The notes beneath the pieces are model-generated. The model ran no database searches, was not told the origin of the DNA, and saw nothing but the letters and a program-made list of their open reading frames with translations. The translations under genes and the position numbers were made by a program. From assembly GCA_003635255.1 (NCBI GenBank), contig PYJC01000107.1:11367-75366 (forward strand): a stretch of DNA of 64,000 bases. Reading direction: 5' to 3'. The DNA comes from Candidatus Poribacteria bacterium. GTDB lineage: Bacteria > Poribacteria > WGA-4E > WGA-3G. The first letter of the stretch is position 1; each line of letters opens with the position of its first letter. Of the stretch, positions 1-64,000 are shown piece by piece.

Positions 1-1
1 G

Positions 2-1471
2 TGTGTCCACATTTGGTGAATACCCGGGCGGGAACTGATCACTCACGGAACGTCCATCTTGGAAGAGTTGTCCGGCATCTGGGTTCTCAGGTTCAACAGG
101 TGGCGGGAAGTCTCGCCATCTATTACCGTCAAGTGGGACTTCGTACCCGTCGTCTCGGAACCATTCAATCAAACGTTTTCGATAAGCATTCAGCGTCCTG
201 CCATATCCGGGATTACCGGCGAGACTCCGCTCGTCAAGTCTACCCGGCATCCGTCTGAAGAGCCACTCTTGCCGATCCGCAGCGGAGTAGATGTACTTGT
301 ATTCGTTTGTCAGGAGCATATAGAGTCCCGTCCCTTCGTGTCCGAGTTGACCAATGATGGCATCCCGTTGTGTATCTCCAGTGGCAACGTCCGCGAGGTC
401 CACACCGCTCCGGTCTGCTTGTAATGGTAACCCTGCTGCACCGAGACTTGTCGGTAGCACATCCACAAGGCTGGTAGGTGTATCGCACTGCGCGTTTGCC
501 TCGAAACGTTCAGGATAGCGGACAAGCAGTGGAATCCGAGCTGCTGCATCAAGAAATGAGCGTTTGCCGTAGCAGTCATAGTCGCCGAGTAACTCGCCGT
601 GATCGGAAGTATAAAGGATTAACGTGTTGTCCAATTCACCTTCCGATTCAAGGTAATCGAGGATTCGACCGACTTGATAATCAATGAAGGAGATGGCTGC
701 ATAGTAAGCGGCACGCATCGTCCGTAGGAGGTTCATATCCCGTCCTTGGTCGCGATATTTGTAACGATTTTGGTGTCGGTTCCAGTAGGTATATAGATGC
801 TCATAATCTGGTGGCAGGAAAGGTAACGGCATCTCGACGGTCCGATAGAGTCTGTTCCACGGTACAGGCGATTCAAAGGGTGGATGTGGTTTAATAAAAC
901 TGCTCCAACATAAAAAGGGACGATCCGTATCACGCTGTGAGAAGAATTCGAGTGTTCTATCGCCTACCCACTGCGTATGGTGTAGACGCGCGGGAAGTTG
1001 CGAGGGTTGCGGGATGTAATAGTATTCACTCCGCTCGCCGTGCGGTGCAACGACATGGTCGTAGCCGTTTTCAAGTAGAGAAGTCGTGAAGTCGTCAGGA
1101 CCGGGTCCTTCCTCGGAATAGTCGCGTGTCTCGAACCCCCACATTTTTCGGCTTTGCGGCGTGAAATGCATTTTGCCGATACCGTGTGTCTGATAGCCTG
1201 CCTCGTTTAGCAGCTCCATCACTGAGACGCGATCTTGGGGCATTGCGGAATTACTTGTGCATTCCGTCTCATGTACCCATTGTCCGAGCAGAAAACTACA
1301 ACGCGATGCCACACACACAGGGGACGGACAGTACGCTGAGGTAAAACTTGTGCCTTCTCGCACAATTCGATCTAATCCTGGGGTCTGAATCACCGGATTT
1401 CCGAGAGCACCGACGGTGTCAAAACGCTGCTGATCCGTCATAAGAAAAAGAATATTCGGTTGCTTTGCCAT
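2..1471 (-). CDS. Sulfatase (alkaline-phosphatase superfamily); C-terminal end runs off the window
   Basis: Not in the ORF track because there is no stop inside the window. My manual minus-strand translation from ATG 1471..1469 stays open to position 2: MAKQPNILFLMTDQQRFDTVGALGNPVIQTPGLDRIVREGTSFTSAYCPSPVCVASRCSFLLGQW...GIGKMHF...LILYTSDHGELLGDY. The DQQR metal site, the formylglycine-motif region (C-V-A-S-R) and SDHGE are sulfatase hallmarks. The short ORFs listed in 1..933 are shadows of this gene. Confidence 0.85.
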   Translation of the reverse strand, partial: MAKQPNILFLMTDQQRFDTVGALGNPVIQTPGLDRIVREGTSFTSAYCPSPVCVASRCSFLLGQWVHETECTSNSAMPQDRVSVMELLNEAGYQTHGIGKMHFTPQSRKMWGFETRDYSEEGPGPDDFTTSLLENGYDHVVAPHGERSEYYYIPQPSQLPARLHHTQWVGDRTLEFFSQRDTDRPFLCWSSFIKPHPPFESPVPWNRLYRTVEMPLPFLPPDYEHLYTYWNRHQNRYKYRDQGRDMNLLRTMRAAYYAAISFIDYQVGRILDYLESEGELDNTLILYTSDHGELLGDYDCYGKRSFLDAAARIPLLVRYPERFEANAQCDTPTSLVDVLPTSLGAAGLPLQADRSGVDLADVATGDTQRDAIIGQLGHEGTGLYMLLTNEYKYIYSAADRQEWLFRRMPGRLDERSLAGNPGYGRTLNAYRKRLIEWFRDDGYEVPLDGNRWRDFPPPVEPENPDAGQLFQDGRSVSDQFPPGYSPNVDT

Positions 1472-1726
1472 GAGGGTTCCGGTCCTTTCTTTTTTGTAAA
1501 CGTATGGGGACAGCATAGCACTTTTCCAAACGGAATGCAACTAATCTTTGAAGTTGGCAGTCAGCCATCAGCGGTCGGTGAAAGTCACGACCCGGAGTGC
1601 TTGGCAGTGAGAATCCTACGGCGAAAGACTCTATTTTCTTTGACATTTAATTGGAGGTATGGTATTATCTTCCTTGATTACTGACTCTAACAACTGATCG
1701 CTGCACACTGACAACTATACAAAAAG

Positions 1727-1924
1727 ATGCAAAAATGGTATGAAAACAAAACACTCTTGAACACCTTCATCGTTTTGATGTGTATCAGCTTCGTTGCTTA
1801 CTATTTCTTTCATTGGAAATGGGCACTGCCTTTAACGCTTTGTCTCGGCACAGCGATCATGGTGAGAGGTGTTGTAAAAATTACGATGCGGATGCGAAGT
1901 AGAAAAAGACACAGGGAGAAATAG
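1727..1924 (+). CDS. Small hypothetical membrane protein (65 aa, two hydrophobic segments, basic tail)
   Basis: ORF with an ATG start, divergent from the sulfatase. It has two predicted TM helices (LLNTFIVLMCISFVAYYFF, ALPLTLCLGTAIMV). I recognise no family. Confidence 0.35.
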   Translation: MQKWYENKTLLNTFIVLMCISFVAYYFFHWKWALPLTLCLGTAIMVRGVVKITMRMRSRKRHREK

Positions 1925-2073
1925 CAGTCAGCAGTCAGCAAAGAGGCAGACGGTATATTATAACTCGCTTTTCAGAAGCACACGCAGCTTGAAACGAAGT
2001 GGAAAGCGGATATACGGAGAAGGACCCGAAAGCCTCAAATCTAGCTGACCGAACCGCAAGGAAAGTAAAAAAT

Positions 2074-3066
2074 ATGAAAAGACGAAGGTTCATAAAACTG
2101 AGCGCGATTAGTGCTGCAGGAATGGTTTTCCCTATTCAACTTAACGGATACGCAGAAGTAGAGCCATTGCTGAAACCAAGTACTTTTGTAACCTCTAACG
2201 CCGATTTCTATATTTTACAGATTGGCGATCCTAAAGTGCTCGATGCGGCAAAGTGGCGGATGGCAATCACCGGTTTAATCGAGAAACAGATGTTGGTACT
2301 CCAGCTTGAAGACATTGTCGCGATGGAGTCTTTTGAAGTGACGCGCACCCTGAAATGTATCGGGGATCCGATCGGTACGGAACAGATGAGCAACGCGCAT
2401 TGGAAAGGCGTTCGGCTTCGCGATCTGCTTGAGAAAGTTGGACCCAAACCCGAAGCGAAAGTCGTTGTATTTCTTTGTGCGGACGGTTACCATACAGCGA
2501 TTCCGCTGGAAGACGCGATGCGTGAAGAGACGCTTCTCGCTTACGAAATGAACGGTGTTCCTCTCCCGACTGAGCACGGCTTCCCAATCCGACTGCTTAA
2601 TCCAGGTCACTACGGCACGAAAAACCCGAAATGGATAGTGAACATCCAACTGGCGGAAGCACATGAAAGTTATTGGGAGAAACAGGGTTGGGATCCGATT
2701 GCGAATGTGAAGCTCGGCACGATGATTGGGACCCCGAGCGAGGGTGAGGAAATCACTGGCGGCAAGATTTACACGGTAAGTGGTGCGGCTTTCGATGCGG
2801 GACATCACGGCGGTATCAAGAAGGTAGAAGTCAGCGTAGATTACGGTCAGACGTGGCAAGAGGCAGAAATATGGGCAAAGGACACGCCGCTCGCATGGGT
2901 GCTCTGGAAGTGGGATTGGCAGGTCCCTGAAGAAGCAAATCCGGTCGAAATTTATGCGAGAGCCACTGCGAATAGCGGTGTCACACAAGACGAAATCGGT
3001 CTCGAAGTGGAACCGGTTGCTGCAATCCCTTACCACATGATTGATGCAGCGATTGTAGAACCGTAA
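2074..3066 (+). CDS. Tat-exported molybdopterin-dependent oxidoreductase (sulfite-oxidase / MsrP-YedY-like fold)
   Basis: Twin-arginine signal MKRRRFIKLSAISAAGMV at the internal ATG 2074; the track start at 1999 is a GTG extension. The core reads ...HWKGVRLRDLL...ADGYHTAIPLEDA...LLAYEMNGVPLPTEHGFPIRLLNPGHYGTKNPKWIV..., typical of the Mo-binding domain, followed by an Ig-like C-terminal domain. Confidence 0.8.
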   Translation: MKRRRFIKLSAISAAGMVFPIQLNGYAEVEPLLKPSTFVTSNADFYILQIGDPKVLDAAKWRMAITGLIEKQMLVLQLEDIVAMESFEVTRTLKCIGDPIGTEQMSNAHWKGVRLRDLLEKVGPKPEAKVVVFLCADGYHTAIPLEDAMREETLLAYEMNGVPLPTEHGFPIRLLNPGHYGTKNPKWIVNIQLAEAHESYWEKQGWDPIANVKLGTMIGTPSEGEEITGGKIYTVSGAAFDAGHHGGIKKVEVSVDYGQTWQEAEIWAKDTPLAWVLWKWDWQVPEEANPVEIYARATANSGVTQDEIGLEVEPVAAIPYHMIDAAIVEP

Positions 3067-3089
3067 CATCCGGTGCGGAACGATAAAAT

Positions 3090-4328
3090 ATGCGCCAACT
3101 TTTGTCCAGCAAGTTTTGGCTCGCGAGTATCGCGAAAATAGGTCAACTTTCTACTGTTTATCTTCCGGTCCTGTTACTCGATTTCGCTTATAGCAGCATC
3201 TTAACCAATACCTCCTTTTATACGAGTTATCTCGGACTCTCCTCGACTTTTTTAGGCGTCCTGATGGGGGTCACGACTGCCTTCTTCGTTGTACTTGCGA
3301 TCCCGTTCGGACGCCTCTCGGATCGGATAGAACGGCGATATATACTTTACGCCGCGTGTCTGGTCCTGGGTGCTGTCAGTATTGGTCTTCCGCGTTGTCG
3401 CAATAGCATGCACCTCATGCTGATCTTCCCTGGCATCGGTATCAGTATGGCACTCTTCTGGCCCGCCTACGAGGCATGGCTCGCCGAACGCGAAGGCGGC
3501 GGTAAACTCATCCAGCGGGTTATGCTTTTCAACCTGTTCTGGAGCATTGGTATCACTTTAGGACCGGCGTTTTCAAGTTACCTATATGGCGACGCAAACC
3601 CATTTAAACCGTTCTATCTTGCCGGTGCAATGGTTCTACTGACTTTAGGAACAATTATAGCGAACAATTGGCAGACCTCTGATGTTCCAAAAACCGATAC
3701 CTCCTCCGAAATCACTGAAGAACCCACCGAAACACTCTATCCACCGCAACCTGTACGTATTAACTATCTCAATATAGCACGGTGTGCGAACTTTACTTCA
3801 TGGTTCACGTTAGGCGTGTTGCGCCGTCTCGCGCCGAAACTCACAAAAGAGATGGGGATGGTTCCCTCAACATTCGGCAATCTAATGCTCACACTTGGTG
3901 GCATACAGACGTTGGCGTTTCTTGTCCTCGGCACCGGTTACTCAACCCGATGGCACTACCGTTTCAGTCCGATGTTAATCGTTCAAATGTTGGCAATCCT
4001 CAGTTTCCTTGGAATATGGCGACTTCAACACACACTCCTCTGGACCTTCGCGTTTGGAGTCATTGGCGTGTCTGCCGCTTTTACCTATTTTAGCAGCCTT
4101 TACTACGGATTGGATCGTCACACAGACAAAGGGAATAAGAGCGGATGGCATGAAGGTATATTGGGATTAGGAATTCTGTTGGGACCGCTTTTAGGCGGCA
4201 TTTTAGCAGATTCGCGATTCGGCACACAGAGTCCGTATCTACTCTGCGCTGTGGCAATCGTTATCGCTATTCTGGTGGAGATATTGATCGTGTCTAAGAC
4301 CCCGCAACCGTCAGGAGATTCGCCTTGA
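3090..4328 (+). CDS. MFS transporter
   Basis: 412 aa with about 12 hydrophobic helices. MFS motif A-like FGRLSDRIERR lies after TM2, and a central hydrophilic loop splits the protein into two 6-TM halves. Confidence 0.85.
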   Translation: MRQLLSSKFWLASIAKIGQLSTVYLPVLLLDFAYSSILTNTSFYTSYLGLSSTFLGVLMGVTTAFFVVLAIPFGRLSDRIERRYILYAACLVLGAVSIGLPRCRNSMHLMLIFPGIGISMALFWPAYEAWLAEREGGGKLIQRVMLFNLFWSIGITLGPAFSSYLYGDANPFKPFYLAGAMVLLTLGTIIANNWQTSDVPKTDTSSEITEEPTETLYPPQPVRINYLNIARCANFTSWFTLGVLRRLAPKLTKEMGMVPSTFGNLMLTLGGIQTLAFLVLGTGYSTRWHYRFSPMLIVQMLAILSFLGIWRLQHTLLWTFAFGVIGVSAAFTYFSSLYYGLDRHTDKGNKSGWHEGILGLGILLGPLLGGILADSRFGTQSPYLLCAVAIVIAILVEILIVSKTPQPSGDSP

Positions 4329-5424
4329 TGTAATCTTCATCGGGTGTAACACCGAGCCCGGGACCGTCTGGAACCGTCACGACGTGGTCGTGTATTTCGA
4401 CACCGCTCACTGCCAACGTTTCTAAAAAGGCGGGGGCATTGAGTTCAGCGGGAAGAACAAGCTCCAAAGTCGCAAAGAGATGGACACTGGCGATGAATCC
4501 GATACCGGCTTCCGTCAAACCACTACCGAGGAGTTCTATTGAATTGGCTTCGGCGACGTGAATACTCTTGATACACTCCGCTAAGCCTCCAGATTTACAG
4601 ACCTTCAAAACGACGGCATCCGCACACGCCAAACGCACAACCTTCGCCAAATCGAAGTAGGTAAAGCACCCTTCATCAATAGCAATCGGAACCGATGCGT
4701 CTTCGCGAACCCGTTTCATGCCGAACCAGTCTTGGCTTGCTACGGGTTGTTCCATACAATAAATTTCTCGGATGTCCGCTACTCGTTTCAGTAATTCAAG
4801 TGCGTTAGACGGCGTATAGGACTGATTGGCATCAATCCAGAGTTGGGCATCTGGCATCGCTTCATGGACTGCGCGCAGGCGTTCTTCATCCGCTGCAGGA
4901 TTGCCCGCAACTTTCACCTTGAAACAGGAACAGGGTGCCAAGGCTTTCGCCTTCAGTCCCATTATTTCCGGCGTATCAATACTCAAGGCATAAGCGAGAG
5001 GGAGCGTGTCGTGGCGCTTCCCGCCGAAAAGGACGTGTAGTGGCACATCAAGGATGCGTCCACGTAGGTCGTGCAAAGCGATGTCTACTGCTGCTTTGGC
5101 GAAAGGGTGTCCGTTACTGACAGCGGGTTTCAATGCGTCATAGATTGCCTGGTGGATAGCGTTGTGGTTCAGTGGATCTTGTCCGAGCAGTAGCGGTGCA
5201 ATGTAGTGCCGAATTGTAGTCGTGATAGATTCAGTCGTCTCGTAACTCCACGAAGGGAGGGCGCGTTGTTCGCCCCAACCTACATAGCCGTCGTCTGTTG
5301 TGATCTTGACGAAAATATGGTCGCCTGCGGATCCCGTGTCTCCGACGAAACCGGTGCCGATATTAAAGACATCTTTCATCCCGACAGCAGTCGGATAAAC
5401 GTCCACGTGTGCTATTTTAGACAT
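4294..5424 (-). CDS. Enolase-superfamily enzyme (mandelate racemase / muconate lactonizing enzyme family; sugar-acid dehydratase or epimerase)
   Basis: Has the KVKVAG barrel strand and the metal-ligand triad contexts LWIDANQSY, CMEQPV and IAIDEGC. The likely start is ATG 5424 (MSKIAHVDVY...) rather than the GTG at 5484 used by the track. Confidence 0.85.
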   Translation of the reverse strand: MSKIAHVDVYPTAVGMKDVFNIGTGFVGDTGSAGDHIFVKITTDDGYVGWGEQRALPSWSYETTESITTTIRHYIAPLLLGQDPLNHNAIHQAIYDALKPAVSNGHPFAKAAVDIALHDLRGRILDVPLHVLFGGKRHDTLPLAYALSIDTPEIMGLKAKALAPCSCFKVKVAGNPAADEERLRAVHEAMPDAQLWIDANQSYTPSNALELLKRVADIREIYCMEQPVASQDWFGMKRVREDASVPIAIDEGCFTYFDLAKVVRLACADAVVLKVCKSGGLAECIKSIHVAEANSIELLGSGLTEAGIGFIASVHLFATLELVLPAELNAPAFLETLAVSGVEIHDHVVTVPDGPGLGVTPDEDYIKANLLTVAGS

Positions 5425-5573
5425 GTACGAATAGAGTCCCTTGTTATTATTTCCAAGTAGGAAGTTTCCTACGTATTTTAGCACGGTGCCCGCGAATTAA
5501 TCAAAACAATTTCCGTTGACATCTTCGGCGTTATAGACTATAGTAATAGGCATTATAGTTGCTGTTCGTTGTT

Positions 5574-5855
5574 ATGAGGAAACACGCAATGCTATTTGTT
5601 ATATTTGTGATTTTTATACCGATCGCCATTTGGTTGATTTTGTCTTTCATGTCTCGGCAGAAGAAGGGTGAAGAAACCGATGAACCCAAAGCACCGATAG
5701 AACTTTGCGCGATCTGCCAAGAAGAGTTTCCGATGAACCAGTTGCTTGAAAAAGAGGTCGGCGGATACGGTAGGGTCTACTGTTTCTGTGGAGAGTGTAT
5801 TGAAAATCTCTATCACGAATACCAGAACATAACAGACATCAAAACAGGAGAATGA
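5574..5855 (+). CDS. Small membrane-anchored Cys-rich (zinc-ribbon-like) protein
   Basis: One N-terminal TM helix, then CAIC...CFCGEC cysteine pairs. The stop overlaps the start of the next gene (ATGA at 5852-5855). The start is uncertain (5559 TTG, 5574 ATG or 5589 ATG). Confidence 0.4.
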   Translation: MRKHAMLFVIFVIFIPIAIWLILSFMSRQKKGEETDEPKAPIELCAICQEEFPMNQLLEKEVGGYGRVYCFCGECIENLYHEYQNITDIKTGE

Positions 5856-6904
5856 ACGCTATGTATGATTTAGTCACATTTGGAGAAGCGATGATTCGTC
5901 TGACTTCACCAGAATTTATGCGTCTTGAGAATACGACATCGCTGTCAATCACTGCTGGTGGTGCAGAGATGAACGTCGCTGTCAATGCCGCACAACTCGG
6001 ATTACAGACAGCATGGGTATCACGGCTCGTGGATAACTGGTCGGGTCGCTACATCCGCAATAAAGGGCGCGAACTCGGCGTGGATATGTCCAACATCATC
6101 TGGGTGGATTTCGACGGTGTCGGTTTTGAAAGGAACGGGTTTTATCACCTCGAAATGGGTGCGGGCCCGCGTGCGAGTAGTGTCACCTATGACCGTGGAT
6201 ACTCTGCAATCTCCAAAGTGCAACCCGGTGAGATCGATTGGGCATCTATTTTTAGCAATGCGCGATGGTTCCATCTGAGTGGGATTACACCGGCTTTGTC
6301 GGAATCCGCGGCTGCGGTCTCGGCAGAGGCACTCCAAGCGGCGCGCGCAGCGGGTGTTAAAACAAGTTACGATCTGAACTTCCGCTCCAAATTATGGAGT
6401 GCTGAAGAAGCACAAGCAGCGAACCGACCGATGATGGCGCATGTCTCTGTCCTTATCGGTAACGAGGAAGACTTTGAGAAATCGCTCGGTTTCGCGGCAG
6501 AAGGGACAACCGAATCCTATAGTAAACTCGAACCGGAGAGTTATAAGGCGGTTGCACAGCGCGTCAAAGACACTTTTCCGAATATCGAGATGATCGGCAC
6601 GACGTTACGTGATGCGAAAACGGGTTGGCTCAACGATTGGCGGACACTCCTGTTTGATGGTGAAGAATTCTATCTTTCACGTATCTACGAAGATTTGGAA
6701 CTCGTGGACCGAGTTGGGGGCGGTGATAGTTTCTCGTCAGGATTAATTTATAGTCTCTTGAACGGAAAATCACCGCAAGAAGCAGTAGACTTCGCGGGCG
6801 GGTATTCCGCTTTAGCACATACGTTCCCCGGTGATTTCAATTGGGCAACGGCAGAAGAGGCAGAAAAGGCGATGGAAGCGGGGGGCGTACGTATTAGTCG
6901 CTAA
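5852..6904 (+). CDS. PfkB-family sugar kinase (2-keto-3-deoxygluconate-kinase-like)
   Basis: N-terminal GGAEMNVA motif and C-terminal PfkB signature DRVGGGDSFSSGLIY. Its length and neighbours (enolase-superfamily enzyme, MFS) fit a KDG-kinase-type role. Confidence 0.85.
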   Translation: MNAMYDLVTFGEAMIRLTSPEFMRLENTTSLSITAGGAEMNVAVNAAQLGLQTAWVSRLVDNWSGRYIRNKGRELGVDMSNIIWVDFDGVGFERNGFYHLEMGAGPRASSVTYDRGYSAISKVQPGEIDWASIFSNARWFHLSGITPALSESAAAVSAEALQAARAAGVKTSYDLNFRSKLWSAEEAQAANRPMMAHVSVLIGNEEDFEKSLGFAAEGTTESYSKLEPESYKAVAQRVKDTFPNIEMIGTTLRDAKTGWLNDWRTLLFDGEEFYLSRIYEDLELVDRVGGGDSFSSGLIYSLLNGKSPQEAVDFAGGYSALAHTFPGDFNWATAEEAEKAMEAGGVRISR

Positions 6905-6916
6905 TCAGATAAAACT

Positions 6917-7924
6917 ATGACAAAGATTTTACTATCTCCTATTTTTGAGAACAGTGAGTTTGATACTGCGGAACGTCGAGCGGCGTTGGCAGATTTGCAG
7001 CAACTTGGTGAGTTGAGTATCCACCCTCGAGAACTGACAGCAGAACACGCTGATGGCGTTATCGGTATGATCGCAGGCGGCGTGCCCTTTCATGAAAGCT
7101 TCTACCAAGCCGCGACATCGCTCCGAATCATTGCGCGTTGGGGTGTGGGATATGAAACCGTTAACGTTGATTTGGCGACGGAGTTTGGTGTTATTGTTAC
7201 CATCGCCCCTGAACACATGGTAACTGTTGCTGAGTATGCGATTGCGCAGTGGTTCGCAACTATGAAGCGCGTCTATACGCTAAATAGCGCCTCTCATAGT
7301 GGGGATTTCGGGCTGATCAAGACCCATGAGGTGATGGGTTCTACGCTCGGTTTGTATGGCTTTGGTCGGATTGGACAAGAGGTTGCCCGCCGTGCACGAC
7401 CGCTTCTCGGTGAGGAAGGGAGGCTCTTGGTGTATGACATCCGTCCGGATATCGCTGAACTCGCCGCGGAATTTGGTGCAGAGGCTGTCGATACACCGTT
7501 GATTCTCTTCAAAGAGAGCGATACTGTATCTCTCCATTTATCGGGTGCGGATGCTGTCGTCGGTTATGAGGAACTCTGCGCGATGAAACCGCATGCGTCT
7601 CTCATCAATCCGTCGCGCGGAAACCTCGTTGACGATGCGGCAGCGAACCGCGCTGTTAGTGAAAACCGACTCTGGTATTATGTTGTAGACGATCCGGTTA
7701 ACGGACCGAGGGCGATTCACAAGGATCATCCGCGTATCATCTCTACGAATCATAATGCAGGCATGACTGTTGAATCCGGTATTCGGTTGGATCTTCGGAC
7801 AATTGAGCAGGTTACAGACGCGATTCAAGGACGTGCCCCGGCATATATTCTGAATCCAGAAGTGTTGGAGCATCCGAGAGTCAAAGCGTTTTGCAAGGAC
7901 ACTTCACAACCCCTTAAACTGTGA
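6917..7924 (+). CDS. D-isomer-specific 2-hydroxyacid dehydrogenase (NAD-binding)
   Basis: Rossmann motif GLYGFGRIGQEVARRA. Catalytic-region contexts NPSRGNLVD and STNHNAG match the R/E/H triad of this family. Confidence 0.85.
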   Translation: MTKILLSPIFENSEFDTAERRAALADLQQLGELSIHPRELTAEHADGVIGMIAGGVPFHESFYQAATSLRIIARWGVGYETVNVDLATEFGVIVTIAPEHMVTVAEYAIAQWFATMKRVYTLNSASHSGDFGLIKTHEVMGSTLGLYGFGRIGQEVARRARPLLGEEGRLLVYDIRPDIAELAAEFGAEAVDTPLILFKESDTVSLHLSGADAVVGYEELCAMKPHASLINPSRGNLVDDAAANRAVSENRLWYYVVDDPVNGPRAIHKDHPRIISTNHNAGMTVESGIRLDLRTIEQVTDAIQGRAPAYILNPEVLEHPRVKAFCKDTSQPLKL

Positions 7925-7926
7925 TT

Positions 7927-9048
7927 TCAATTTTTCTCAAGCAGAAACAGGAATTCTCGGTTCGGTTTCTCGGCTGCGTTTATCCACTCATGCGTCCAAC
8001 GCATACCTGCCATGACGTTTTTCTTATAATCAAGTTCAAGCACAGCAAGCAGTTTTCCGTTGTCTTGCATGACTTCGTTGAGTTGCTGTGCAGTCGCCCG
8101 ACCGCCGGAACTGTAGGATAGCAGAATCCAACGTGCTTGCGTTTTACGAATCAATTTTGCAATGGATTCAACAGCGATGAAACGTCCGTCATCGTTGCGG
8201 CGGAATTCCTCAAATACAGAAGCGGCGAGCGGATCTGATGTATCCTCTCGCCGTTTTGCTTTGCCGAAAAGGGTAGGTTTATCGAAGAGAATAACGCTTT
8301 TCCAGAGATGGTAGTAAGCGGCATATCTGACACGGGACGGAGGCATCTTCTCGTTGTTTGAACCGTAAGGTGGATCGAAGTATGCAAGGTCTACGGAGAC
8401 ACGCGGCACGAGTTCAAAGATGTCGCTTTGGTGAACCTGATGCTCTCCTTCTGACGTGAAAACTTCTGGTACTTCAAGCACTAAGTTTTTATAGGCACGC
8501 GGTGCCCATTCTTTGAGATACGCGGAAAAGTGCCCGAGGCTACTATCAACGCGATCAAGTGCAAGAATTAGACTTGTGAGTGCGACAGCCTTATCGACTG
8601 GATCGAGGTTGAGGGTTTCGATTTCCTGTCGAATCGCATCTAATTTACGCGTGTTATGGAGCTGCCACGGTTTCTTGAGTCCGTCTGCTTGGATTGCGCT
8701 GCCCGCGTTGGCGTATCCGCCGTAGTGTTCTGTGAACCAACCGTCAATAGGCGGCACGGCGTTGAGGTGATCAATGAGCGGTTGATATGTTTCCCTCGGT
8801 TTTGTGTTGAGCAGGTAGCAGGTGCCGAAGACTTCTGACCACGGGGCGATGTCGTTAGCGATAACGGTATAACCGAGTTTGGCGAGTGCTTGTGAGACGC
8901 GGGTTGTGCCTGCGAAGCCGTCAAGGATTGTCTTGGCGTTGACTTTTTTGACGAGTTCAATGACTTGTGGGATAAGTTTCAGCTTGGAGCCGATGTATTT
9001 GATGCCTTGTGTAGGAGGAGTATAGAAGTGTGGAAGCGTTTGTTGCAT
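7927..9048 (-). CDS. Site-specific DNA adenine methyltransferase (D12 class, N6-A)
   Basis: YIGSKLKLIP near the N-terminus, SAM motif FAGTTRVS, catalytic DPPYG (AYFDPPYGSNN). The motif order I...IV corresponds to alpha-type architecture. Confidence 0.85.
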   Translation of the reverse strand: MQQTLPHFYTPPTQGIKYIGSKLKLIPQVIELVKKVNAKTILDGFAGTTRVSQALAKLGYTVIANDIAPWSEVFGTCYLLNTKPRETYQPLIDHLNAVPPIDGWFTEHYGGYANAGSAIQADGLKKPWQLHNTRKLDAIRQEIETLNLDPVDKAVALTSLILALDRVDSSLGHFSAYLKEWAPRAYKNLVLEVPEVFTSEGEHQVHQSDIFELVPRVSVDLAYFDPPYGSNNEKMPPSRVRYAAYYHLWKSVILFDKPTLFGKAKRREDTSDPLAASVFEEFRRNDDGRFIAVESIAKLIRKTQARWILLSYSSGGRATAQQLNEVMQDNGKLLAVLELDYKKNVMAGMRWTHEWINAAEKPNREFLFLLEKN

Positions 9049-9103
9049 AGTTCATGTTCTGTTTCCACTTCAGAAGTCCATGCGCTAATTTTCACCAATA
9101 TCG

Positions 9104-9340
9104 CTAAGTAGTTTGAACATTGGCAAGCGGACATCCTTCAGCGAAATTAGCATCTAAAATTGTATTTTTGATGAAATCGATAGCATTGAGGATTTCAATC
9201 CCAATAAGTTCACCGTTCTCATTCAGTTCAGCTGTGATATTCGGACTCAACTCTAAACTGGCACTTTCAGATTCATCCGAAATCACAAGATGCAATATAT
9301 CTTCTTTCTCAAAATAGGTCATCTTTGGTTTATTCATCAA
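9104..9340 (-). CDS. DUF2283-like small protein
   Basis: 78 aa. YFEKEDILHLVISDE...GELIGIEILNA resembles the DUF2283 pattern, which is often the antitoxin-like partner of DUF4258. No DUF4258 gene is present here. Confidence 0.55.
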   Translation of the reverse strand: MMNKPKMTYFEKEDILHLVISDESESASLELSPNITAELNENGELIGIEILNAIDFIKNTILDANFAEGCPLANVQTT

Positions 9341-9365
9341 TTTTAGGATTGTCTTACCTTAAAAT

Positions 9366-9932
9366 CTATTCAAAAAGTTGCGCGACTGGACATGAAAATC
9401 CTTCGACGACATCCTCACCTGTCAATGTGTCCTCATAGTTCAGCACGGTGAAATCGGTCTCGGATCGGTAGACCATTACTGTTTTCGCGACGGGTTCAAC
9501 CACCCAAACAAGGCGTGTTCCTGATCTCAAATAGGCTAACGCTTTTTCGGTAACATCATAGTATTTGTCTGATGGCGAGACGACTTCAACCGCCAAATCC
9601 GGCGGGATAGGTGATGCCTGCTCTCTATTTTCGGGTAATCGGTCTGTTGAAACAAACGCAATATCTGGCTTTACTGCTCGGTCATCCAATTGAAATGTTG
9701 TTTCGGCAGTATACAAACGTCCTAACTGGTGCTCACGAACGTATGCATCCAAATAGTGAATGATATTAATACTAATCTCACCATGTATCATCGTCGCGGG
9801 TGGCATCGGGACTAATTCACCTTTTACATATTCATACCCCTCTAAGTCGTTTTCGAGAAATTCCTCCAGCGTCATCGTATCGGGCACCGGTATTTCTTGT
9901 ATAGCTTCAGGGGTTGTTTGCGTATTAAGCAT
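9366..9932 (-). CDS. Uma2-family (DUF820) PD-(D/E)XK endonuclease-fold protein
   Basis: YEYVKGELVPMPPATMIHGEI...KPDIAFV...PPDLAVEVVSPSD is the characteristic Uma2 core with the D...E-V-x-S active-site strand. Confidence 0.8.
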   Translation of the reverse strand: MLNTQTTPEAIQEIPVPDTMTLEEFLENDLEGYEYVKGELVPMPPATMIHGEISINIIHYLDAYVREHQLGRLYTAETTFQLDDRAVKPDIAFVSTDRLPENREQASPIPPDLAVEVVSPSDKYYDVTEKALAYLRSGTRLVWVVEPVAKTVMVYRSETDFTVLNYEDTLTGEDVVEGFSCPVAQLFE

Positions 9933-9965
9933 CAGTTGCCTCCTCCCAAATTTGGTATTAAGTGT

Positions 9966-11204
9966 TTACGTATGCCGAATTGCGTCAATAGGAGTCATCT
10001 TAGCGGCTTGGCTGGCGGGGTAGAATCCGAAGAAGATGCCTACCGCTGCCCCCGCACCAACGGAGATTAACACGGCTTCCGGGGTAATCACAGCGGGCCA
10101 CGACATTTCCTCAAGGAATTTGCTCACTATCCACGCGAAACCTTTCCCGACCACAGCCCCTAACGCAATACCGAGCAGGCTCCCAATCAGACACAGTAGC
10201 ACAGATTCTGTCAGGAACTGTAAACGGATATCGAGGCTTTTGGCACCGACTGCCTTTCGTAACCCGATCTCCGGTACCCGTTCCGTCACTGAGACGAGCA
10301 TGATATTGAGAATCCCGATACCCGCGACAATCAAGGAGACAGACGCGATAACAACCAAAACGGACTCTATGATAAAGATCATCCGCTTTCCGCTTTCAAT
10401 CCCCTTTTTCGCGTTCCACGTTCGGAAAAAAGTGTCGTCGCCCCCGTGATTGCGCATGATAACGGTTTTAACCTCTTTCAGTGCCTGCTCAACGACATCG
10501 ATGCTTTTGGCACGCGCCATGATAGCACCGACGCGATTCCGTCCGCCAAAACGGGTTTGTGCAGTCGTGATCGGGACGAAAATCATATTGTCATCACTTC
10601 TGCCGCGTTCCAATCCATCGCCGCGACTCTCCATGATCCCGATAATGGTAAAACGTCTGTTGTTGATACCGACCTCTTTACCAATCGGGTTCTGTCCCTT
10701 AAACTGCTCCTTCCAGACCTTCGCCCCGATAACACAGACTTTATTCCAGAAGTCCATATCGGTATCAGCGAGGAATCTACCGTATTCAGTTTTCCATCTA
10801 CGGACGGCTTGGTATTCGTTGGTTGTTGCGCGCATGTAGGTTTGCCGATGCCGTCCTCCAACTTCAAAATTGATGAAATGACTTCTTTCGACAGTAGCGA
10901 CCTCAACAGAAGAGCAGTCCGTCAGGATATCGTGCAGATCTCGCATCTCAAGGAAATGGGGACTGGTATTGCGCTGCCAACGGTTGTTTTTTCGGATATA
11001 TCCGGGTCGATAGACCCCGAACATACTGGGACCACCGATATTCTCGAATTCCGCCATCATGAGTTTTTCGGCACCCGCGCCGAAAGACATCATCGCTATC
11101 ACACCTGCAATACCGATAGTAATCCCTAAGAGAGTGAGGATTGTGCGGAGTTTACTTCCGCGAAGGATGGAAAACGCTGAGATAAGATTCTCCAGCAGGT
11201 GCAT
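9966..11204 (-). CDS. ABC transporter permease, MacB/FtsX type (copy 1)
   Basis: N-terminal TM, a large periplasmic MacB_PCD-like domain and a C-terminal FtsX bundle (ILNIMLVSVTERVPEIGLRKAVGAK...YPASQAAKMTPIDAIRHT). Confidence 0.85.
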   Translation of the reverse strand: MHLLENLISAFSILRGSKLRTILTLLGITIGIAGVIAMMSFGAGAEKLMMAEFENIGGPSMFGVYRPGYIRKNNRWQRNTSPHFLEMRDLHDILTDCSSVEVATVERSHFINFEVGGRHRQTYMRATTNEYQAVRRWKTEYGRFLADTDMDFWNKVCVIGAKVWKEQFKGQNPIGKEVGINNRRFTIIGIMESRGDGLERGRSDDNMIFVPITTAQTRFGGRNRVGAIMARAKSIDVVEQALKEVKTVIMRNHGGDDTFFRTWNAKKGIESGKRMIFIIESVLVVIASVSLIVAGIGILNIMLVSVTERVPEIGLRKAVGAKSLDIRLQFLTESVLLCLIGSLLGIALGAVVGKGFAWIVSKFLEEMSWPAVITPEAVLISVGAGAAVGIFFGFYPASQAAKMTPIDAIRHT

Positions 11205-11218
11205 ACTTTTTCATTTCC

Positions 11219-12469
11219 TTATGTATGACGGATGGCATCAATGGGGGTCAACTTAGCGGCTTGGCTGGCGGGGTAGTAGCCGAAGAAGATACCTACAGCT
11301 GCACCCGCACCGACGGAGATCAGCACAGCCTCTGGGGTAATCACTGAGGGCCACGCCATTCCATCTAAAAACCGTCCGACTATCCAAGCAAAGCCTTGCC
11401 CAACAACTGCCCCGAAAGCGATACCGAGTAGGCTGCCAATTAGACATAAGAGGACGGATTCTGTGAGGAACTGCATTCGGATGTTAAAACTCTTTGCCCC
11501 GACGGCTTTCCGGAGTCCAATCTCTGGTATCCGCTCTGTCACAGAAACAAGCATAATGTTCAGAATCCCGATACCCGCGACAATCAAAGAGACAGACGCA
11601 ATGACGACAAGCACCGTCTCCATGATAAGGATCATTCTTTTCGCATCTTCGATGCCCTGTTTTGCCGACCAAGTTCGGAAAAAGGTATCGTCGCCCCCGT
11701 GATTGCGCATAATAATGGTCTTTACTTCTTTGAGTGCCTGATCGACGTGAAACGGGCTTTTTGCACGCACCATGATATGTCCAACGTGATCGTGTCCCCA
11801 GAACCGTTTTTGTGCGGTCGTAATAGGGATGAAGAGCATATTGTCATCGCTCTTGCCGCGTTCTAACCCGTCTCCACGGCTCTCCATAATCCCGATAACC
11901 GTAAAGCGTTTATTGTTCCCGAAGTTGTTGATGGTGACTTCCTTACCGATCGGATCTTGTCCCTTAAACTGCTCTTTCCAGATCTTTGAACCGATGACAC
12001 AAACTTTTGTCCAAGCGTCCATATCGGTATCAGCGAGGAATCTACCATACTCCGTCTGCCATTCGCGAACGGCTTGGTATTCGTTGGTTGTTGCGCGGAG
12101 ATAGGTGCGTTGAAATTTTCCGTCAATACCAAGATTGATGTAGTAGCTGCCTTCGACAGTGGCAACTTCAACAGAGGGGCATTCTGCGAGGACATCGCGG
12201 AGGTCTTCCATCTCAAGGTGATGTGGGCTGGTATTACGTTGCCAGCGTCCATTTTTTCGGATATGTCCGGGTCGGTAGACCCCGAACATACTGGGACCCC
12301 CGATCTTCTCAAATTCCGCCATGATGAGTTTTTCGGCACCCGCGCCAAAGGACATCATCGCAATGATCCCTGCAATCCCGATAGTGATACCTAAGAGGGT
12401 GAGAAGCGTGCGCAATTTGCTGGCGCGGAGGACGGAAAATGCTGATATAATATTTTCTAATAGCCTCAT
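11219..12469 (-). CDS. ABC transporter permease, MacB/FtsX type (copy 2, tandem paralog)
   Basis: Collinear with the previous gene and identical at most positions by eye (MRLLENIISAFSVLRASKLRTLLTLLGITIGIAG... vs MHLLENLISAFSILRGSKLRTILTLLGITIGIAG...). It carries a 4-residue insertion (FGNN). Confidence 0.85.
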   Translation of the reverse strand: MRLLENIISAFSVLRASKLRTLLTLLGITIGIAGIIAMMSFGAGAEKLIMAEFEKIGGPSMFGVYRPGHIRKNGRWQRNTSPHHLEMEDLRDVLAECPSVEVATVEGSYYINLGIDGKFQRTYLRATTNEYQAVREWQTEYGRFLADTDMDAWTKVCVIGSKIWKEQFKGQDPIGKEVTINNFGNNKRFTVIGIMESRGDGLERGKSDDNMLFIPITTAQKRFWGHDHVGHIMVRAKSPFHVDQALKEVKTIIMRNHGGDDTFFRTWSAKQGIEDAKRMILIMETVLVVIASVSLIVAGIGILNIMLVSVTERIPEIGLRKAVGAKSFNIRMQFLTESVLLCLIGSLLGIAFGAVVGQGFAWIVGRFLDGMAWPSVITPEAVLISVGAGAAVGIFFGYYPASQAAKLTPIDAIRHT

Positions 12470-12637
12470 ATCTATTCCCTTTAGGGTAGTCGAGAGGAGG
12501 TCAAAGTTTAATGCCGAGCACTCGGATTACAGTTTGTCGGGCGAGTAGGATAGAAAACTTTTGATTGCATGAATTCCCAAGGTGTGCTAAACTTTTAATA
12601 TAAAAATCGAAAAGTTACGAACCTGTACATATCTTCA

Positions 12638-14515
12638 GTGTTAAAAGTATATCACAAAGTATTTAACAGTTGCAAATTTTTTGGACAGGAGCGGGTAATT
12701 GTGCAGACGGATGCTTTTAGCGCGGGAAGTGTACTATCGTGGCAAAGGACACAAAACGCAGCAGCACATCAGGCGGAATTACGACGGAACAAACCCGCGT
12801 GGGTTGCGTTGCCGCCCGCTTTACTGCAAACGCGCTATCAGTTGAACGCTGTAGACCTATCCTTCGGCGATGCGGAAACAGCGACAACGATCCAATCCTC
12901 ATTTCGGGACTTCCAACTATCAGGTGGGATAGCATTTAATCAATACTACTTAATCGCGGAACCACACGCGGATGAGCCGTGTTACAACATCAGCGACTAT
13001 GTTCAACGATGTGTGGCAGGGGACCTCACAATTGCTGAACGGCTTCGCGGACGCACAGTGATTAACCTCTATCAAACAGAAGGAACAGCAGACGACCTGC
13101 TAAGTGGCCACGGGGTATCCCAGTTTATAGAGCGAATGCTGAGAGGCTACTTAAAAACTTACGGCAAGCAATACCTCGCCGGTTTTACCTGTGAACCACC
13201 GAAGTTTTTGTCTTTGGGGAGCGTCTTAGGGGCTGAAACATCATCAGTACCGTGGAGTCCTGTCCTACTGGAGACAGCGGAAGCAACACTCGGAACATAC
13301 CTGCCGTTGGTGTTCTATGAAACTTACAACTCAGCGGCAGTCAGGAACACTTTTTGGAAGGCGTTGACGACACGATTTGCGACCTGCTTCCTTGGCGGTT
13401 TGCGCGATTTCTGTCATCAAGAGGGACTTCGATTCGCTTTAAGCCTCTCGGCGAGTGCAAAGACCTTGGAATTTGAGTTAGGATCCATGCTCGCAGAAGC
13501 GGACTGCCCTATTCTAAATGCCACCGAAATAGATACGCCGAAGCGATTCGTTGTCGCTAAATGGACATGCAGCAACACACAACATGCCGGTATTGCCCGA
13601 AAAAAAAGCAATAAGACGGATGCACGCGCACCAATATCGCGACTCCTTGAAGATGCAAGTTTAGGTTTTAACCTATGGATGAACAGAAACAGTGCCGCTG
13701 ATAGTGTCCCACACGGGTTAGCAATCGGCTATCCGAAGCGACAGATCCTGATGATAGCACCGACGCAGAGCCTCTGGACAAAACCCGATGAGAAATCGTG
13801 GAGCGGTGTCACAAAAGCGTGGGGGTGGTTGTGCCAAAATGTATGGGAACTGGGTTACGACTTTAAAATTGTTTCAGAACAGGAATTCGCTTCAACCGAG
13901 ATTATAGAGGCACCCCGCAGCGGAAAACACGTTCGTAGAAATCTGAGTCTCTGTTTAAAGAACAGCCGTTCCGGGGCTAAGGAGGTCTACAGGGTTGTTC
14001 TACTTCCGAGCTGTATATCCCTTCAAGAAGAGACAGTGAAGTGCTTGCGAGCATTCACAAAAGCAAAGGGACGATTGATAGCAGACGAACCGACACCGTA
14101 TTTGCTGAACGGTCGGATTGGACTTGAACCGTACCCACTTGAGCAACTCATCTACGGACACCGCACAACAATTCTTCGAGGTCCACCTGACGAAAAGTTA
14201 GTAAAACTCGAAAAACGGCTCCGAAAATGGGTGCCCCGCATTGTCTCAGTGTATGTAAAACCGGACAACGATCTGACAGATAACGTTCAAGTGCTCCGCA
14301 GGGAAACAGGAGAATCTGAATTTTTTTACCTGTTCAACACAAGCAGTGAAGCGATTGATACCTTGATTGAACTGCATCAGGAAGTAAAACGCATCGTAGA
14401 ATGGCATCTGTTTAAGGAGATGAAAGAGCACATAGATTTTTGGTCCGCTGATGGAAAGTCATATCTGAACTGTACATTTGCCCCGAGACAGGCAAGACTT
14501 TTTGTCGTTTCTTAA
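12638..14515 (+). CDS. Hypothetical protein (about 600 aa, no recognised motif)
   Basis: Long uninterrupted ORF with coding-like composition. The start is uncertain: GTG 12638, or GTG 12701 preceded by AGGAGC. I recognise no family. Confidence 0.55.
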   Translation: MLKVYHKVFNSCKFFGQERVIVQTDAFSAGSVLSWQRTQNAAAHQAELRRNKPAWVALPPALLQTRYQLNAVDLSFGDAETATTIQSSFRDFQLSGGIAFNQYYLIAEPHADEPCYNISDYVQRCVAGDLTIAERLRGRTVINLYQTEGTADDLLSGHGVSQFIERMLRGYLKTYGKQYLAGFTCEPPKFLSLGSVLGAETSSVPWSPVLLETAEATLGTYLPLVFYETYNSAAVRNTFWKALTTRFATCFLGGLRDFCHQEGLRFALSLSASAKTLEFELGSMLAEADCPILNATEIDTPKRFVVAKWTCSNTQHAGIARKKSNKTDARAPISRLLEDASLGFNLWMNRNSAADSVPHGLAIGYPKRQILMIAPTQSLWTKPDEKSWSGVTKAWGWLCQNVWELGYDFKIVSEQEFASTEIIEAPRSGKHVRRNLSLCLKNSRSGAKEVYRVVLLPSCISLQEETVKCLRAFTKAKGRLIADEPTPYLLNGRIGLEPYPLEQLIYGHRTTILRGPPDEKLVKLEKRLRKWVPRIVSVYVKPDNDLTDNVQVLRRETGESEFFYLFNTSSEAIDTLIELHQEVKRIVEWHLFKEMKEHIDFWSADGKSYLNCTFAPRQARLFVVS

Positions 14516-14566
14516 GGTAAGGAACACTCGGCTAAAACCATAGACATTAGAAAAGACAGGTTCTTT

Positions 14567-16543
14567 ATGACAGCGGAAAAAAAGAATTCACGTCAGCAGC
14601 ATGCCGAAAAAATCCCCCAAAAGATCCGAGGTACCATGGCAATTTTGGAGGTTCGGACTTTTCGGAAGTATATTGGCGAAAACAAATACGAAACTAACAT
14701 TAGTACTTGTAGTGGCTTCTTTATAGAACGTGATCAAATTGCGACCAGTTTCCACGTTTTAGAAGGGGCTATGAGCATTGCTGCAAAGCATGTTGACACA
14801 GAAGCCGCGTACACAATTGAAGGCATTACAGCGTTTGATGAAAAGAACGATCTCGCTGTTCTAAAAGTTTCGGAAGAAGGAATTCCTTTCGACCTTGGCA
14901 ACAGCGAGACTGTTACAAAAAAGGCGCGCATTTGTGCCATCGGCTATGATGGAGACAAGGAAAACAGTGCAGCGGCTACTGTCCGGTGTATAGAGAAAAA
15001 GGATAAGTGGCTTCGGTTACACATACCTACTGCAGGGCCGGGGTGGAGTGGGTGCCCAGTCCTAAACAACAAAGGGGAAGTCATAGCCGTGCTTTCGCGG
15101 GGTAGTGTCAAACCCAGTAAGAGTAGAGGGTACGCTGTACCTTCAAACGCGCTTGAAGCGTTGCTCACAGCGGCGGAACTGACAGAAGTGCAGCCTTTAA
15201 CCGAGTGGCAAAACCGCCCACGAATACGCGCCTATCTCGAATATAAAAGAGGCGTGGCGTATCAAGCAGCCGAAGACTTTGAAGGTGCCCTCGCTGCCTA
15301 TAATGAGGCGATCAATCTTAACCCAGATATACCTGATGCCTACAAAGCCCGTGGCGAGACGCAATTTAAATTGATAAACTATAAGCAGATTGACTCGCTT
15401 GACCTTATAACATCCCTTATGGACCGGGTTAAGGCTTACCGACTCATGTCAACGAATTATTTTGCGCCAGATCTTCGTTTTTTTAGGAGTCAAATGTTAG
15501 CACGGTTATGTCTGATCCCTTTGCGATGGTTAGACAACCCGAAGGAAATTTACGCCCGCGCGGATGCAAAGATGCGAAGTGGCGAATCCAAAGTAGCACA
15601 CGGGGATATGGTAGAAGCCTGGAAGCACTATCACGCCGCGATCGCCGATCTTACGCACCTCATCGAGTGGGAACCAAAGTTTGACTTGGCTTATAATGTC
15701 CGCGGCTGGACGAAATATCTCCTCGGGCAGATTGCAACTAAACCAGAACACAGCGGAGAAGCCGCATGGTACTATCAAAGCGCGGTCGTTGACAGTGATG
15801 TCGCCATCGAGTTAGCCACATCAGATGCGGATAGCAGTGCTGCTTATCATACTCGTGGGGCTGCACGGGCTGTCCTTGGTGACTATGACAAGGCAATCGC
15901 AGATTTCGACGCTGCCATCCGACTCAATCCGGAGACGGCAATAAACTACCTGGATCGCGGGCTTGCAAAGGAAGTACTCGGCGAAAAGAGTGCCGCAAAA
16001 GCCGATTTTGAGAAGGCAACGCAGATAAATGGAGATTTGGCGGAGGATTACTACAAAGACGGACGCGGAAAAAATGGCGGGGGCGCGTACGAAGCCGCGA
16101 TAGTCAGTTTTGATAAGGCTATCCGGTTAAACCCAAAATACGCGCCCGTCTACAGCAATCGGGCAATTTCGCAGAATGATTTGGGGCGACGTGAGTTGCG
16201 TCGGAAGAATCCAGAAAAAGCAAAACATCACTTGCGCGGGGCAATTGTCGATTGTACGGAAGCTATCCGCCTGAGTCCAAAGTATACTGCTGCTTACAAC
16301 AATCGCGGGCTCGCGAAGTACCGCTTAGGGCAGTCGGAGGCTGACTGTGGAAATTCACAAGCAGCTGAGAAACACTATCAAGCGGCGATTGCAGATCTGG
16401 ATAAAGCGATTCAGTTAAATCCGAAGCATGTCAAGGCACATCGGAATCGCGGGTATGTGAAGGAGAAATTAGGTCAACAAGAAGCAGCGGCGGCTGACTT
16501 TGAGAAGGCAAAGGCACTCGACTCAGCCGCACAGACTGCGTAA
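14567..16543 (+). CDS. Trypsin-like serine protease domain fused to a long TPR-repeat region
   Basis: His (ATSFHVLEG), Asp (NDLAVLKV) and Ser (GWSGCPVLN) triad contexts in the first ~200 aa. Multiple TPR units follow (e.g. AYNNRGLAKYRLGQ...AIADLDKAIQLNPKHVKAHRNRGYVKEKLGQ). Confidence 0.8.
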   Translation: MTAEKKNSRQQHAEKIPQKIRGTMAILEVRTFRKYIGENKYETNISTCSGFFIERDQIATSFHVLEGAMSIAAKHVDTEAAYTIEGITAFDEKNDLAVLKVSEEGIPFDLGNSETVTKKARICAIGYDGDKENSAAATVRCIEKKDKWLRLHIPTAGPGWSGCPVLNNKGEVIAVLSRGSVKPSKSRGYAVPSNALEALLTAAELTEVQPLTEWQNRPRIRAYLEYKRGVAYQAAEDFEGALAAYNEAINLNPDIPDAYKARGETQFKLINYKQIDSLDLITSLMDRVKAYRLMSTNYFAPDLRFFRSQMLARLCLIPLRWLDNPKEIYARADAKMRSGESKVAHGDMVEAWKHYHAAIADLTHLIEWEPKFDLAYNVRGWTKYLLGQIATKPEHSGEAAWYYQSAVVDSDVAIELATSDADSSAAYHTRGAARAVLGDYDKAIADFDAAIRLNPETAINYLDRGLAKEVLGEKSAAKADFEKATQINGDLAEDYYKDGRGKNGGGAYEAAIVSFDKAIRLNPKYAPVYSNRAISQNDLGRRELRRKNPEKAKHHLRGAIVDCTEAIRLSPKYTAAYNNRGLAKYRLGQSEADCGNSQAAEKHYQAAIADLDKAIQLNPKHVKAHRNRGYVKEKLGQQEAAAADFEKAKALDSAAQTA

Positions 16544-16571
16544 GTACAAGACTACAGAAAAGGAGTTAACT

Positions 16572-18131
16572 ATGACGGGTGGCGATATTTTTGTTGAGTG
16601 TTTGAAGGCACAAGGTGTTAAAGATATTTTTGGTTTACCCGGGAATCATTTAGATACCGTTTACGAAGCACTTTATAACAACCAAGACAATATCCGGCAT
16701 TATGTCACACGACATGAAGGCGGCACGGCATTTATGGCAGATGGCTATGCGCGCGCTACAGGTGATGTTGGTGTCTGTATGACGGTGCCGGGTCCCGGCT
16801 CAAATAATGCCTCTGTCGGTATCGGTGAGGCGAATACAGCGTCGTCCGCTGTACTTTGGGTTACCGGACAAAATCCGTCTTACTTGGCACAACGGGACCC
16901 GAAGAAGAGTTTTCACGGGTTGGATCAGCGAGCGGCGTTCACACCGATGACGAAGCATCTGGAGATTGTGCATCGCGTCGATCAGATTCCGGGTGCAGTC
17001 AATCGGAGTTTCAGTGCACTGCGTTCAGGACGCCCTGGTCCTGTGCTGATTGAATTGGCGAAAGATGCGCTGGATGCAGAAGCCGACTTGCCAATCCCGC
17101 CATACAATAACGGTATTCAGACGACAGCAAGTCCAGAAGATGTAGACGCTGCGCTGGCACTGTTGCACACTTCGGAACGTCCACTGATTATCGCAGGTGG
17201 TGGTATCAATCATACGCGTGCAACTGCGGAGATCCTTGCGTTCGCGGAACTGCTGGACGCGCCGGTCGTGATGACGGGTTTTGGAAAAGGTTCGGTGCCA
17301 GAAGACTCACCGTATTCTATCGGTATCTTTCGAGATGGCGTTGCCCAAGCAGCGATGGAGGCCTCTGACCTAATTGTTGCCGTTGGCACCCGATTCAACT
17401 ATCGCGATACTGGTAACTGGAGCCTCAAGATTCCACAACCGTTGTTGCATATTGAAGCCGACCCCGATGAGATTCACAAGGAATATCCTGCGACTGTTGG
17501 CATCGGTGCGAATCCGAAATTGGTCTTACGCCAATTGAATGCCGCGCTGCGTGACGAGAAACGAACAAACGGTTGGGGTGAAGGCTTAAGCGAATTACGC
17601 CGACGCTTTACCGCAATCGAACATCCTCAAATTCTCAAGGAGATGCGCGATGTGATGCCTCGCGATGCGATCTTGTCTGTTGACGTTAACATTACGGGTT
17701 ACGGCGCGCTGGCACATTTTCCGTGCTATCATCCGGGAAGTTACATTTTCTCCGGCGTATCCGTGGCAATGGGGATCGGGTTAACAGGTGCTATCGGTGC
17801 ACAGGTCGCTTACCCAGACCGGAAAGTCGTCGCGCTGAGCGGCGATGGCGGGTTTTTAATGACATGCCCGGATTTCGCAACTGCGGTGATGTATAACCTA
17901 CCTGTTGTGACGCTTGTGATGAACGATAATCAGTACACCTCAATCGAGCGGGGGCAGCTGCGACGGTTCGGTAAACGCATCGGTGTCGAATTGGTGAACC
18001 CAGACTTTGTGCAGTTCGCTGAATCCTTCGGTGCAGTTGGACTCAGAGTTGAAGATCCAAACGATTTTAAGCCGATGTTTGAAAAGGCACTCGCTATGGA
18101 TAAGACGGTTCTTCTTGAAGTTGTTAAGTAG
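16572..18131 (+). CDS. Thiamine-diphosphate-dependent enzyme (acetolactate-synthase-like fold)
   Basis: N-terminal Pyr domain (GVKDIFGLPGNH...RHEGGTAFMADGYAR) and C-terminal ThDP-binding motif (LSGDGGFLMTCPDFATAVMYNLPVVTLVMNDN). The start is set at ATG 16572 behind AAGGAG; the track start at 16500 overlaps the previous gene. Confidence 0.85.
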   Translation: MTGGDIFVECLKAQGVKDIFGLPGNHLDTVYEALYNNQDNIRHYVTRHEGGTAFMADGYARATGDVGVCMTVPGPGSNNASVGIGEANTASSAVLWVTGQNPSYLAQRDPKKSFHGLDQRAAFTPMTKHLEIVHRVDQIPGAVNRSFSALRSGRPGPVLIELAKDALDAEADLPIPPYNNGIQTTASPEDVDAALALLHTSERPLIIAGGGINHTRATAEILAFAELLDAPVVMTGFGKGSVPEDSPYSIGIFRDGVAQAAMEASDLIVAVGTRFNYRDTGNWSLKIPQPLLHIEADPDEIHKEYPATVGIGANPKLVLRQLNAALRDEKRTNGWGEGLSELRRRFTAIEHPQILKEMRDVMPRDAILSVDVNITGYGALAHFPCYHPGSYIFSGVSVAMGIGLTGAIGAQVAYPDRKVVALSGDGGFLMTCPDFATAVMYNLPVVTLVMNDNQYTSIERGQLRRFGKRIGVELVNPDFVQFAESFGAVGLRVEDPNDFKPMFEKALAMDKTVLLEVVK

Positions 18132-18228
18132 AGGGGCGGGATTCGGAGATCCCTCCTACAAGAGAACTAATATTCCAGTACATCATCAGGACTTACGCAT
18201 TTTTCCATGATAACGACGTATGGCGCAC

Positions 18229-18257
18229 TGCAGGCGGGGTTTAAAACCCCGCCTGCA
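18229..18257 (+). terminator. Strong GC hairpin (11-bp stem TGCAGGCGGGG / CCCCGCCTGCA, loop TTTAAAA) between the ThDP enzyme gene and pfp
   Basis: Perfect inverted repeat read directly from the sequence. There is no U-tract, so terminator function is inferred from position only. It is nested inside a 12-bp outer inverted repeat (18188-18199 / 18266-18277). Confidence 0.35.
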
Positions 18258-18315
18258 AAGGGGTCTGCGTAAGTCCTAATCATAATAGATATTTATACAA
18301 TTGAAGGAGTTTAGT

Positions 18316-19518
18316 ATGCCCAAAAAGATCGGTGTTTTAACAGGGGGTGGTGATACGAGTGCGCTCAACGCTACCCTTAAAGGCATCGCGCTGAAAGCCG
18401 AGGAACTCGGTTTTGAACTCATCGGATTCATGGAAGGCTGGCGTGGTGTCCTGAAAGGTGGTCGGTACTTTACGTTAACACCCGACCTGATTGATGAAAA
18501 CCGAGGCGGAACACTCTTAAAAAGTTCACGCACGAATCTGATTAAAGATAATAAGTTAGATGAGGCAGTAGACAATCTTAAAAAACTGGACATTAGTGGA
18601 CTCATTCCGATTGGTGGGGATGATACCTTAACCGTTGGCACAGCACTGTCTGATCAATTTACAACCACATTCGTGACGAAAACCATTGATAACGATGTCG
18701 GTGTTAATCCACCAGAGGGGGACGCTGTTGACTACTCTAAGATGGTGAACTATTTTTGTCCCGGCTTCCCTTCATCGGCAAATAGTGTTATCAATTACGT
18801 CCGAGACTTACGGACAACGACCTATTCCCATGACCGTGTGATTATCGTTGAAGCGATGGGTAGAGACGCGGGTTGGCTAACGTTATCTGCTGCTTACGGA
18901 CAAGCTGACCTGATCGTTGTCCCAGAAATCCCGTATCAACCGGATAGACTGGCAGAAGCGATCCGTGAAAAACACACCGAACAAGGTAATGTTATTGTCG
19001 TTGTCTCGGAGGGTATTCGGAATGACGATGGCGAACTGATGATTACATCGGAAGCGGAGCTCGACGCTTTCGGGCATACGAAACCGGGCGGATGCTCAGA
19101 GATTATCGTTGAAGCGATGAAGAAACGTCTCCCGGATATTTCGGAGTCGGCGTTCCGAGCCTTGATCCTTGGGTACCTCCAGAGGTGTGGCAGCCCGATA
19201 CCGTTGGATAGAGACATCGCTATGAAGGCGGGTGCTATGGCGGTGCAAGCCCTCTCAGACGGGATGTTCAACGGTGTTGCAACGATTACGCGAACGGATG
19301 CGGGTATTGAACCGACTTTGGAACCCTTACAACAAGTGTTACAGAGGGATGCCTCTGGACACGTTATCCGAAGAAGCCTGGATCTACGGTTTTACGATGC
19401 AGAACGGTATCAGATATCTCCGGCAGGTGTTGGATATTTCCGTCCGCTGTTCGGTGACTTGCCACGTCCAGATTGGTCTCTGGATGATCGCTTGATTGAG
19501 ATTGACGAGATTGGATAG
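18316..19518 (+). CDS. pfp: 6-phosphofructokinase, predicted pyrophosphate-dependent
   Basis: GVLTGGGDTSALNA, IGGDDTL, KTIDNDV and MGRDAGW motifs. The GGDD (Asp instead of Gly) and the Lys before TIDND are the residues classically associated with PPi rather than ATP use. The start is set at ATG 18316. Confidence 0.85.
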   Translation: MPKKIGVLTGGGDTSALNATLKGIALKAEELGFELIGFMEGWRGVLKGGRYFTLTPDLIDENRGGTLLKSSRTNLIKDNKLDEAVDNLKKLDISGLIPIGGDDTLTVGTALSDQFTTTFVTKTIDNDVGVNPPEGDAVDYSKMVNYFCPGFPSSANSVINYVRDLRTTTYSHDRVIIVEAMGRDAGWLTLSAAYGQADLIVVPEIPYQPDRLAEAIREKHTEQGNVIVVVSEGIRNDDGELMITSEAELDAFGHTKPGGCSEIIVEAMKKRLPDISESAFRALILGYLQRCGSPIPLDRDIAMKAGAMAVQALSDGMFNGVATITRTDAGIEPTLEPLQQVLQRDASGHVIRRSLDLRFYDAERYQISPAGVGYFRPLFGDLPRPDWSLDDRLIEIDEIG

Positions 19519-19542
19519 CCGTTAGGGCATTGGAATAGATTG

Positions 19543-19567
19543 AAGGCGCGGCTTGAAACCGCGCCTT
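19543..19567. terminator. Hairpin between convergent pfp and hsdR (9-bp stem AAGGCGCGG / CCGCGCCTT, loop CTTGAAA)
   Basis: Perfect inverted repeat in the 51-nt convergent intergenic gap. It belongs to the hairpin family seen elsewhere in the window. Confidence 0.45.
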
Positions 19568-19569
19568 AC

Positions 19570-22500
19570 TTAATTTCTGCTATAAACACTCTTTCCCTCA
19601 CCGTAGTAAGCGTCGTAGATATGCTGATAAATTGCCTCGGATTTTTGATTAAACAGTTCGGGTGTGTAAGGTTGCGGCAGCCCTTTATCCAGTATATTTC
19701 CAACAGCAAGTCTGACTTGTGCACGTGTTTGTGTATGTTTCCGCCAATCCAAGCCTAAATTTTCTCGTTTGAGTGTCTCAAGCATTTCCCTCACGGCATC
19801 TTTCACTTCATCCTGCTCTGGAGCGGTTAAATGAAGTTCGGGTTGTGTTAGAAGATCAAACACCGCCAATTCTTCTTCAGAGAGGTCTTCAGTACGGGCG
19901 CGTTGGTCTTCTTCGTTGAGGTCATTAACGAAATCAAAAAGTTTCTCAAAATAATCCGCAACATCAATCGTCCCCGCGTTGTATTCTGCGATCATCTGCT
20001 CAAATTTCCCCTGATAATCCATACGGCTCTTGTTGAGACGGATCATTCCAGTCAATTTGGTGTTGATTGCGCTCCTGAGTTTCTCCGCTTCGACGCGTTT
20101 GTGCTGCGTATTGAATCGTTCGCTTAACTGTTCAAAATCAATCTGACTTAGATCTATCGGTTCTGTATCGTATCCGTCAGCCGGTATCTCAATGAGATAG
20201 CCTTCAGGTGCGATGGACCGATCCAGCACCGCCTCAACGTCTGTCATGACATCGGAGATGTCAGCGGGTGGTGTCAAATTTCTAATTTTCTGCGCGATGA
20301 TATGGATAAGTTGACAGGTTCTGGTAAATTCATGGGCATCCGGATCAGGTAGAATCGCTTTGTATAGTTTGGTGATATTCGTTGCGAGTTGTAGATAGCG
20401 TTTTTTGGTTTCATCGTTAATCAGGATGCGTTCCATTGCGTCATTGATTTGGGCGATGTTTTGGAATGCGTCGTCCGTTTGGGCATTATCTAAGTCAATA
20501 CCGAGACCTCGGCAGAATTCGGTGATTTCGGTGATCGCCGTTCGGAGTTTTTTAATCAGTTCTGACTTATCAGCAATCGGTTTCTGGTTTCCTTCCAGGT
20601 CCGCACCCGTAGCATAAATCGCCAGTGCTTTTTCAAGATCACGGAAAACGCCAATATAGTCAACAATTAAGCCGTTATTTTTATCACCGTAGACGCGGTT
20701 GGCTCTGGCAATGGTCTGCATCAAAGTGTGGTTTCGCTGCGGTTTGTCGAGGTAGATCGTGGAACAGGAAGGGACATCGAAACCTGTGATCCACATTGCA
20801 CAGACGAAGACAATTCGGAAAGGGTCATTGGGGTCTTTGAATTTGGTGTCTAAATCCTCTGTGTTCATACGGGCGCGGTGGGGTGTGATGTCAACACCTT
20901 TTTCGTTAAGGTCGGCAATCTCGTTTTGCCCGGGAGAAACTACAACTGCCATATCAGTTTCTTCCATGTAGCGGATCCTTTGTTTCAAGAAGACCCGTTC
21001 ACTGCCGTGTAGCGTGGTTAATTCGGATTTCAGACGTTCAATGTACTGATTCCAATATTTCTGCACCTTATCGAACATTTTGACAGCAGTGGCTTTGTCG
21101 ATTGAGATGACCATGGCTTTCCCTTGATAGCCTCTACCCGTAAAGTGTTTAACGATATCTTCGGCGACGGTTTCCAATCGCTCACCTCGTGTGATAAGAT
21201 GGTATTCTCTGGTGAATTCGTGTTCAAGCTTTGCCTCTTGTGCTTCGTCGAGTTCAGCATCCTCAAGGACCTGTTCGATGTCTTCGTTAAGGTCCTCATT
21301 TGTCAATTGTAGCGAAGGCACACGGTTTTCATAGTAGAGTGGCACGGTCGCGCGATCCACAATAGATTGGTTGAAGTCGTAGACACTCACATAATCGCCG
21401 AACACCGACTTTGTTTTTTCTTCGCCAACCATGAGCGGTGTACCCGTAAATGCGATGAAGGCGGCGTTGGGGAGCGCGGTACGCATGTTCAAGGCGAGTG
21501 TATCGTATTGACTGCGATGCGCTTCATCGGTGATGACGACAATGTCTGACCGCTTCGAGAGGACAGGATGCCGCTCACCACCTTGCGTCTGAAACTTGTG
21601 GATAAGCGTGAAGATATAGCGATGGTCCTCGCTGAGGAGTTGACGGAGATGTTTTATATCTTCGGCATGCACCTCCTGCTGCGTGAGAACACCGCTTGTG
21701 CTGGCGAAAGTCTTGTAGGTTTGGTTATCCAATTCCTTGCGATCGGTTACGACAACGAATGTCCATTTTCCCAGTAGTTTTCTAAGCACTTTCTGTGCAA
21801 AAAAGAGCATTGAGATGCTTTTCCCGCTGCCCTGTGTATGCCAAAAGACACCGAGTTTGCCGTGGTTATCTTCAATCCGTTTCAGGGATTTGATGGTGTT
21901 GTTGACACCGAGATATTGATGGTTCTTGGCGAGAATTTTGATTAATCCGCCTTGTGCTTCCATAAATAGGATGAAGTTCTCAACGATGTCGAGCAATCTT
22001 TCGGGTGTGCAAAGTGCATGCAGGATTGTCTCTAAGGAGGCTTGAGGGGGTTCGTCCTCACTGTGAACGCGTTTCCATTCGGCGAAGTGCTCCCAATCAG
22101 CAGTGAGACTTCCTACCTTGCTATCTGTGCCGTTAGAGAGAAGTATAAAGGCATTGTACCAAAAGAGGTGTGGGATGGTGTCTTTGTAGTCTCGGAGGTT
22201 ATCGTCATAAGCGGCTTTGAGGTGGACATCAATCCGTTTGAACTCCATCAGCACTAACGGGATTCCGTTGACGAAACATACTATATCTGGACGTTTTGTG
22301 TACATCTCACCGGTGATCCAGAATTGGGATGCGGCGAAGAAATCGTTGTTCTCTGGGGTGTCCCAATCGATGACTTGCAGCACTTCAACGGTTTCGTCTT
22401 CACTGTCTGGATCGCTAAGGGTGACCTTCACGCCGTCTTTTAGGAGGGTATAAATTTCTCGGTTGGCTTCGACGGGACTCATGACTGCGCGGGATTGGGT

Positions 22501-22734
22501 GAGTTGCTCGATTGCCTTGGCAATAGCATCATTGGTTACAGTGGGATTGATGCGTTTTAAAGCGGTCTCCAATCGGACAGTTAGGACGACTTCGGATTTG
22601 GTTTGTCTACCGAGTGGACTCTCTTCCGCTTGTTCAAATTCGTTTTGGCAGTTTAGCGTCTCCCATCCGATTTCTTTAAGTAGGTTGATGGCGGGTTGTT
22701 CTATGAGTTGGTCTTCACTATATGGGTTCTGCAT
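19570..22734 (-). CDS. hsdR: Type I restriction enzyme, R subunit
   Basis: 1054 aa. N-terminal PD-(D/E)XK nuclease strand (RPDIVCFVNGIPLVLMEFKR), SF2 motor (HTQGSGKS Walker A, VVITDEAHRSQ DEAH box) and a helical C-terminal domain. It is in an operon with hsdM and hsdS. Confidence 0.95.
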   Translation of the reverse strand: MQNPYSEDQLIEQPAINLLKEIGWETLNCQNEFEQAEESPLGRQTKSEVVLTVRLETALKRINPTVTNDAIAKAIEQLTQSRAVMSPVEANREIYTLLKDGVKVTLSDPDSEDETVEVLQVIDWDTPENNDFFAASQFWITGEMYTKRPDIVCFVNGIPLVLMEFKRIDVHLKAAYDDNLRDYKDTIPHLFWYNAFILLSNGTDSKVGSLTADWEHFAEWKRVHSEDEPPQASLETILHALCTPERLLDIVENFILFMEAQGGLIKILAKNHQYLGVNNTIKSLKRIEDNHGKLGVFWHTQGSGKSISMLFFAQKVLRKLLGKWTFVVVTDRKELDNQTYKTFASTSGVLTQQEVHAEDIKHLRQLLSEDHRYIFTLIHKFQTQGGERHPVLSKRSDIVVITDEAHRSQYDTLALNMRTALPNAAFIAFTGTPLMVGEEKTKSVFGDYVSVYDFNQSIVDRATVPLYYENRVPSLQLTNEDLNEDIEQVLEDAELDEAQEAKLEHEFTREYHLITRGERLETVAEDIVKHFTGRGYQGKAMVISIDKATAVKMFDKVQKYWNQYIERLKSELTTLHGSERVFLKQRIRYMEETDMAVVVSPGQNEIADLNEKGVDITPHRARMNTEDLDTKFKDPNDPFRIVFVCAMWITGFDVPSCSTIYLDKPQRNHTLMQTIARANRVYGDKNNGLIVDYIGVFRDLEKALAIYATGADLEGNQKPIADKSELIKKLRTAITEITEFCRGLGIDLDNAQTDDAFQNIAQINDAMERILINDETKKRYLQLATNITKLYKAILPDPDAHEFTRTCQLIHIIAQKIRNLTPPADISDVMTDVEAVLDRSIAPEGYLIEIPADGYDTEPIDLSQIDFEQLSERFNTQHKRVEAEKLRSAINTKLTGMIRLNKSRMDYQGKFEQMIAEYNAGTIDVADYFEKLFDFVNDLNEEDQRARTEDLSEEELAVFDLLTQPELHLTAPEQDEVKDAVREMLETLKRENLGLDWRKHTQTRAQVRLAVGNILDKGLPQPYTPELFNQKSEAIYQHIYDAYYGEGKSVYSRN

Positions 22735-22740
22735 GGCTAT

Positions 22741-23232
22741 CTACTGATCAGAATCAGGGATGTCAATTCCTACCTCTCGGATCTTTTCTAAGAAATTTGG
22801 TGGTTCAATGACTTCAACCCCAAATTCAAATAAGGCTCGCTTGAGTTCCCGATCATCTACGAGATCCTTGTCATACGACACCAAAAATTGGACGCGTCCT
22901 GAGATAGCACAATCAATGAATTTATCATCCTTGGGGTCGCGACATAATTCAACTGATGAGGTAACCTCAACAATGTTTGCTCGGGGCAAAAGGTTGATGA
23001 GACGCATGGCTGCTGTGCGTGTATACTGAAGCTCTCGCATAAGAACCGGACGTAATAAAACCTCCCGAACTTCATCAACAATAGCCTGCGATAGCACAAG
23101 AATAAATCGACCATCAAGCCAAAGTGAGATCAGATGATTAGCGAGGTTCTCCTTCTGAATCAATGAACGGACAAAGATGTTGGTGTCAAACGTTGCTCGG
23201 TAAACGCGCCATCGTTGTTCATGCTCGTTCAC
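22741..23232 (-). CDS. PIN-domain nuclease (PIN_3 / putative TA-toxin type)
   Basis: Acidic quartet contexts ATFDTNIF, VDEV, DPKDDKF and SYDKDL in 163 aa. It stops 6 nt before the hsdR ATG. Confidence 0.8.
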   Translation of the reverse strand: MNEHEQRWRVYRATFDTNIFVRSLIQKENLANHLISLWLDGRFILVLSQAIVDEVREVLLRPVLMRELQYTRTAAMRLINLLPRANIVEVTSSVELCRDPKDDKFIDCAISGRVQFLVSYDKDLVDDRELKRALFEFGVEVIEPPNFLEKIREVGIDIPDSDQ

Positions 23233-23761
23233 GCCTCACCTCTGCGAGTGCTTCCTCAAAATGACGCATCACTTCTTCCTCTGGAATATCGGCAAAGGCA
23301 TTGTGGAAGTGTGCTACGGTTCTATTCCATTCTTCCCGAAACCGTTTGCGCTCATTTTCAACTTCGGTGCGGAAACGTGAAACGATGCGCTGCCACTGTG
23401 TTGATATAGAGTCATCACATTCTTGAATATCCGGTAGGAAAAAGACTTTGTCAGAAAAACCGCAATCCTTGACGACATGCCTGAGTTGATTGATAAGAGA
23501 ATTTGATTCTTGCTGATGCTGTTGGTCAGTAGCAGTGACGAAAATAATATAGTCATCTTGCTTGAAATAATTCTCAATCGCCTTCCTTAGGCTGCTGCTT
23601 ATAGGGATGCCTTTTGTATGACACTTGCGAAGTGTACTTCTTCCGGCTGTTCGGATAGCGATATCCCCAAGCTGCCTGAATCTGAAAAATTCGTTTTCCA
23701 AAAATCCGACTGCTTTGGCATCACCGTCCGATTGCAAATTCCAAACTCTCACGCTTAGCAT
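23219..23761 (-). CDS. Hypothetical 180-aa protein, partner of the upstream ATPase (possible degenerate TOPRIM/DUF4276/RloB-like N-terminus; helical C-terminal tail)
   Basis: Its ATG overlaps the ATPase stop (ATGCTAA) and its 3' end overlaps the PIN start by 14 nt. I am not confident of any family assignment. Confidence 0.6.
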   Translation of the reverse strand: MLSVRVWNLQSDGDAKAVGFLENEFFRFRQLGDIAIRTAGRSTLRKCHTKGIPISSSLRKAIENYFKQDDYIIFVTATDQQHQQESNSLINQLRHVVKDCGFSDKVFFLPDIQECDDSISTQWQRIVSRFRTEVENERKRFREEWNRTVAHFHNAFADIPEEEVMRHFEEALAEVRRERA

Positions 23762-24981
23762 AACGGCTCCTCCATAAGGTCTTGTAGCAGTCCGCTGTCA
23801 AAGACGGCACTGCCGATTCCGAAATCAGCGATCCAACCAGCCAGTGCTTCACGCTTATCGCGGATATCCTCAAGGTTGAGTACCTCCGTGCCGAGTCCGA
23901 GGCGATTACGTAGGAGTAAAACGCCAAGTGAATCCGATAAACTCTTAGAACTAAAGGTATCAAGGAGTTGCGAGCTATGTGTCGTGATTATCACCTGCGT
24001 TCGTTCGGCAATACGCTCAAGCACGTATGCGATTTCTTTTAGCACGCCAGGGTGCAGATTCCGTTCCGGTTCTTCAATAGCGATGAGCGGCGGTAATTCG
24101 CCCTGGTGAAGCAAGATATAATATGCGATGAGACGCAATGTGCCTTCAGATGCTTTTTGCAAAGATATGGGATGCTTATATCCTTCTAAAAGACAAAGTT
24201 GATTTCTCCCATCAATTTCGTTGAAATCCATTTTAAAATTTATAGAAGCAGCAAGGGAATCACTTACACAGTCAAAACGCTTTCGATCGCTCTTGTACCA
24301 TGATGAGAGGACCTCGCGTAATTTCATATGAAACCAAATATTGGATTGCTCAGCCATCTGTTCAGAACCCAGCGATAACATCGAAATCTGTTCATTAGGA
24401 GGCGAAGATGGGTATAACTCTTCCGGATCTAATCCTGGTGGACGATCTCGCATATGTCCTGGTTGAAAATCATAAAATTCCCAAGCTTTAATAAAATCTT
24501 TTAAAATCTCACTGTTAACAGGGGAATTTTCTTCATGAGTCCCAAAAGGTTTTGAAGTGATTTTTTCTGAAGTATTTATCGTTTCGTTCTTGTCATCTTT
24601 AACCAACACTTCATATTTTTGAGCCAGAATTGATACTATTTTCAAATCGTTAACTGATAATTCTTCGTCAAACACAAAATTGTTCACATCAGTTTTAAGC
24701 ACTAGATCATAACTAATTCGGGATCTTTCCACCTCGGCCTGTAATTGAATAGTAATATGGTCTGATGCCCCTGACCAGAAACGTTCTCGGATGAAGTCAG
24801 CAGGTAGTGGAGTTTCACGCGTCATAGTCTTTAGAAAGCGTAAGCCCCTCAAGACATTTGATTTTCCGCTTGCGTTGGGACCAACAAGAACTGTCAAAGG
24901 TTTTAGTGGAAGTGTAACGTTCCGCAAACTCAGGAAATTCTTGATATGAATTTTCACTAAAAACGCTTTCCTTTCAGACAT
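23755..24981 (-). CDS. ABC-type (AAA_21/AAA_15-like) ATPase
   Basis: Walker A GPNASGKSN, signature-like SEGTLRL, Walker B LIAIEEPERNLHP, then ITTHS. There is a long, visibly A/T-rich insertion between the two nucleotide-binding lobes. Confidence 0.85.
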   Translation of the reverse strand: MSERKAFLVKIHIKNFLSLRNVTLPLKPLTVLVGPNASGKSNVLRGLRFLKTMTRETPLPADFIRERFWSGASDHITIQLQAEVERSRISYDLVLKTDVNNFVFDEELSVNDLKIVSILAQKYEVLVKDDKNETINTSEKITSKPFGTHEENSPVNSEILKDFIKAWEFYDFQPGHMRDRPPGLDPEELYPSSPPNEQISMLSLGSEQMAEQSNIWFHMKLREVLSSWYKSDRKRFDCVSDSLAASINFKMDFNEIDGRNQLCLLEGYKHPISLQKASEGTLRLIAYYILLHQGELPPLIAIEEPERNLHPGVLKEIAYVLERIAERTQVIITTHSSQLLDTFSSKSLSDSLGVLLLRNRLGLGTEVLNLEDIRDKREALAGWIADFGIGSAVFDSGLLQDLMEEPLC

Positions 24982-25025
24982 GGATATTACCTCTGCTCAA
25001 TAGCGTTGAATTGTAAACACCAATT

Positions 25026-25034
25026 ATTGTAGCA
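25026..25034 (-). promoter_or_regulatory. Possible extended -10 element (TGCTACAAT) upstream of the ATPase gene
   Basis: The minus strand reads ...AATGTTATGCTACAATAATTGG... in the 108-nt hsdS-ATPase gap. GAGGT lies 8 nt before the ATG at 24981. The -35 is weak. Confidence 0.3.
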
Positions 25035-25089
25035 TAACATTGGCTTTTATGCGAATGAAAATCCACGATTAGTGAACGACAGCATTCGG

Positions 25090-26295
25090 TTATATACTGT
25101 CAGTGTCAATATCAAGTTCGGATACGTCAATCTCGCCGGAGATGAGTTTTGGGAGGAGGAGGTCGCGGGTTTGTTGGAGGTTGGTATTTTTCTCTGAAAG
25201 GTTCTGGACTTTCCTAAACATAGGCGCAACTATAGACTCAAATTGACCAAGTATATCCGAACTGGGATTTGGGAGAAAATAATCATTAAAACATTCATTG
25301 ACAACACGCTGCCTTCCTGTTGATCCTGTCATACTCTTAATAGCATTCTCTCTGAAATCGCGGATTTGTGCCAAAAGATAAACAAAATATGGATTTAACG
25401 TTTTAGACCTGAGAACGATAAATTCAGTGGATCCAAAAGCGACCTTATCATCGTCGGGCAAAAATTGGACAAAGCCTGTCCTGCCGTTTTCGAGACATGG
25501 AGTAATGCGTGCAAATAACGTGTCGCCATTTTTGAATTTTGCCCCACTATTTCCTTTTCTTGCTTCTATTTCAGTGATTAACATCGAACGCTCTGTTGCT
25601 GACTTCATCGGAACGAACGGCTTTATAGTGTCGCGTGGGACAGAAGTCTTTGGGTTTATAAACATAGCTTCACTTGCTGGAACTACTTTCCACCCTCGCG
25701 GTATCGGTCCCAGTGGTGATTCCACCATTGGGACTTTCTTATGTCCGGGAAATCGGAAGTGGACGAACCATTCTTGGTAGAGGGTTTGCGCCATGTCTTC
25801 AAGGATTTTGATGCGGCGGGTGTTGTTTTCGATGAGGTCGTCGTAGGTAGAGAGGACAGCAGCGATTTTGTGTTGAATGGGCATCGGTGGGCAAAAGATT
25901 TTGGATGTTTTCAAATACTTAAAATGTCTCTGGTAGCCGAAGTGTTCTAAAGGCAAGTTTCGCAGAGCATAATAAAGATAACGGATGTCAAAATCTTTCG
26001 TAGGGCGTATGAGCTGCGTCCCGTCTGCTCCCACTGCAAAGGGAAAATCAACATATTTCAAAGTGCATGTGTGGTCACCAAATATAATGACAGGAAGTTG
26101 TCCATCATAATTCCGCTCTGTATCATTTATATAGCCAGCAATAAAATCCTGCCCTTGGTCTATAACAGGGATGTTGCCACTCGGTAAATACTCAGATTTT
26201 TTTATCTTATGCTTTTTCCTGAGAGTTTTAATGTAGTCCCCAATTAGAACTTCGCTGTTTTGTATAGAATTATTCATTATCAACCTTAGAATCAT
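25090..26295 (-). CDS. hsdS: Type I restriction-modification system, specificity subunit
   Basis: Two variable target-recognition halves are separated by the conserved spacer PPMPIQHKIAAVLSTYDDLIENNTRRIKILEDMAQTLYQEWFVHFRFPG. The distal conserved helix is NLSEKNTNLQQTRDLLLPKLISGEIDVSELDI. The start may be the internal MNNSIQ (26277). Confidence 0.9.
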   Translation of the reverse strand: MILRLIMNNSIQNSEVLIGDYIKTLRKKHKIKKSEYLPSGNIPVIDQGQDFIAGYINDTERNYDGQLPVIIFGDHTCTLKYVDFPFAVGADGTQLIRPTKDFDIRYLYYALRNLPLEHFGYQRHFKYLKTSKIFCPPMPIQHKIAAVLSTYDDLIENNTRRIKILEDMAQTLYQEWFVHFRFPGHKKVPMVESPLGPIPRGWKVVPASEAMFINPKTSVPRDTIKPFVPMKSATERSMLITEIEARKGNSGAKFKNGDTLFARITPCLENGRTGFVQFLPDDDKVAFGSTEFIVLRSKTLNPYFVYLLAQIRDFRENAIKSMTGSTGRQRVVNECFNDYFLPNPSSDILGQFESIVAPMFRKVQNLSEKNTNLQQTRDLLLPKLISGEIDVSELDIDTDSI

Positions 26296-26455
26296 CAGAT
26301 TGCGTCTGATCTGTCTCAGATTTTAGGTCTACCTGAATTTCCACTTCTTCGGTTTCATCCCAATAATCGGTGAGGTCATGTGTGTCCCAAAATTCGCCGA
26401 TTTCTTCTGGTGTTGCATCGGGAGGGGGCATTGGGTCTCGTTCTTTGTTTTTCAT
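26270..26455 (-). CDS. Small acidic protein with a BrnA/CopG-antitoxin-like N-terminal motif (no DNA-binding part)
   Basis: PEEIGEFWDTHDLTDYWDETEEV resembles the N-terminal segment of BrnA-type antitoxins. The remaining residues are acidic low complexity. It sits between hsdM and hsdS. Confidence 0.45.
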   Translation of the reverse strand: MKNKERDPMPPPDATPEEIGEFWDTHDLTDYWDETEEVEIQVDLKSETDQTQSDDSKVDNE

Positions 26456-26634
26456 AATTCCAGTCCTTCCATATTATAATGCAAGTTGCCACCTATTGAT
26501 AAACATGGCACTCCGCTGGAGTGCGATCGCGTAAATACGCCATTTTCTATAGACATACCACCCCTCTGGGGTGAGAAAAACGCCTGAGAAATCTTCTTAA
26601 AACGTTCAACGCTTGTTATTAGCAACTTGGGTTA

Positions 26635-28203
26635 TCATACTGTATCCTCCAGAATCTTTGCAACATTCTCAGCGATGCGTTCCTCGAGCTGATGGGCTTC
26701 GGCATTTAGGATGGCTAATTCCTCGTTGAGCTGCGTAAATCGTTCGGTGAAGTCGAAATCATCGGTTGTCTGTTCATCAACCCCGACATAGCGTCCGGGG
26801 TTCAGACTCCAACCTTGTGTCTCAATCTCGGTAATCGTAGCGACCTTGCAAAGTCCGGGAACATCAATGTATGCTGTATCGGGGAATTTTGAGGTGAGGA
26901 AATCTGCGCTGTCGTGTTGATTCTCAGGTGCTTCTCCGCGATAAAGTCTGACGATGTTTGCAAGGAATTCAAGTTGTAAGGGTGTGAATTCCCGATGTGC
27001 GCGGCTCACTTGCTGATAGAGATGGCGTGCGTCAATGAACAAGACTTTATCGCGTCTATCGCCGTTCCGTTTGGACTTATCGAAAAACCAAAGGGTACAG
27101 GGTAAAGTAACAGTATAAAAGAAATTTGAGGCGATGCTGACGATGACATCGACTGCCCCCGATTCAATAATTTGGCGGCGGATGTCGAGTTCAGAGGCGC
27201 GGGCATCAGCGGCGGAGTTCGCCATGACGAAACCTGCACGTCCAGATTCAGAGAGCGAAGTGTAAAACAGTTGAATCCAAAGGTAGTTGGCATTATCAAC
27301 GCGCGGCATACCGAATGGGAATCGGGGATCGTCTTTGATGCGTTCTCTATCTACGCGATCGACATTGAAGGGTGGATTTGCCATCACAAAATCAAACCTA
27401 CCGAAGCAGTTGTGTGGATCCTCATAGTAACTATTTGCCTGTTTGATATCGCCTTCAAGCGCATGGACTGCAAGGTTCATCTTACACAACCTGATCGTTT
27501 CGGCGACGCGTTCAACGCCGTAAATGCTGATGTCTCCAGGGTTACCATTTTTCTTGTGGTTGCTAATGAACGCTGCACTCTGGACGAACATGCCACCGGA
27601 GCCACACGCGGGATCAAGGATGCGCCCGTGAAAGGGTTGTATAATCTCAACGATGAGTTTGACGAGCGAAGTCGGCGTGAAGAATTCACCGCCGCGTTGC
27701 CCCTCACTCATGGCGAAATTGCCGAGGAAGTACTCATAAACCTTCCCGAAAGCATCCCCTTCAATGTCCATAGGGATCTGTTGCATGATACGGAGGAGTT
27801 CAAGGAGTGTGCTCTTTTCCAAACGATTGTACGTCTTCGGTAGGACACCATCAACCTGTGAATTTTCTGTTTCTATTGCCTTCATAGCGTCTGTGATGGC
27901 TTGTCCGATGTTTTCATTTTCTGGCAAATTCAGTAGGTATTGAAAACGTGAAGGCTCTGGCAGATAAAGTACACCGCGGGCTTGACATTCCATTCTCAGG
28001 TCGGGATGCCTGCGGCTGTTTGGATCGGAAACTTCGCTGCTGATTTCTTTTTCAGCCTGTGTAAACTTGTGATCGGCGTATCGTAAAAAGATAAGACCGA
28101 GGACAGGTGTTGAGTATTCGGATGCCTTAAGACGCGAATTGGCTCTGAGTTCATCGGCAGCACTCCAGAGCCTATTTTCGATGTCGGTGAGATTGGTGTT
28201 CAT
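26635..28203 (-). CDS. hsdM: Type I restriction-modification system, DNA methyltransferase subunit
   Basis: HsdM N-terminal domain ([36 protein letters not shown]), SAM motif [12 protein letters not shown], catalytic NPPF (VMANPPFNV). Confidence 0.95.
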
Positions 28204-28293
28204 AATGTCTGTTTTCCTCGGGTTATCGCTGAAGAAATATCCATCGTCGTTACAGAACTGAGCAAGTAAACGATGCCTCCGATATTCGGTTAC

Positions 28294-29466
28294 TTATGGA
28301 CTCACAACCTTATAGAGTTCTATCTGTCCGTTGCGGATTCTGTAGAGTTCAACGTATTTGATGGGATGACGATTCTCATCAAAATGGGAGATAGTGGTCG
28401 CGCCTTGGTAGTTGGTTGTGGCTGCCAAAGTATCGCGAATGGCATCAGGGTCAAGCGTTCCAGCGTTTTTGATGGCGAGTGCTAATAACGACATCGCATC
28501 GTACCCCCACGCCGAGGGACCGTCTGGTGGTTCCATATACATCGCTGTGTAAGCCTTAACAAAGGCAGGGGCACTGACGGACTCGACATTGAAACCTCTG
28601 GTGAAGTAAGATCCTTCCAGAGGTGTGTTGTCCTCTAAAGTGCCGAGGAGTTTGTCGGGTTCATCCCAACCGTTGGTCCCGATAAAGGTTGCGTCAATGC
28701 CCATATTCCTCGCTTGTAATGCGAGCAACGGAATTTCTGGACTAAAACCGGCAATCAATAGCACATCTGGAGCACCGGCTTGAATCTCTGCTAATTGCGC
28801 GGTGAAATCTCTATCACCGTGTTGGTAGACTTCACTTGCAACGAGTTCGCCCTCGAGCGTTTGAAAATTCTTTTCAAACGCATCGGTAACAGCACCGGAG
28901 TAGACATCGCCCGTCTGATGGATTGTTGCAGCGGTTTTGGCGTTGAGTTCGGTGGGATCTAATGCGAATTGTGCCGTTGTCATGCCTTGAACCGAGGACG
29001 GAACAACCGTAATAAAGACGAATTCACCTGTTGAGGTTACCCTCTCACCGGATGACCCCGTAATTATGGGTCGCCGAAGCTCAGTGACAACCGGTCCGAC
29101 CTGCATGGAATTCGTCGAGAGGAGGGGACCGAGAATCGCCACAACGCCTTCCTCTTGTATCAACGCTTTGGCGATACGGACGCTTTCATCTGGATCGGGA
29201 AATTCGCGATCGCCTTGATTGTCCATGACGATAAATTCGACCTGCATGCCGAGCAGGCCGCCAGCATGATTGACTTGGGATCTGGCGAGTTCTGCGCCTC
29301 TGGTAAAGTTAGGGGCGAGTCCTGAAGGTTGGATCACGCCGACTTTGATGGTCGATATCGGCTCCGACTCGGAAACGTCAGGTGCAACGATTTGTCGTAT
29401 CCGTTCACACCCTGAGATTGATATGAGTAAAATTGCGATTAGGGGTAAGAAAATTTTTGTTTTCAC
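28294..29466 (-). CDS. ABC transporter substrate-binding lipoprotein (Leu/Ile/Val-binding, LivJ/K-like fold)
   Basis: Lipobox LISISGC. IKVGVIQPSG...GGLLGMQVEFIVMDNQGD...VVAILGPLLS is typical of type I periplasmic binding proteins. There are no adjacent permease or ATPase genes. Confidence 0.8.
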   Translation of the reverse strand: MKTKIFLPLIAILLISISGCERIRQIVAPDVSESEPISTIKVGVIQPSGLAPNFTRGAELARSQVNHAGGLLGMQVEFIVMDNQGDREFPDPDESVRIAKALIQEEGVVAILGPLLSTNSMQVGPVVTELRRPIITGSSGERVTSTGEFVFITVVPSSVQGMTTAQFALDPTELNAKTAATIHQTGDVYSGAVTDAFEKNFQTLEGELVASEVYQHGDRDFTAQLAEIQAGAPDVLLIAGFSPEIPLLALQARNMGIDATFIGTNGWDEPDKLLGTLEDNTPLEGSYFTRGFNVESVSAPAFVKAYTAMYMEPPDGPSAWGYDAMSLLALAIKNAGTLDPDAIRDTLAATTNYQGATTISHFDENRHPIKYVELYRIRNGQIELYKVVSP

Positions 29467-29468
29467 TA

Positions 29469-30014
29469 CTAACTCCTTGTCTGAAATGGAAATTGTTCCG
29501 CAACGACGAACCGGTCATCTGTTTCAGGCGAGCGGTAGATAAGACTGATCGCATCCACTTCACATTGTATCGGTTGCCATTCGGTTTGGAGACGCTGTTG
29601 TTCGGTTTGCAGGGAACGGTGTTGGAATTGACCGACTGAGAGGTGTGGGTGGAATCCACCAGCAAAGCGTGCCGTGTCGTCGTAGTGGGGAAGGTGTTGC
29701 AGCAGAACGCTGTGTAAGTGTACGATTTCGTCTTCGGGTTCTGGCACGAGGAACATCGTACACGATCTTCGGTGTCGAAAAGCGTCAAAGCGTGTGAGTT
29801 CAACGGAAAAAGGTGGCACTTGTTGCGCGGCTTTTGCGAGTGCTGGCGTAATCTCTGCGAAATCGTGTCGTTCTGCGAATGGATAGAGCAGCGTTATGTG
29901 GGGCATCCAACGCTCGAAGTTTCGGTCGTGGCTCCGGCGTATCGCTTGGATGGGTGGCTGCACAGCTTCGGGTGGGATAAGGACAACGGCTGTAGTATGG
30001 GTTTTGTTGGGCAT
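29469..30014 (-). CDS. 2H phosphoesterase superfamily protein (LigT / 2'-5' RNA ligase-like)
   Basis: Two H-x-T/S motifs (HITLLYPF and HLSVGQF) at the expected spacing. The start is set at ATG 30014 (MPNKTHTTAVVLIPPE). Confidence 0.75.
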   Translation of the reverse strand: MPNKTHTTAVVLIPPEAVQPPIQAIRRSHDRNFERWMPHITLLYPFAERHDFAEITPALAKAAQQVPPFSVELTRFDAFRHRRSCTMFLVPEPEDEIVHLHSVLLQHLPHYDDTARFAGGFHPHLSVGQFQHRSLQTEQQRLQTEWQPIQCEVDAISLIYRSPETDDRFVVAEQFPFQTRS

Positions 30015-30046
30015 ATTGTGAATAGATGAGGTTAGGGGATGGTAAA

Positions 30047-30844
30047 TCAACCGACAGACATTCCCCAACGCCCCCCATCAACGTGTAGTGTCTGTCCTGT
30101 GATGTAAGAGGCATCGTCACTGAGGAGGAAAGCGATCACGGATGCTATTTCTTCCGGTCCAGCGCGCCGTCCCATGATACAAGAGGAGATCGGTGATTCT
30201 TCCAATTCCTTTTTGCGAGCAGCAGGGTCGGGTGCTTTTCCGAAGTGCATTTCTGTAACAATCCAACCCGGTGCGATGGCATTCACCCGGATGCCGTATT
30301 CAACGAACTCGGATGCCATTGTTTTAGTGAGGGAGACCAATCCGGCTTTAACGGCATCGTAGACCCACTGTCCGGGTCTGCCAAGAAACCCACCCTCTGA
30401 TGAGAGATTAACGATCGCGGCATCCTCTTTTTTCAGCAACGGCAACAGATGTTGTGTAATCAACACCCAACCTCGGAGACCGATGGCGGTTTCGGGTTCC
30501 CAATTGGGTAGCCACGCGCCGCCTTCAATTTTACCTGTTCTCAAGATAGCAGCATTATTAACGAGAGCATGGAGTGCGGAAAACTTTTCCGCGACAGTTT
30601 GTGCAGCGGCGACAACACTTTCATCATCGGCAAGATCAACCGCTATATAGGTGGCTTTACCACCTGTTTCTTGGATTTGGGAAACCGCCTGATGTGCCAT
30701 TTCGGCATTGTTGTCGGCGATGATAACGTGCGCACCCTCTGCTGCGAGACGGTTCGCCGTTGCTCTGCCGATGCCGGAGGCACCGCCAGTTATCAATGCT
30801 ATTTTATCTGTAAAGCGGATTGTTCCCCATGGGTTTGTTTGCAT
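30047..30844 (-). CDS. SDR-family oxidoreductase
   Basis: ALITGGASGIGRATA cofactor motif, NNAA, and catalytic YDAVKAG (YxxxK). Confidence 0.9.
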   Translation of the reverse strand: MQTNPWGTIRFTDKIALITGGASGIGRATANRLAAEGAHVIIADNNAEMAHQAVSQIQETGGKATYIAVDLADDESVVAAAQTVAEKFSALHALVNNAAILRTGKIEGGAWLPNWEPETAIGLRGWVLITQHLLPLLKKEDAAIVNLSSEGGFLGRPGQWVYDAVKAGLVSLTKTMASEFVEYGIRVNAIAPGWIVTEMHFGKAPDPAARKKELEESPISSCIMGRRAGPEEIASVIAFLLSDDASYITGQTLHVDGGRWGMSVG

Positions 30845-30885
30845 GTGTTTCTAAGCCTTTTTAGTTTTTAGTCATACTTTACAAC

Positions 30886-30945
30886 AATCGCGAGTAAAAC
30901 TCGCTCCTACAGAAGAATCGCGAGTAAAACTCGCTCCTACAGAAG
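30886..30945. repeat. Perfect 30-bp tandem duplication (AATCGCGAGTAAAACTCGCTCCTACAGAAG x2)
   Basis: Read directly: 30886-30915 equals 30916-30945. Each unit has a 6-bp hairpin GCGAGT-AAA-ACTCGC followed by TCCTACAGAAG. Confidence 0.95.
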
Positions 30946-30956
30946 AGACAGTTTGT

Positions 30957-31730
30957 CTATATGCCAGCGGCGAATCCGCCATCAACGAGGAGGGAGGCAC
31001 CGGTGACCCATTCCCCATCATCAGAGGCGAGGAAGACCGCGGCACGTCCGATGTCTCTTGGCAAACCGAAACGCGGTAAGGCGGTTTTTTCCAATGCCTC
31101 TTTGATCTGCTCCGGGGTCAGATAGTCCTGAATCGCTGTCTCAATGTATCCTGGACAAATGGCGTTGACGGTTATGCCGAATTGCCCAATTTCTAAGGCG
31201 GTATCTCGAACCATGTTAACGACAGCGGCTTTCGCGGGGGCATACGCAGGTCCCGCACCACCGCCATAAGCATGGACGGAAGCAATCTGGATAATTCGTC
31301 CAAATTTCGACTGTTTCAGATGGGGGATTGCGAGTTTCGTCGCGACGAAAACGCCGCGGAGGTTAACGCCAACAACACTGTCCCAATCGGCGATTGAGAT
31401 TTCTTGCGAACCGCCGGGGATATGGATACCGGCATTGTTGACGAGAACATCAAGTCCGCCGAAGTGTTCAACGGTTTGCCGAATTGCGTTCGCAATCTGA
31501 GATTCATCGGCGACATCGGTTTGGAGGAATATCCCTTGCGCGCCGAGTTTCTCAATCTCTGCGACAGTTGGTGTTTCAACATCGGTTTCGTGGTATTTAC
31601 CGCGAAGGGGTGCCTCTCGTTTATCTACGATGGCGATACGCGCACCTTCACGGGCGAATTCGAGTGCGATACCGCGCCCGATGCCTGAGCTCCCGCCGGT
31701 TACAATGCAAACGCGATCCTTGAGTAGCAT
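30957..31730 (-). CDS. SDR-family oxidoreductase
   Basis: CIVTGGSSGIGRGIA, NNAG, YAPAKAA (YxxxK). The start is set at ATG 31730 (MLLKDRV); the track uses TTG 31748. Confidence 0.9.
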   Translation of the reverse strand: MLLKDRVCIVTGGSSGIGRGIALEFAREGARIAIVDKREAPLRGKYHETDVETPTVAEIEKLGAQGIFLQTDVADESQIANAIRQTVEHFGGLDVLVNNAGIHIPGGSQEISIADWDSVVGVNLRGVFVATKLAIPHLKQSKFGRIIQIASVHAYGGGAGPAYAPAKAAVVNMVRDTALEIGQFGITVNAICPGYIETAIQDYLTPEQIKEALEKTALPRFGLPRDIGRAAVFLASDDGEWVTGASLLVDGGFAAGI

Positions 31731-31763
31731 TAGTATCTTTCTCCCCAAAACAAACGGACGTTG

Positions 31764-32090
31764 CTACGTAACAAAAATTCGCTGGTAGTTGGTTGTTTTG
31801 TCTGAAGGCTTAATATGAATTTCAACCTTGCGGTTCAGCCGCTTCAGAATCATTAGCAACCGCTCCAGGGTGAAATTAAAATCCATTTCTTTCAGGCGGG
31901 ATACATCAGATCGGTCAAGTCCATAGCGTGCTTCTACTTTTGCTGGTGTTAACTTTTGTTCATCAAGAAGACGGTGGATTGCAAAAGCAAGGTCTACCCT
32001 TAACTGTTCGTATTCCGCTTCTTCCTCAGAGAAACCGATGTCCAAAAACACATTTCCAGAACTTTCCTCAATTTTGATCTCTTCACTCAT
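31764..32090 (-). CDS. XRE-family HTH protein (HigA-like antitoxin type)
   Basis: SSGNVFLDIGFSEEEAEYEQLRVDLAFAIHRLLDEQKLTPAKVEARYGLDRSDVSRLK... is the HTH_37-like pattern of antitoxins that follow RelE/HigB toxins. The start is ATG 32090 behind GGAGGCG. No toxin gene lies upstream. Confidence 0.75.
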   Translation of the reverse strand: MSEEIKIEESSGNVFLDIGFSEEEAEYEQLRVDLAFAIHRLLDEQKLTPAKVEARYGLDRSDVSRLKEMDFNFTLERLLMILKRLNRKVEIHIKPSDKTTNYQRIFVT

Positions 32091-32109
32091 TTTTCGCCTC
32101 CATCTGACA

Positions 32110-32271
32110 TTATACTGTATCTTCCAAAATCCTTGCAACATTTTCAGTGATACGCTCTTCGAGTTGATGTGCTTCAGCGTTCAAGACTACTAACTCTTCA
32201 TTGAGCTCTGTAAAACGTTCGACGAAATCAAAATCGTCAGCGGTTTGTTCGGCGACTCCTACATATCGTCC
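32110..32271 (-). pseudogene. hsdM: Remnant of the 3' end of a second hsdM gene
   Basis: The translation [53 protein letters not shown] matches the last 53 residues of the intact HsdM (26635..) at 45/53 positions by manual alignment. Nothing upstream of it is hsdM-like. Confidence 0.8.
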
Positions 32272-32272
32272 T

Positions 32273-35200
32273 TTAGAAATAAGATCTACCGAGTGAGTTG
32301 CCGGCTCCGAATGCGTTATACGGCACGCCTGCGGGTACAGTCCGGATGCCCCACGTTTCAGTTGTTGCGTCATAACCGACACCCATTGAAACTGCGGGTT
32401 CTTGGATGAGATTTACTTGGAACGTGAAGTCCTGCCGCACATTGTCGTAAGGCGGTTCACGCTTAATACCAATCCGACTCCAAGAAATCCGGAGGTTCCA
32501 ATCGTGTAGGTTCCGCGTCATACTCAAACGTTGTTGATAAAACTGCCCATCAATCGGATAATAGATAAGACTGGCATCAAATTCTAAGTTCCGACTCACA
32601 CGGTACCGTCCGGTAGCAGTGATAGAACGGGAAGCGCGCCTTGCGGTATGCCTTTTGCTAAAAGAACTTCCGAGACTGATGTTCCATGTTTTGCGTGTAT
32701 AACGGATATTAGAACGGAATCCGACCATCTTGAACTGTTGTCCATCATCAGGATGCGGATTCGGGTCATGCGTGAATCGCAAGGTCATGTTAAGGTTTCG
32801 ACTCGGAAGTGGAACGATTGTAAAATCGCTTTCAATAGGCTCAAATTGACGTTCATATAAAGGGTCGAATTCCGTAAAATCGGCAGTGAGGCGTGTATCA
32901 AAATACATGATACGGTGTGGTGACTGGCTACGCCGCGTTTTAATCTCAATAGCCGTGTTGAAGCTATAAGTGAGCCGCTTCCGTTCATAGAAATAGGTAC
33001 TCGGACCGAACGGATACAGGTTATCATCTCTATCAACAGCAGGTTGGTAATCGTATCGGAGTGAGGATTGTATTTCGTGGCGCAATTTCGTGAGTCCAGG
33101 GATATATCTGACATTGTAGATGCGGAAGAGCGTATTTGTGGCGGATCCGTTAAAACTGAAAACGCTCCGAAAAATGTTCTTGTTTTGATCCTGGTCTCGA
33201 TCATGCCAAACTGTATTTGAGTTGAGATTGAGACTCAGCTGCAGCTCCCGTAAAGGTGTGATCAGCAGCGTTGACTGTTTGCGGACATCAAAACCGAGGT
33301 CCATCGTTTTCAGGAATACATCTCTTTCTTCTTCACCGTCTTTCCTGCGAAATACCTCTCTAAAGAAATTGCCGAGTTCAATATCAAGATCAACACTTGT
33401 GCTTTCAAGCGTTGGAAATGAGAACATCGAGAGGAACGGTGTCTCTGTTTCGAGTTTTTCAGCGACCGTTACCATTCTATCATTGATGGTTTGAAAAAAT
33501 GGGAATGCGCTGAGCCGCATCCGTGAAAAGTTCACAGTTAATTGTGGAAGTTTCTGTAGTGATCTCGTCCCTTCACCGGTAAAATCGTGGATGTGCCGGA
33601 TTTCAAGTCTACTTGTGATGTCTCCAATAGTCTCTCGTGAAAACTTCAGATTCCCATTTGGATCAAGATCATCGAGATCAAAGGTTGATAACCCCGTCCC
33701 ATAAGTAAGAATTGCAAAAGAGTAGAGCGAAGATTTATTAGGGAGTTGGTATTCTTCCTTATAACTCTCGGAGCGCAGTTCCGATCTACCCGTGAAGCTG
33801 ATAGGGCGTCGACCTTCTTGGCGGTTATCCCAGGGTGTATAGATAGAATGTGTATGCGCCCATCGCATAATCCAGCGGTTACCGGTTCGGATAGCACTCC
33901 GTCGCTGAGCAGAGTAAACATCCCTACCGTAGATGTAGAGGTCGCCTCGATAGGTCCGCTTTTTATCGACTTTGATAACGCGAAAAGATTTTTTAGTTTG
34001 AATGGGTCGTCTTCCTAAGTCGCCAGCATATAAATTTTGCGCCTCCGAGGCTACTGGACTCGGATCTTCCCACCGTCCACGGAATCCGTGTTTCCGATAG
34101 ATTTTAAGTTCCTCTTCATCCTCTGCCACTTCTTCACCTTCTGCATCCTTTTCCTCTTCATCCTCTGCCACTTCTTCGCCGTCTGCATCCTCTTCCGCAT
34201 TTTCTTCTGTACCTTCTTCTGTGTCTTCTGCTTCGGCTAAGTCTTCGGAATCGGTTTCGCTTTGACTCGGCGTTTCACCGTTCTGCTTGTCCGCCTCTGT
34301 TTCATTCTGATCAGCGTTCTGTGCGTTGTCAACATCATCTGTTTCGTGCTGCTCAACATTCTGTTCATCATCCATACTATCGGCATCACCCCCTTGAACA
34401 GGTGCTTCTTCAGCGGGAGCAGTATCAGTTTTTTGTAGTTGAATATCTTCAGTAGTATCTTGTGGTGTGCCATCTGTTTCAGTCGTTTCTTCAGTCTTTT
34501 CAGGGGGAGGATTCATTACGCCTTCGTAAAACGTCTCCCATTCCGCCTCAAATTCTTCTGCGACTGTTTCAAAGGTAGGGGTCTCCTCTTTTCTGATTAA
34601 TTGGAAGACGTAGAGTCCTTCAGGCATAGTAATAGGTCGGCGTTCAATAACATCGCCCGGTTTCTCCAAGCGTCTGACAGCAGATTGCCATGAGGACTCC
34701 ATCTCATTTAATGGCAAACCTTCGCCTTCATTGACTTCGGAGAGGACAGGTTGCGCTGTTTCAGTAAATCCTTCAGGCAGTTGGACGAGTTGTTCAAAGG
34801 GTTCTCCCTGCTGGGCGCGTTGGAGTATATCATCTGCTAATACGCGCAGTGCGTCCTTTGTATCATCGCTTGGCGTAACAGCGATGTCAATACGGCGGAG
34901 TTTAATCTCGCGTTCACCGTAGACATCAACAATCTGATCGGCTTTGAGGATGTGAAATGCGGATTCGGTTTGGACGATAGGACTAATTTCGCCTTCTTGT
35001 AATGCGAAGGCAGCTGCTTCCAAAGCGGGATCAAGTTTAGGTTCACCTTCTTCATCGATTTCGCCGCGGGCGAGAAAACCGAGGTCACCGCCCTCATACC
35101 GGGTCACCGAGTGGTCAGAATTACGCTGTGCGAGTTCGGCAAAGTCCGCGCCATCTTCTTGAAGCTCCTTGAGAACTTCTTCTACTCGCTCCTTGGCACG

Positions 35201-36430
35201 GTTAACATCGTCATCAGTGATTTTATATTCCAGAAAGATCTGCTTCAACCAATAGCGATCATATTCACCATCAAGTCGGTCCTGTAATTCTTGGGCTTTT
35301 TCTTCTAACTTAGTCCGCTGATTTGGTGTTACATCTGGCGGAATGGGAATATAAATTTCTTGGAATTTAGTATCCGCGAATCGGTATTTTCCTTCAAAAC
35401 CGTAGCCTTGTCCGCGTCGTGCGCTCCTATCATAGAGCAGTGCCCCGTCGTAACGGCGTTTACGGACAAGGGGCTGAATAATGGAAATGTAGGGACCTTG
35501 GTAGCTATCTGTTCCAAGTTTGACGATTATCTTCGCGACCTTTCCTTTACGGAGATCACGTCGCATCGCGGGGAAATAGAAGAGCGGAAACCCACCAATC
35601 CGCAAAACAATATTCTTGGCGATCAACTCCTGATTCATTCGGACGATGACTTCGGTAACGCTGAAATAATAGTGCGGATGTTTCAGTGAGCAGGTGGTCA
35701 GCGTGGCACCTCGGATATAAGAACGATCTTCACCTATTTTAAAGATTTCACTACCGCCAAAGTACCACGGGTCGCTGTATGTGAATCCGTTGCGGGCAAT
35801 CCCTTTCTTATTTTCGAGGTTGAAGATCAGTTCATCAGAATAGGTTTCTTCGTTACCTACCTTGAGATGGACGTTCCCTGAGGCGCGCATCAGATTTTCG
35901 TCAAAGTCAGCCCAGACATGGTCAGCCCGCAAAATAACATCTTCAAACTTGATGAGGGCATTGCCATGAATTTGAACGAAATTGTCGACAATAGACATAT
36001 CGTCGCCGTCGCCAATTACCATCCCTTCCTCTGGCGTATCTGTTTCTGGATTCAAGCGTGCTGAGGCGGATTCCTCCTCTTCGGACGGATCTGTGGAGGT
36101 GGACTCGGAGGGTTCCGCCTCAACATCTGAAGGTTCCGTTTCAGCGTCGGGGGGTTCCACTTCAACCTCGGGAGGTTTCGTTTCAGCGTCCGGCGGTTCC
36201 GTTTCAACAGTTGGTGGTTCAGTTGATTGGGCATCTTGCGCGATAACCATCTGAGTTGGACTTAGAAAGCACACAACGACCAATAGGAGTGTCGCTATGC
36301 CTGCACGCCTGAACGCTGTTAATACGAGCGAAAGGAGTGCCTGCAATGAGAAGTCTGTTTCGCGAGGACGCATTGTATTGGGGTATTGATGCTGATGACT
36401 GATAGGCAAATCGAACGCGCGCTTGTTCAC
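32273..36430 (-). CDS. lptD: LptD/OstA-like outer-membrane protein with embedded parvulin (PpiC) domain and long acidic low-complexity regions
   Basis: OstA-like N-domain (VQIHGNALIKFEDVILRADHVWADFDENLMRASGNVHLKVGNEETYSDELIFNLENKKG...TTCSLKHPHYYF...GGFPLFYFP). Parvulin signature (DGADFAELAQRNSDH...GGDLGFLARGEI...LQEGEISPIVQTESAFHILK). About 150 aa rich in D/E. The long C-terminal beta-rich region ends ...GRSYF. The start is uncertain (GTG 36430 or ATG 36373). Confidence 0.75.
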   Translation of the reverse strand: MNKRAFDLPISHQHQYPNTMRPRETDFSLQALLSLVLTAFRRAGIATLLLVVVCFLSPTQMVIAQDAQSTEPPTVETEPPDAETKPPEVEVEPPDAETEPSDVEAEPSESTSTDPSEEEESASARLNPETDTPEEGMVIGDGDDMSIVDNFVQIHGNALIKFEDVILRADHVWADFDENLMRASGNVHLKVGNEETYSDELIFNLENKKGIARNGFTYSDPWYFGGSEIFKIGEDRSYIRGATLTTCSLKHPHYYFSVTEVIVRMNQELIAKNIVLRIGGFPLFYFPAMRRDLRKGKVAKIIVKLGTDSYQGPYISIIQPLVRKRRYDGALLYDRSARRGQGYGFEGKYRFADTKFQEIYIPIPPDVTPNQRTKLEEKAQELQDRLDGEYDRYWLKQIFLEYKITDDDVNRAKERVEEVLKELQEDGADFAELAQRNSDHSVTRYEGGDLGFLARGEIDEEGEPKLDPALEAAAFALQEGEISPIVQTESAFHILKADQIVDVYGEREIKLRRIDIAVTPSDDTKDALRVLADDILQRAQQGEPFEQLVQLPEGFTETAQPVLSEVNEGEGLPLNEMESSWQSAVRRLEKPGDVIERRPITMPEGLYVFQLIRKEETPTFETVAEEFEAEWETFYEGVMNPPPEKTEETTETDGTPQDTTEDIQLQKTDTAPAEEAPVQGGDADSMDDEQNVEQHETDDVDNAQNADQNETEADKQNGETPSQSETDSEDLAEAEDTEEGTEENAEEDADGEEVAEDEEEKDAEGEEVAEDEEELKIYRKHGFRGRWEDPSPVASEAQNLYAGDLGRRPIQTKKSFRVIKVDKKRTYRGDLYIYGRDVYSAQRRSAIRTGNRWIMRWAHTHSIYTPWDNRQEGRRPISFTGRSELRSESYKEEYQLPNKSSLYSFAILTYGTGLSTFDLDDLDPNGNLKFSRETIGDITSRLEIRHIHDFTGEGTRSLQKLPQLTVNFSRMRLSAFPFFQTINDRMVTVAEKLETETPFLSMFSFPTLESTSVDLDIELGNFFREVFRRKDGEEERDVFLKTMDLGFDVRKQSTLLITPLRELQLSLNLNSNTVWHDRDQDQNKNIFRSVFSFNGSATNTLFRIYNVRYIPGLTKLRHEIQSSLRYDYQPAVDRDDNLYPFGPSTYFYERKRLTYSFNTAIEIKTRRSQSPHRIMYFDTRLTADFTEFDPLYERQFEPIESDFTIVPLPSRNLNMTLRFTHDPNPHPDDGQQFKMVGFRSNIRYTRKTWNISLGSSFSKRHTARRASRSITATGRYRVSRNLEFDASLIYYPIDGQFYQQRLSMTRNLHDWNLRISWSRIGIKREPPYDNVRQDFTFQVNLIQEPAVSMGVGYDATTETWGIRTVPAGVPYNAFGAGNSLGRSYF

Positions 36431-36437
36431 AGATTTC

Positions 36438-37736
36438 TTACTCTTTCAGATTAATTTTAACATAAGCGTTTTCAAGAAGTTTATCGGTGTAAGCATCCCA
36501 CTCTTCTTGGAACCGCTGTTGGCGAAGTATTACGGTAATCTGTGCCATCTCTGCTTCAGTCAGCCCTGGACTATTTCGCTCATCGAGCCTAAAGATGTGG
36601 AGTCCAGACTCAGTTTCATAGGGTTGACTGTAGGCATTGGATGCTAAGGGTTCAACGACTGCTCGCGTTTTAGGATTGAGTTCCGATAAAGAACGGATTC
36701 CGAGGTCTCCACCGTTTTCCCGCGTCTCATTATCGTCAGAATGTAGTAATGCGAGTTTACTAAAATCCTCGCCAGCCTCTAATTTTGTGTGAACATCGGT
36801 AGCATGTTTACGCGCTTCTTGTATCGCTGCTGGACTGGTTGTTAATGGGACGATGAAATACCGGAATGCGATCATCTGGTCGTTCTTCTTTTCGACGGTG
36901 AACACGTAGAGTCCTTTATCTGCTTCAACAGGTTCACTGAGCGTCCCTATCGCCAAATCTGTTAATGAATCCTGAAAGAGTTTCGGGAATTTACTAAATT
37001 CTTCGGTGGACGCTTCTACGAGGCCTCCCGCCTGCTTAGAGGCATCGTAACGCTGTGCGATTTCTTCAAACGTAGCGTTACCTGTCTCGATCTGATTACG
37101 CGCTTTTGTGACGTTTTCATAAGCGGCATCGCGATCGGCTTGATTCGGTTTAAAGGCGATGAAAATGTGTCGTAAATGTACCTTATCTGCTTTAGTCGGT
37201 AATTGGTCGCGATTCTCTTCAAAAAATTTTTGGATTTCGCTATCCCGTATCTGCAATCTGGGGACGATTCTACCCATGACAAGTCTTTCGGTTTTAAGAT
37301 TCCGCTCCGATTGCTCACGAAATGCTATGAGCGTCATGCCTTCTCGATTTAACTGTCTTTTAAATTCCTCATCGGTCTCAATCTGGTACCTGTCTTTGAA
37401 GTCTTTTATGTACTGCTCAATCTCTGTGTCAGTGACAGTGATTTTTAGCGTTAACGCCGCTTCCAAAAGCAACATTTGCCGGATAAGTCTGTCCAATAGT
37501 TCGCTTCTTTGTCGTTCAGCCTCGTTGATTGCCTCACGCTGGCTAAAGCGATAGACCTGTTGAAGTTCCATTGCACGCTGGTTTACTAAGACATCAAGTT
37601 CGCGCTTGGTAACAACATCATCGTTGACATAAGCGATGATTCTATCAAAAGTGCGAGCATGAACGCTTGAGATTCCACCACCGATAAGTAGGGCAATCAA
37701 TGTGAGATAGACTGCTTTTTTGCAAATCATGGGCAT
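36438..37736 (-). CDS. SurA-like periplasmic chaperone / peptidyl-prolyl isomerase
   Basis: Signal peptide, SurA_N-like helical region (IIAYVNDDVVTKRELD...) and a C-terminal parvulin domain (FSKLALLHSDDNETRENGGDLG...ESGLHIFRL). Confidence 0.8.
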   Translation of the reverse strand: MPMICKKAVYLTLIALLIGGGISSVHARTFDRIIAYVNDDVVTKRELDVLVNQRAMELQQVYRFSQREAINEAERQRSELLDRLIRQMLLLEAALTLKITVTDTEIEQYIKDFKDRYQIETDEEFKRQLNREGMTLIAFREQSERNLKTERLVMGRIVPRLQIRDSEIQKFFEENRDQLPTKADKVHLRHIFIAFKPNQADRDAAYENVTKARNQIETGNATFEEIAQRYDASKQAGGLVEASTEEFSKFPKLFQDSLTDLAIGTLSEPVEADKGLYVFTVEKKNDQMIAFRYFIVPLTTSPAAIQEARKHATDVHTKLEAGEDFSKLALLHSDDNETRENGGDLGIRSLSELNPKTRAVVEPLASNAYSQPYETESGLHIFRLDERNSPGLTEAEMAQITVILRQQRFQEEWDAYTDKLLENAYVKINLKE

Positions 37737-37790
37737 GCTCCTTTATGGATGTGGCGCGATCGGTAACCGCGCCACACTTAGGGTATAAAA

Positions 37791-38807
37791 CTATTCCTCT
37801 GGTTCTGCCGCTTCTGGCTCCGTTTCCGCTGGCGGCTCTGCTTCAGGTTCCGCCTCTGGAATCCGATCAATATAGGTTTTGACCTCGGCGCGCTCGCGGA
37901 GTTGTTTAACCCATGCCACCATAAGTGCGTCCCGTTTTTCGCGCTCAACCTTGCGTTCTACACTCTTACGGACATCCTCATCCTCAAAGGGTTTTTGATA
38001 TTCATCGCGAGCCTCGTCCTTACGGAACATCATGTAGTATTTCTGTCCTTGGACCTCAACTTCGATAACATCATCGTGGACTTTACCGATTTCAGCAGCA
38101 AACGCTGCGTCTAAGAACGGCTCCGTTCCGGGTGGATAGGCATCTCGACCGAAATAATCGGTATCACCAGGAGAGGATGCATTTGCGCCGGGACCGACAA
38201 GTTCACCTCGGTCCGAGAGTTCTTGTGCCACTTCGGTGATGTCTTTACCGGCTTTAATCTCTGCGGAAACTTCATCGGCACGCTCTTCATCTATCAGCGT
38301 AATACATAAAAGCCGCACTTGCGCCGGGCGGACATAATCCGCTTTGTTTGCCTCATAGTGTGCCAGATAGTCATCTTCAGTTAAGACGAGTTTGTCATCA
38401 ACTTCTTGAGTGGTAATCTTCTTAACCATTAACTCATGAAGATAGTCCTGAACTTTTTTGAGGATTTCGGCATCTTCGTTGAGTTTTTGGTCGCGAGCGA
38501 GATTGAGAATTAAGCGACTCTCCGCCATAAGGAGCATGTAAGTTTCGAGTCCCGATTTGTCCTGATATTGCCGTTGCTTATATTCCGGGAGTTCGCTAAT
38601 CTCTTGCAACATTTCCTCAAGGGTGATGTGGTGTTTCCCATTCCACTCAAATTCAGCGATAACTGTTCCGTCAGCACCGATTGCTTTGTCGCTACAACTA
38701 TAAAAGACGGGGTGTGTGGCAAGGATCCCGAGTAAAAGTAAAGAGATAACGGGAAGTCGGGGCTTGCAATCCATTTTGCCCATAAATAAGGCAATTCTTT
38801 TAAACAT
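37791..38807 (-). CDS. PpiC/SurA-type lipoprotein (degenerate parvulin), acidic P/E-rich tail
   Basis: Lipobox-like VFYSC after the start at ATG 38807 (RBS AGGAG). AEIKAGKDITEVAQELSDRGELVGPG... is parvulin-like. The tail is IPEAEPEAEPPAETEPEAAEPEE. Confidence 0.7.
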   Translation of the reverse strand: MFKRIALFMGKMDCKPRLPVISLLLLGILATHPVFYSCSDKAIGADGTVIAEFEWNGKHHITLEEMLQEISELPEYKQRQYQDKSGLETYMLLMAESRLILNLARDQKLNEDAEILKKVQDYLHELMVKKITTQEVDDKLVLTEDDYLAHYEANKADYVRPAQVRLLCITLIDEERADEVSAEIKAGKDITEVAQELSDRGELVGPGANASSPGDTDYFGRDAYPPGTEPFLDAAFAAEIGKVHDDVIEVEVQGQKYYMMFRKDEARDEYQKPFEDEDVRKSVERKVEREKRDALMVAWVKQLRERAEVKTYIDRIPEAEPEAEPPAETEPEAAEPEE

Positions 38808-38877
38808 TTTCAATTCTAACTCCTTTTCTCGACCTATCATTGTGGTTACAGATGTTGCTTCCAAAAATCGGAATAGG

Positions 38878-39846
38878 CTACTGTTCTGATTCCTCGGTCT
38901 CCGCTTCTTCGGGTTGTGGCGGCTCAGGAATATTCCCAGGATAGGTTTTCAGTTTGCCTTTTTCAGTGATTTCGGCAACCCAATCATTGATACGCTCACG
39001 TTTCTTTGTCCGCTCAACTGTTCTTTCGATATCGTCTTTGACTTCATCGAATTCCTGCTGTCGTTCCGGCTGATGCTCCTCCTTACGGAAGATGAGATAG
39101 AAGGTTTCGTCGTTGACATCCGTTTCAAAGACGGTATCCGTCATTTCGCCGACTTCTTGTGCGAAAACAGCCTCAATGAACTCCTCCCAACGTGCTGAGG
39201 TAGCCTTTGTGAAGAAACCGGTATTCCCTGGATCATCTTGATTAACGCCGGGTCCGTTCACGAATTTTCCGGCTTCAGTGAGCTCTTTCGCCATCTCAAC
39301 GATATTTTTTCCGGCTTTAATAGCGTCGAGTGTCTCGTTGGCAAGATCCTCATCGTCGAGCGTGATACAGGTTGCCCGAACCTTTTCGGCCTCAATGTAC
39401 TCGCTCAGGTTCGCCTGATAGTGTGCCATGAGGTCTCCATCCGAATAGACCACCTTGGCATCAACTTCCGCTTCAGTCAATTTCTCAACCATGAGTTGGT
39501 GCGTATAGTCTTCGAGTTTCTTGAGGTGCTCAGGGAGTTTATCAAACCCCTCTTCAGTTGCGCGAAGAATTTTGAGCCGTTCGTCTATCAATTCTTCAAG
39601 ATACTCGGCTTTGTCCGCGCGGCTTTTATAATTCTGCTGGCGGTAAATCGGCAATTCTGCGATTGCAGCGTTCAGATCCGCCAACGAGATTTGATGTGAT
39701 TCGCCATTCCATTTATACGCTGCTATAATTACCTGGTTCTCGTCCATAGCAGGCGCGGGCTGTTCATGACCATCAGACTGAACGAACTTCCAAGTTAATA
39801 AACAGGTCATGGCGACAACTACAAAAATAGTAATCGTTTTTTTCAT
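38878..39846 (-). CDS. PpiC/SurA-type protein, paralog of the previous gene
   Basis: Same architecture as the previous gene (DAIKAGKNIVEMAKELTEAGKFVNGPG...; tail IPEPPQPEEAETEESEQ), with an N-terminal signal/anchor. Confidence 0.7.
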   Translation of the reverse strand: MKKTITIFVVVAMTCLLTWKFVQSDGHEQPAPAMDENQVIIAAYKWNGESHQISLADLNAAIAELPIYRQQNYKSRADKAEYLEELIDERLKILRATEEGFDKLPEHLKKLEDYTHQLMVEKLTEAEVDAKVVYSDGDLMAHYQANLSEYIEAEKVRATCITLDDEDLANETLDAIKAGKNIVEMAKELTEAGKFVNGPGVNQDDPGNTGFFTKATSARWEEFIEAVFAQEVGEMTDTVFETDVNDETFYLIFRKEEHQPERQQEFDEVKDDIERTVERTKKRERINDWVAEITEKGKLKTYPGNIPEPPQPEEAETEESEQ

Positions 39847-39995
39847 ATTTTTAATGTTCCTTGCGGTTCGGTCAGGTCGGTTTGGGAAATGAAGGGTCTT
39901 TCCGTATATCCAGCCTGCCCGTTAGTTAGGCTTACGCGCTTTGGATCAGGCGCGTAGCACGTCTTTTTTCGCTGAACTTTCGTCTTTAAGATGAC

Positions 39996-42900
39996 TCAAC
40001 AAAACAGTTTGAGGGTTTGTTGCAATTCGGTTAATACATTCGCCCCCGTCATTCCCGGCATCCGAATTTTAAGTTGTGCCGGCGGTTGGAGTTGGAGGTC
40101 ATCATTTTTGTGGATTATATCAACGAATTTCTTCACATTAATTCGAGGTTTCTGCTCGTCAAAGGTAACTTTTACTTGCTCCTTCCCAGCAACAATAGCG
40201 ATTATGCCGAGGTTTTGGCTGAGTTGCTTTACACTGGCGATTTCGAGTAACATCTCAGCGGGCTCGGGAATCGCACCATACCGGTCCTGAAGTTCTTCAC
40301 GGAGTTCCTTGAGTGCCGCGTTGTCCTTCAAGCCAGCAATTTTCTTATAGATGGACACCTTCTGGCGGCTATCGGGAACATAGTCATCAGGAAGATAGGC
40401 TTCAACGGGTAGACTGATCCGTGTTTCAAAGGTCTCCTCAATTTTTTCACCTTTTAGTGCCATGACTGCTGCCTCAAGGAGTTGGCAGTAAAGTTCATAA
40501 CCGACAGTAACAATATGCCCATGCTGTTCTGCGCCGAGTATATTCCCGGTGCCACGGATTTCCAAATCCCGGAGGGCTATTTTAAAACCTGAACCGAGAT
40601 CCGTGAATTCTTCAATAACCCGCAGCCGTTTTTGCGCGCCTTCAGTAATCGCCCGGTCTTTCGGATAGAATAGATACCCGTAAGCCTGTGTGGTGGCGCG
40701 TCCGACACGCCCGCGCAGCTGATAAAGTTGTGCTAAACCGAGTGCGTCTGCTCGATTAATCAGAATAGTATTAACGTTGGGAATATCCAATCCCGATTCA
40801 ATAATCATTGTACAAACGAGGATATCGTGCTTATGGCGGACGAACTCCAACATAACGGTCTCTAATTCCCGTTCTGGCATCTGTCCGTGTGCGACAGCAA
40901 TACGCGCGTCCGGTAGAAGTTGTTGAAGCGTTAATGCAATATTTTGAATATTTTCAACACGGTTATGGACGAAAAAAACCTGTCCATCGCGGGCTAATTC
41001 TGCTGTGATCGCCTCCCGAATGACTTCAACATCATAAGGCATTACATACGTCTGAATCGGCAATCGATCTGCTGGTGGCGTATTAATGATACTAAAATCT
41101 CGGATACCGACAAGCGACATGTGGAGTGTCCGTGGAATCGGTGTAGCAGTCAATGTAAGTACGTCAATCGTCTCTTTGAATTGTTTAATCTTCTCCTTAT
41201 GCTTAACGCCGAAGCGATGCTCCTCATCAACGACCAAAAGCCCAAGGTTGTCAAATTTCACAGTCTTAGAAAGCAGGCTATGCGTCCCGATAACGACATC
41301 AACAGTGCCGTCCGCCAATCCTTCCTTAATCTGTTTTATCTCTTTGGGCGTACGGAATCGGTTCAACATCTCAACATGGACAGGAAAAGACTGAAAACGT
41401 TTTTCAAAGGTGTCGTAATGTTGAAGCGCGAGAATCGTTGTAGGGACAAGCACGGCTACCTGCTTTTCGGACATAACGGCTTTGAACGCAGCACGCAACG
41501 CCACCTCTGTTTTTCCGTAGCCGACATCTCCACAGACGAGCCTATCCATTGGACGTTCACCCTCCATATCAGCCTTAACGTCCTCAATCGCTTGGAGTTG
41601 GTCATCGGTCTCCTGATAAGGGAAGAGTGCCTCAAATTCGGTTTGCCACGGCACCTCCGGCGGAAAACTGTATCCTTTCCGCGCTTGCCGAAGCGCATAC
41701 AAATTAAGGAGTTCATCTGCCATCTGCTCAACCGATTGCTTGACCCGCTCCTTTCGCCGACTCCACGATGCACCACCGAGTCGATCTACGCGAGGTTTAT
41801 ATGCGTTGTCTTTACTGCCGACATATTTCTGAACGAGGTCTACTTGATATGTAGGCACATAGAGGGTATTGTCATCGCTGTATTTGAGAATAAGAAAATC
41901 TTGGGATTTGCCATCAATTGCCAATCGACGTATCCCCTCATAAACAGCGATCCCGTGAGAAACGTGGACGACATAGTCCCCAACTTTCAGATCAATTAGG
42001 CTCAGAATTGGTGTCCCGTCTGTAGGTGGACGTCGCCGGATTGGACGCTGCTGACGATTCCCGAAGAGTTCACCTTCAGAAATAACGATAAGGTTTAACG
42101 CTTCGTTGTGAAACCCACTACTGATTGCGCCGACACTGATGTCAATATCCGAGAGAAATAATTCGCGCTCGGCTAAAATCTCAGTTACACGCTTCGATTG
42201 CTGTGGCGTTTCACAGAAAAGATAAACCCGATTTCCCTTCTCTGCCCATGTTTTAACCTGATCGATGATAGTTTGATAGTTTCCAGATGGTAACGCAAGC
42301 GGTTTCATCTCAAAATCCAGTAGCACCAATTTACTATCTACGACTTCACGCGGCGGTGCCAAAGACAGTGATACGACTGGATACCTCTCTAACTGCGCGC
42401 TAAGGGTCTCATACGGTGTTAAGAGTTGATCTGGTGGCACCATAAGCACCGATTCTGCGAGTTTCTTTTCATGCAGCTCCTGCGTCCGTTCATGCATTTG
42501 CGATGCTTCTCGTTTTTGCCATTGTGGCTCTATTAAACAGACGATTGTATCTTCTGATAGATAGTCAGTAAGTGTCCCTGTTTCAGGAACGAGCATTGGC
42601 AAAAATGCCTCTATTGCGTCGCTGAACAGGGATTCTTGAAATAGGTATTCGGAGGTCACCGCTTTCGTTAAATTATCCGTTATTTCCCGCACAGTGTTTA
42701 CAAGTTGTGGTGTTGCGTGTCCCTGAAGAAGTGCGTCTACCTGTGCCTGCCAATGTTCAACTGATATATCGTCAACCAGGACTTCTCGCAGCGGTGTAAC
42801 GGTGACGGATTCAAGAGGTTCCGTTGAGCGTTGCGATATCGGATCAAAAGCGCGGATCGCATCAATTTCATCTCCGAAAAACTCAACGCGTGTCGGGACA

Positions 42901-43496
42901 TCAGCCGTGAGTGGATAGACATCAAGGATGTCACCTCTGCGCGCAAACTCTCCTTTAACTTCCACCAACTCAACGTTTTGGTACCCGCCACGGATAAGCA
43001 TCGCAGCGACAGCGTCTGGCTCCACCTCATCGCCGAGATCGAGTCTACAACAAGCATCGGCAAAACGCTGCCGCAACGGAAGTTTGTAAAGCATTGCCTG
43101 GCTTGTGGTTACAACAACACTTCGTTCACCTTGTAGTAGATGTTCCAGACACCGAATGCGATCCACGACAATGCTTTTAAGAGGGGCAATGCCATCAAAA
43201 ATTTTGCGATTCCAACCGGGGAAGAGATTAATACCGGACTGTGAGGCAGCGGTAGGTGTAGCTTCTGAAGTCGGGGATGCCCGGTATGTAGAGATTTCCG
43301 CCATCACCTGTTCGGCTTCACGCTGTGAGGGAAGCACAATCAAGAAGGATTTTTCGGGAAAATCGTCAATGAGCGTTGCTAAAAGATACGCAGCCGATGC
43401 GTTCGCCAATCCTCTGAGCCACGGTAACTTTTTGCCGTCCTTGAGACGTGCCGCCAGTGTTTGGTAATTTTCAGTTTTGCGTAAAAGTTCTATCAC
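39996..43496 (-). CDS. mfd: Transcription-repair coupling factor
   Basis: 1166 aa. UvrB-homology N-terminus, RNAP-interaction domain (GDYVVHVSHGIAVYEG), SF2 translocase (GDVGYGKTEVALRAAF, LLVVDEEHRFG) and a C-terminal autoinhibitory domain. Confidence 0.95.
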   Translation of the reverse strand: MIELLRKTENYQTLAARLKDGKKLPWLRGLANASAAYLLATLIDDFPEKSFLIVLPSQREAEQVMAEISTYRASPTSEATPTAASQSGINLFPGWNRKIFDGIAPLKSIVVDRIRCLEHLLQGERSVVVTTSQAMLYKLPLRQRFADACCRLDLGDEVEPDAVAAMLIRGGYQNVELVEVKGEFARRGDILDVYPLTADVPTRVEFFGDEIDAIRAFDPISQRSTEPLESVTVTPLREVLVDDISVEHWQAQVDALLQGHATPQLVNTVREITDNLTKAVTSEYLFQESLFSDAIEAFLPMLVPETGTLTDYLSEDTIVCLIEPQWQKREASQMHERTQELHEKKLAESVLMVPPDQLLTPYETLSAQLERYPVVSLSLAPPREVVDSKLVLLDFEMKPLALPSGNYQTIIDQVKTWAEKGNRVYLFCETPQQSKRVTEILAERELFLSDIDISVGAISSGFHNEALNLIVISEGELFGNRQQRPIRRRPPTDGTPILSLIDLKVGDYVVHVSHGIAVYEGIRRLAIDGKSQDFLILKYSDDNTLYVPTYQVDLVQKYVGSKDNAYKPRVDRLGGASWSRRKERVKQSVEQMADELLNLYALRQARKGYSFPPEVPWQTEFEALFPYQETDDQLQAIEDVKADMEGERPMDRLVCGDVGYGKTEVALRAAFKAVMSEKQVAVLVPTTILALQHYDTFEKRFQSFPVHVEMLNRFRTPKEIKQIKEGLADGTVDVVIGTHSLLSKTVKFDNLGLLVVDEEHRFGVKHKEKIKQFKETIDVLTLTATPIPRTLHMSLVGIRDFSIINTPPADRLPIQTYVMPYDVEVIREAITAELARDGQVFFVHNRVENIQNIALTLQQLLPDARIAVAHGQMPERELETVMLEFVRHKHDILVCTMIIESGLDIPNVNTILINRADALGLAQLYQLRGRVGRATTQAYGYLFYPKDRAITEGAQKRLRVIEEFTDLGSGFKIALRDLEIRGTGNILGAEQHGHIVTVGYELYCQLLEAAVMALKGEKIEETFETRISLPVEAYLPDDYVPDSRQKVSIYKKIAGLKDNAALKELREELQDRYGAIPEPAEMLLEIASVKQLSQNLGIIAIVAGKEQVKVTFDEQKPRINVKKFVDIIHKNDDLQLQPPAQLKIRMPGMTGANVLTELQQTLKLFC

Positions 43497-43556
43497 TGCT
43501 ATTTCCTTGACAAGCCACTGGGGGTATCGCGGCTACCAAATGTTTGTTCCGAAATC

Positions 43557-44324
43557 CTAATTCGCCACCTCAACATCGGTTAAAGTAGCTTTGATCGCGC
43601 CTATTTTGCTCTCTGTCTCAATTTTGACAGGTAACCGTCGTTTATCATCTGTAATCCAGAAGCGGCCGCCTTCTGATGTTCGTAACACAATTGTTCTAAC
43701 ATTACCTAATTTTTTATTTTTAACGAACTCTCTGCGTTCAACGGTGAGTGTCGCTTTCAACACTTTTCCTTTAACGAGCAGCGGGAAGAAATAGGTTTCA
43801 CCGAGCACAAGTTGCTTAGAACGTAGGAAGTAGATAAGCGAGAGTTCATCTTGTGTGCCGGGTGGTATTTCCAGTACCTTTGTCTCGCGTTTTTCCGGTG
43901 CTTTTGGTTTTGGACGCGATATCTTTTCATATTCCGCTTTACCCTCACGGAAATTAATTTTGACAATCCCTTGATATTTTCGGTCCTGTACATAATTCTG
44001 AAAGCGGGTCGGTGAAAGCGTTGTCGGATTTAGATACGTTTCTTGCTGATTCTGGAACTTATAGAACCTGAAAAGTGCACGAGTTTTCATTTCAGATTGG
44101 ATACGATAAACATCTGCACCATTAATGACTTTTTCTTCAACAATCCAGTCTGTCCGTTTGCCAGCGGGCAATTTTTTCAAACTAATACTGTATGTTAATT
44201 TTTCACCGACTTGAAGAGGGCTCGGGACAATGTCCTTGGCATCAACAAGAAACAGAGAATTATCGCTTAAGGCGATGTTCCCGATGAAGAGCAGCGCAAA
44301 GATTAGATATTTTGCATAACGCAC
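43557..44324 (-). CDS. Secreted DUF3108-like protein
   Basis: Signal peptide and a beta-rich 255-aa protein (LTYSISLKKLPAGKRTDWIVEEKVINGADVYRIQSEMKT...). It resembles DUF3108, but this is not verified. Confidence 0.5.
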   Translation of the reverse strand: MRYAKYLIFALLFIGNIALSDNSLFLVDAKDIVPSPLQVGEKLTYSISLKKLPAGKRTDWIVEEKVINGADVYRIQSEMKTRALFRFYKFQNQQETYLNPTTLSPTRFQNYVQDRKYQGIVKINFREGKAEYEKISRPKPKAPEKRETKVLEIPPGTQDELSLIYFLRSKQLVLGETYFFPLLVKGKVLKATLTVERREFVKNKKLGNVRTIVLRTSEGGRFWITDDKRRLPVKIETESKIGAIKATLTDVEVAN

Positions 44325-44375
44325 GCTTTTGTCCTCGCAATTGGTGTGTTGAGATAAAAGTCTTCTGCGCCAATT

Positions 44376-45101
44376 TTAGAATCTATGGGTGAAAACCAGA
44401 GATTGAAAGCCACTATCTGTTTGTTGCACCTGCAGCGAAAATCTCCGATTATTATACGCTTCAGCGGTTTTAGGTGCATCAAGGATATTCCAGATATGGA
44501 TCCCAATACCTGTTGCGAGGAAAATACCGCTGAAAAACGCATGATTTTTCATGCGCGTACGCCCTTGGTCATAGGTCAAGAATTCATCAGTCCGGGGATC
44601 TTGGAACCCAGTCTCAAATACACTTTGCTGGTTATAATGCAAGGCGCGAGCGATGTTATACCCAGCAAGTGCGAACGTGCCTAACTCGACGGTTAGGAAG
44701 AGCGTCGCTTTTGTGTAGTTACCGGCATAAGCCTGTCCCAATCCGGGCATAAAAATTGAGAGCCGCTGCGCTTTTTGGAGATCAAGTTTAGGGTAGTACC
44801 GCTCTGGATGCGACCGAAATAGTGGGTAATTCGGTTTCGTCTCAGGTTCATCCGTATAACCGGGAACGAAGGGTCGGATGTTCTGATTGACAGTATCAGG
44901 TTCCGTATAACGGGAAACAAATGACTGGGGTTTCTGATTCGCAGCATCAGATTCCGTATCAGTAGTCGTATTCGTTTCGTCCGTTTCGGTTTCGGCAGTT
45001 ACGCCAACGAACCCAACGCTGAGAAAGAGTATAAACGTAAGCAATATGTAAAACAGAGGCGGCATTTGCGCCACCTCTTTACTTTTTTTCATGGAGTCCA
45101 C
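44376..45101 (-). CDS. Membrane protein (T-rich linker; PGLGQAY-type TM pair)
   Basis: N-terminal TM, low-complexity TETDETNTTTDTESD, then IFMPGLGQAYAGNYTKATLFLTVELGTFALAGYN, reminiscent of DUF5683-type membrane proteins. Confidence 0.5.
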   Translation of the reverse strand: MDSMKKSKEVAQMPPLFYILLTFILFLSVGFVGVTAETETDETNTTTDTESDAANQKPQSFVSRYTEPDTVNQNIRPFVPGYTDEPETKPNYPLFRSHPERYYPKLDLQKAQRLSIFMPGLGQAYAGNYTKATLFLTVELGTFALAGYNIARALHYNQQSVFETGFQDPRTDEFLTYDQGRTRMKNHAFFSGIFLATGIGIHIWNILDAPKTAEAYNNRRFSLQVQQTDSGFQSLVFTHRF

Positions 45102-45107
45102 TCCTTA

Positions 45108-45935
45108 TCAAGGACGCTTGAGCGATGGTGCTAATTGTACGTTTTCCGGATCCGTCTGATATGCCCAATCGAAAACAACAGCATCATCATAAAGTTCGCG
45201 CACATGAATTTTTGCGTAGTTGTTATCGGGGGTATTGATGGCATAGATATGTCCCTCAATGAGTTCAACAAATAGCGTCGTATACCCCATATCTGGAACA
45301 AAATCAACCGCGTCAAAATGTTCGTGATACCCCAAATCCTGCATGAACGTCTCATTGTCCGAATAGAGATAGGTAACACCGATTTCGGTATCAAGTCCAA
45401 AATAGATATCAGTCGCGGGGCTGTCCCACTGGACGCTTCCCTTCTCCGGTCGCGAGAAATCGAACCCACTTCTTTCTGGTAAAATATTATAGTCCTCAAG
45501 GGTGATATTTCGCCCTTCTGGACGCGGTGTGTCCCAAGCGTCTTCGGGACTGAGATCGCTTTCATTATCGTGAATGTCATAAGCGGAGACGGCGTAATAG
45601 TAGGTTTCTCCGTTTCGGACGGTTGTATCTACATAACGGGTCGTGTTTTCTGAAACCTCTGCCAGACTCTCAAAGTTGGTGTCATCGCGTCCGCGCCACA
45701 CCTGATAACCTGCCAAATCATATTCACCATTAGGGTACCACTCAATAATAACCTCTTCATCGCCTGTAATGGTCCTGACCCCGCGAGGCACAGCGGGGGG
45801 TTCATCATCCGTATCGTCACTCGCATCAATATAACACCCACTGATCCCACCGAATAACAGTGCAGCCAAGAGTATCGTGAGAATTCTGTCGATTTTGGTT
45901 AACATGTATCTATCCCTCCAGAGTTTAAGTTGCAT
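45108..45935 (-). CDS. Lipoprotein with fibronectin type III domain
   Basis: Lipobox GGISGC. The FN3 pattern is PPAVPRGVRTITGDEEVIIEWYPNGEYDLAGYQVWRGRDD...YVDTTVRNGETYYYAVSAYD. The start may be the internal ATG at 45905. Confidence 0.6.
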   Translation of the reverse strand: MQLKLWRDRYMLTKIDRILTILLAALLFGGISGCYIDASDDTDDEPPAVPRGVRTITGDEEVIIEWYPNGEYDLAGYQVWRGRDDTNFESLAEVSENTTRYVDTTVRNGETYYYAVSAYDIHDNESDLSPEDAWDTPRPEGRNITLEDYNILPERSGFDFSRPEKGSVQWDSPATDIYFGLDTEIGVTYLYSDNETFMQDLGYHEHFDAVDFVPDMGYTTLFVELIEGHIYAINTPDNNYAKIHVRELYDDAVVFDWAYQTDPENVQLAPSLKRP

Positions 45936-46058
45936 TTAGACTCTGTAACGGATACATCGCCAAAAGCGTTGACAAACTCTTCATTAAAATATTATCACAA
46001 AAGCCGTGAGAATGCAAGACAAAATTTTTCAGAAGCCGTCAAAAACTAAGTACCGCAA

Positions 46059-46087
46059 TTGACATTGAGGCTCAATTGTGATACGAT
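46059..46087 (+). promoter_or_regulatory. Sigma-70-like promoter candidate upstream of sixA (TTGACA-17 nt-TACGAT)
   Basis: TTGACA at 46059-46064, a 17-nt spacer and TACGAT at 46082-46087. AGGAG at 46101-46105 precedes the ATG at 46111. Confidence 0.35.
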
Positions 46088-46110
46088 GTAAAAAAAAATA
46101 AGGAGATACG

Positions 46111-46608
46111 ATGAAAACGCTTCTCATTCTACGACACGCAAAATCGAGTTGGAAGTACCCAGAACTCTCTGACTATGATCGTCCCCTCAATTCACGCGGC
46201 AAACGAGATGCCCCACGGATGGGGAAATACCTACGTCAGCAAGGACTGACCCCTGACCGGATTTTGACTTCATCCGCGAAACGCGCTCGGAAAACTGCGA
46301 ATAAAGTGGCAAAATCGTGTGGTTACACAGGAAAGGTGAAAAAGATAGAGGCATTTTATGATACCGTCCCCGGGGTCTATTTTGAGGTATTACAAGCACT
46401 ACCGGATAAATACCAACGCGTTATGGTCGTTGGACACAATCCAACAATGGAACGACTCGTGAATCATCTGACGGAACAAATAGAACGGATGCCGACAGCG
46501 GCACTTGCTCACATTGAACTTCCGATTCAACATTGGGATGCGCTCGATCTGTATACAAAAGGAACCTTAGTCAACTTATGGACGCCGAAAACACTTTTCA
46601 CGGATTAA
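46111..46608 (+). CDS. sixA: Phosphohistidine phosphatase SixA-type (histidine phosphatase superfamily)
   Basis: LLILRHAKS (RHG-type catalytic motif), a second His context VVGHNP, and about 165 aa, the typical SixA size. Confidence 0.8.
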   Translation: MKTLLILRHAKSSWKYPELSDYDRPLNSRGKRDAPRMGKYLRQQGLTPDRILTSSAKRARKTANKVAKSCGYTGKVKKIEAFYDTVPGVYFEVLQALPDKYQRVMVVGHNPTMERLVNHLTEQIERMPTAALAHIELPIQHWDALDLYTKGTLVNLWTPKTLFTD

Positions 46609-47960
46609 TCAGCCTATTCGCGATCTTGCTTGTGTCTTTCTGCTCACTCTACAGTACTGTAGCAGCTGAAACTCCGGTTTCAACGGCTATAGACGGACAA
46701 TTCCTTCCATGGGTGGTCAACGATGGTGAAGGCGGTGTCATCGTTATGTGGGAAGATTACCGGACAGGAAAGGACTGGGACGTTTATGCGCAGCGCATTG
46801 ATAGCACTGGAAAAGCACGTTGGGAAGAAAATGGTGTGGCAATATGTCAGGCAGATAGAAATCAACGTCGCTTACGGATGATTCGACACGACAGACACGC
46901 GATTGTTGTCTGGAACGACAGACGCGACAGAAGTAATTGGGACATCTATGCCCAAGCGATTAATCTTGACGGCGAAATTCTATGGCAAACGGATGGAATC
47001 CCGGTCTGCATAAATACCACCGATCAATCAACACAGGCGATTATGAATGATGGCGAAGGCGGTGCTATCTGCGTCTGGGAAGATGAACGCCGAAGTTCTG
47101 AATTCCAAGACCTCTATATCCAACGGATCACTTCGGAAGGTCAACCGATATGGGACCCTAACGGTATTCCTGTTTTTCCATCGGAATCGCTACAGAGCGA
47201 CCCGATTCTGGTTGCCGATGGCATGGGCGGATTCTATGTGGTTTGGTGGGATGTTATCGGCTATGACGCGTGGCACATTATGGCATATCGCCTGAGTTTA
47301 GACGCAAAACCGTTATGGGACACTCCGATCCTTGTTTCTCCGATGGACGGGATGCAAGGTGAACCTCGCGTGATTGCCGATAGTGAAGGTGGAATCATTG
47401 TACTATGGCAGACATACGAAAATTTTATTAACGATCAACTTCACGCACAACGGATCGCCGCGGATGGTAGCAAACTATGGGAAGGGACAGGTGTTCCAAT
47501 CTGTACAGCTTCGGGTATCCAGAAGCACGCCTCGGTCGTCGGGGATGGAAACGGTGGATTCATCGCAGTGTGGCGAGATGAACGCGATATCTATTCTGAC
47601 CTGTTTATGCAGTATATCCGCGCAGATGGCACACCGGTCTGGGAACAAGACGGTATCCCGCTTTGCACGGCAGGTGGACACCAGGACAAACCTTCTATTG
47701 TCAAAACCGAAGAAGGACGATTTTTTGTGACATGGTTAGACTACCGAGAGGACTTCGGTGAGGAGAGCAGCGATGCTGTCTATGGGCAGCTTATTGATTT
47801 AGAGGGTAAGACGTTATGGGATGAAAACGGGGTGGCTATCTCCACGAGCCAAGGCGAACACTATCCGCCGTTTGTGGTATCTGTTGAAAATGGAAAATGG
47901 ATGGTCGTCTGGAGCAACACGCAAGAAGACAACGGAGATATTTTTCTTCAGCGATTTTAG
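46578..47960 (+). CDS. Secreted repeat protein (about eight ~55-aa repeats, beta-propeller-like)
   Basis: Signal peptide after ATG 46578. The recurring unit is DG-x-GG-x-I-x-VW-x-D-x-R...D-[IVL]-[YF]-x-Q-[RY]-I...G...W...NG-[IV]-P-[IV]. Confidence 0.6.
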   Translation: MDAENTFHGLISLFAILLVSFCSLYSTVAAETPVSTAIDGQFLPWVVNDGEGGVIVMWEDYRTGKDWDVYAQRIDSTGKARWEENGVAICQADRNQRRLRMIRHDRHAIVVWNDRRDRSNWDIYAQAINLDGEILWQTDGIPVCINTTDQSTQAIMNDGEGGAICVWEDERRSSEFQDLYIQRITSEGQPIWDPNGIPVFPSESLQSDPILVADGMGGFYVVWWDVIGYDAWHIMAYRLSLDAKPLWDTPILVSPMDGMQGEPRVIADSEGGIIVLWQTYENFINDQLHAQRIAADGSKLWEGTGVPICTASGIQKHASVVGDGNGGFIAVWRDERDIYSDLFMQYIRADGTPVWEQDGIPLCTAGGHQDKPSIVKTEEGRFFVTWLDYREDFGEESSDAVYGQLIDLEGKTLWDENGVAISTSQGEHYPPFVVSVENGKWMVVWSNTQEDNGDIFLQRF

Positions 47961-48046
47961 GCAATTGCCTATCCTTCAGTTCTAAGAGAGTCGCAGATAG
48001 CATCCTGCTACTGCTTTATGTCGAACTCACCTTTGGTAGGTTGTGT

Positions 48047-49654
48047 TTAAATATGGACACCAGAAGCGGAAGGACGTTCTTGTACGACAGGGATGACGTA
48101 ACTCCGAATCGTTAAACCCTGCAATGTTTGCGTTTCTACGCGAGGTTCAGGGTTTTTGCGATGATCGAATACCACGTAATAGCCTTCGTTCACATTTTCT
48201 ATGGTGAGATACTTCGCGAGTTGCTGTTTGCCTGCCTCATAAAGCAGGTCACCCTCCCAAATTTTTGTTTCAACAACATACTTGCGGGCGTTGTGGAGGA
48301 TGAGGAGATCCATCCTGCCGCGCCCGGTTTGGACTTCAAGGTACATGTTTCCACCGACGAGGCCGACGAATTGGTCGAGATAGGTGAAGAGGAGATACTG
48401 TCCGACGTACTCGTGGGGTGTGTCTGGGATTTGTAGTATTTTGAAACCTGCCCGGGCGATGAAATCCTTGAAGTTGTCCAAGAGGGATGGCATGTGAATG
48501 TATCCATCAGGTGTAAGGTAATCTCGAAAGCCGGCGCGGGTGTCTTCCGGGAAGTATTCCCGCTCCAAGCCGTTAACAGGCTGTTTGAATGCCCGCATGA
48601 TACGGAACTGATAGATTGGGTTAACAATCTTACACATCCCACTGGTATCTTCCTCAATCACGCCATACGTAACGAGTTCGCTGATGACTTCATTGTCTAA
48701 GTTGAAGGCTACGCCCTTATCGTAAGATGTGATCTCCATTAGGACCCTTTCAAAGCGCGAGTCTCTGCGGATATTGGTTAGCAGATGTTGAATATTACGA
48801 TTCTGTTCACGAAGGAGCCGCGTGTGCGCGTTTGAGAAATGCGCCATTTTAATCGACTCGGTCTTTGGAATTTCCAGTTCTGTTGTGAGAATTTGGGCGA
48901 ATCGGTTGACGAGAAAGGGTTGTCCACCTGTCTGTTTGTGAAGGCTTTCGATGGCTTCAGGTGCGAAGGCTTGGCCAACCTCGTCGGTATATTGTCCAAT
49001 CAGTTCATGCACCTGTTCAAGCGTGAAATTGGACAGGGCAAACTCGTCATGAATATTGAAAGGAGAAACTGAGCGGTCGTAATCAAGTTGGGCGATGCTC
49101 TTGACACCGACGATACCGACGCTGTGTGGACACTGCGAAGCACTACGGGTGAGGTAGATGCGGCGTAGTGAATGAAGGAAACCTCTCACAGCAGTTTTGG
49201 GAATGCCATCAAACTCGTCAATGACAACAACGAACCTTTGATTATCAAGCAAATTCGATAGATGCTGGAAAAACCTTAGCATTGACAGGTGATCCGTTAT
49301 CTCTGCGGTATCCAAGAAAGACACTAAGGCTTCAGTAGGCGTGCTTCCACGTTTTTGGAAATTGTGCGCCATCCGTTCACGAATATCCTCGACGAGGCTT
49401 CTATAAAAATCGACTGGGTCTATATCTACGTACGCTTCAAAGTTAAGTTCGATTGGGAAATAAGTTGGATCCTTGGCGACAAGCATATCAAGTGCGAATT
49501 GGAAAAAGGTGGTTTTACCTGTTTGGCGCGGTGCGAAGATAACAAGGTATTTTCCCTGTTTGATACGATCAATAAAGTCGGTGAGTTCAGCGGTCCGACT
49601 AACAATATAGTTTTTCTCTGGGGATACGGGGCCTTCGGTGCCAAACGTTTTCAT
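48047..49654 (-). CDS. AAA-ATPase-like domain protein with C-terminal PD-(D/E)XK nuclease domain
   Basis: Walker A FAPRQTGKTTF, Walker B VVVIDEFD, C-terminal GRGRMDLLILHNARKYVVETKIW (D...E-x-K). Confidence 0.8.
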   Translation of the reverse strand: MKTFGTEGPVSPEKNYIVSRTAELTDFIDRIKQGKYLVIFAPRQTGKTTFFQFALDMLVAKDPTYFPIELNFEAYVDIDPVDFYRSLVEDIRERMAHNFQKRGSTPTEALVSFLDTAEITDHLSMLRFFQHLSNLLDNQRFVVVIDEFDGIPKTAVRGFLHSLRRIYLTRSASQCPHSVGIVGVKSIAQLDYDRSVSPFNIHDEFALSNFTLEQVHELIGQYTDEVGQAFAPEAIESLHKQTGGQPFLVNRFAQILTTELEIPKTESIKMAHFSNAHTRLLREQNRNIQHLLTNIRRDSRFERVLMEITSYDKGVAFNLDNEVISELVTYGVIEEDTSGMCKIVNPIYQFRIMRAFKQPVNGLEREYFPEDTRAGFRDYLTPDGYIHMPSLLDNFKDFIARAGFKILQIPDTPHEYVGQYLLFTYLDQFVGLVGGNMYLEVQTGRGRMDLLILHNARKYVVETKIWEGDLLYEAGKQQLAKYLTIENVNEGYYVVFDHRKNPEPRVETQTLQGLTIRSYVIPVVQERPSASGVHI

Positions 49655-49816
49655 TTTCTTCCTTTCCGAAAGTAGGTTTTAAACCCAACTCGTTCAAAGA
49701 AGAGTGGAGAAGTCAACCCCTCAGTACGTCGGTGTTTGACAATCTCTGAAATGGAGTCGCCGAACCAAATCTTACCGCTCTTCGGATCAATACCGGCTGT
49801 CTGTCCAATCCGTTCG
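49651..49816 (-). pseudogene. 3' part of an 82-codon ORF split by the tnpB element
   Basis: Reads (T)ERIGQTAGIDPKSGKIWFGDSISEIVKHRRTEGLTSPLFFERVGFKTYFRKGRK*. Its TGA overlaps the ATG of the AAA-ATPase gene (ATGA). Confidence 0.55.
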
Positions 49817-49990
49817 GTGATAGCACCCACAGCCTAAAGGCTGGGGCTTCGGTTTCGTAGACAGTGCGGTTTTCTCAAAGAGTCGACCGTCTTAATCCGT
49901 CTCCACCAGCGGGCGTTTCCCTCGTGTTCCCAAATTGATTCAATGAACACAAGGCATATCGTTAGGTAACGGCTATCCCTGCCCGCAAAA
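49817..49990 (-). ncRNA. Predicted TnpB guide RNA (omega/right-end RNA) scaffold region
   Basis: This is by analogy with characterised TnpB loci, where the RNA spans the tnpB 3' end to the right-end boundary. The region contains the right-end hairpin (plus-strand 49827-49846). It has not been verified by covariance or expression data. Confidence 0.35.
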
Positions 49991-51080
49991 TGTTTATCGC
50001 AGCGTTGATGTCTCGGTCATGGTGTGAACCACATTCAGAACATGTCCACTGTCTATCTGAAAGAGAAAGATATTCGTTAGGGTAGCCACAATTGCTGCAA
50101 GGTTTTGTTGTAGGAGTCCATTGATCAATCTCTTTCAAAAGACGCTTATGTTTACTGCACTTATACCTTAATATCTTAACAAACTGGTAGAATCCAAGGT
50201 CAGATACCTTACGTCCCCACAGGCGTTTCATGCCGTCAAGGTTCAAAGTTTCAAGGACAATCGTATCAAACTTCTTACAAAGTTTAGATGCCAGTTGCCA
50301 GTGAAAATCTTCGCGTTGATTGCTAATTTTCTCATAGAGGCGTGCGATTTGTCGCACACACCGCCACCAACCGTGAGAACCTTTGACTTTACGACTCAAG
50401 GTTTGGTTGAGAGACCGAAGTTTCTTCAAGGAGTGTTTCAAGGGGTGTGGGTGTTGTATCTTCTCACCTGTGCTAAGGGTCAAATACGCGTCTTTCATAC
50501 CGAAGTCTGCCCCAACGCTTTTACCTGTTGTCGGCAGAGGTCTAAAATCTGTGTAGTCCGTTGTGATACAAAGCCAATATCTACCGCAACTATCACGCTT
50601 GAGTGTAACTTCGGTGATAGTCCCGTGCCACTGCCGGGGCTTATGAAACGTATACGGCACTTTATCAAACTGCCATTTACGCGTATCAGGATTCCACTTA
50701 CGGAAACTCAGCGTGATACGATTATTATACAAAGACCACCCCGCAGAACTCGGATACGTAATAGACTTAAACTTACGTCTCGGCTTAATATGCGGTCTAC
50801 CCCCAAGTTTCTTAAAAAAACGGTCATACGCTTTATGAATACGCTTGAGTTCCTGTTGCATCGCTTGGCTTGGCAATGCGTTCCAATGCGGGTGGGTCGT
50901 CTCTTTCAAATGTTTAAGGTGATCACACATACCTTCATAGTTTACATAAGGAAGTCCGTCTTTATACCTTTGACGCTGCCACTCATGGAAATAGACATGC
51001 ACTTGCCATATATCGTCAAGCAGATTGCCAATACGTATGGTATTGGATTGATTATAGAGCGGATATTTATACGTTTTCAT
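49962..51080 (-). CDS. tnpB: RNA-guided endonuclease TnpB (IS605 OrfB family)
   Basis: RuvC triad contexts VGADFG, IVLETLNL and HDRDINAAINI. Zinc ribbon CSNCGY...CSECGS. 372 aa. Confidence 0.9.
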   Translation of the reverse strand: MKTYKYPLYNQSNTIRIGNLLDDIWQVHVYFHEWQRQRYKDGLPYVNYEGMCDHLKHLKETTHPHWNALPSQAMQQELKRIHKAYDRFFKKLGGRPHIKPRRKFKSITYPSSAGWSLYNNRITLSFRKWNPDTRKWQFDKVPYTFHKPRQWHGTITEVTLKRDSCGRYWLCITTDYTDFRPLPTTGKSVGADFGMKDAYLTLSTGEKIQHPHPLKHSLKKLRSLNQTLSRKVKGSHGWWRCVRQIARLYEKISNQREDFHWQLASKLCKKFDTIVLETLNLDGMKRLWGRKVSDLGFYQFVKILRYKCSKHKRLLKEIDQWTPTTKPCSNCGYPNEYLSLSDRQWTCSECGSHHDRDINAAINILRAGIAVT

Positions 51081-51283
51081 GGACTATCAAGTATCAAGTC
51101 TTTAACCCCTGTGAAGTGGGTAGGCAGACACATAACCAAGGGGTTATGCTTCACATGCCTGCCAACTTGATACTATACTTATACAACATTTTTGTGTCAA
51201 GGTCAAGTTTATTTTTCAGGATTACGTCCTGAGCGGGCTTATATCCCGAAGTCTAAAGACTTCGGCTTTACGCCCGAATGCCC

Positions 51284-51366
51284 GTAATATCGTGCTGTTT
51301 CTGGTATTCTGCCCAAATCTGCTTGCATTTATGTGAGTCGGCTTTTGTCCAATTTGGATGTTTCAT
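51284..51366 (-). pseudogene. 5' part of the 82-codon ORF split by the tnpB element
   Basis: AAAGGAGAA RBS, then ATG 51366: MKHPNWTKADSHKCKQIWAEYQKQHDIT, ending at the TTAC that abuts the IS left end. Confidence 0.55.
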
Positions 51367-51405
51367 TGCTAATTTCTCCTTTCATTTTACAGGATACCAT
51401 GACGA

Positions 51406-51419
51406 CTTGACTCAAGTCA
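51406..51419. promoter_or_regulatory. 14-bp palindrome TTGACTCAAGTCAA upstream of the split small ORF (possible operator / -35)
   Basis: A perfect 6+2+6 palindrome in the 70-nt gap between the zinc-hook ATPase stop and the small-ORF start. It contains TTGACT on both strands. Confidence 0.3.
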
Positions 51420-51436
51420 AATTGATTCAGGAACCG

Positions 51437-53311
51437 TTATGCCTCTCTACTCATCTCAATTAAATGTGCACCTTTGAGACCCGCGCGCACATCTTCATCA
51501 TAACTCGTTACAACGACTTGGTGTTCTTCGGCGACTTCATGAATGAAATCCACCATCAACGCCTTTCGTTCGTCATCTAAATGAAGCGTCGGGTCATCGA
51601 ATACGAAGAAGCCGGGGTTGCCCAAAACCTTAGCGAGGGCGACTTTGAAACAGAGATATAAGAACATTTTTTCACTGCCACTCAGCAACATGAGACTCCG
51701 ATCAGTGCCATCTATATTAAGTGAAGGGAGCAGGTGTTCGCGTTGTAAGTCGACGCGCGTTTGTCCCCCGCTCCCGCGAGAAGTAGAAAAAAGTTGCATC
51801 TTGTCGAGCCAGTGATGCAGCTCCTCTTCAGCGGGCTTGAGGATTTGCCGCTGGAGTGCTTCAATGGTCCTGTCAATCCCAGCGCAGGCGAGTTCGATAC
51901 TCAGGAGTGTCGTTTTAACTTTGGATGCCTCCCTGTTTACGCGTTGGAGTGCGTTACGTCTATCTAAACGGACGGCTTCTTCCTGCTTGAGTTTGCCGAG
52001 TCGCTCACGCTCACTATCAATTTGTGCTTTTAACTTTGGTTTATCCAAGATTGCGAGGGTATCCGAAGGCACTTGTTCGTTCTGTTGGATACCTTTCTCA
52101 CTTAACCGGGATACGAGTGCGTCAAGTTCAGTCTGCGTTTTGTCAATGTCTTGGGCGCGTTGCTGATACTGTGTTGCGAGTGTTTGTAAAGTCTGGAGAC
52201 GTTGTTCAAGTTTTTGCCGATCCTTTAAATTAGTGGTTTCTGTCTCTAACGACTGTTTATGGGTATCAAGCTCGGTGCATCGCTGTGATTTTTCTTCTTG
52301 TTTTTCATCAATAATCTTTTGTACCACATCTCGTTCAACTGTTTGGGAACAGGTTGGACAGTGCTGTTCGCCACTCTCAATCAGTGTTTGGAGGGTGTTA
52401 CAGACCTTCGTTAACGCTTCGATCTCAGATTCCAAGCGACCGATCTGTTGTATCAGTTTCTCTCGTTTCCCTTCCAACCCAGAGGCTTCCTGAATCGCTG
52501 TTTCGATTGTAGCGATCATCTCTCGGAGATGTGCAATATCGTTAAAACCGCTCAAGGCTTCAGCTTGTTGACGCGTGAGCGTGTCCAAGTGTTCCTGTAG
52601 ACGGTTCTTGTTTTGCCCCCACTCTGCGATGAGTGCTGTATCACCTGTTTGCGCACCGTAAGCGGTTTCCAAGTCTTTCAACTTTGCTTCAATCCGCGCA
52701 ATCTCAGCCTCGTTTACATTCTGTGCATTGAACCGCAAACTATTCTGATGGGCATGAATTCTCCCCTGCTCACGCTTGGCGATACGCCGCGTGTCAATAA
52801 ATCGCTGTCGGACCTCTATCAACCTGTCGATACCGAGGAGGGTATGGAGAATATCACGTCGGGTGGCGGATTGACGTGCAAGAAATTCAAAAATTTCTCC
52901 TTCGCGAAGGAATGTTGTGAGCGCGAGTTGCTCGTGCATGATCCCAAATCGCTCTTGCAACAGCGACTCCGTTACCTTGATACGTTTCTCATCGAAAAGC
53001 ACCTGCCATGCACCGTTTTTTTCTGAACGGAGTTGGATCCGTTTCCCAGTGCCGCGGTAAAGTTGATAGCGTTCACCATCCACAAGGAATTGGAGTCCCG
53101 CTGTCCCGCTATAGGCTTTTGCGCTTTTTATGGCAGAGGTATCCACGCGTGGCACAATCGGTTTCCCAGTCAGTGTAAAAAAAATCGCGTTGACAAGCGT
53201 GCTTTTGCCACTGAAGTTGGGACCGAAAATGAGATTGATCCCATCGTGAAGATCAAAATCTTGCTCTTGGAAACAGCCAAAAGCCCTAAGGCGTATCCGC
53301 TCAAGCAGCAT
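51437..53311 (-). CDS. Rad50/SbcC-like SMC-family ATPase with coiled coil and CxxC zinc hook
   Basis: Walker A GPNFSGKSTL, a long heptad-rich middle with EQHCPTCSQ at its centre, signature LSGSEK and Walker B FFVFDDPTLHLD. The start is set at ATG 53311 (MLLERIRLRAFG). Confidence 0.8.
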   Translation of the reverse strand: MLLERIRLRAFGCFQEQDFDLHDGINLIFGPNFSGKSTLVNAIFFTLTGKPIVPRVDTSAIKSAKAYSGTAGLQFLVDGERYQLYRGTGKRIQLRSEKNGAWQVLFDEKRIKVTESLLQERFGIMHEQLALTTFLREGEIFEFLARQSATRRDILHTLLGIDRLIEVRQRFIDTRRIAKREQGRIHAHQNSLRFNAQNVNEAEIARIEAKLKDLETAYGAQTGDTALIAEWGQNKNRLQEHLDTLTRQQAEALSGFNDIAHLREMIATIETAIQEASGLEGKREKLIQQIGRLESEIEALTKVCNTLQTLIESGEQHCPTCSQTVERDVVQKIIDEKQEEKSQRCTELDTHKQSLETETTNLKDRQKLEQRLQTLQTLATQYQQRAQDIDKTQTELDALVSRLSEKGIQQNEQVPSDTLAILDKPKLKAQIDSERERLGKLKQEEAVRLDRRNALQRVNREASKVKTTLLSIELACAGIDRTIEALQRQILKPAEEELHHWLDKMQLFSTSRGSGGQTRVDLQREHLLPSLNIDGTDRSLMLLSGSEKMFLYLCFKVALAKVLGNPGFFVFDDPTLHLDDERKALMVDFIHEVAEEHQVVVTSYDEDVRAGLKGAHLIEMSREA

Positions 53312-53312
53312 A

Positions 53313-53519
53313 TCAGCCCTCTCTCTTCTCATGTACGAGGTCGTAAAGCATTTGGGCACGGACTTTCTCGCGTCCGTTTGTCAGTGTAAATTCAAAGGCG
53401 CGTACAATCGCTTCAAGTTCAGCGGGACCCAAGTCTTTATACTTCTCATCGCGCTGAATAAGCGTTTCAATTTCTTTTCGATAGATATTTAACGTTTCAT
53501 TTTCAAGGGAGATGTCCAT
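53313..53519 (-). CDS. Small hypothetical protein (68 aa, helical)
   Basis: This ORF ends 1 nt before the ATPase ATG. I recognise no family. Confidence 0.4.
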   Translation of the reverse strand: MDISLENETLNIYRKEIETLIQRDEKYKDLGPAELEAIVRAFEFTLTNGREKVRAQMLYDLVHEKREG

Positions 53520-53543
53520 GTCGGTGTCTCTCCAGTAATGATT

Positions 53544-53619
53544 GTGAACGGAGGACCCACGCAGCGTGCCTACTACTGTCGCTAAATCGTGAACGGAGGA
53601 CCCACGCAGCGTGCCTACT
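53544..53619. repeat. Direct repeat: 31-bp unit GTGAACGGAGGACCCACGCAGCGTGCCTACT twice, 45-bp period
   Basis: 53544-53574 equals 53589-53619 exactly, separated by a 14-nt spacer ACTGTCGCTAAATC. Confidence 0.9.
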
Positions 53620-53623
53620 CCTA

Positions 53624-54754
53624 TTAAATCTTGGATTTGATTTGCATTAGCCGTTCACTGGCTTCCTCAAGGATATCATCCGCCATGCTGAACATAAACC
53701 TGAATTTTGTCTTACCGAGATGTGAACGACTGTAGAAACTCGACCCTGGCACACCGCCTACACCAATCTCTTCCACTAACCAATGGGCAAAGGTCGTATC
53801 ATCAGGAAATCCGAAATCGGTGATGTCTGTCATAATGTAATACGCGCCCTCCGGCTCATGGCAATGGAATCCAGCCTTTGTAAGATTATTTACAAGAAAC
53901 TTGCGATTCTTATCATACTGCGCGACCAACGCTTTATGGTAACTCGGTGGCAAATTGAGGGCAACCACGCCAGCACGTTGCAACGGATGCGGTGCGCCGA
54001 CCGTGAGAAAGTCGTGCATTTTACGGATGGCATTGGTTAGCGTCTCCGGTGCGATTACATATCCCAGTCGCCATCCGGTCATAGAATATGCTTTGCTCAA
54101 CCCCGATACCGTAATTGTCCGATCCCGCATCTGTGGCAGAGAACCGATGCTGATATGGGGTTTTTCATCATAGATCATGTGCTCGTAGATTTCATCCGTA
54201 ATCGCGAGGCAGTCGTATTCACAGCATAACCCCGCAATCTGCTGGAGTTCTTCAAGCGTAAAGACCTTACCAAGTGGGTTATTCGGGGTGTTTATGACGA
54301 TTGCCTTTGTGTTGGCAGAAAAAGCATCCCGGAGTTCGTCAGTATCGTAGGTAAAGTGGATAGTGCCGTCAGCGGCGGGTGTCTCTTGGAGTGCCACATA
54401 GACGGGTTTCGCGCCAGAGATGATCGTATCCGGTCCATAGTTTTCATAAAAAGGTTCAAAGATGATAATCTCGTCGCCAGCGTTGATAATTGCGAGGAGT
54501 GCCGAAAGCATGCCTTCGGTTGAGCCACAGGTGACGGTGACATTTCTGTTGGGATCCGTGGGGATACCGTTAAATGCCGTCATTTTCTGCGCGATTGCCT
54601 CTCGAAACGACGGTGCCCCCCATGTGATGCTATATTGATTATATCCCTCTTGGATTGCTGCAATCGCTGCGGCTTTGACTTCGGGAGGCGGTTGGTAGGC
54701 TGGCGTGCCTTGGGAGAGGTTAATCGCATTGTAGCGCAGGCAGAGCTGCGTCAT
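53624..54754 (-). CDS. PLP-dependent aminotransferase, class I/II
   Basis: INLSQGTPAYQPP, SGLSKAYSMTGWRLGY (PLP lysine context), C-terminal FRFMFS. The true start is probably upstream of ATG 54754 (see finding). Confidence 0.85.
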   Translation of the reverse strand: MTQLCLRYNAINLSQGTPAYQPPPEVKAAAIAAIQEGYNQYSITWGAPSFREAIAQKMTAFNGIPTDPNRNVTVTCGSTEGMLSALLAIINAGDEIIIFEPFYENYGPDTIISGAKPVYVALQETPAADGTIHFTYDTDELRDAFSANTKAIVINTPNNPLGKVFTLEELQQIAGLCCEYDCLAITDEIYEHMIYDEKPHISIGSLPQMRDRTITVSGLSKAYSMTGWRLGYVIAPETLTNAIRKMHDFLTVGAPHPLQRAGVVALNLPPSYHKALVAQYDKNRKFLVNNLTKAGFHCHEPEGAYYIMTDITDFGFPDDTTFAHWLVEEIGVGGVPGSSFYSRSHLGKTKFRFMFSMADDILEEASERLMQIKSKI

Positions 54755-54863
54755 GCCACGGATGACGGATTCACTGAAACGGGTGGATTTGTCTGAGAGT
54801 TTGGATTGGAGCGAAATTTTGAATGCCCTCTTTATATTTTTTTATTACTGTCTGAATAATACG

Positions 54864-55472
54864 CTAATCTCCGATTTTATAACTCAAAATGACACCGTCG
54901 TCCAAAGGAATATCAACAGAGTGTAGTGTCGGTGTGTTAAAGACGAATTCGATATAGTCCGGCATTTCGTCACGCATCGTTACAGTATCGTCAGCAACGA
55001 TTAAACCGCCCGGACGGATGTTCGGCAACGCCAATTCCAGATAGCGTCGGTATTCGTGTTTTTCCGCGTCAAGGAACACAAGATCAAATGTCGCGTTGCA
55101 TTTCGGGATTTCGTCGAGTGCGTTTCCGACACGGATTTCAACGATGCTGTCTAATCCGACTTCCTGAAGATGCGCCTTTGCCTCAGCTGCGCGCGCCGGA
55201 TCAAACTCCAGTGTGATGAGTCTACCTCCGGTTTCTTTTAAGGCTGCAGCAAGCCAGATGGCGGAATAACCGTTACTTGTCCCGATTTCGAGGACGTTTT
55301 GTGCCTGAATAGCGCGGATCAGGATAGAGAGAAATTGCCCGTTCTCTGGTGCGATGTTAGTATACTGTTTTGCCGTTTTTTCGAGTCGTCGTAAAATGGG
55401 TTGGTACTGTTCCATAAGGTCGGTATTCTGGCAGTCTGCAATAGAGAGAGGCGACAATTTTTGTCGCCTCAT
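54864..55472 (-). CDS. Class I SAM-dependent O-methyltransferase (caffeoyl-CoA OMT-like family 3)
   Basis: VLEIGTSNGYSAIWLA, FDLVFLDAEKHEY, GGLIVADD. Confidence 0.85.
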   Translation of the reverse strand: MRRQKLSPLSIADCQNTDLMEQYQPILRRLEKTAKQYTNIAPENGQFLSILIRAIQAQNVLEIGTSNGYSAIWLAAALKETGGRLITLEFDPARAAEAKAHLQEVGLDSIVEIRVGNALDEIPKCNATFDLVFLDAEKHEYRRYLELALPNIRPGGLIVADDTVTMRDEMPDYIEFVFNTPTLHSVDIPLDDGVILSYKIGD

Positions 55473-55477
55473 TTCTG

Positions 55478-56260
55478 TTAGCGAAGCCGCTTAATTTTGC
55501 CCCAAGAAGTGGCGAGTTTATCCTTCGGACTCACAGCCAAGAATTCATCCGCCCCCATCTCCATGCTCTGTTCCATTTCGTCATCCGAGAGGGCACGATT
55601 CCAGAGGCGAACCTCGTCGACCATACCGGGCCAGGCTTCACCTGCCCAAGTACCGATCTGAATTCGGCTCGTAACGCCTGCGGGTGCTACTGGGTTATTA
55701 GAATCCTGTTCGTGTGTTACTTCGCCGTCTACGTAAATCTTAACTTTACCTTTGTTGCCCGACGTATGCGTATAGGAGAGATAGTACCACTTGCCAGTAT
55801 CCAATTTCGTGGCGTTATCATTTATATCCAAGAACCCACCGCCAGCACCGTTTGTCCAGACCTTGATGCCGTTCCCTGGGTTCATCCCGTAGCCGAATCC
55901 GATGTGCCTTGCGCCGCCACCTGCACGCGTCCCAAAAACAATAGCGTGTGCGCTCGGTAGCCGATTAAGATTAATCCACGCGGCTTGCGTGATTTCATCT
56001 TCAATGTGAAAAGCCTCATCGTCTCCAACTTCGACAAAGTCACTGGATGCGCTAAATTCAAGAGCCTTTCCGAATTTGCCATCGACCCATTTTGCCCCAC
56101 CAGTGAGTGCCCCTTCAAAACCGTTTTCTGAGAAGTCCTCGGTCTCTTTACCGTTGCCTTCATCAAGTGGCATGTATAGAACAAGCCCTTCAAGTAAATC
56201 GGCAGCAACAAAAGTCGTGCATACCGACACAAGGAATAAGATAAGAAACAGTTGTTTCAT
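55478..56260 (-). CDS. Secreted LamG-domain (concanavalin-A-like lectin/glucanase) protein
   Basis: Signal peptide. LVLYMPLDEGNGKETEDFSENGFEGALTGGAKWVDGKFGKALEF...WYYLSYTH...VDEVRLWNRALSDDEM is the Laminin_G_3 pattern. Confidence 0.8.
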   Translation of the reverse strand: MKQLFLILFLVSVCTTFVAADLLEGLVLYMPLDEGNGKETEDFSENGFEGALTGGAKWVDGKFGKALEFSASSDFVEVGDDEAFHIEDEITQAAWINLNRLPSAHAIVFGTRAGGGARHIGFGYGMNPGNGIKVWTNGAGGGFLDINDNATKLDTGKWYYLSYTHTSGNKGKVKIYVDGEVTHEQDSNNPVAPAGVTSRIQIGTWAGEAWPGMVDEVRLWNRALSDDEMEQSMEMGADEFLAVSPKDKLATSWGKIKRLR

Positions 56261-56526
56261 AAGTTACCTCCACAAAGATAGTAATCAATATGTATAATAT
56301 TACCACAAATCGAACGAGTTGTCAAGACACTCGGTATTATACAGCAGGACGATTCAGTTTTCGCTTTTGATTTCGATTTCCGTTTACAGATGTTAACGTT
56401 TTTCCGTAAGATCGCGAGCGACAAGAAATACCGTTTTTGCTTGGGGGTTTCTTGTAAGCAAAAACACTCGCTCCTACAGAGGAAAGTATATCCATACATG
56501 AAGTAATTTTTTAAAACTGAATCGCT

Positions 56527-56967
56527 CTGCATTATACAGCAGGGTGATTTAGTTTTAGATAAATTATCGGATTCTCTAAATGTTTGACTTTTCTTTTTCC
56601 AGTCCCGGTGCGGTTGATGAAGATTAAAAAATTAATTCGGTAATTTTGACCTCTTTTCTGTCAGAATCGCGGATTATCGCGGAGAACGCGGAGAACGCGG
56701 AATTAACAGATGCTTTGTTCCCCAACCGTCTCTTGTGAAAGCAAATGTAGCAGACACAAAAGCATTTTCCGCGTCTTCTGTGTGCTCCGCGCCCTCCGCG
56801 ATTCAGACGATTAGATAATACCGTTCACAGCAGAAAAACATCAAACAAGATGTCTATGGTTAGAAAATTACCGAATTAATAAATTAAACTTCATCAAACC
56901 GCACCTACCGGTCCTGGGGTCCAAAATTGGACGAAAAAACCGAGAACTAAATAACCCTGCATTATAC
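56527..56967. repeat. ~420-bp imperfect palindrome (foldback / MITE-like) bracketed by 11-bp direct repeat CTGCATTATAC
   Basis: The arms share GCAGGGT[G/T]ATTTAGTT, GGTGCGGTT(T)GATGAAG, a perfect 17-mer ATTAATTCGGTAATTTT, GAATCGCGGA, ACGCGGAA and ATGCTTT(T)G in inverted orientation around ~56740. CTGCATTATAC occurs at 56527-56537 and 56957-56967. Confidence 0.6.
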
Positions 56968-57199
56968 TTCAGAGCCGCTCAGTTTTCAGAAGAAATGTGA
57001 GTTTTCAGGACGATACGACCCTGCCTTTTGACGAGGCAGCATAATTTTACAATATTGTCCAACCCTTAGTAAGTACCAATAAAAATATTGTAATCACTTT
57101 GTTTATATCTCCATCTCAAAAAATTTAAATTGAAAAAAGTGCAACTTTTTTGGAACTCGTTTGTAGTAACAGTAACCTCAAAGCGCGCGGAGCAGCAAT

Positions 57200-57745
57200 A
57201 TGACAGAAGATAAATTTCTTAAGCTTGTGCATAAACACAAGGCTCAGATTTATCAGAACACTCTCTATCTCCTCGGAAATCGGGAAGATGCAGAGGATAT
57301 AACACAAGAGACGTTCATCAAGGCGTGGGAATACCGTGCTAAATTACGTCCGAAAACAGTACGTTCATGGCTACTAAAATGTGCCCAGAATCTCTGTTTT
57401 AATCTGCTCAAGCGACATAAATTTCAGGTGCATTTAACGGATAGCGACGATACGGATCCCGAAACAGAACTCGAAACTTTAATGCACACACATTCTGGTC
57501 GATCAAATCCATCGCCGGATGAAATTGTGGTTCAGCAAGAACTCAAGGATTCAGTGCATTGTGCTATCAAGAAATTGCCGCCAGATATGCGTGCGGTGAT
57601 AATTATGCGAGAATTGAACGGTATGAGTTTCAAGGAGATTGCTGAGGTCTTGGAGCAACCTGAAGGTACCGTGAAATCAACAGTATTCCGTGCTCGCAAG
57701 AAATTGCGGGAGCTGCTGCGTCCTTATTGGAGAAATGAAGAATGA
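57200..57745 (+). CDS. ECF-type RNA polymerase sigma factor
   Basis: Region 2 (EDAEDITQETFIKAWEY) and region 4 HTH (MSFKEIAEVLEQPEGTVKSTVFRARKKLRELL); 181 aa. Confidence 0.9.
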   Translation: MTEDKFLKLVHKHKAQIYQNTLYLLGNREDAEDITQETFIKAWEYRAKLRPKTVRSWLLKCAQNLCFNLLKRHKFQVHLTDSDDTDPETELETLMHTHSGRSNPSPDEIVVQQELKDSVHCAIKKLPPDMRAVIIMRELNGMSFKEIAEVLEQPEGTVKSTVFRARKKLRELLRPYWRNEE

Positions 57746-58482
57746 ACCGATTTCCTTCCCATCCAGATTTAACTTGTACGGAAGTACAGGATACCTTAGA
57801 AGCATACCTTGACGGTGAGTTGGATGCGGACACGTCCGCGAGCGTCGCATCACATGTCGAATCCTGTTCAATGTGTCAGGACGAAATTCGCTTCGTACAA
57901 GCCATTAGGGACGCGTTACACGAACTTCCGAGACCGGAGCCGCCCCCGAAAATCCTCGACGCGGTTGAGGCTTATGTGCACGCACACCCGGCCGCGGGTC
58001 AGAGATGGTGGCATCGGATATTTCAATTATCGACACTCTGGGATAATCTAAGTTTTTCGTGGGTTCACGTAGGCGCGTTGGCATGTCCTGTTGGGATTGT
58101 CCTGTTGTTCACATTCTGGGATAATTTAAATTTAGCATTCGTTCGCGCGGGGGTGTTAGTGTGTCTCATGGGCGTTGTTCTGTTCAGCATCTATCAGTAC
58201 CAACGGTATCTGAAAGTGAAGCAAGCCTCCCGTGATCTCTATTACGCCCTCGGTAAGTTGAATTACGCTGTGGCGCGAACAGGCACCGTTGTTAGCGAAA
58301 AACTTCCGAATGTGCAGATTAATGAGGCTTCCGGTCGCGCCTTTGTTCAGATTGAAACAGCCTCCCGCTACGCATCGAAACAGAGAAAAAAGATATCATC
58401 AGCAATTCACCGGAGTTTGGAGAACTTTAACCCGCTCCCTGAAAATGTTCAGGGTCCAGAAGGTCAGCACGGCTCAAACTAA
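57742..58482 (+). CDS. Anti-sigma factor (zf-HC2 type) with duplicated TM segment
   Basis: ATGA overlap with the sigma gene. H-x3-C-x2-C motif (HVESCSMCQ). Two consecutive, related hydrophobic helices. Confidence 0.75.
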   Translation: MNRFPSHPDLTCTEVQDTLEAYLDGELDADTSASVASHVESCSMCQDEIRFVQAIRDALHELPRPEPPPKILDAVEAYVHAHPAAGQRWWHRIFQLSTLWDNLSFSWVHVGALACPVGIVLLFTFWDNLNLAFVRAGVLVCLMGVVLFSIYQYQRYLKVKQASRDLYYALGKLNYAVARTGTVVSEKLPNVQINEASGRAFVQIETASRYASKQRKKISSAIHRSLENFNPLPENVQGPEGQHGSN

Positions 58483-58496
58483 AAAGGAGAAACGCC

Positions 58497-59795
58497 ATGA
58501 AACCGCAAAACCATTTTGAAAAAGGACTGATCCTCTTCGATTTCCCAGAGCCTCTCACGGCAAAGGTCGAAGTTAACTTACCGGCGAAACTCATCAATCT
58601 GGTTACCAAATCGGTGAGCGATCAGCCAGAAGTCGTTGAACTGATTCAGATGTTGGATGGCATCTATGTCCGCACCTATGATCGAGGAACTATTGATGAA
58701 AAGAAATTAGTTACCTATTTTCAGGATAGCGTGAAAAAAGATCAGTGGGAACTCCTTGTCAAAATCCAGGGAAACAATGAAACGGTGGAGATTCATCTGC
58801 TGTTTGACGAAGACAAGGTTTACGGGATTTTCGCTATCGTCATCGCTAAAAGGTCTGGGGAAGTCACCTTCGTCAACATCGTTGGAGAAATCGCGCCAGA
58901 ACGCGTTGAGGAGTTGCTCGGAAATCTGAGTAATTTCGGTGCGGTAGACATCGATTTTGGAGACAAATTGAAGGGGCAATGGAAAAGAGAAGACGCGCGA
59001 GAGAAAGCGACAGTTATGATTCTCGGTAGTGGATTTTTCACAAATCCGGGAATCAATAGATTCAACTATAAAATGGATGATGTGCTCTCGCCAAAACGCC
59101 AAAGTGAAATGGAACAACTGGTGACACAAATTAAAGAATTTCGTCCTACCAAGATAGCCGTTTACGCAGACGAAAGCTATGATGCTGAACTTCACGCGAA
59201 CTATCAAAGCTACTTGGAAGGCACCTACGAATCCACACGGAGGCTGGAGGACCAAATCGGCTTTCCGTTAGCAAAACTGATGGAACACTCGAAACTTTAT
59301 TGTGTTGCTGATTGGCCCGAACACAGACCAATCCTTGATAATATTGATGATGGCTTACTCGACTACGATGCGTTCGCGGAAGAACACAATCAGGAGTACC
59401 TTCTACCGAGCATCTCTTCAAACGATGAAAAAATTCGGCAGAGTGCAGATGGAACACTCTGGGTTGAACGTGTCGGATACGAACCGCTGATTGACATGTA
59501 TATCCGGATTAACGAGCCTGAAAAGCTCCGCGCCGACCATCAAGGCTATCTGCGTACCGCACGCGTTGGACTCAAAGACCAATACCCGGGTGCCAATTGG
59601 GTTGGACATTGGTGGTATGTGCATAATCTCAAGAATTTTGTGAACCTAACGCGTATCACGGAGTCCACTGATGATCGTATTCTGCTGATTATCGGTGCCG
59701 GGCATGTCTACCTGATTCAACAGTTCCTTGAGGATTCGGGGGATTACATCATCGAAAGCCCGCTGCAATACTTAAGCCCAACAGCAACCAATTGA
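58497..59795 (+). CDS. DUF4252-like N-terminal domain fused to a DUF5694-like (TraB/GumN/TIKI superfamily) domain
   Basis: The C-terminal ~255 aa align with the next three genes (KRQSEMEQLVTQIKEFRPTKIAVY...DQIGFPLAKLMEHSKLYCV...YPGANWVGHWWYVHNLKNFVNLTRITES...LLIIGAGHVYLIQQFL). The N-terminal ~175 aa resemble DUF4252. Confidence 0.65.
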   Translation: MKPQNHFEKGLILFDFPEPLTAKVEVNLPAKLINLVTKSVSDQPEVVELIQMLDGIYVRTYDRGTIDEKKLVTYFQDSVKKDQWELLVKIQGNNETVEIHLLFDEDKVYGIFAIVIAKRSGEVTFVNIVGEIAPERVEELLGNLSNFGAVDIDFGDKLKGQWKREDAREKATVMILGSGFFTNPGINRFNYKMDDVLSPKRQSEMEQLVTQIKEFRPTKIAVYADESYDAELHANYQSYLEGTYESTRRLEDQIGFPLAKLMEHSKLYCVADWPEHRPILDNIDDGLLDYDAFAEEHNQEYLLPSISSNDEKIRQSADGTLWVERVGYEPLIDMYIRINEPEKLRADHQGYLRTARVGLKDQYPGANWVGHWWYVHNLKNFVNLTRITESTDDRILLIIGAGHVYLIQQFLEDSGDYIIESPLQYLSPTATN

Positions 59796-59905
59796 TAAAC
59801 CCCAAGTTTGCGACAGCATAAGCGGACGTAAAACAGGAATGCCCTGAGACATCGAGACCTTCAAAACGAAGGCAGTGTTTCAGTGTAGAAGGGAGAAACA
59901 CGCAC

Positions 59906-60688
59906 ATGAAACCGACAGTCATGATTCTCGGCACTTATCACATGGCAAATCCAGGGGCGGACGCTGTTAACTTTGAGGCGGATGAGGTCTTGGCTCCTAA
60001 AAGACAGCGCGAACTACAACAACTCGTTGAACAGCTCGCGCGATTTAATCCGACCAAGATAGCCATTGAGATGGATACCAGCCTCGACGCTAAATTCGAG
60101 GAACAGTACCAAGACTACCTGAACGGACGCTATCAACTTGAACGAGATGAATTCTATCAGGTCAGTTTTCCACTGGCGAAAAAGATGCTACACCCCAAGG
60201 TATACTGTGTCGATTGGTTTGGGAGAGAAAGCGAGGAAAAAACAGTGGATCTTGAAGATTTCGCAAAGGCTCACAATCAAAGCGAATTACTGGAAAAATT
60301 CGACACGATGCTTCAAGACATGGTACAAGAACCCTTCACTACTCTCCGTGAACTTCAAAAAAATGGAAGTGTTATAGAGATATTCCACTATCTTAATCAG
60401 GAAGAAACTGCTCGTACTATGCATGAGATTAACAATATTCCACCACTTATAGCAGCACAAATCGGTGTAGGAGACCAATATGTCGGACTGGATTGGTTGT
60501 TGAGATGGTACGAAAGAAACCTTAAAATCTTTGTCAACTTGACGCGCATCACCGAATCACCAGATGAACGAATTTTGTTGCTTATCGGTGTCGGACATGT
60601 CTGTCTGGTGCAGCAGTTCCTTGAGAATTCAGGAGATTATATTATCGAAAGCCCACTCAAATACCTAAAGACGGAGGATGCTAACTGA
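59906..60688 (+). CDS. DUF5694-like (TraB/GumN/TIKI superfamily) protein, paralog 2
   Basis: MILGTYHMANPG...KRQRELQQLVEQLARFNPTKIAIEMD...LLIGVGHV. No signal peptide. Confidence 0.65.
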   Translation: MKPTVMILGTYHMANPGADAVNFEADEVLAPKRQRELQQLVEQLARFNPTKIAIEMDTSLDAKFEEQYQDYLNGRYQLERDEFYQVSFPLAKKMLHPKVYCVDWFGRESEEKTVDLEDFAKAHNQSELLEKFDTMLQDMVQEPFTTLRELQKNGSVIEIFHYLNQEETARTMHEINNIPPLIAAQIGVGDQYVGLDWLLRWYERNLKIFVNLTRITESPDERILLLIGVGHVCLVQQFLENSGDYIIESPLKYLKTEDAN

Positions 60689-61494
60689 TGAAACACCAAA
60701 CGAAACCGACAATTATGATTCTTGGTAGCGGACATTTGGCAAATTGGGGAGCAGATCGAATCAATTATAGAATGGACGATGTCCTCGCTCCCAAACGCCA
60801 AGCCGAACTTCAGCAGCTCGCTGAACAACTTGCCAGATTCAAGCCGACGAAGATAGCCGTTGAAGTTGATAAACATTGGGAGGCTGAACTTCAAGAGGAA
60901 TACAAAGGTTACCTGCAGGACAACTTCCAACTTAAACCTCATGAAATCCACCAGATTGGGTTCCGATTGGCAAAACAGATGGGGCATCCAAAGGTCCACT
61001 GTGTAGATTATTTGCGCGATGATCCAATGATTCGGGAGGATCGGGAGGATCATTTGACAGATTATGGTGCGTTTGCGGAGACGAACGATCAGGAACATCT
61101 TATGGGGCCGCCACCTACTGGAAAAATGACGCAGGATGAAGATGGCACAATCTGGATTGAGCCTGAGAAATACGAACCCATAGTTGACATGTATATACGG
61201 ATGAACCAAGATGAAAAGATCCGCACAAACCTCCGCGACTACTTACGGATTGCCCGAATTGGTCTTCGAGACGAGTACCCGGGGGCAAATTGGGTCGCAC
61301 ATTTTTGGTATAATCGGAACCTCAAAACTTTCGTCAATCTCTCCCGAATTACGGAATCAGAAGATGAGCGTATTTTGCTAATCATCGGTGCCGGGCACTT
61401 AGGGTTCCTTAAACAAATTGTGGAAGACTCTGAAGTCTATCACATAGAGAGCCCGCTGCAATACTTGAAAGCAGACGAGGTGGAAACCCATTAA
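60688..61494 (+). CDS. DUF5694-like protein, paralog 3
   Basis: The start overlaps the previous stop (TGATG). MILGSGHLANWG...KRQAELQQLAEQLARFKPTKIAVEVD...LIIGAGHL. Confidence 0.65.
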   Translation: MKHQTKPTIMILGSGHLANWGADRINYRMDDVLAPKRQAELQQLAEQLARFKPTKIAVEVDKHWEAELQEEYKGYLQDNFQLKPHEIHQIGFRLAKQMGHPKVHCVDYLRDDPMIREDREDHLTDYGAFAETNDQEHLMGPPPTGKMTQDEDGTIWIEPEKYEPIVDMYIRMNQDEKIRTNLRDYLRIARIGLRDEYPGANWVAHFWYNRNLKTFVNLSRITESEDERILLIIGAGHLGFLKQIVEDSEVYHIESPLQYLKADEVETH

Positions 61495-61571
61495 CCTATT
61501 GTTCAGTTGTTGAAAATTTGATAAGCCGTTTTGAGACGGGATCAACCCTGCTACAGATAGGAGAAAGTTTT

Positions 61572-62504
61572 ATGAAAGCCTTAGTAAAATGCGAATTCTA
61601 TTTCATGATATTATTCGCTGCTCTGTTATTTACAGTCGGCACAGTCGAAAGCGATGATCAAACAGAGTTATCTACAGGAGATACCACACAAATGACAAGA
61701 AAACCCACAATTATGATTCTGGGCAGTAGTCATCTGGCAAATCCAGGAATGGATGGAATCAATTATAAAATGGATGATGTCCTCGCTCCAAAACGTCAGC
61801 GCGAAATTGAGCAATTGGTTAAACAACTCAGAGAATTTAAACCTACCAAAATGGCTTTTGAGATAGATTTCTCACGAACCGCTGAGATTAACACAACCTA
61901 TCAAGACTATCTCAAAGGGACGTATGAACTCAAACGCCATGAAAGCGACCAGATCGGGTTCCGGTTAGCCAAGCAGATGGGACATTCAAAGGTATACTGC
62001 GTGGATTATTTCCGAAACTATTCTGAGGAACCCGACGGGTTTTTTCCAAAAGATTTTGATTGGGATTTGGTAAGTCCTGGCAAGTTCGCAAAAGCACACA
62101 ATCAGGAGCACCTCATGGGGCAACCGCCTACGGCTGAAGGGGAGGTTACACAGGATGCAGATGGCACAATCTGGATTGAACCTGAGGAATACGAACCGAT
62201 AACCGACATGTACAGACGACTCAATCAGCCTGAAGGCATACGCGCTGACCATCAAGAGTACTTGCGGATGGCGCGTGTTGGACTCGGCGATCAGTACCCA
62301 GGAGCTAATTGGGTTGGGCATTTGTGGTATACTCGGAATCTCAAAATTTTTGTGAACCTGACGCGCATCACCGAATCTGCCGACGATCGCATTCTGTTGA
62401 TTATCGGTGCCGGACACGTCTTCCTCGTCCAGCAGTTCCTTGAGGATTCAGGAGATTACATCGTCGAAAGTCCACTGAAATACTTGAATGGCGAGGGGCT
62501 ATAG
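61572..62504 (+). CDS. DUF5694-like protein, paralog 4 (with signal peptide)
   Basis: ATG 61572 behind AGGAGAAAG. Hydrophobic N-terminus MKALVKCEFYFMILFAALLFTVGTVES, then MILGSSHLANPG...KRQREIEQLVKQLREFKPTKMAFEID...LIIGAGHV. Confidence 0.65.
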   Translation: MKALVKCEFYFMILFAALLFTVGTVESDDQTELSTGDTTQMTRKPTIMILGSSHLANPGMDGINYKMDDVLAPKRQREIEQLVKQLREFKPTKMAFEIDFSRTAEINTTYQDYLKGTYELKRHESDQIGFRLAKQMGHSKVYCVDYFRNYSEEPDGFFPKDFDWDLVSPGKFAKAHNQEHLMGQPPTAEGEVTQDADGTIWIEPEEYEPITDMYRRLNQPEGIRADHQEYLRMARVGLGDQYPGANWVGHLWYTRNLKIFVNLTRITESADDRILLIIGAGHVFLVQQFLEDSGDYIVESPLKYLNGEGL

Positions 62505-62577
62505 ATTTCTTAACCTGTTATCCAGAGGAGCTGTAATCACAAATCGTTCTTATTGACAAAGGTGATGAGGCATATTA

Positions 62578-64000
62578 ATGCATACGCTTTGGCTTGTTAT
62601 CCAGCGAGAATTCGTCTCAAATGTGTTAACCTCCCGATTTATGATTGGGCTTATCGTCTGTCTGCTCTCAACAGCTGTTGCTGTTTTCGTCCAAGTGGAT
62701 GATTACGAAAAACGTTTAGCAGGGTATAACGCTGCCGTCCGAGAAGCAGAAGCGGAAGCGCAGGAATGGAATCTCTATTACAACATTAAACCGAGAACGC
62801 ACCGGAAACCGAATCCTTTAGGTATCTTTAACGTAGGGGCGGAGAACTTCGGCGCAAATACGGTCACCATTGAACTGGCTAAGCCTGTCTTTGAACTCTC
62901 CTTCCCTATAATGGGCGAACCGGCGCAGAAACGAGGTTCAGACAATTCTTTCCTGTCAATGTTCCTAAGCATTGATGTGGTTTTTATCTTCAAAATTATA
63001 CTTAGTGCCTTAGCGATTCTATTTGCTTTCAATACAATTTCAGGAGAGAGAGAAGATGGTACATTGAAACTCGTGTTATCCAATGCAATACCAAGAGATA
63101 TTATAGTGCTGGGAAAATACCTCGGCGGGATGTTATCGCTGTTTCCTATTGTTTTGATAAGTTTAATCGTGGCACTGGTCATCGCGCTTTCTTCCCGTGT
63201 GACTGCTTTTGATGGGAACGATATTTCACATATTGTGCTGATATTTGCCGTCTCGCTGTTGTACGTGTCAACATGGTATCTTTTAGGATTGCTGTTGTCA
63301 ATTTGGACAAAGTCGCCTGCGACAACTTTAATCCTTTCGATGGTTATTTGGGTGATGCTAACAATCGTTCATTCAAATATGGCGACGATTGTTGTCGAGA
63401 AATTTCCACCCTATCAGTCCAAGCCTGAGGCAGAGTTTGTCCGTTCCGCTGGCGATGTGTGGGATCAGTTCAGAAAAGAACGGGATACCTACATCAAACG
63501 GAGAGGTTACGAAAACCTGCAGGATTCAATTTTTTGGGAACCTGGGGCGGATTCAGAAAGAACTAATCGCTTTGTTACGTTTTTTTCGTATGGGATGCAT
63601 AACTTACATTTGTTAGAAGGTTACATTATCAGGGATGTTGACAAAGCGGATACCTCTATCTTTCAAGAGATTTTAGGTTATCAGGAACCGCTTCGGATTG
63701 CGTATGCGGATAAAGTGGAGGAAGTTCTCAATAAACCTGCGGAGGTACGAGAGAGAAATGCCAAGTTCGCAGATGCTCTTTCTCGTATCTCCTTTGCGGA
63801 TGTATATCACTTTGCTATCGGAGCAATAGCGGGGACAGACCGACAGAGTTATAACAATTTTATTCAGGACTCCAGAGTCTATAAGCGTAAAATTGTTGAA
63901 TATTTGAAAGATAAAGAGGCGTTTACTTCTCGGGCGTGGTTTTCTAATGATCAAGGTGCCCCTGATCTAACATATCTGCCTGTTTTCCAGTACCGGCGAC
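62578..64000 (+). CDS. ABC-2-type transporter permease (large, with extended C-terminal region); 3' end runs off the window
   Basis: Not in the ORF track because there is no stop. My manual translation from ATG 62578 is open to the window end: MHTLWLVIQREFVSNVLTSRFMIGLIVCLL...FNTISGEREDGTLKLVLSNAIPRDIIVLGKYLGG... The GERE-x-GT motif and six hydrophobic helices are typical of ABC-2 permeases. The 134-aa minus-strand ORF at 62778..63182 is its shadow. Confidence 0.7.
   Translation, partial: MHTLWLVIQREFVSNVLTSRFMIGLIVCLLSTAVAVFVQVDDYEKRLAGYNAAVREAEAEAQEWNLYYNIKPRTHRKPNPLGIFNVGAENFGANTVTIELAKPVFELSFPIMGEPAQKRGSDNSFLSMFLSIDVVFIFKIILSALAILFAFNTISGEREDGTLKLVLSNAIPRDIIVLGKYLGGMLSLFPIVLISLIVALVIALSSRVTAFDGNDISHIVLIFAVSLLYVSTWYLLGLLLSIWTKSPATTLILSMVIWVMLTIVHSNMATIVVEKFPPYQSKPEAEFVRSAGDVWDQFRKERDTYIKRRGYENLQDSIFWEPGADSERTNRFVTFFSYGMHNLHLLEGYIIRDVDKADTSIFQEILGYQEPLRIAYADKVEEVLNKPAEVRERNAKFADALSRISFADVYHFAIGAIAGTDRQSYNNFIQDSRVYKRKIVEYLKDKEAFTSRAWFSNDQGAPDLTYLPVFQYRR

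Follow-up and report, generated by a model that had tools for sequence, protein, structure and literature searches.

HEC-01, listed in PADLOC as Hma-embedded candidate 01, consists of an ABC ATPase (HEC-01A) and a TOPRIM protein (HEC-01B/DUF4276), and it gave no defence in one published test (bioRxiv 10.1101/2024.01.29.577857). HEC-03, which pairs an ABC ATPase with a VapC-like PIN protein, does defend, and both of its genes are required (bioRxiv 10.1101/2024.01.29.577857). In PARIS, the ATPase AriA holds and then releases the TOPRIM effector AriB (PMC11464382). PrrC is found embedded in hsd operons (bioRxiv 10.1101/2024.01.29.577857). PrrC/EcoprrI is the classic back-up-to-restriction design, a single polypeptide with its own anticodon-nuclease domain, for which the R-M enzyme acts as the mask. 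The three-gene cassette analysed here is most likely a variant of these ABC-ATPase defence systems. We found no described system composed of such an ATPase, a chimera of the p180 type and a PIN protein, in agreement with the first-pass annotation of this DNA.

The window, which is the whole stretch of 64,000 nucleotides that was analysed, comes from a member of the Poribacteria, a sponge symbiont. All genes of the operon lie on the minus strand. The first is hsdM (26635..28203; 522 aa), encoding a type I R-M methyltransferase (Pfam N6_Mtase 5.8e-82, HsdM_N 7.4e-24), followed by hsdS for the specificity subunit (25090..26295; 401 aa; Methylase_S 2.5e-15 in two stretches), and hsdR for the restriction subunit (19570..22734; 1054 aa; HSDR_N 1.8e-48, SWI2_SNF2 8.2e-75, T1RH-like_C 3.7e-46). 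Between hsdS and hsdR are the genes for a HEC-01A-like ABC-type ATPase of 408 aa (23755..24981; AAA_21 1.1e-30), a proposed sensor and scaffold, for p180, the 180-aa middle protein of the trio taken from the ORF list (23219..23761), and for a PIN_3 nuclease of 163 aa with a GTG start (22741..23232; PIN_3 1.5e-22), the proposed RNase effector or toxin. Pfam thus confirmed the AAA_21, PIN_3 and hsd identities given earlier, and the ORFs, their quoted motifs and their junctions are all where the first-pass annotation had placed them.

In the sequence itself, the ATPase gene stops and p180 starts within a 7-nt overlap, ATGCTAA (23755-23761), and a second overlap, of 14 nt, joins p180 to PIN (23219-23232). 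The PIN GTG is preceded at a distance of 6 nt by a GAGG, and a gap of 6 nt, ATAGCC, separates PIN from the hsdR ATG. The same junctions were found again in dozens of Poribacteria genomes, and the cassette ORFs are real genes, not chance ORFs. Co-transcription of the cassette with hsdR is plausible because the gaps are tiny and that strand has no convincing terminator. A GC-rich, terminator-like hairpin in the convergent hsdR/PFK interval (19543..19567; 9 pairs, 7 of them G-C) is likely the end of the operon. A consensus scan also gave a promoter-like site on the minus strand, TTCGCA-18-TACAAT with a TG, in the 108-nt gap between hsdS and the ATPase gene (25026..25055). This may be an internal cassette promoter, and it is only a candidate because the region has no more sites of this kind than expected from shuffling.

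The translated ATPase contains GPNASGKSN, SEGTLRL, LIAIEEPERNLHP and ITTHS, with the Walker A motif GPNASGKS at residues 34-41 (24859..24882, minus strand). Its top match in any library is HEC-01A (PADLOC PDLC04178, 2.6e-39), which aligns near full length, with residues 1-343 covering profile positions 1-334 out of 399. The top five places in its PADLOC list go to HEC-01A models, and AriA models rank below them, at 2e-32 and 9.5e-25; NsnB matches at 2.7e-21 and no HEC-03A model is among the best 25 PADLOC matches. Searches of Pfam, NCBIfam and PADLOC gave no extra nuclease domain on this protein. The kinship first proposed, to RloA/RloB, AbiL and PARIS, was overstated: HEC-01A beats AriA, and neither p180 nor PIN has an AriB, RloB, AbiLii or HEC-03B match. 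AbiL was rejected as a candidate because AbiLi matches the ATPase (4.2e-26, PADLOC), yet p180 and PIN are without an AbiLii match.

Among 41 homologues, the conserved parts of the ATPase are the nucleotide-binding lobes, with 0.93 identity to the window copy at residues 21-40, and the C-terminal 45 residues. The insert between the lobes, residues about 41-260 (24202..24861, minus strand), is hypervariable, with identities of 0.11-0.55 to the window copy versus 0.67-0.93 in the flanking lobes, and is a candidate trigger-recognition region. At one locus, identity of the ATPase to the window copy rises from 48% to 95% at about residue 327. The C-lobes do not group by type of partner (0.77 within versus 0.75 between types), which counts against the coupled working of the parts proposed below.

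The PIN protein shows FDTN, DEV, DPKDDKF and SYDKD in its translation and is matched by TIGR00305 at 2.9e-19. Its acidic residues D16, E54, D99, D102, D121 and D123 are invariant in 23 of 23 sequences, and as judged from these residues it is a catalytically intact, single-domain PIN_3 protein. In pairing an ABC ATPase with a PIN effector in an embedded context, the cassette is like HEC-03; however, PIN matched no PADLOC family at E <= 1, HEC-03B included, and a chimeric adaptor stands between ATPase and PIN where HEC-03 has no intermediary. Menshen (NsnA-NsnB-NsnC) is also like the cassette in having three genes, an ABC ATPase and a PIN-like domain in the effector. It needs an NsnA with a ParB-DUF262 sensor and ParBDB and an NsnB with a DUF3696 tail, and in its NsnC a catalytically dead PIN-like domain is fused to another nuclease (PMC12065111). 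We rejected Menshen, since Pfam gave no DUF262 or DUF3696 match in the operon and the PIN of the cassette has kept its acidic residues and is a single domain.

p180 has no significant match in Pfam, NCBIfam or PADLOC, which agrees with the earlier failure to place it in a family. The comparison of profiles with hhalign nevertheless resolved it as a chimera, by these alignments a degenerate nuclease-like N-domain joined to an antitoxin fragment. The window protein itself gave no HEC-01B match at E <= 1 in PADLOC and no DUF4276 (PF14103) match in Pfam, where the curated cut-off is 30.2 bits. However, the p180 alignment matched a set of 21 full-length relatives of the N-domain (217-264 aa) over residues 1-133 at 99.9% and E 4.5e-31, and these relatives do match HEC-01B (19/21, best 1.1e-8) and DUF4276 (18/21, best E 3.5e-6). 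It is because of this transitive homology that we call the N-domain TOPRIM-related, in agreement with the TOPRIM-like N-terminus, LQSDGDAKAVGFL, first seen in the translation. Paralogues of 240-246 aa resembling HEC-01B lie directly after the ATPase in 7-8 sister loci, and they score 20-24 bits against DUF4276 (E 6e-5 to 9e-4), under the cut-off. By homology, then, the N-domain (residues 1-116; 23414..23761, minus strand) descends from the DUF4276/HEC-01B TOPRIM-type partner with which such ATPases are normally paired, and we propose it as an ATPase-docking module.

This TOPRIM-like domain is apparently inactive. The window p180 has Q10, A77 and D116 where 20-21 of the 21 relatives have E, D and E; E10 is present in all 21 relatives versus only 64 of 170 p180s, and W118 in 20 of 21 versus only 4 of 170. 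The full E-D-D-E set is kept in only 9 of 49 locus p180s. The non-catalytic residues R5, W7, S11 and QDDYII are invariant. The structure prediction called for in the first-pass annotation was informative for one end of the protein: the AF2 model gave a helix-loop-helix at residues 141-180 (pLDDT 77-85), but for the N-domain both AF2 models were unreliable (pLDDT below 60), which leaves sequence profiles as the sole basis of the TOPRIM assignment. The ATPase match, the homology of the p180 N-domain and the embedding in another defence system are all like HEC-01. The differences are that the TOPRIM metal-binding residues stressed by the HEC-01 authors are lost or relaxed in p180, that the C-terminal half of HEC-01B has given way to an antitoxin-derived hairpin, present in all p180 loci, and that a third gene, PIN_3, is added to the two-gene system.

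The helical tail EEVMRHFEEALAEVRRERA had been noted as lying at the position expected of an antitoxin, and comparison of families supports this. The p180 alignment matched a family of stand-alone proteins of about 81 aa at 98.6%, E 7e-16 and 57% identity (hhalign). It is the C-terminal half of the small protein that aligns with the p180 tail; its N-terminal half is absent from p180. Genes of this family have a 17-nt overlap with genes for PIN_3 proteins of 160-164 aa, and they do so in three separate genomic settings (loci L061, L065/66 and L067/68). In the pair from candidate division KSB1, the PIN_3 protein is of the same clade as the window PIN (47% identity, E 4e-46). In the cassette and in the stand-alone pair alike, the PIN GTG start comes just past the '...EVR' codons. 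The small-protein family has no Pfam model, and its members are named 'hypothetical protein' in their sources or bear automatic labels that are plainly unrelated, for instance 'anti-sigma factor RsiW'. By this alignment the last 42 residues of p180 (139-180, KRFREEWNRTVAHFHNAFADIPEEEVMRHFEEALAEVRRERA; 23222..23347, minus strand) descend from the C-terminal half of a putative antitoxin, and this helical hairpin is our proposed PIN-binding and neutralising module. Type II VapBC-like PIN_3/TIGR00305 pairs are alike in their overlapping genes and in a PIN_3 with intact acidic residues. Here, in contrast, a TOPRIM-like domain with a helical linker, 138 residues in all, has taken the place of the antitoxin's N-terminal half, p180 has no detectable DNA-binding domain, and its gene is translationally coupled to the upstream ATPase.

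Perhaps these parts work together: in our preferred reading, to which we give about an even chance, the cassette is an abortive-infection module with the ATPase as sensor, p180 as adaptor and antitoxin, and PIN as effector. The inactivated TOPRIM-like domain would keep p180 docked on the ATPase while the antitoxin-derived hairpin would hold the PIN RNase inactive. A phage-derived trigger would be recognised through the variable insert of the ATPase in an ATP-dependent manner, PIN would then be released or unmasked, and freed PIN would cleave RNA and arrest the cell. This would amount to a type II TA pair plugged into an ABC-ATPase sensor, with the original TOPRIM effector replaced. The embedding between hsdS and hsdR would give co-expression and co-transfer with restriction, and would not be needed for function. 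The template for this model is the ATP-dependent sensing and release of PARIS, with which the cassette would share an ABC ATPase scaffold holding a small effector. Unlike in PARIS, neither p180 nor PIN has an AriB/DUF4435 match (PADLOC, Pfam), the TOPRIM-like domain seems to have lost its activity, and we propose a separate protein, the PIN RNase, as the effector.

The p180 family is confined to Poribacteria, and no copy of the cassette turned up on a phage, plasmid or viral contig. An intact p180 ORF is present in 50 of 56 species-level loci, and the counts that follow refer to these 50. A full-length ATPase abuts p180 (-4/-1 nt) in 34 loci, PIN overlaps p180 (-11/-8) in 23, and the full trio is present in 22. 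The trio is therefore a recurrent unit, as had been suspected, with its overlaps kept inside and outside hsd operons: hsdR comes directly after 9 of the trios, another 5 have hsd genes at some other place in the fetched locus, and the flanks fetched for the remaining 8 contain none. Even next to the most divergent p180 homologues (35-41% identity) the ATPase flank is kept, and PIN directly adjoins in 3 of 5 loci. The cassette is a conserved, Poribacteria-specific unit, and its link to restriction is not obligate.

This last point bears on the idea, built on the backup-immunity proposal of the first-pass annotation, that the cassette is a back-up to this type I R-M system in the manner of PARIS or PrrC, silent during restriction and fired by anti-restriction proteins of the Ocr/ArdA/Stp type, that is, by those disabling or mimicking the targets of EcoKI-like enzymes. 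hsdR follows the cassette in 33 of 50 loci, and the position between hsdS and hsdR is that of prrC. An ABC-type ATPase with RNase function is a further likeness to PrrC, and the better of the AriA matches to the ATPase reaches 2e-32. Nearly all known occurrences of PrrC are within type I R-M systems (bioRxiv 10.1101/2024.01.29.577857), and Ocr and Stp act as triggers of both PARIS and PrrC (PMC11464382; bioRxiv 10.1101/2024.01.29.577857). However, 13 of the 22 trios are outside hsd operons, the most divergent cassettes (L050-L054) sit among GNAT genes, LRR genes and ORFs without a Pfam match, and several genomes with cassette genes have an hsdR that is broken into fragments (L009, L016, L026 and L048). 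Pfam, NCBIfam and PADLOC gave no AriB/DUF4435, RloB or PrrC nuclease domain, and no sequence feature points to the trigger. Unlike PrrC, the cassette is made of three proteins, its putative mask is an antitoxin-derived tail, and many copies are outside hsd operons. We regard firing by anti-restriction proteins, which had been pure analogy, as improbable.

The notion that p180 masks PIN, also proposed at first, is supported by the origin of the tail, but masking cannot be the tail's whole story, since the tail, the best-conserved part of p180, is conserved equally in 22 loci without PIN (0.76) and in 23 loci with it (0.76). Likewise p180 is intact in 6 loci that have neither ATPase nor PIN, and therefore neutralising a PIN encoded in cis is not its only constraint. 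Both observations would suit a p180 that is mainly an accessory of the type I R-M enzyme, one that might regulate HsdR or help to assemble it, with its association with ATPase and PIN secondary. In most loci p180 adjoins hsdR upstream or has only a small UPF0175 gene in between. We think this role very improbable, given that in 12 of the 50 p180 loci the fetched flanks are free of hsd genes, that both halves of p180 resemble modules with other partnerships (ATPase partners and PIN antitoxins), and that where the ATPase is gone, remnants often show a recent deletion.

A more serious objection to the sensor-adaptor-effector model, although an unlikely one in our view, is that the parts are juxtaposed without coupling: a decaying HEC-01-like pair would have come to lie beside a selfish small antitoxin and PIN_3, a deletion in a hotspot would have fused the TOPRIM gene to the antitoxin, and PIN and tail would be an addiction module that only stabilises the island, with the ATPase having no control of PIN. 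The Poribacteria hsd operon does carry many TA modules (Gp49/HTH_37, Phd-like + PIN136, UPF0175 + 163-aa ORF, DUF433 and ParE), and in such a hotspot of ordinary modules a deletion could create a fusion whose parts are not coupled in function. The parts of the cassette are separable, as 26 of 50 loci lack PIN and 9 lack the ATPase, and deletion remnants of the ATPase and p180 are common (L006, L039, L043 and L055-L059). The relaxed catalytic positions of the N-domain are like those of a decaying gene, the tail is kept irrespective of PIN, and the published failure of HEC-01 to defend would fit as well (bioRxiv 10.1101/2024.01.29.577857). Against this, a p180 that stays intact in all but 6 of 56 loci and has invariant non-catalytic N-domain residues is unlike a decaying domain. 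The ATPase-p180 junction and the C-terminal 45 residues of the ATPase are strongly conserved, and trios are still present where p180 identity has dropped to 35%, and in 3 or more genomic contexts. The alternative considered in the first-pass annotation, a named two-gene system next to an independent TA pair, is half right: the ATPase and the N-domain belong with HEC-01 and the tail and PIN derive from a TA pair, but they are not simply independent, because p180 joins them covalently.

Elsewhere, this N-domain also occurs in fusion with two further antitoxin modules. One fusion joins it to a Phd-like antitoxin tail with 64-68% identity to the last 50 aa of that antitoxin, and in L044 this is followed by the antitoxin's cognate 136-aa PIN_3. 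The other joins it to a UPF0175 antitoxin domain and is followed by a 163-aa ORF, which comes after free-standing UPF0175 genes as well. One N-domain joined to three antitoxin modules argues for selection on the combination, and against mere juxtaposition. The chimeric p180 suggests how an ATPase sensor could become wired to a TA RNase, and we tentatively extend the sensor-adaptor-effector model, at somewhat less than an even chance, to the view that ABC-ATPase sensors swap effectors by capturing type II TA pairs, the antitoxin peptide being grafted onto an inactivated TOPRIM that is now a pure adaptor. If this is true, three parallel captures would have taken place on one scaffold in Poribacteria, of PIN163 via the EEALAEVRRER tail, of PIN136 via the Phd-like tail and of an uncharacterised 163-aa toxin via UPF0175, and the cassette would be the first example of a TA toxin tethered to an immune ATPase by a pseudo-nuclease, in an architecture of sensor, adaptor and toxin.

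The operon also contains a fourth non-hsd ORF, missing from the first-pass annotation. This 61-aa ORF lies between hsdM and hsdS and overlaps the hsdS start (26270..26455, minus strand). Its CopG-antitoxin-like match is weak and under the curated cut-off (Pfam CopG_antitoxin, 1.3e-4). The ORF is conserved across more than 25 hsd loci of Poribacteria, with identities of 63-93%.

The operon lies on the minus strand in the order hsdM (26635-28203), a 61-aa ORF (26270-26455), hsdS (25090-26295), the 408-aa ATPase (23755-24981), the 180-aa protein p180 (23219-23761), the 163-aa PIN protein (22741-23232, GTG start) and hsdR (19570-22734). When the sequence was read again, the ORFs, motifs and junctions quoted in the first-pass annotation were all present: the ATPase stop and the p180 start overlap by 7 nt (ATGCTAA), p180 and PIN overlap by 14 nt, and 6 nt separate PIN from hsdR. 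Pfam matches back the hsd genes, AAA_21 (1.1e-30) and PIN_3 (1.5e-22), and NCBIfam assigns the PIN protein to TIGR00305. A scan of this strand from hsdS to the end of hsdR gave no convincing terminator and placed a promoter-like site in the gap between hsdS and the ATPase. Neither the promoter nor the terminator scan rose above shuffled expectation, and expression of the cassette as one transcript is a plausible inference. The 61-aa ORF overlaps the start of hsdS by 26 nt and has a weak match to CopG antitoxins (1.3e-4, below the cut-off); because it is conserved in more than 25 Poribacteria hsd operons (63-93% identity), it is likely to be a genuine small gene there. Between positions 24000 and 25500, hsdS and the ATPase have a G+C of 0.39-0.44, lower than in the flanks (about 0.48-0.52), as would fit if these two are the parts of the operon that can be exchanged.

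To follow the three genes in other genomes, 56 species-level loci of Poribacteria, a phylum of sponge symbionts, were fetched (numbered here with an L) and the window proteins were mapped onto them. A full-length p180 is present in 50 loci. In 34 of these a full ATPase runs 1-4 nt into p180, and in 7 more the ATPase abuts a p180 paralogue that is followed by p180. PIN overlaps the end of p180 by the same small margin in 23 loci, and the complete trio is found in 22, nine of them followed by hsdR, five with hsd genes elsewhere in the fetched 20 kb and eight with no hsd genes there. The cassette is thus real and conserved, and against the possibility raised earlier, the three genes do co-occur in other genomes, both with and without hsd genes. 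Even the most divergent p180s (35-41% identity, L050-L054) are all downstream of an ATPase, and in three of these five loci PIN directly overlaps the p180 end; their neighbours are GNAT and LRR genes and ORFs with no Pfam match.

The cassette can also come apart. About half of the loci lack PIN, and in these a UPF0175 gene of about 104 aa usually takes its place before hsdR. The ATPase is missing in 9 loci, several of which keep recognisable remnants (L006, L039, L043), p180 is cut down to C-terminal fragments in L055-L059, and it is intact in six loci that have neither ATPase nor PIN. We also observed deletion products (P0292, 163 aa; L039 9816-10540; L043 9816-10540; L057 9850-10138) in which ATPase residues 1 to 50-110 run directly into p180 or into just its tail, and it is the tail that survives.

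The distribution of p180 itself is narrow. About 270 relatives were found in a set of 5.8 billion proteins, and all those with a name are hypothetical proteins of Candidatus Poribacteria; among 1.84 billion cluster representatives, searched exhaustively with an HMM, only 100 clusters matched at E <= 1e-3. The PIN clade (288 clusters) is of similar size and similarly restricted among the matches listed, and a search with PIN for partners outside Poribacteria returned 120 listed matches saturated with Poribacteria sequences. No p180 relatives were found in phage, plasmid or viral-contig collections, and a mobile-element origin was rejected on this ground.

The best matches of the ATPase are the PADLOC models of HEC-01A (2.6e-39), the ABC ATPase of a candidate pair whose second member, HEC-01B, is a TOPRIM protein. 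AriA (2e-32), AbiLi (4e-26), MADS Mad3 and NsnB rank lower, and by sequence the relatives in the PDB are the OLD, PtuA and retron Ec83 ATPases. Compared with the window protein, 41 homologues have identities of 0.67-0.93 at the Walker A end and in the C-terminal lobe, and the insert between the lobes (residues ~41-260; 24202-24861, minus strand) is hypervariable, at 0.11-0.55. The HEC authors propose that variable inserts of this kind determine which trigger an ABC-ATPase defence system recognises (bioRxiv 10.1101/2024.01.29.577857). The L005 ATPase (L005 2-668) goes from 48% identity to 95% at about residue 327, a pattern suggestive of recombination inside the gene. The last ~45 residues (…DGWIADFGIGSA.FDS.LLQDLMEEP) are almost unchanged regardless of the partner that comes next, and the C-lobe showed no co-variation with partner type (0.77 within versus 0.75 between types).

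The first-pass annotation could not place p180 in a family. Indeed the protein itself matched the Pfam, NCBIfam and PADLOC profile libraries only at noise level, and no PDB entry scored below E 0.4 in a sequence-profile search; its ancestry could nevertheless be traced, separately for its two parts. For the N-domain, the link came from 7-8 loci in which the ATPase is followed by a protein of 240-246 aa that shares about 40% identity with p180 over its first ~116 residues. These paralogues match HEC-01B (5e-7) and, below threshold, DUF4276 (Pfam, 6e-5) and RloB. In 7-8 species two alternative partners thus stand in tandem, a full-length, motif-intact DUF4276/HEC-01B-like protein after the ATPase and, immediately behind it, an ATPase-less p180 (L013 9251-9991; L034 2325-3047; L023 9182-9922; L035 9251-9991; also L015, L022, L030 and L049). 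Residues 1-133 of p180 align to 21 full-length relatives (217-264 aa), taken from the search of cluster representatives, with an hhalign probability of 99.9% (E 4.5e-31); 19 of the 21 match HEC-01B and 18 match DUF4276. The weak TOPRIM-like N-terminus that had been noticed is therefore homologous to this family.

The relatives keep the TOPRIM signature: E10 and D77 in 21/21, D79 in 20/21, and the 'ELEAW' motif (E114, E116, A117, W118) in 20/21. At the same positions among 170 p180s, E10 is found in 64, E116 in 35 and W118 in 4. Q10, A77 and D116 stand at these sites in the window protein, and the whole E-D-D-E set is kept in only nine of 49 locus p180s. Elsewhere in the domain R5, W7, S11 and Q68-I73 are invariant. 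With the TOPRIM residues relaxed and others invariant, the N-domain has been maintained, though apparently not as a nuclease. The p180s that retain the TOPRIM residues were not enriched where PIN is absent, as alternative effectors might be (3/23 versus 6/26, p = 0.47). Predicted secondary structure is a beta-alpha repeat compatible with TOPRIM; in two AF2 runs (28 and 100 sequences) the N-domain model was unreliable (pLDDT <60) and only a hairpin in the tail was confident.

The most conserved part of p180 is this tail, the last ~42 residues (…W..T.A.FH.AFAD.PEEEV.R.FEEALAEVRRER), modelled as a helix-loop-helix with pLDDT 77-85. It provided the link beyond Poribacteria: the tail-only matches in the exhaustive representative search are stand-alone proteins of 78-84 aa, a family of 284 clusters with no Pfam domain and with members in candidate division KSB1 and elsewhere. 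Sources call them 'hypothetical protein' or give them automatic labels of no relevance, for instance 'anti-sigma factor RsiW'. Family residues 37-78 align to p180 residues 139-180 at 98.6% probability (E 7e-16, 57% identity). In three genomic contexts (L061 3001-3718; L065 2001-2724, with L066; L067 2001-2712, with L068) the gene for the 81-aa protein shares 17 nt with a 160-164-aa PIN_3 gene, and in a fourth (L060) it is the PIN that has an internal deletion. The KSB1 PIN is 47% identical to the window PIN (E 4e-46), and in both the p180/PIN and the 81-aa/PIN_3 junctions the GTG start of PIN falls in the codons just past the '…EVR' motif. Taken together, tail homology, overlaps, PIN identity and the common junction indicate that the tail was inherited along with PIN from a two-gene pair of toxin-antitoxin type. 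The 78-84-aa family looks like a set of antitoxins to PIN_3/TIGR00305 toxins that had not been annotated before. Within the Poribacteria loci, only deletion remnants were found as stand-alone proteins with the p180 tail. We are confident that p180 is a chimera of two unrelated modules.

Similar fusions have arisen with other antitoxins. Paralogues of 182-183 aa (L044, L020, L016) combine a p180-type N-domain with another tail (…LDWD.MTE..RE.FVDDLIHEDR), which shares 64-68% identity with the final 50 residues of a 100-aa stand-alone Phd/RelB-like antitoxin. A 136-aa PIN_3 that elsewhere is preceded by the stand-alone antitoxin comes after the paralogue in L044 and overlaps it by 13 nt. In L045, L047 and L048 a p180 lacking the usual tail, still downstream of the ATPase, is fused to a UPF0175 antitoxin domain (7e-11) and followed by a 163-aa ORF, which in other loci also comes after free-standing UPF0175 genes. 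This ORF (L045 10732-11223; L029 10913-11404; L008 6894-7385; L026 9124-9615; L037 1742-2233) is always behind a UPF0175 gene or domain, is 72-82% identical between species, has no Pfam match and is a candidate new toxin family.

The hsd region of Poribacteria is a toxin-antitoxin hotspot, with Gp49/HTH_37 after hsdM, the Phd-like 100-aa/136-aa PIN_3 pair, UPF0175 with the 163-aa ORF, DUF433 and ParE (for example L001 6785-7451 and 9200-9900; L008 6233-6553; L038 8546-8821). A 125-aa ORF of the window (31764-32141, minus strand), beside SDR genes, occupies the position that in L001 holds an HTH_37 antitoxin gene adjoining a Gp49 gene. In such a hotspot a neutral deletion fusion becomes a serious rival explanation: the cassette would be such a neutral fusion, and the finding would come down to an ordinary embedded HEC-01-like pair beside an ordinary toxin-antitoxin pair. 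We consider this unlikely.

The best-supported reading, whose chances we put at about even, is a mechanism of sensor ATPase, p180 adaptor and PIN effector. By analogy with PARIS, in which the TOPRIM effector AriB stays bound to AriA until ATP-dependent recognition of the trigger sets it free (PMC11464382), p180 would dock on the ATPase through its pseudo-TOPRIM domain while the antitoxin-derived hairpin would keep PIN inactive. A trigger recognised through the variable ATPase insert would free PIN, which would then cleave RNA and abort the infection. The acidic residues D16, E54, D99/D102 and D121/D123 are invariant in 23 PIN sequences; these are all the acidic residues expected of an active PIN, and the catalytic site is intact. 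HEC-03, a pair of ABC ATPase and PIN, is a validated defence system in which both genes are needed; the same study found no defence by HEC-01, which counts against the proposed mechanism (bioRxiv 10.1101/2024.01.29.577857). Also against it count the toxin-antitoxin hotspot and the two negative comparisons given above, of TOPRIM-residue retention with PIN absence and of ATPase C-lobes with partner type. A further point against it is that the tail is as conserved in loci lacking PIN as in those with it (mean pairwise identity 0.76 versus 0.76; N-domain 0.62 versus 0.56). This, and the p180s left intact without either partner, could mean that PIN is supplied in trans, that the tail has a second partner (the ATPase or HsdR, for example) or that p180 is selected as an orphan antitoxin.

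Among known systems, the cassette would work most like PARIS or HEC-03. HEC-01 is nearest by membership, but the cassette has neither its active TOPRIM site nor its two-gene composition. Membership of PARIS, AbiL, HEC-03 and Menshen was rejected in each case, as their defining partner proteins were not matched. The first-pass annotation knew of no described system of this composition, and we likewise found no description of an ATPase, DUF4276-like::antitoxin chimera and PIN system in the searchable literature. We regard the cassette as a new version of the ABC-ATPase-based abortive-infection systems, putative in all its functions, whose unusual and informative feature is a pseudo-nuclease adaptor with a grafted antitoxin peptide. 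The chimera and the fusions parallel to it should be notable, and directly testable, for those who specialise in defence systems or in toxin-antitoxin modules, and two families are newly defined, the ~78-84-aa putative antitoxins of PIN_3 toxins and the candidate 163-aa toxins after UPF0175. If the adaptor model is true, it shows a concrete path in evolution along which an immune sensor can draw new effectors from the toxins of toxin-antitoxin systems, a very large pool, and explains how such modules become trigger-responsive defence effectors. Close genomes would then hold natural intermediates (canonical ATPase with full-length TOPRIM; chimera with PIN; chimera-UPF0175 with another candidate toxin; stand-alone antitoxin with PIN), making the ATPase-adaptor and adaptor-toxin interfaces directly testable.

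The position between hsdS and hsdR mirrors that of prrC, making PrrC a positional analogue, and agrees with the 'guilt-by-embedding' pattern that has been reported among type I R-M systems (bioRxiv 10.1101/2024.01.29.577857). Firing upon anti-restriction, as in PARIS, is possible but unsupported, and we think it quite improbable. Against an obligate link to restriction, 13 of the 22 trios are not embedded in an hsd operon, and several genomes have retained cassette genes beside a fragmented hsdR. In L002, L009, L016, L026, L048 and L055 hsdR is split or internally deleted next to intact cassette ORFs, and it seems to decay faster than its passenger genes.
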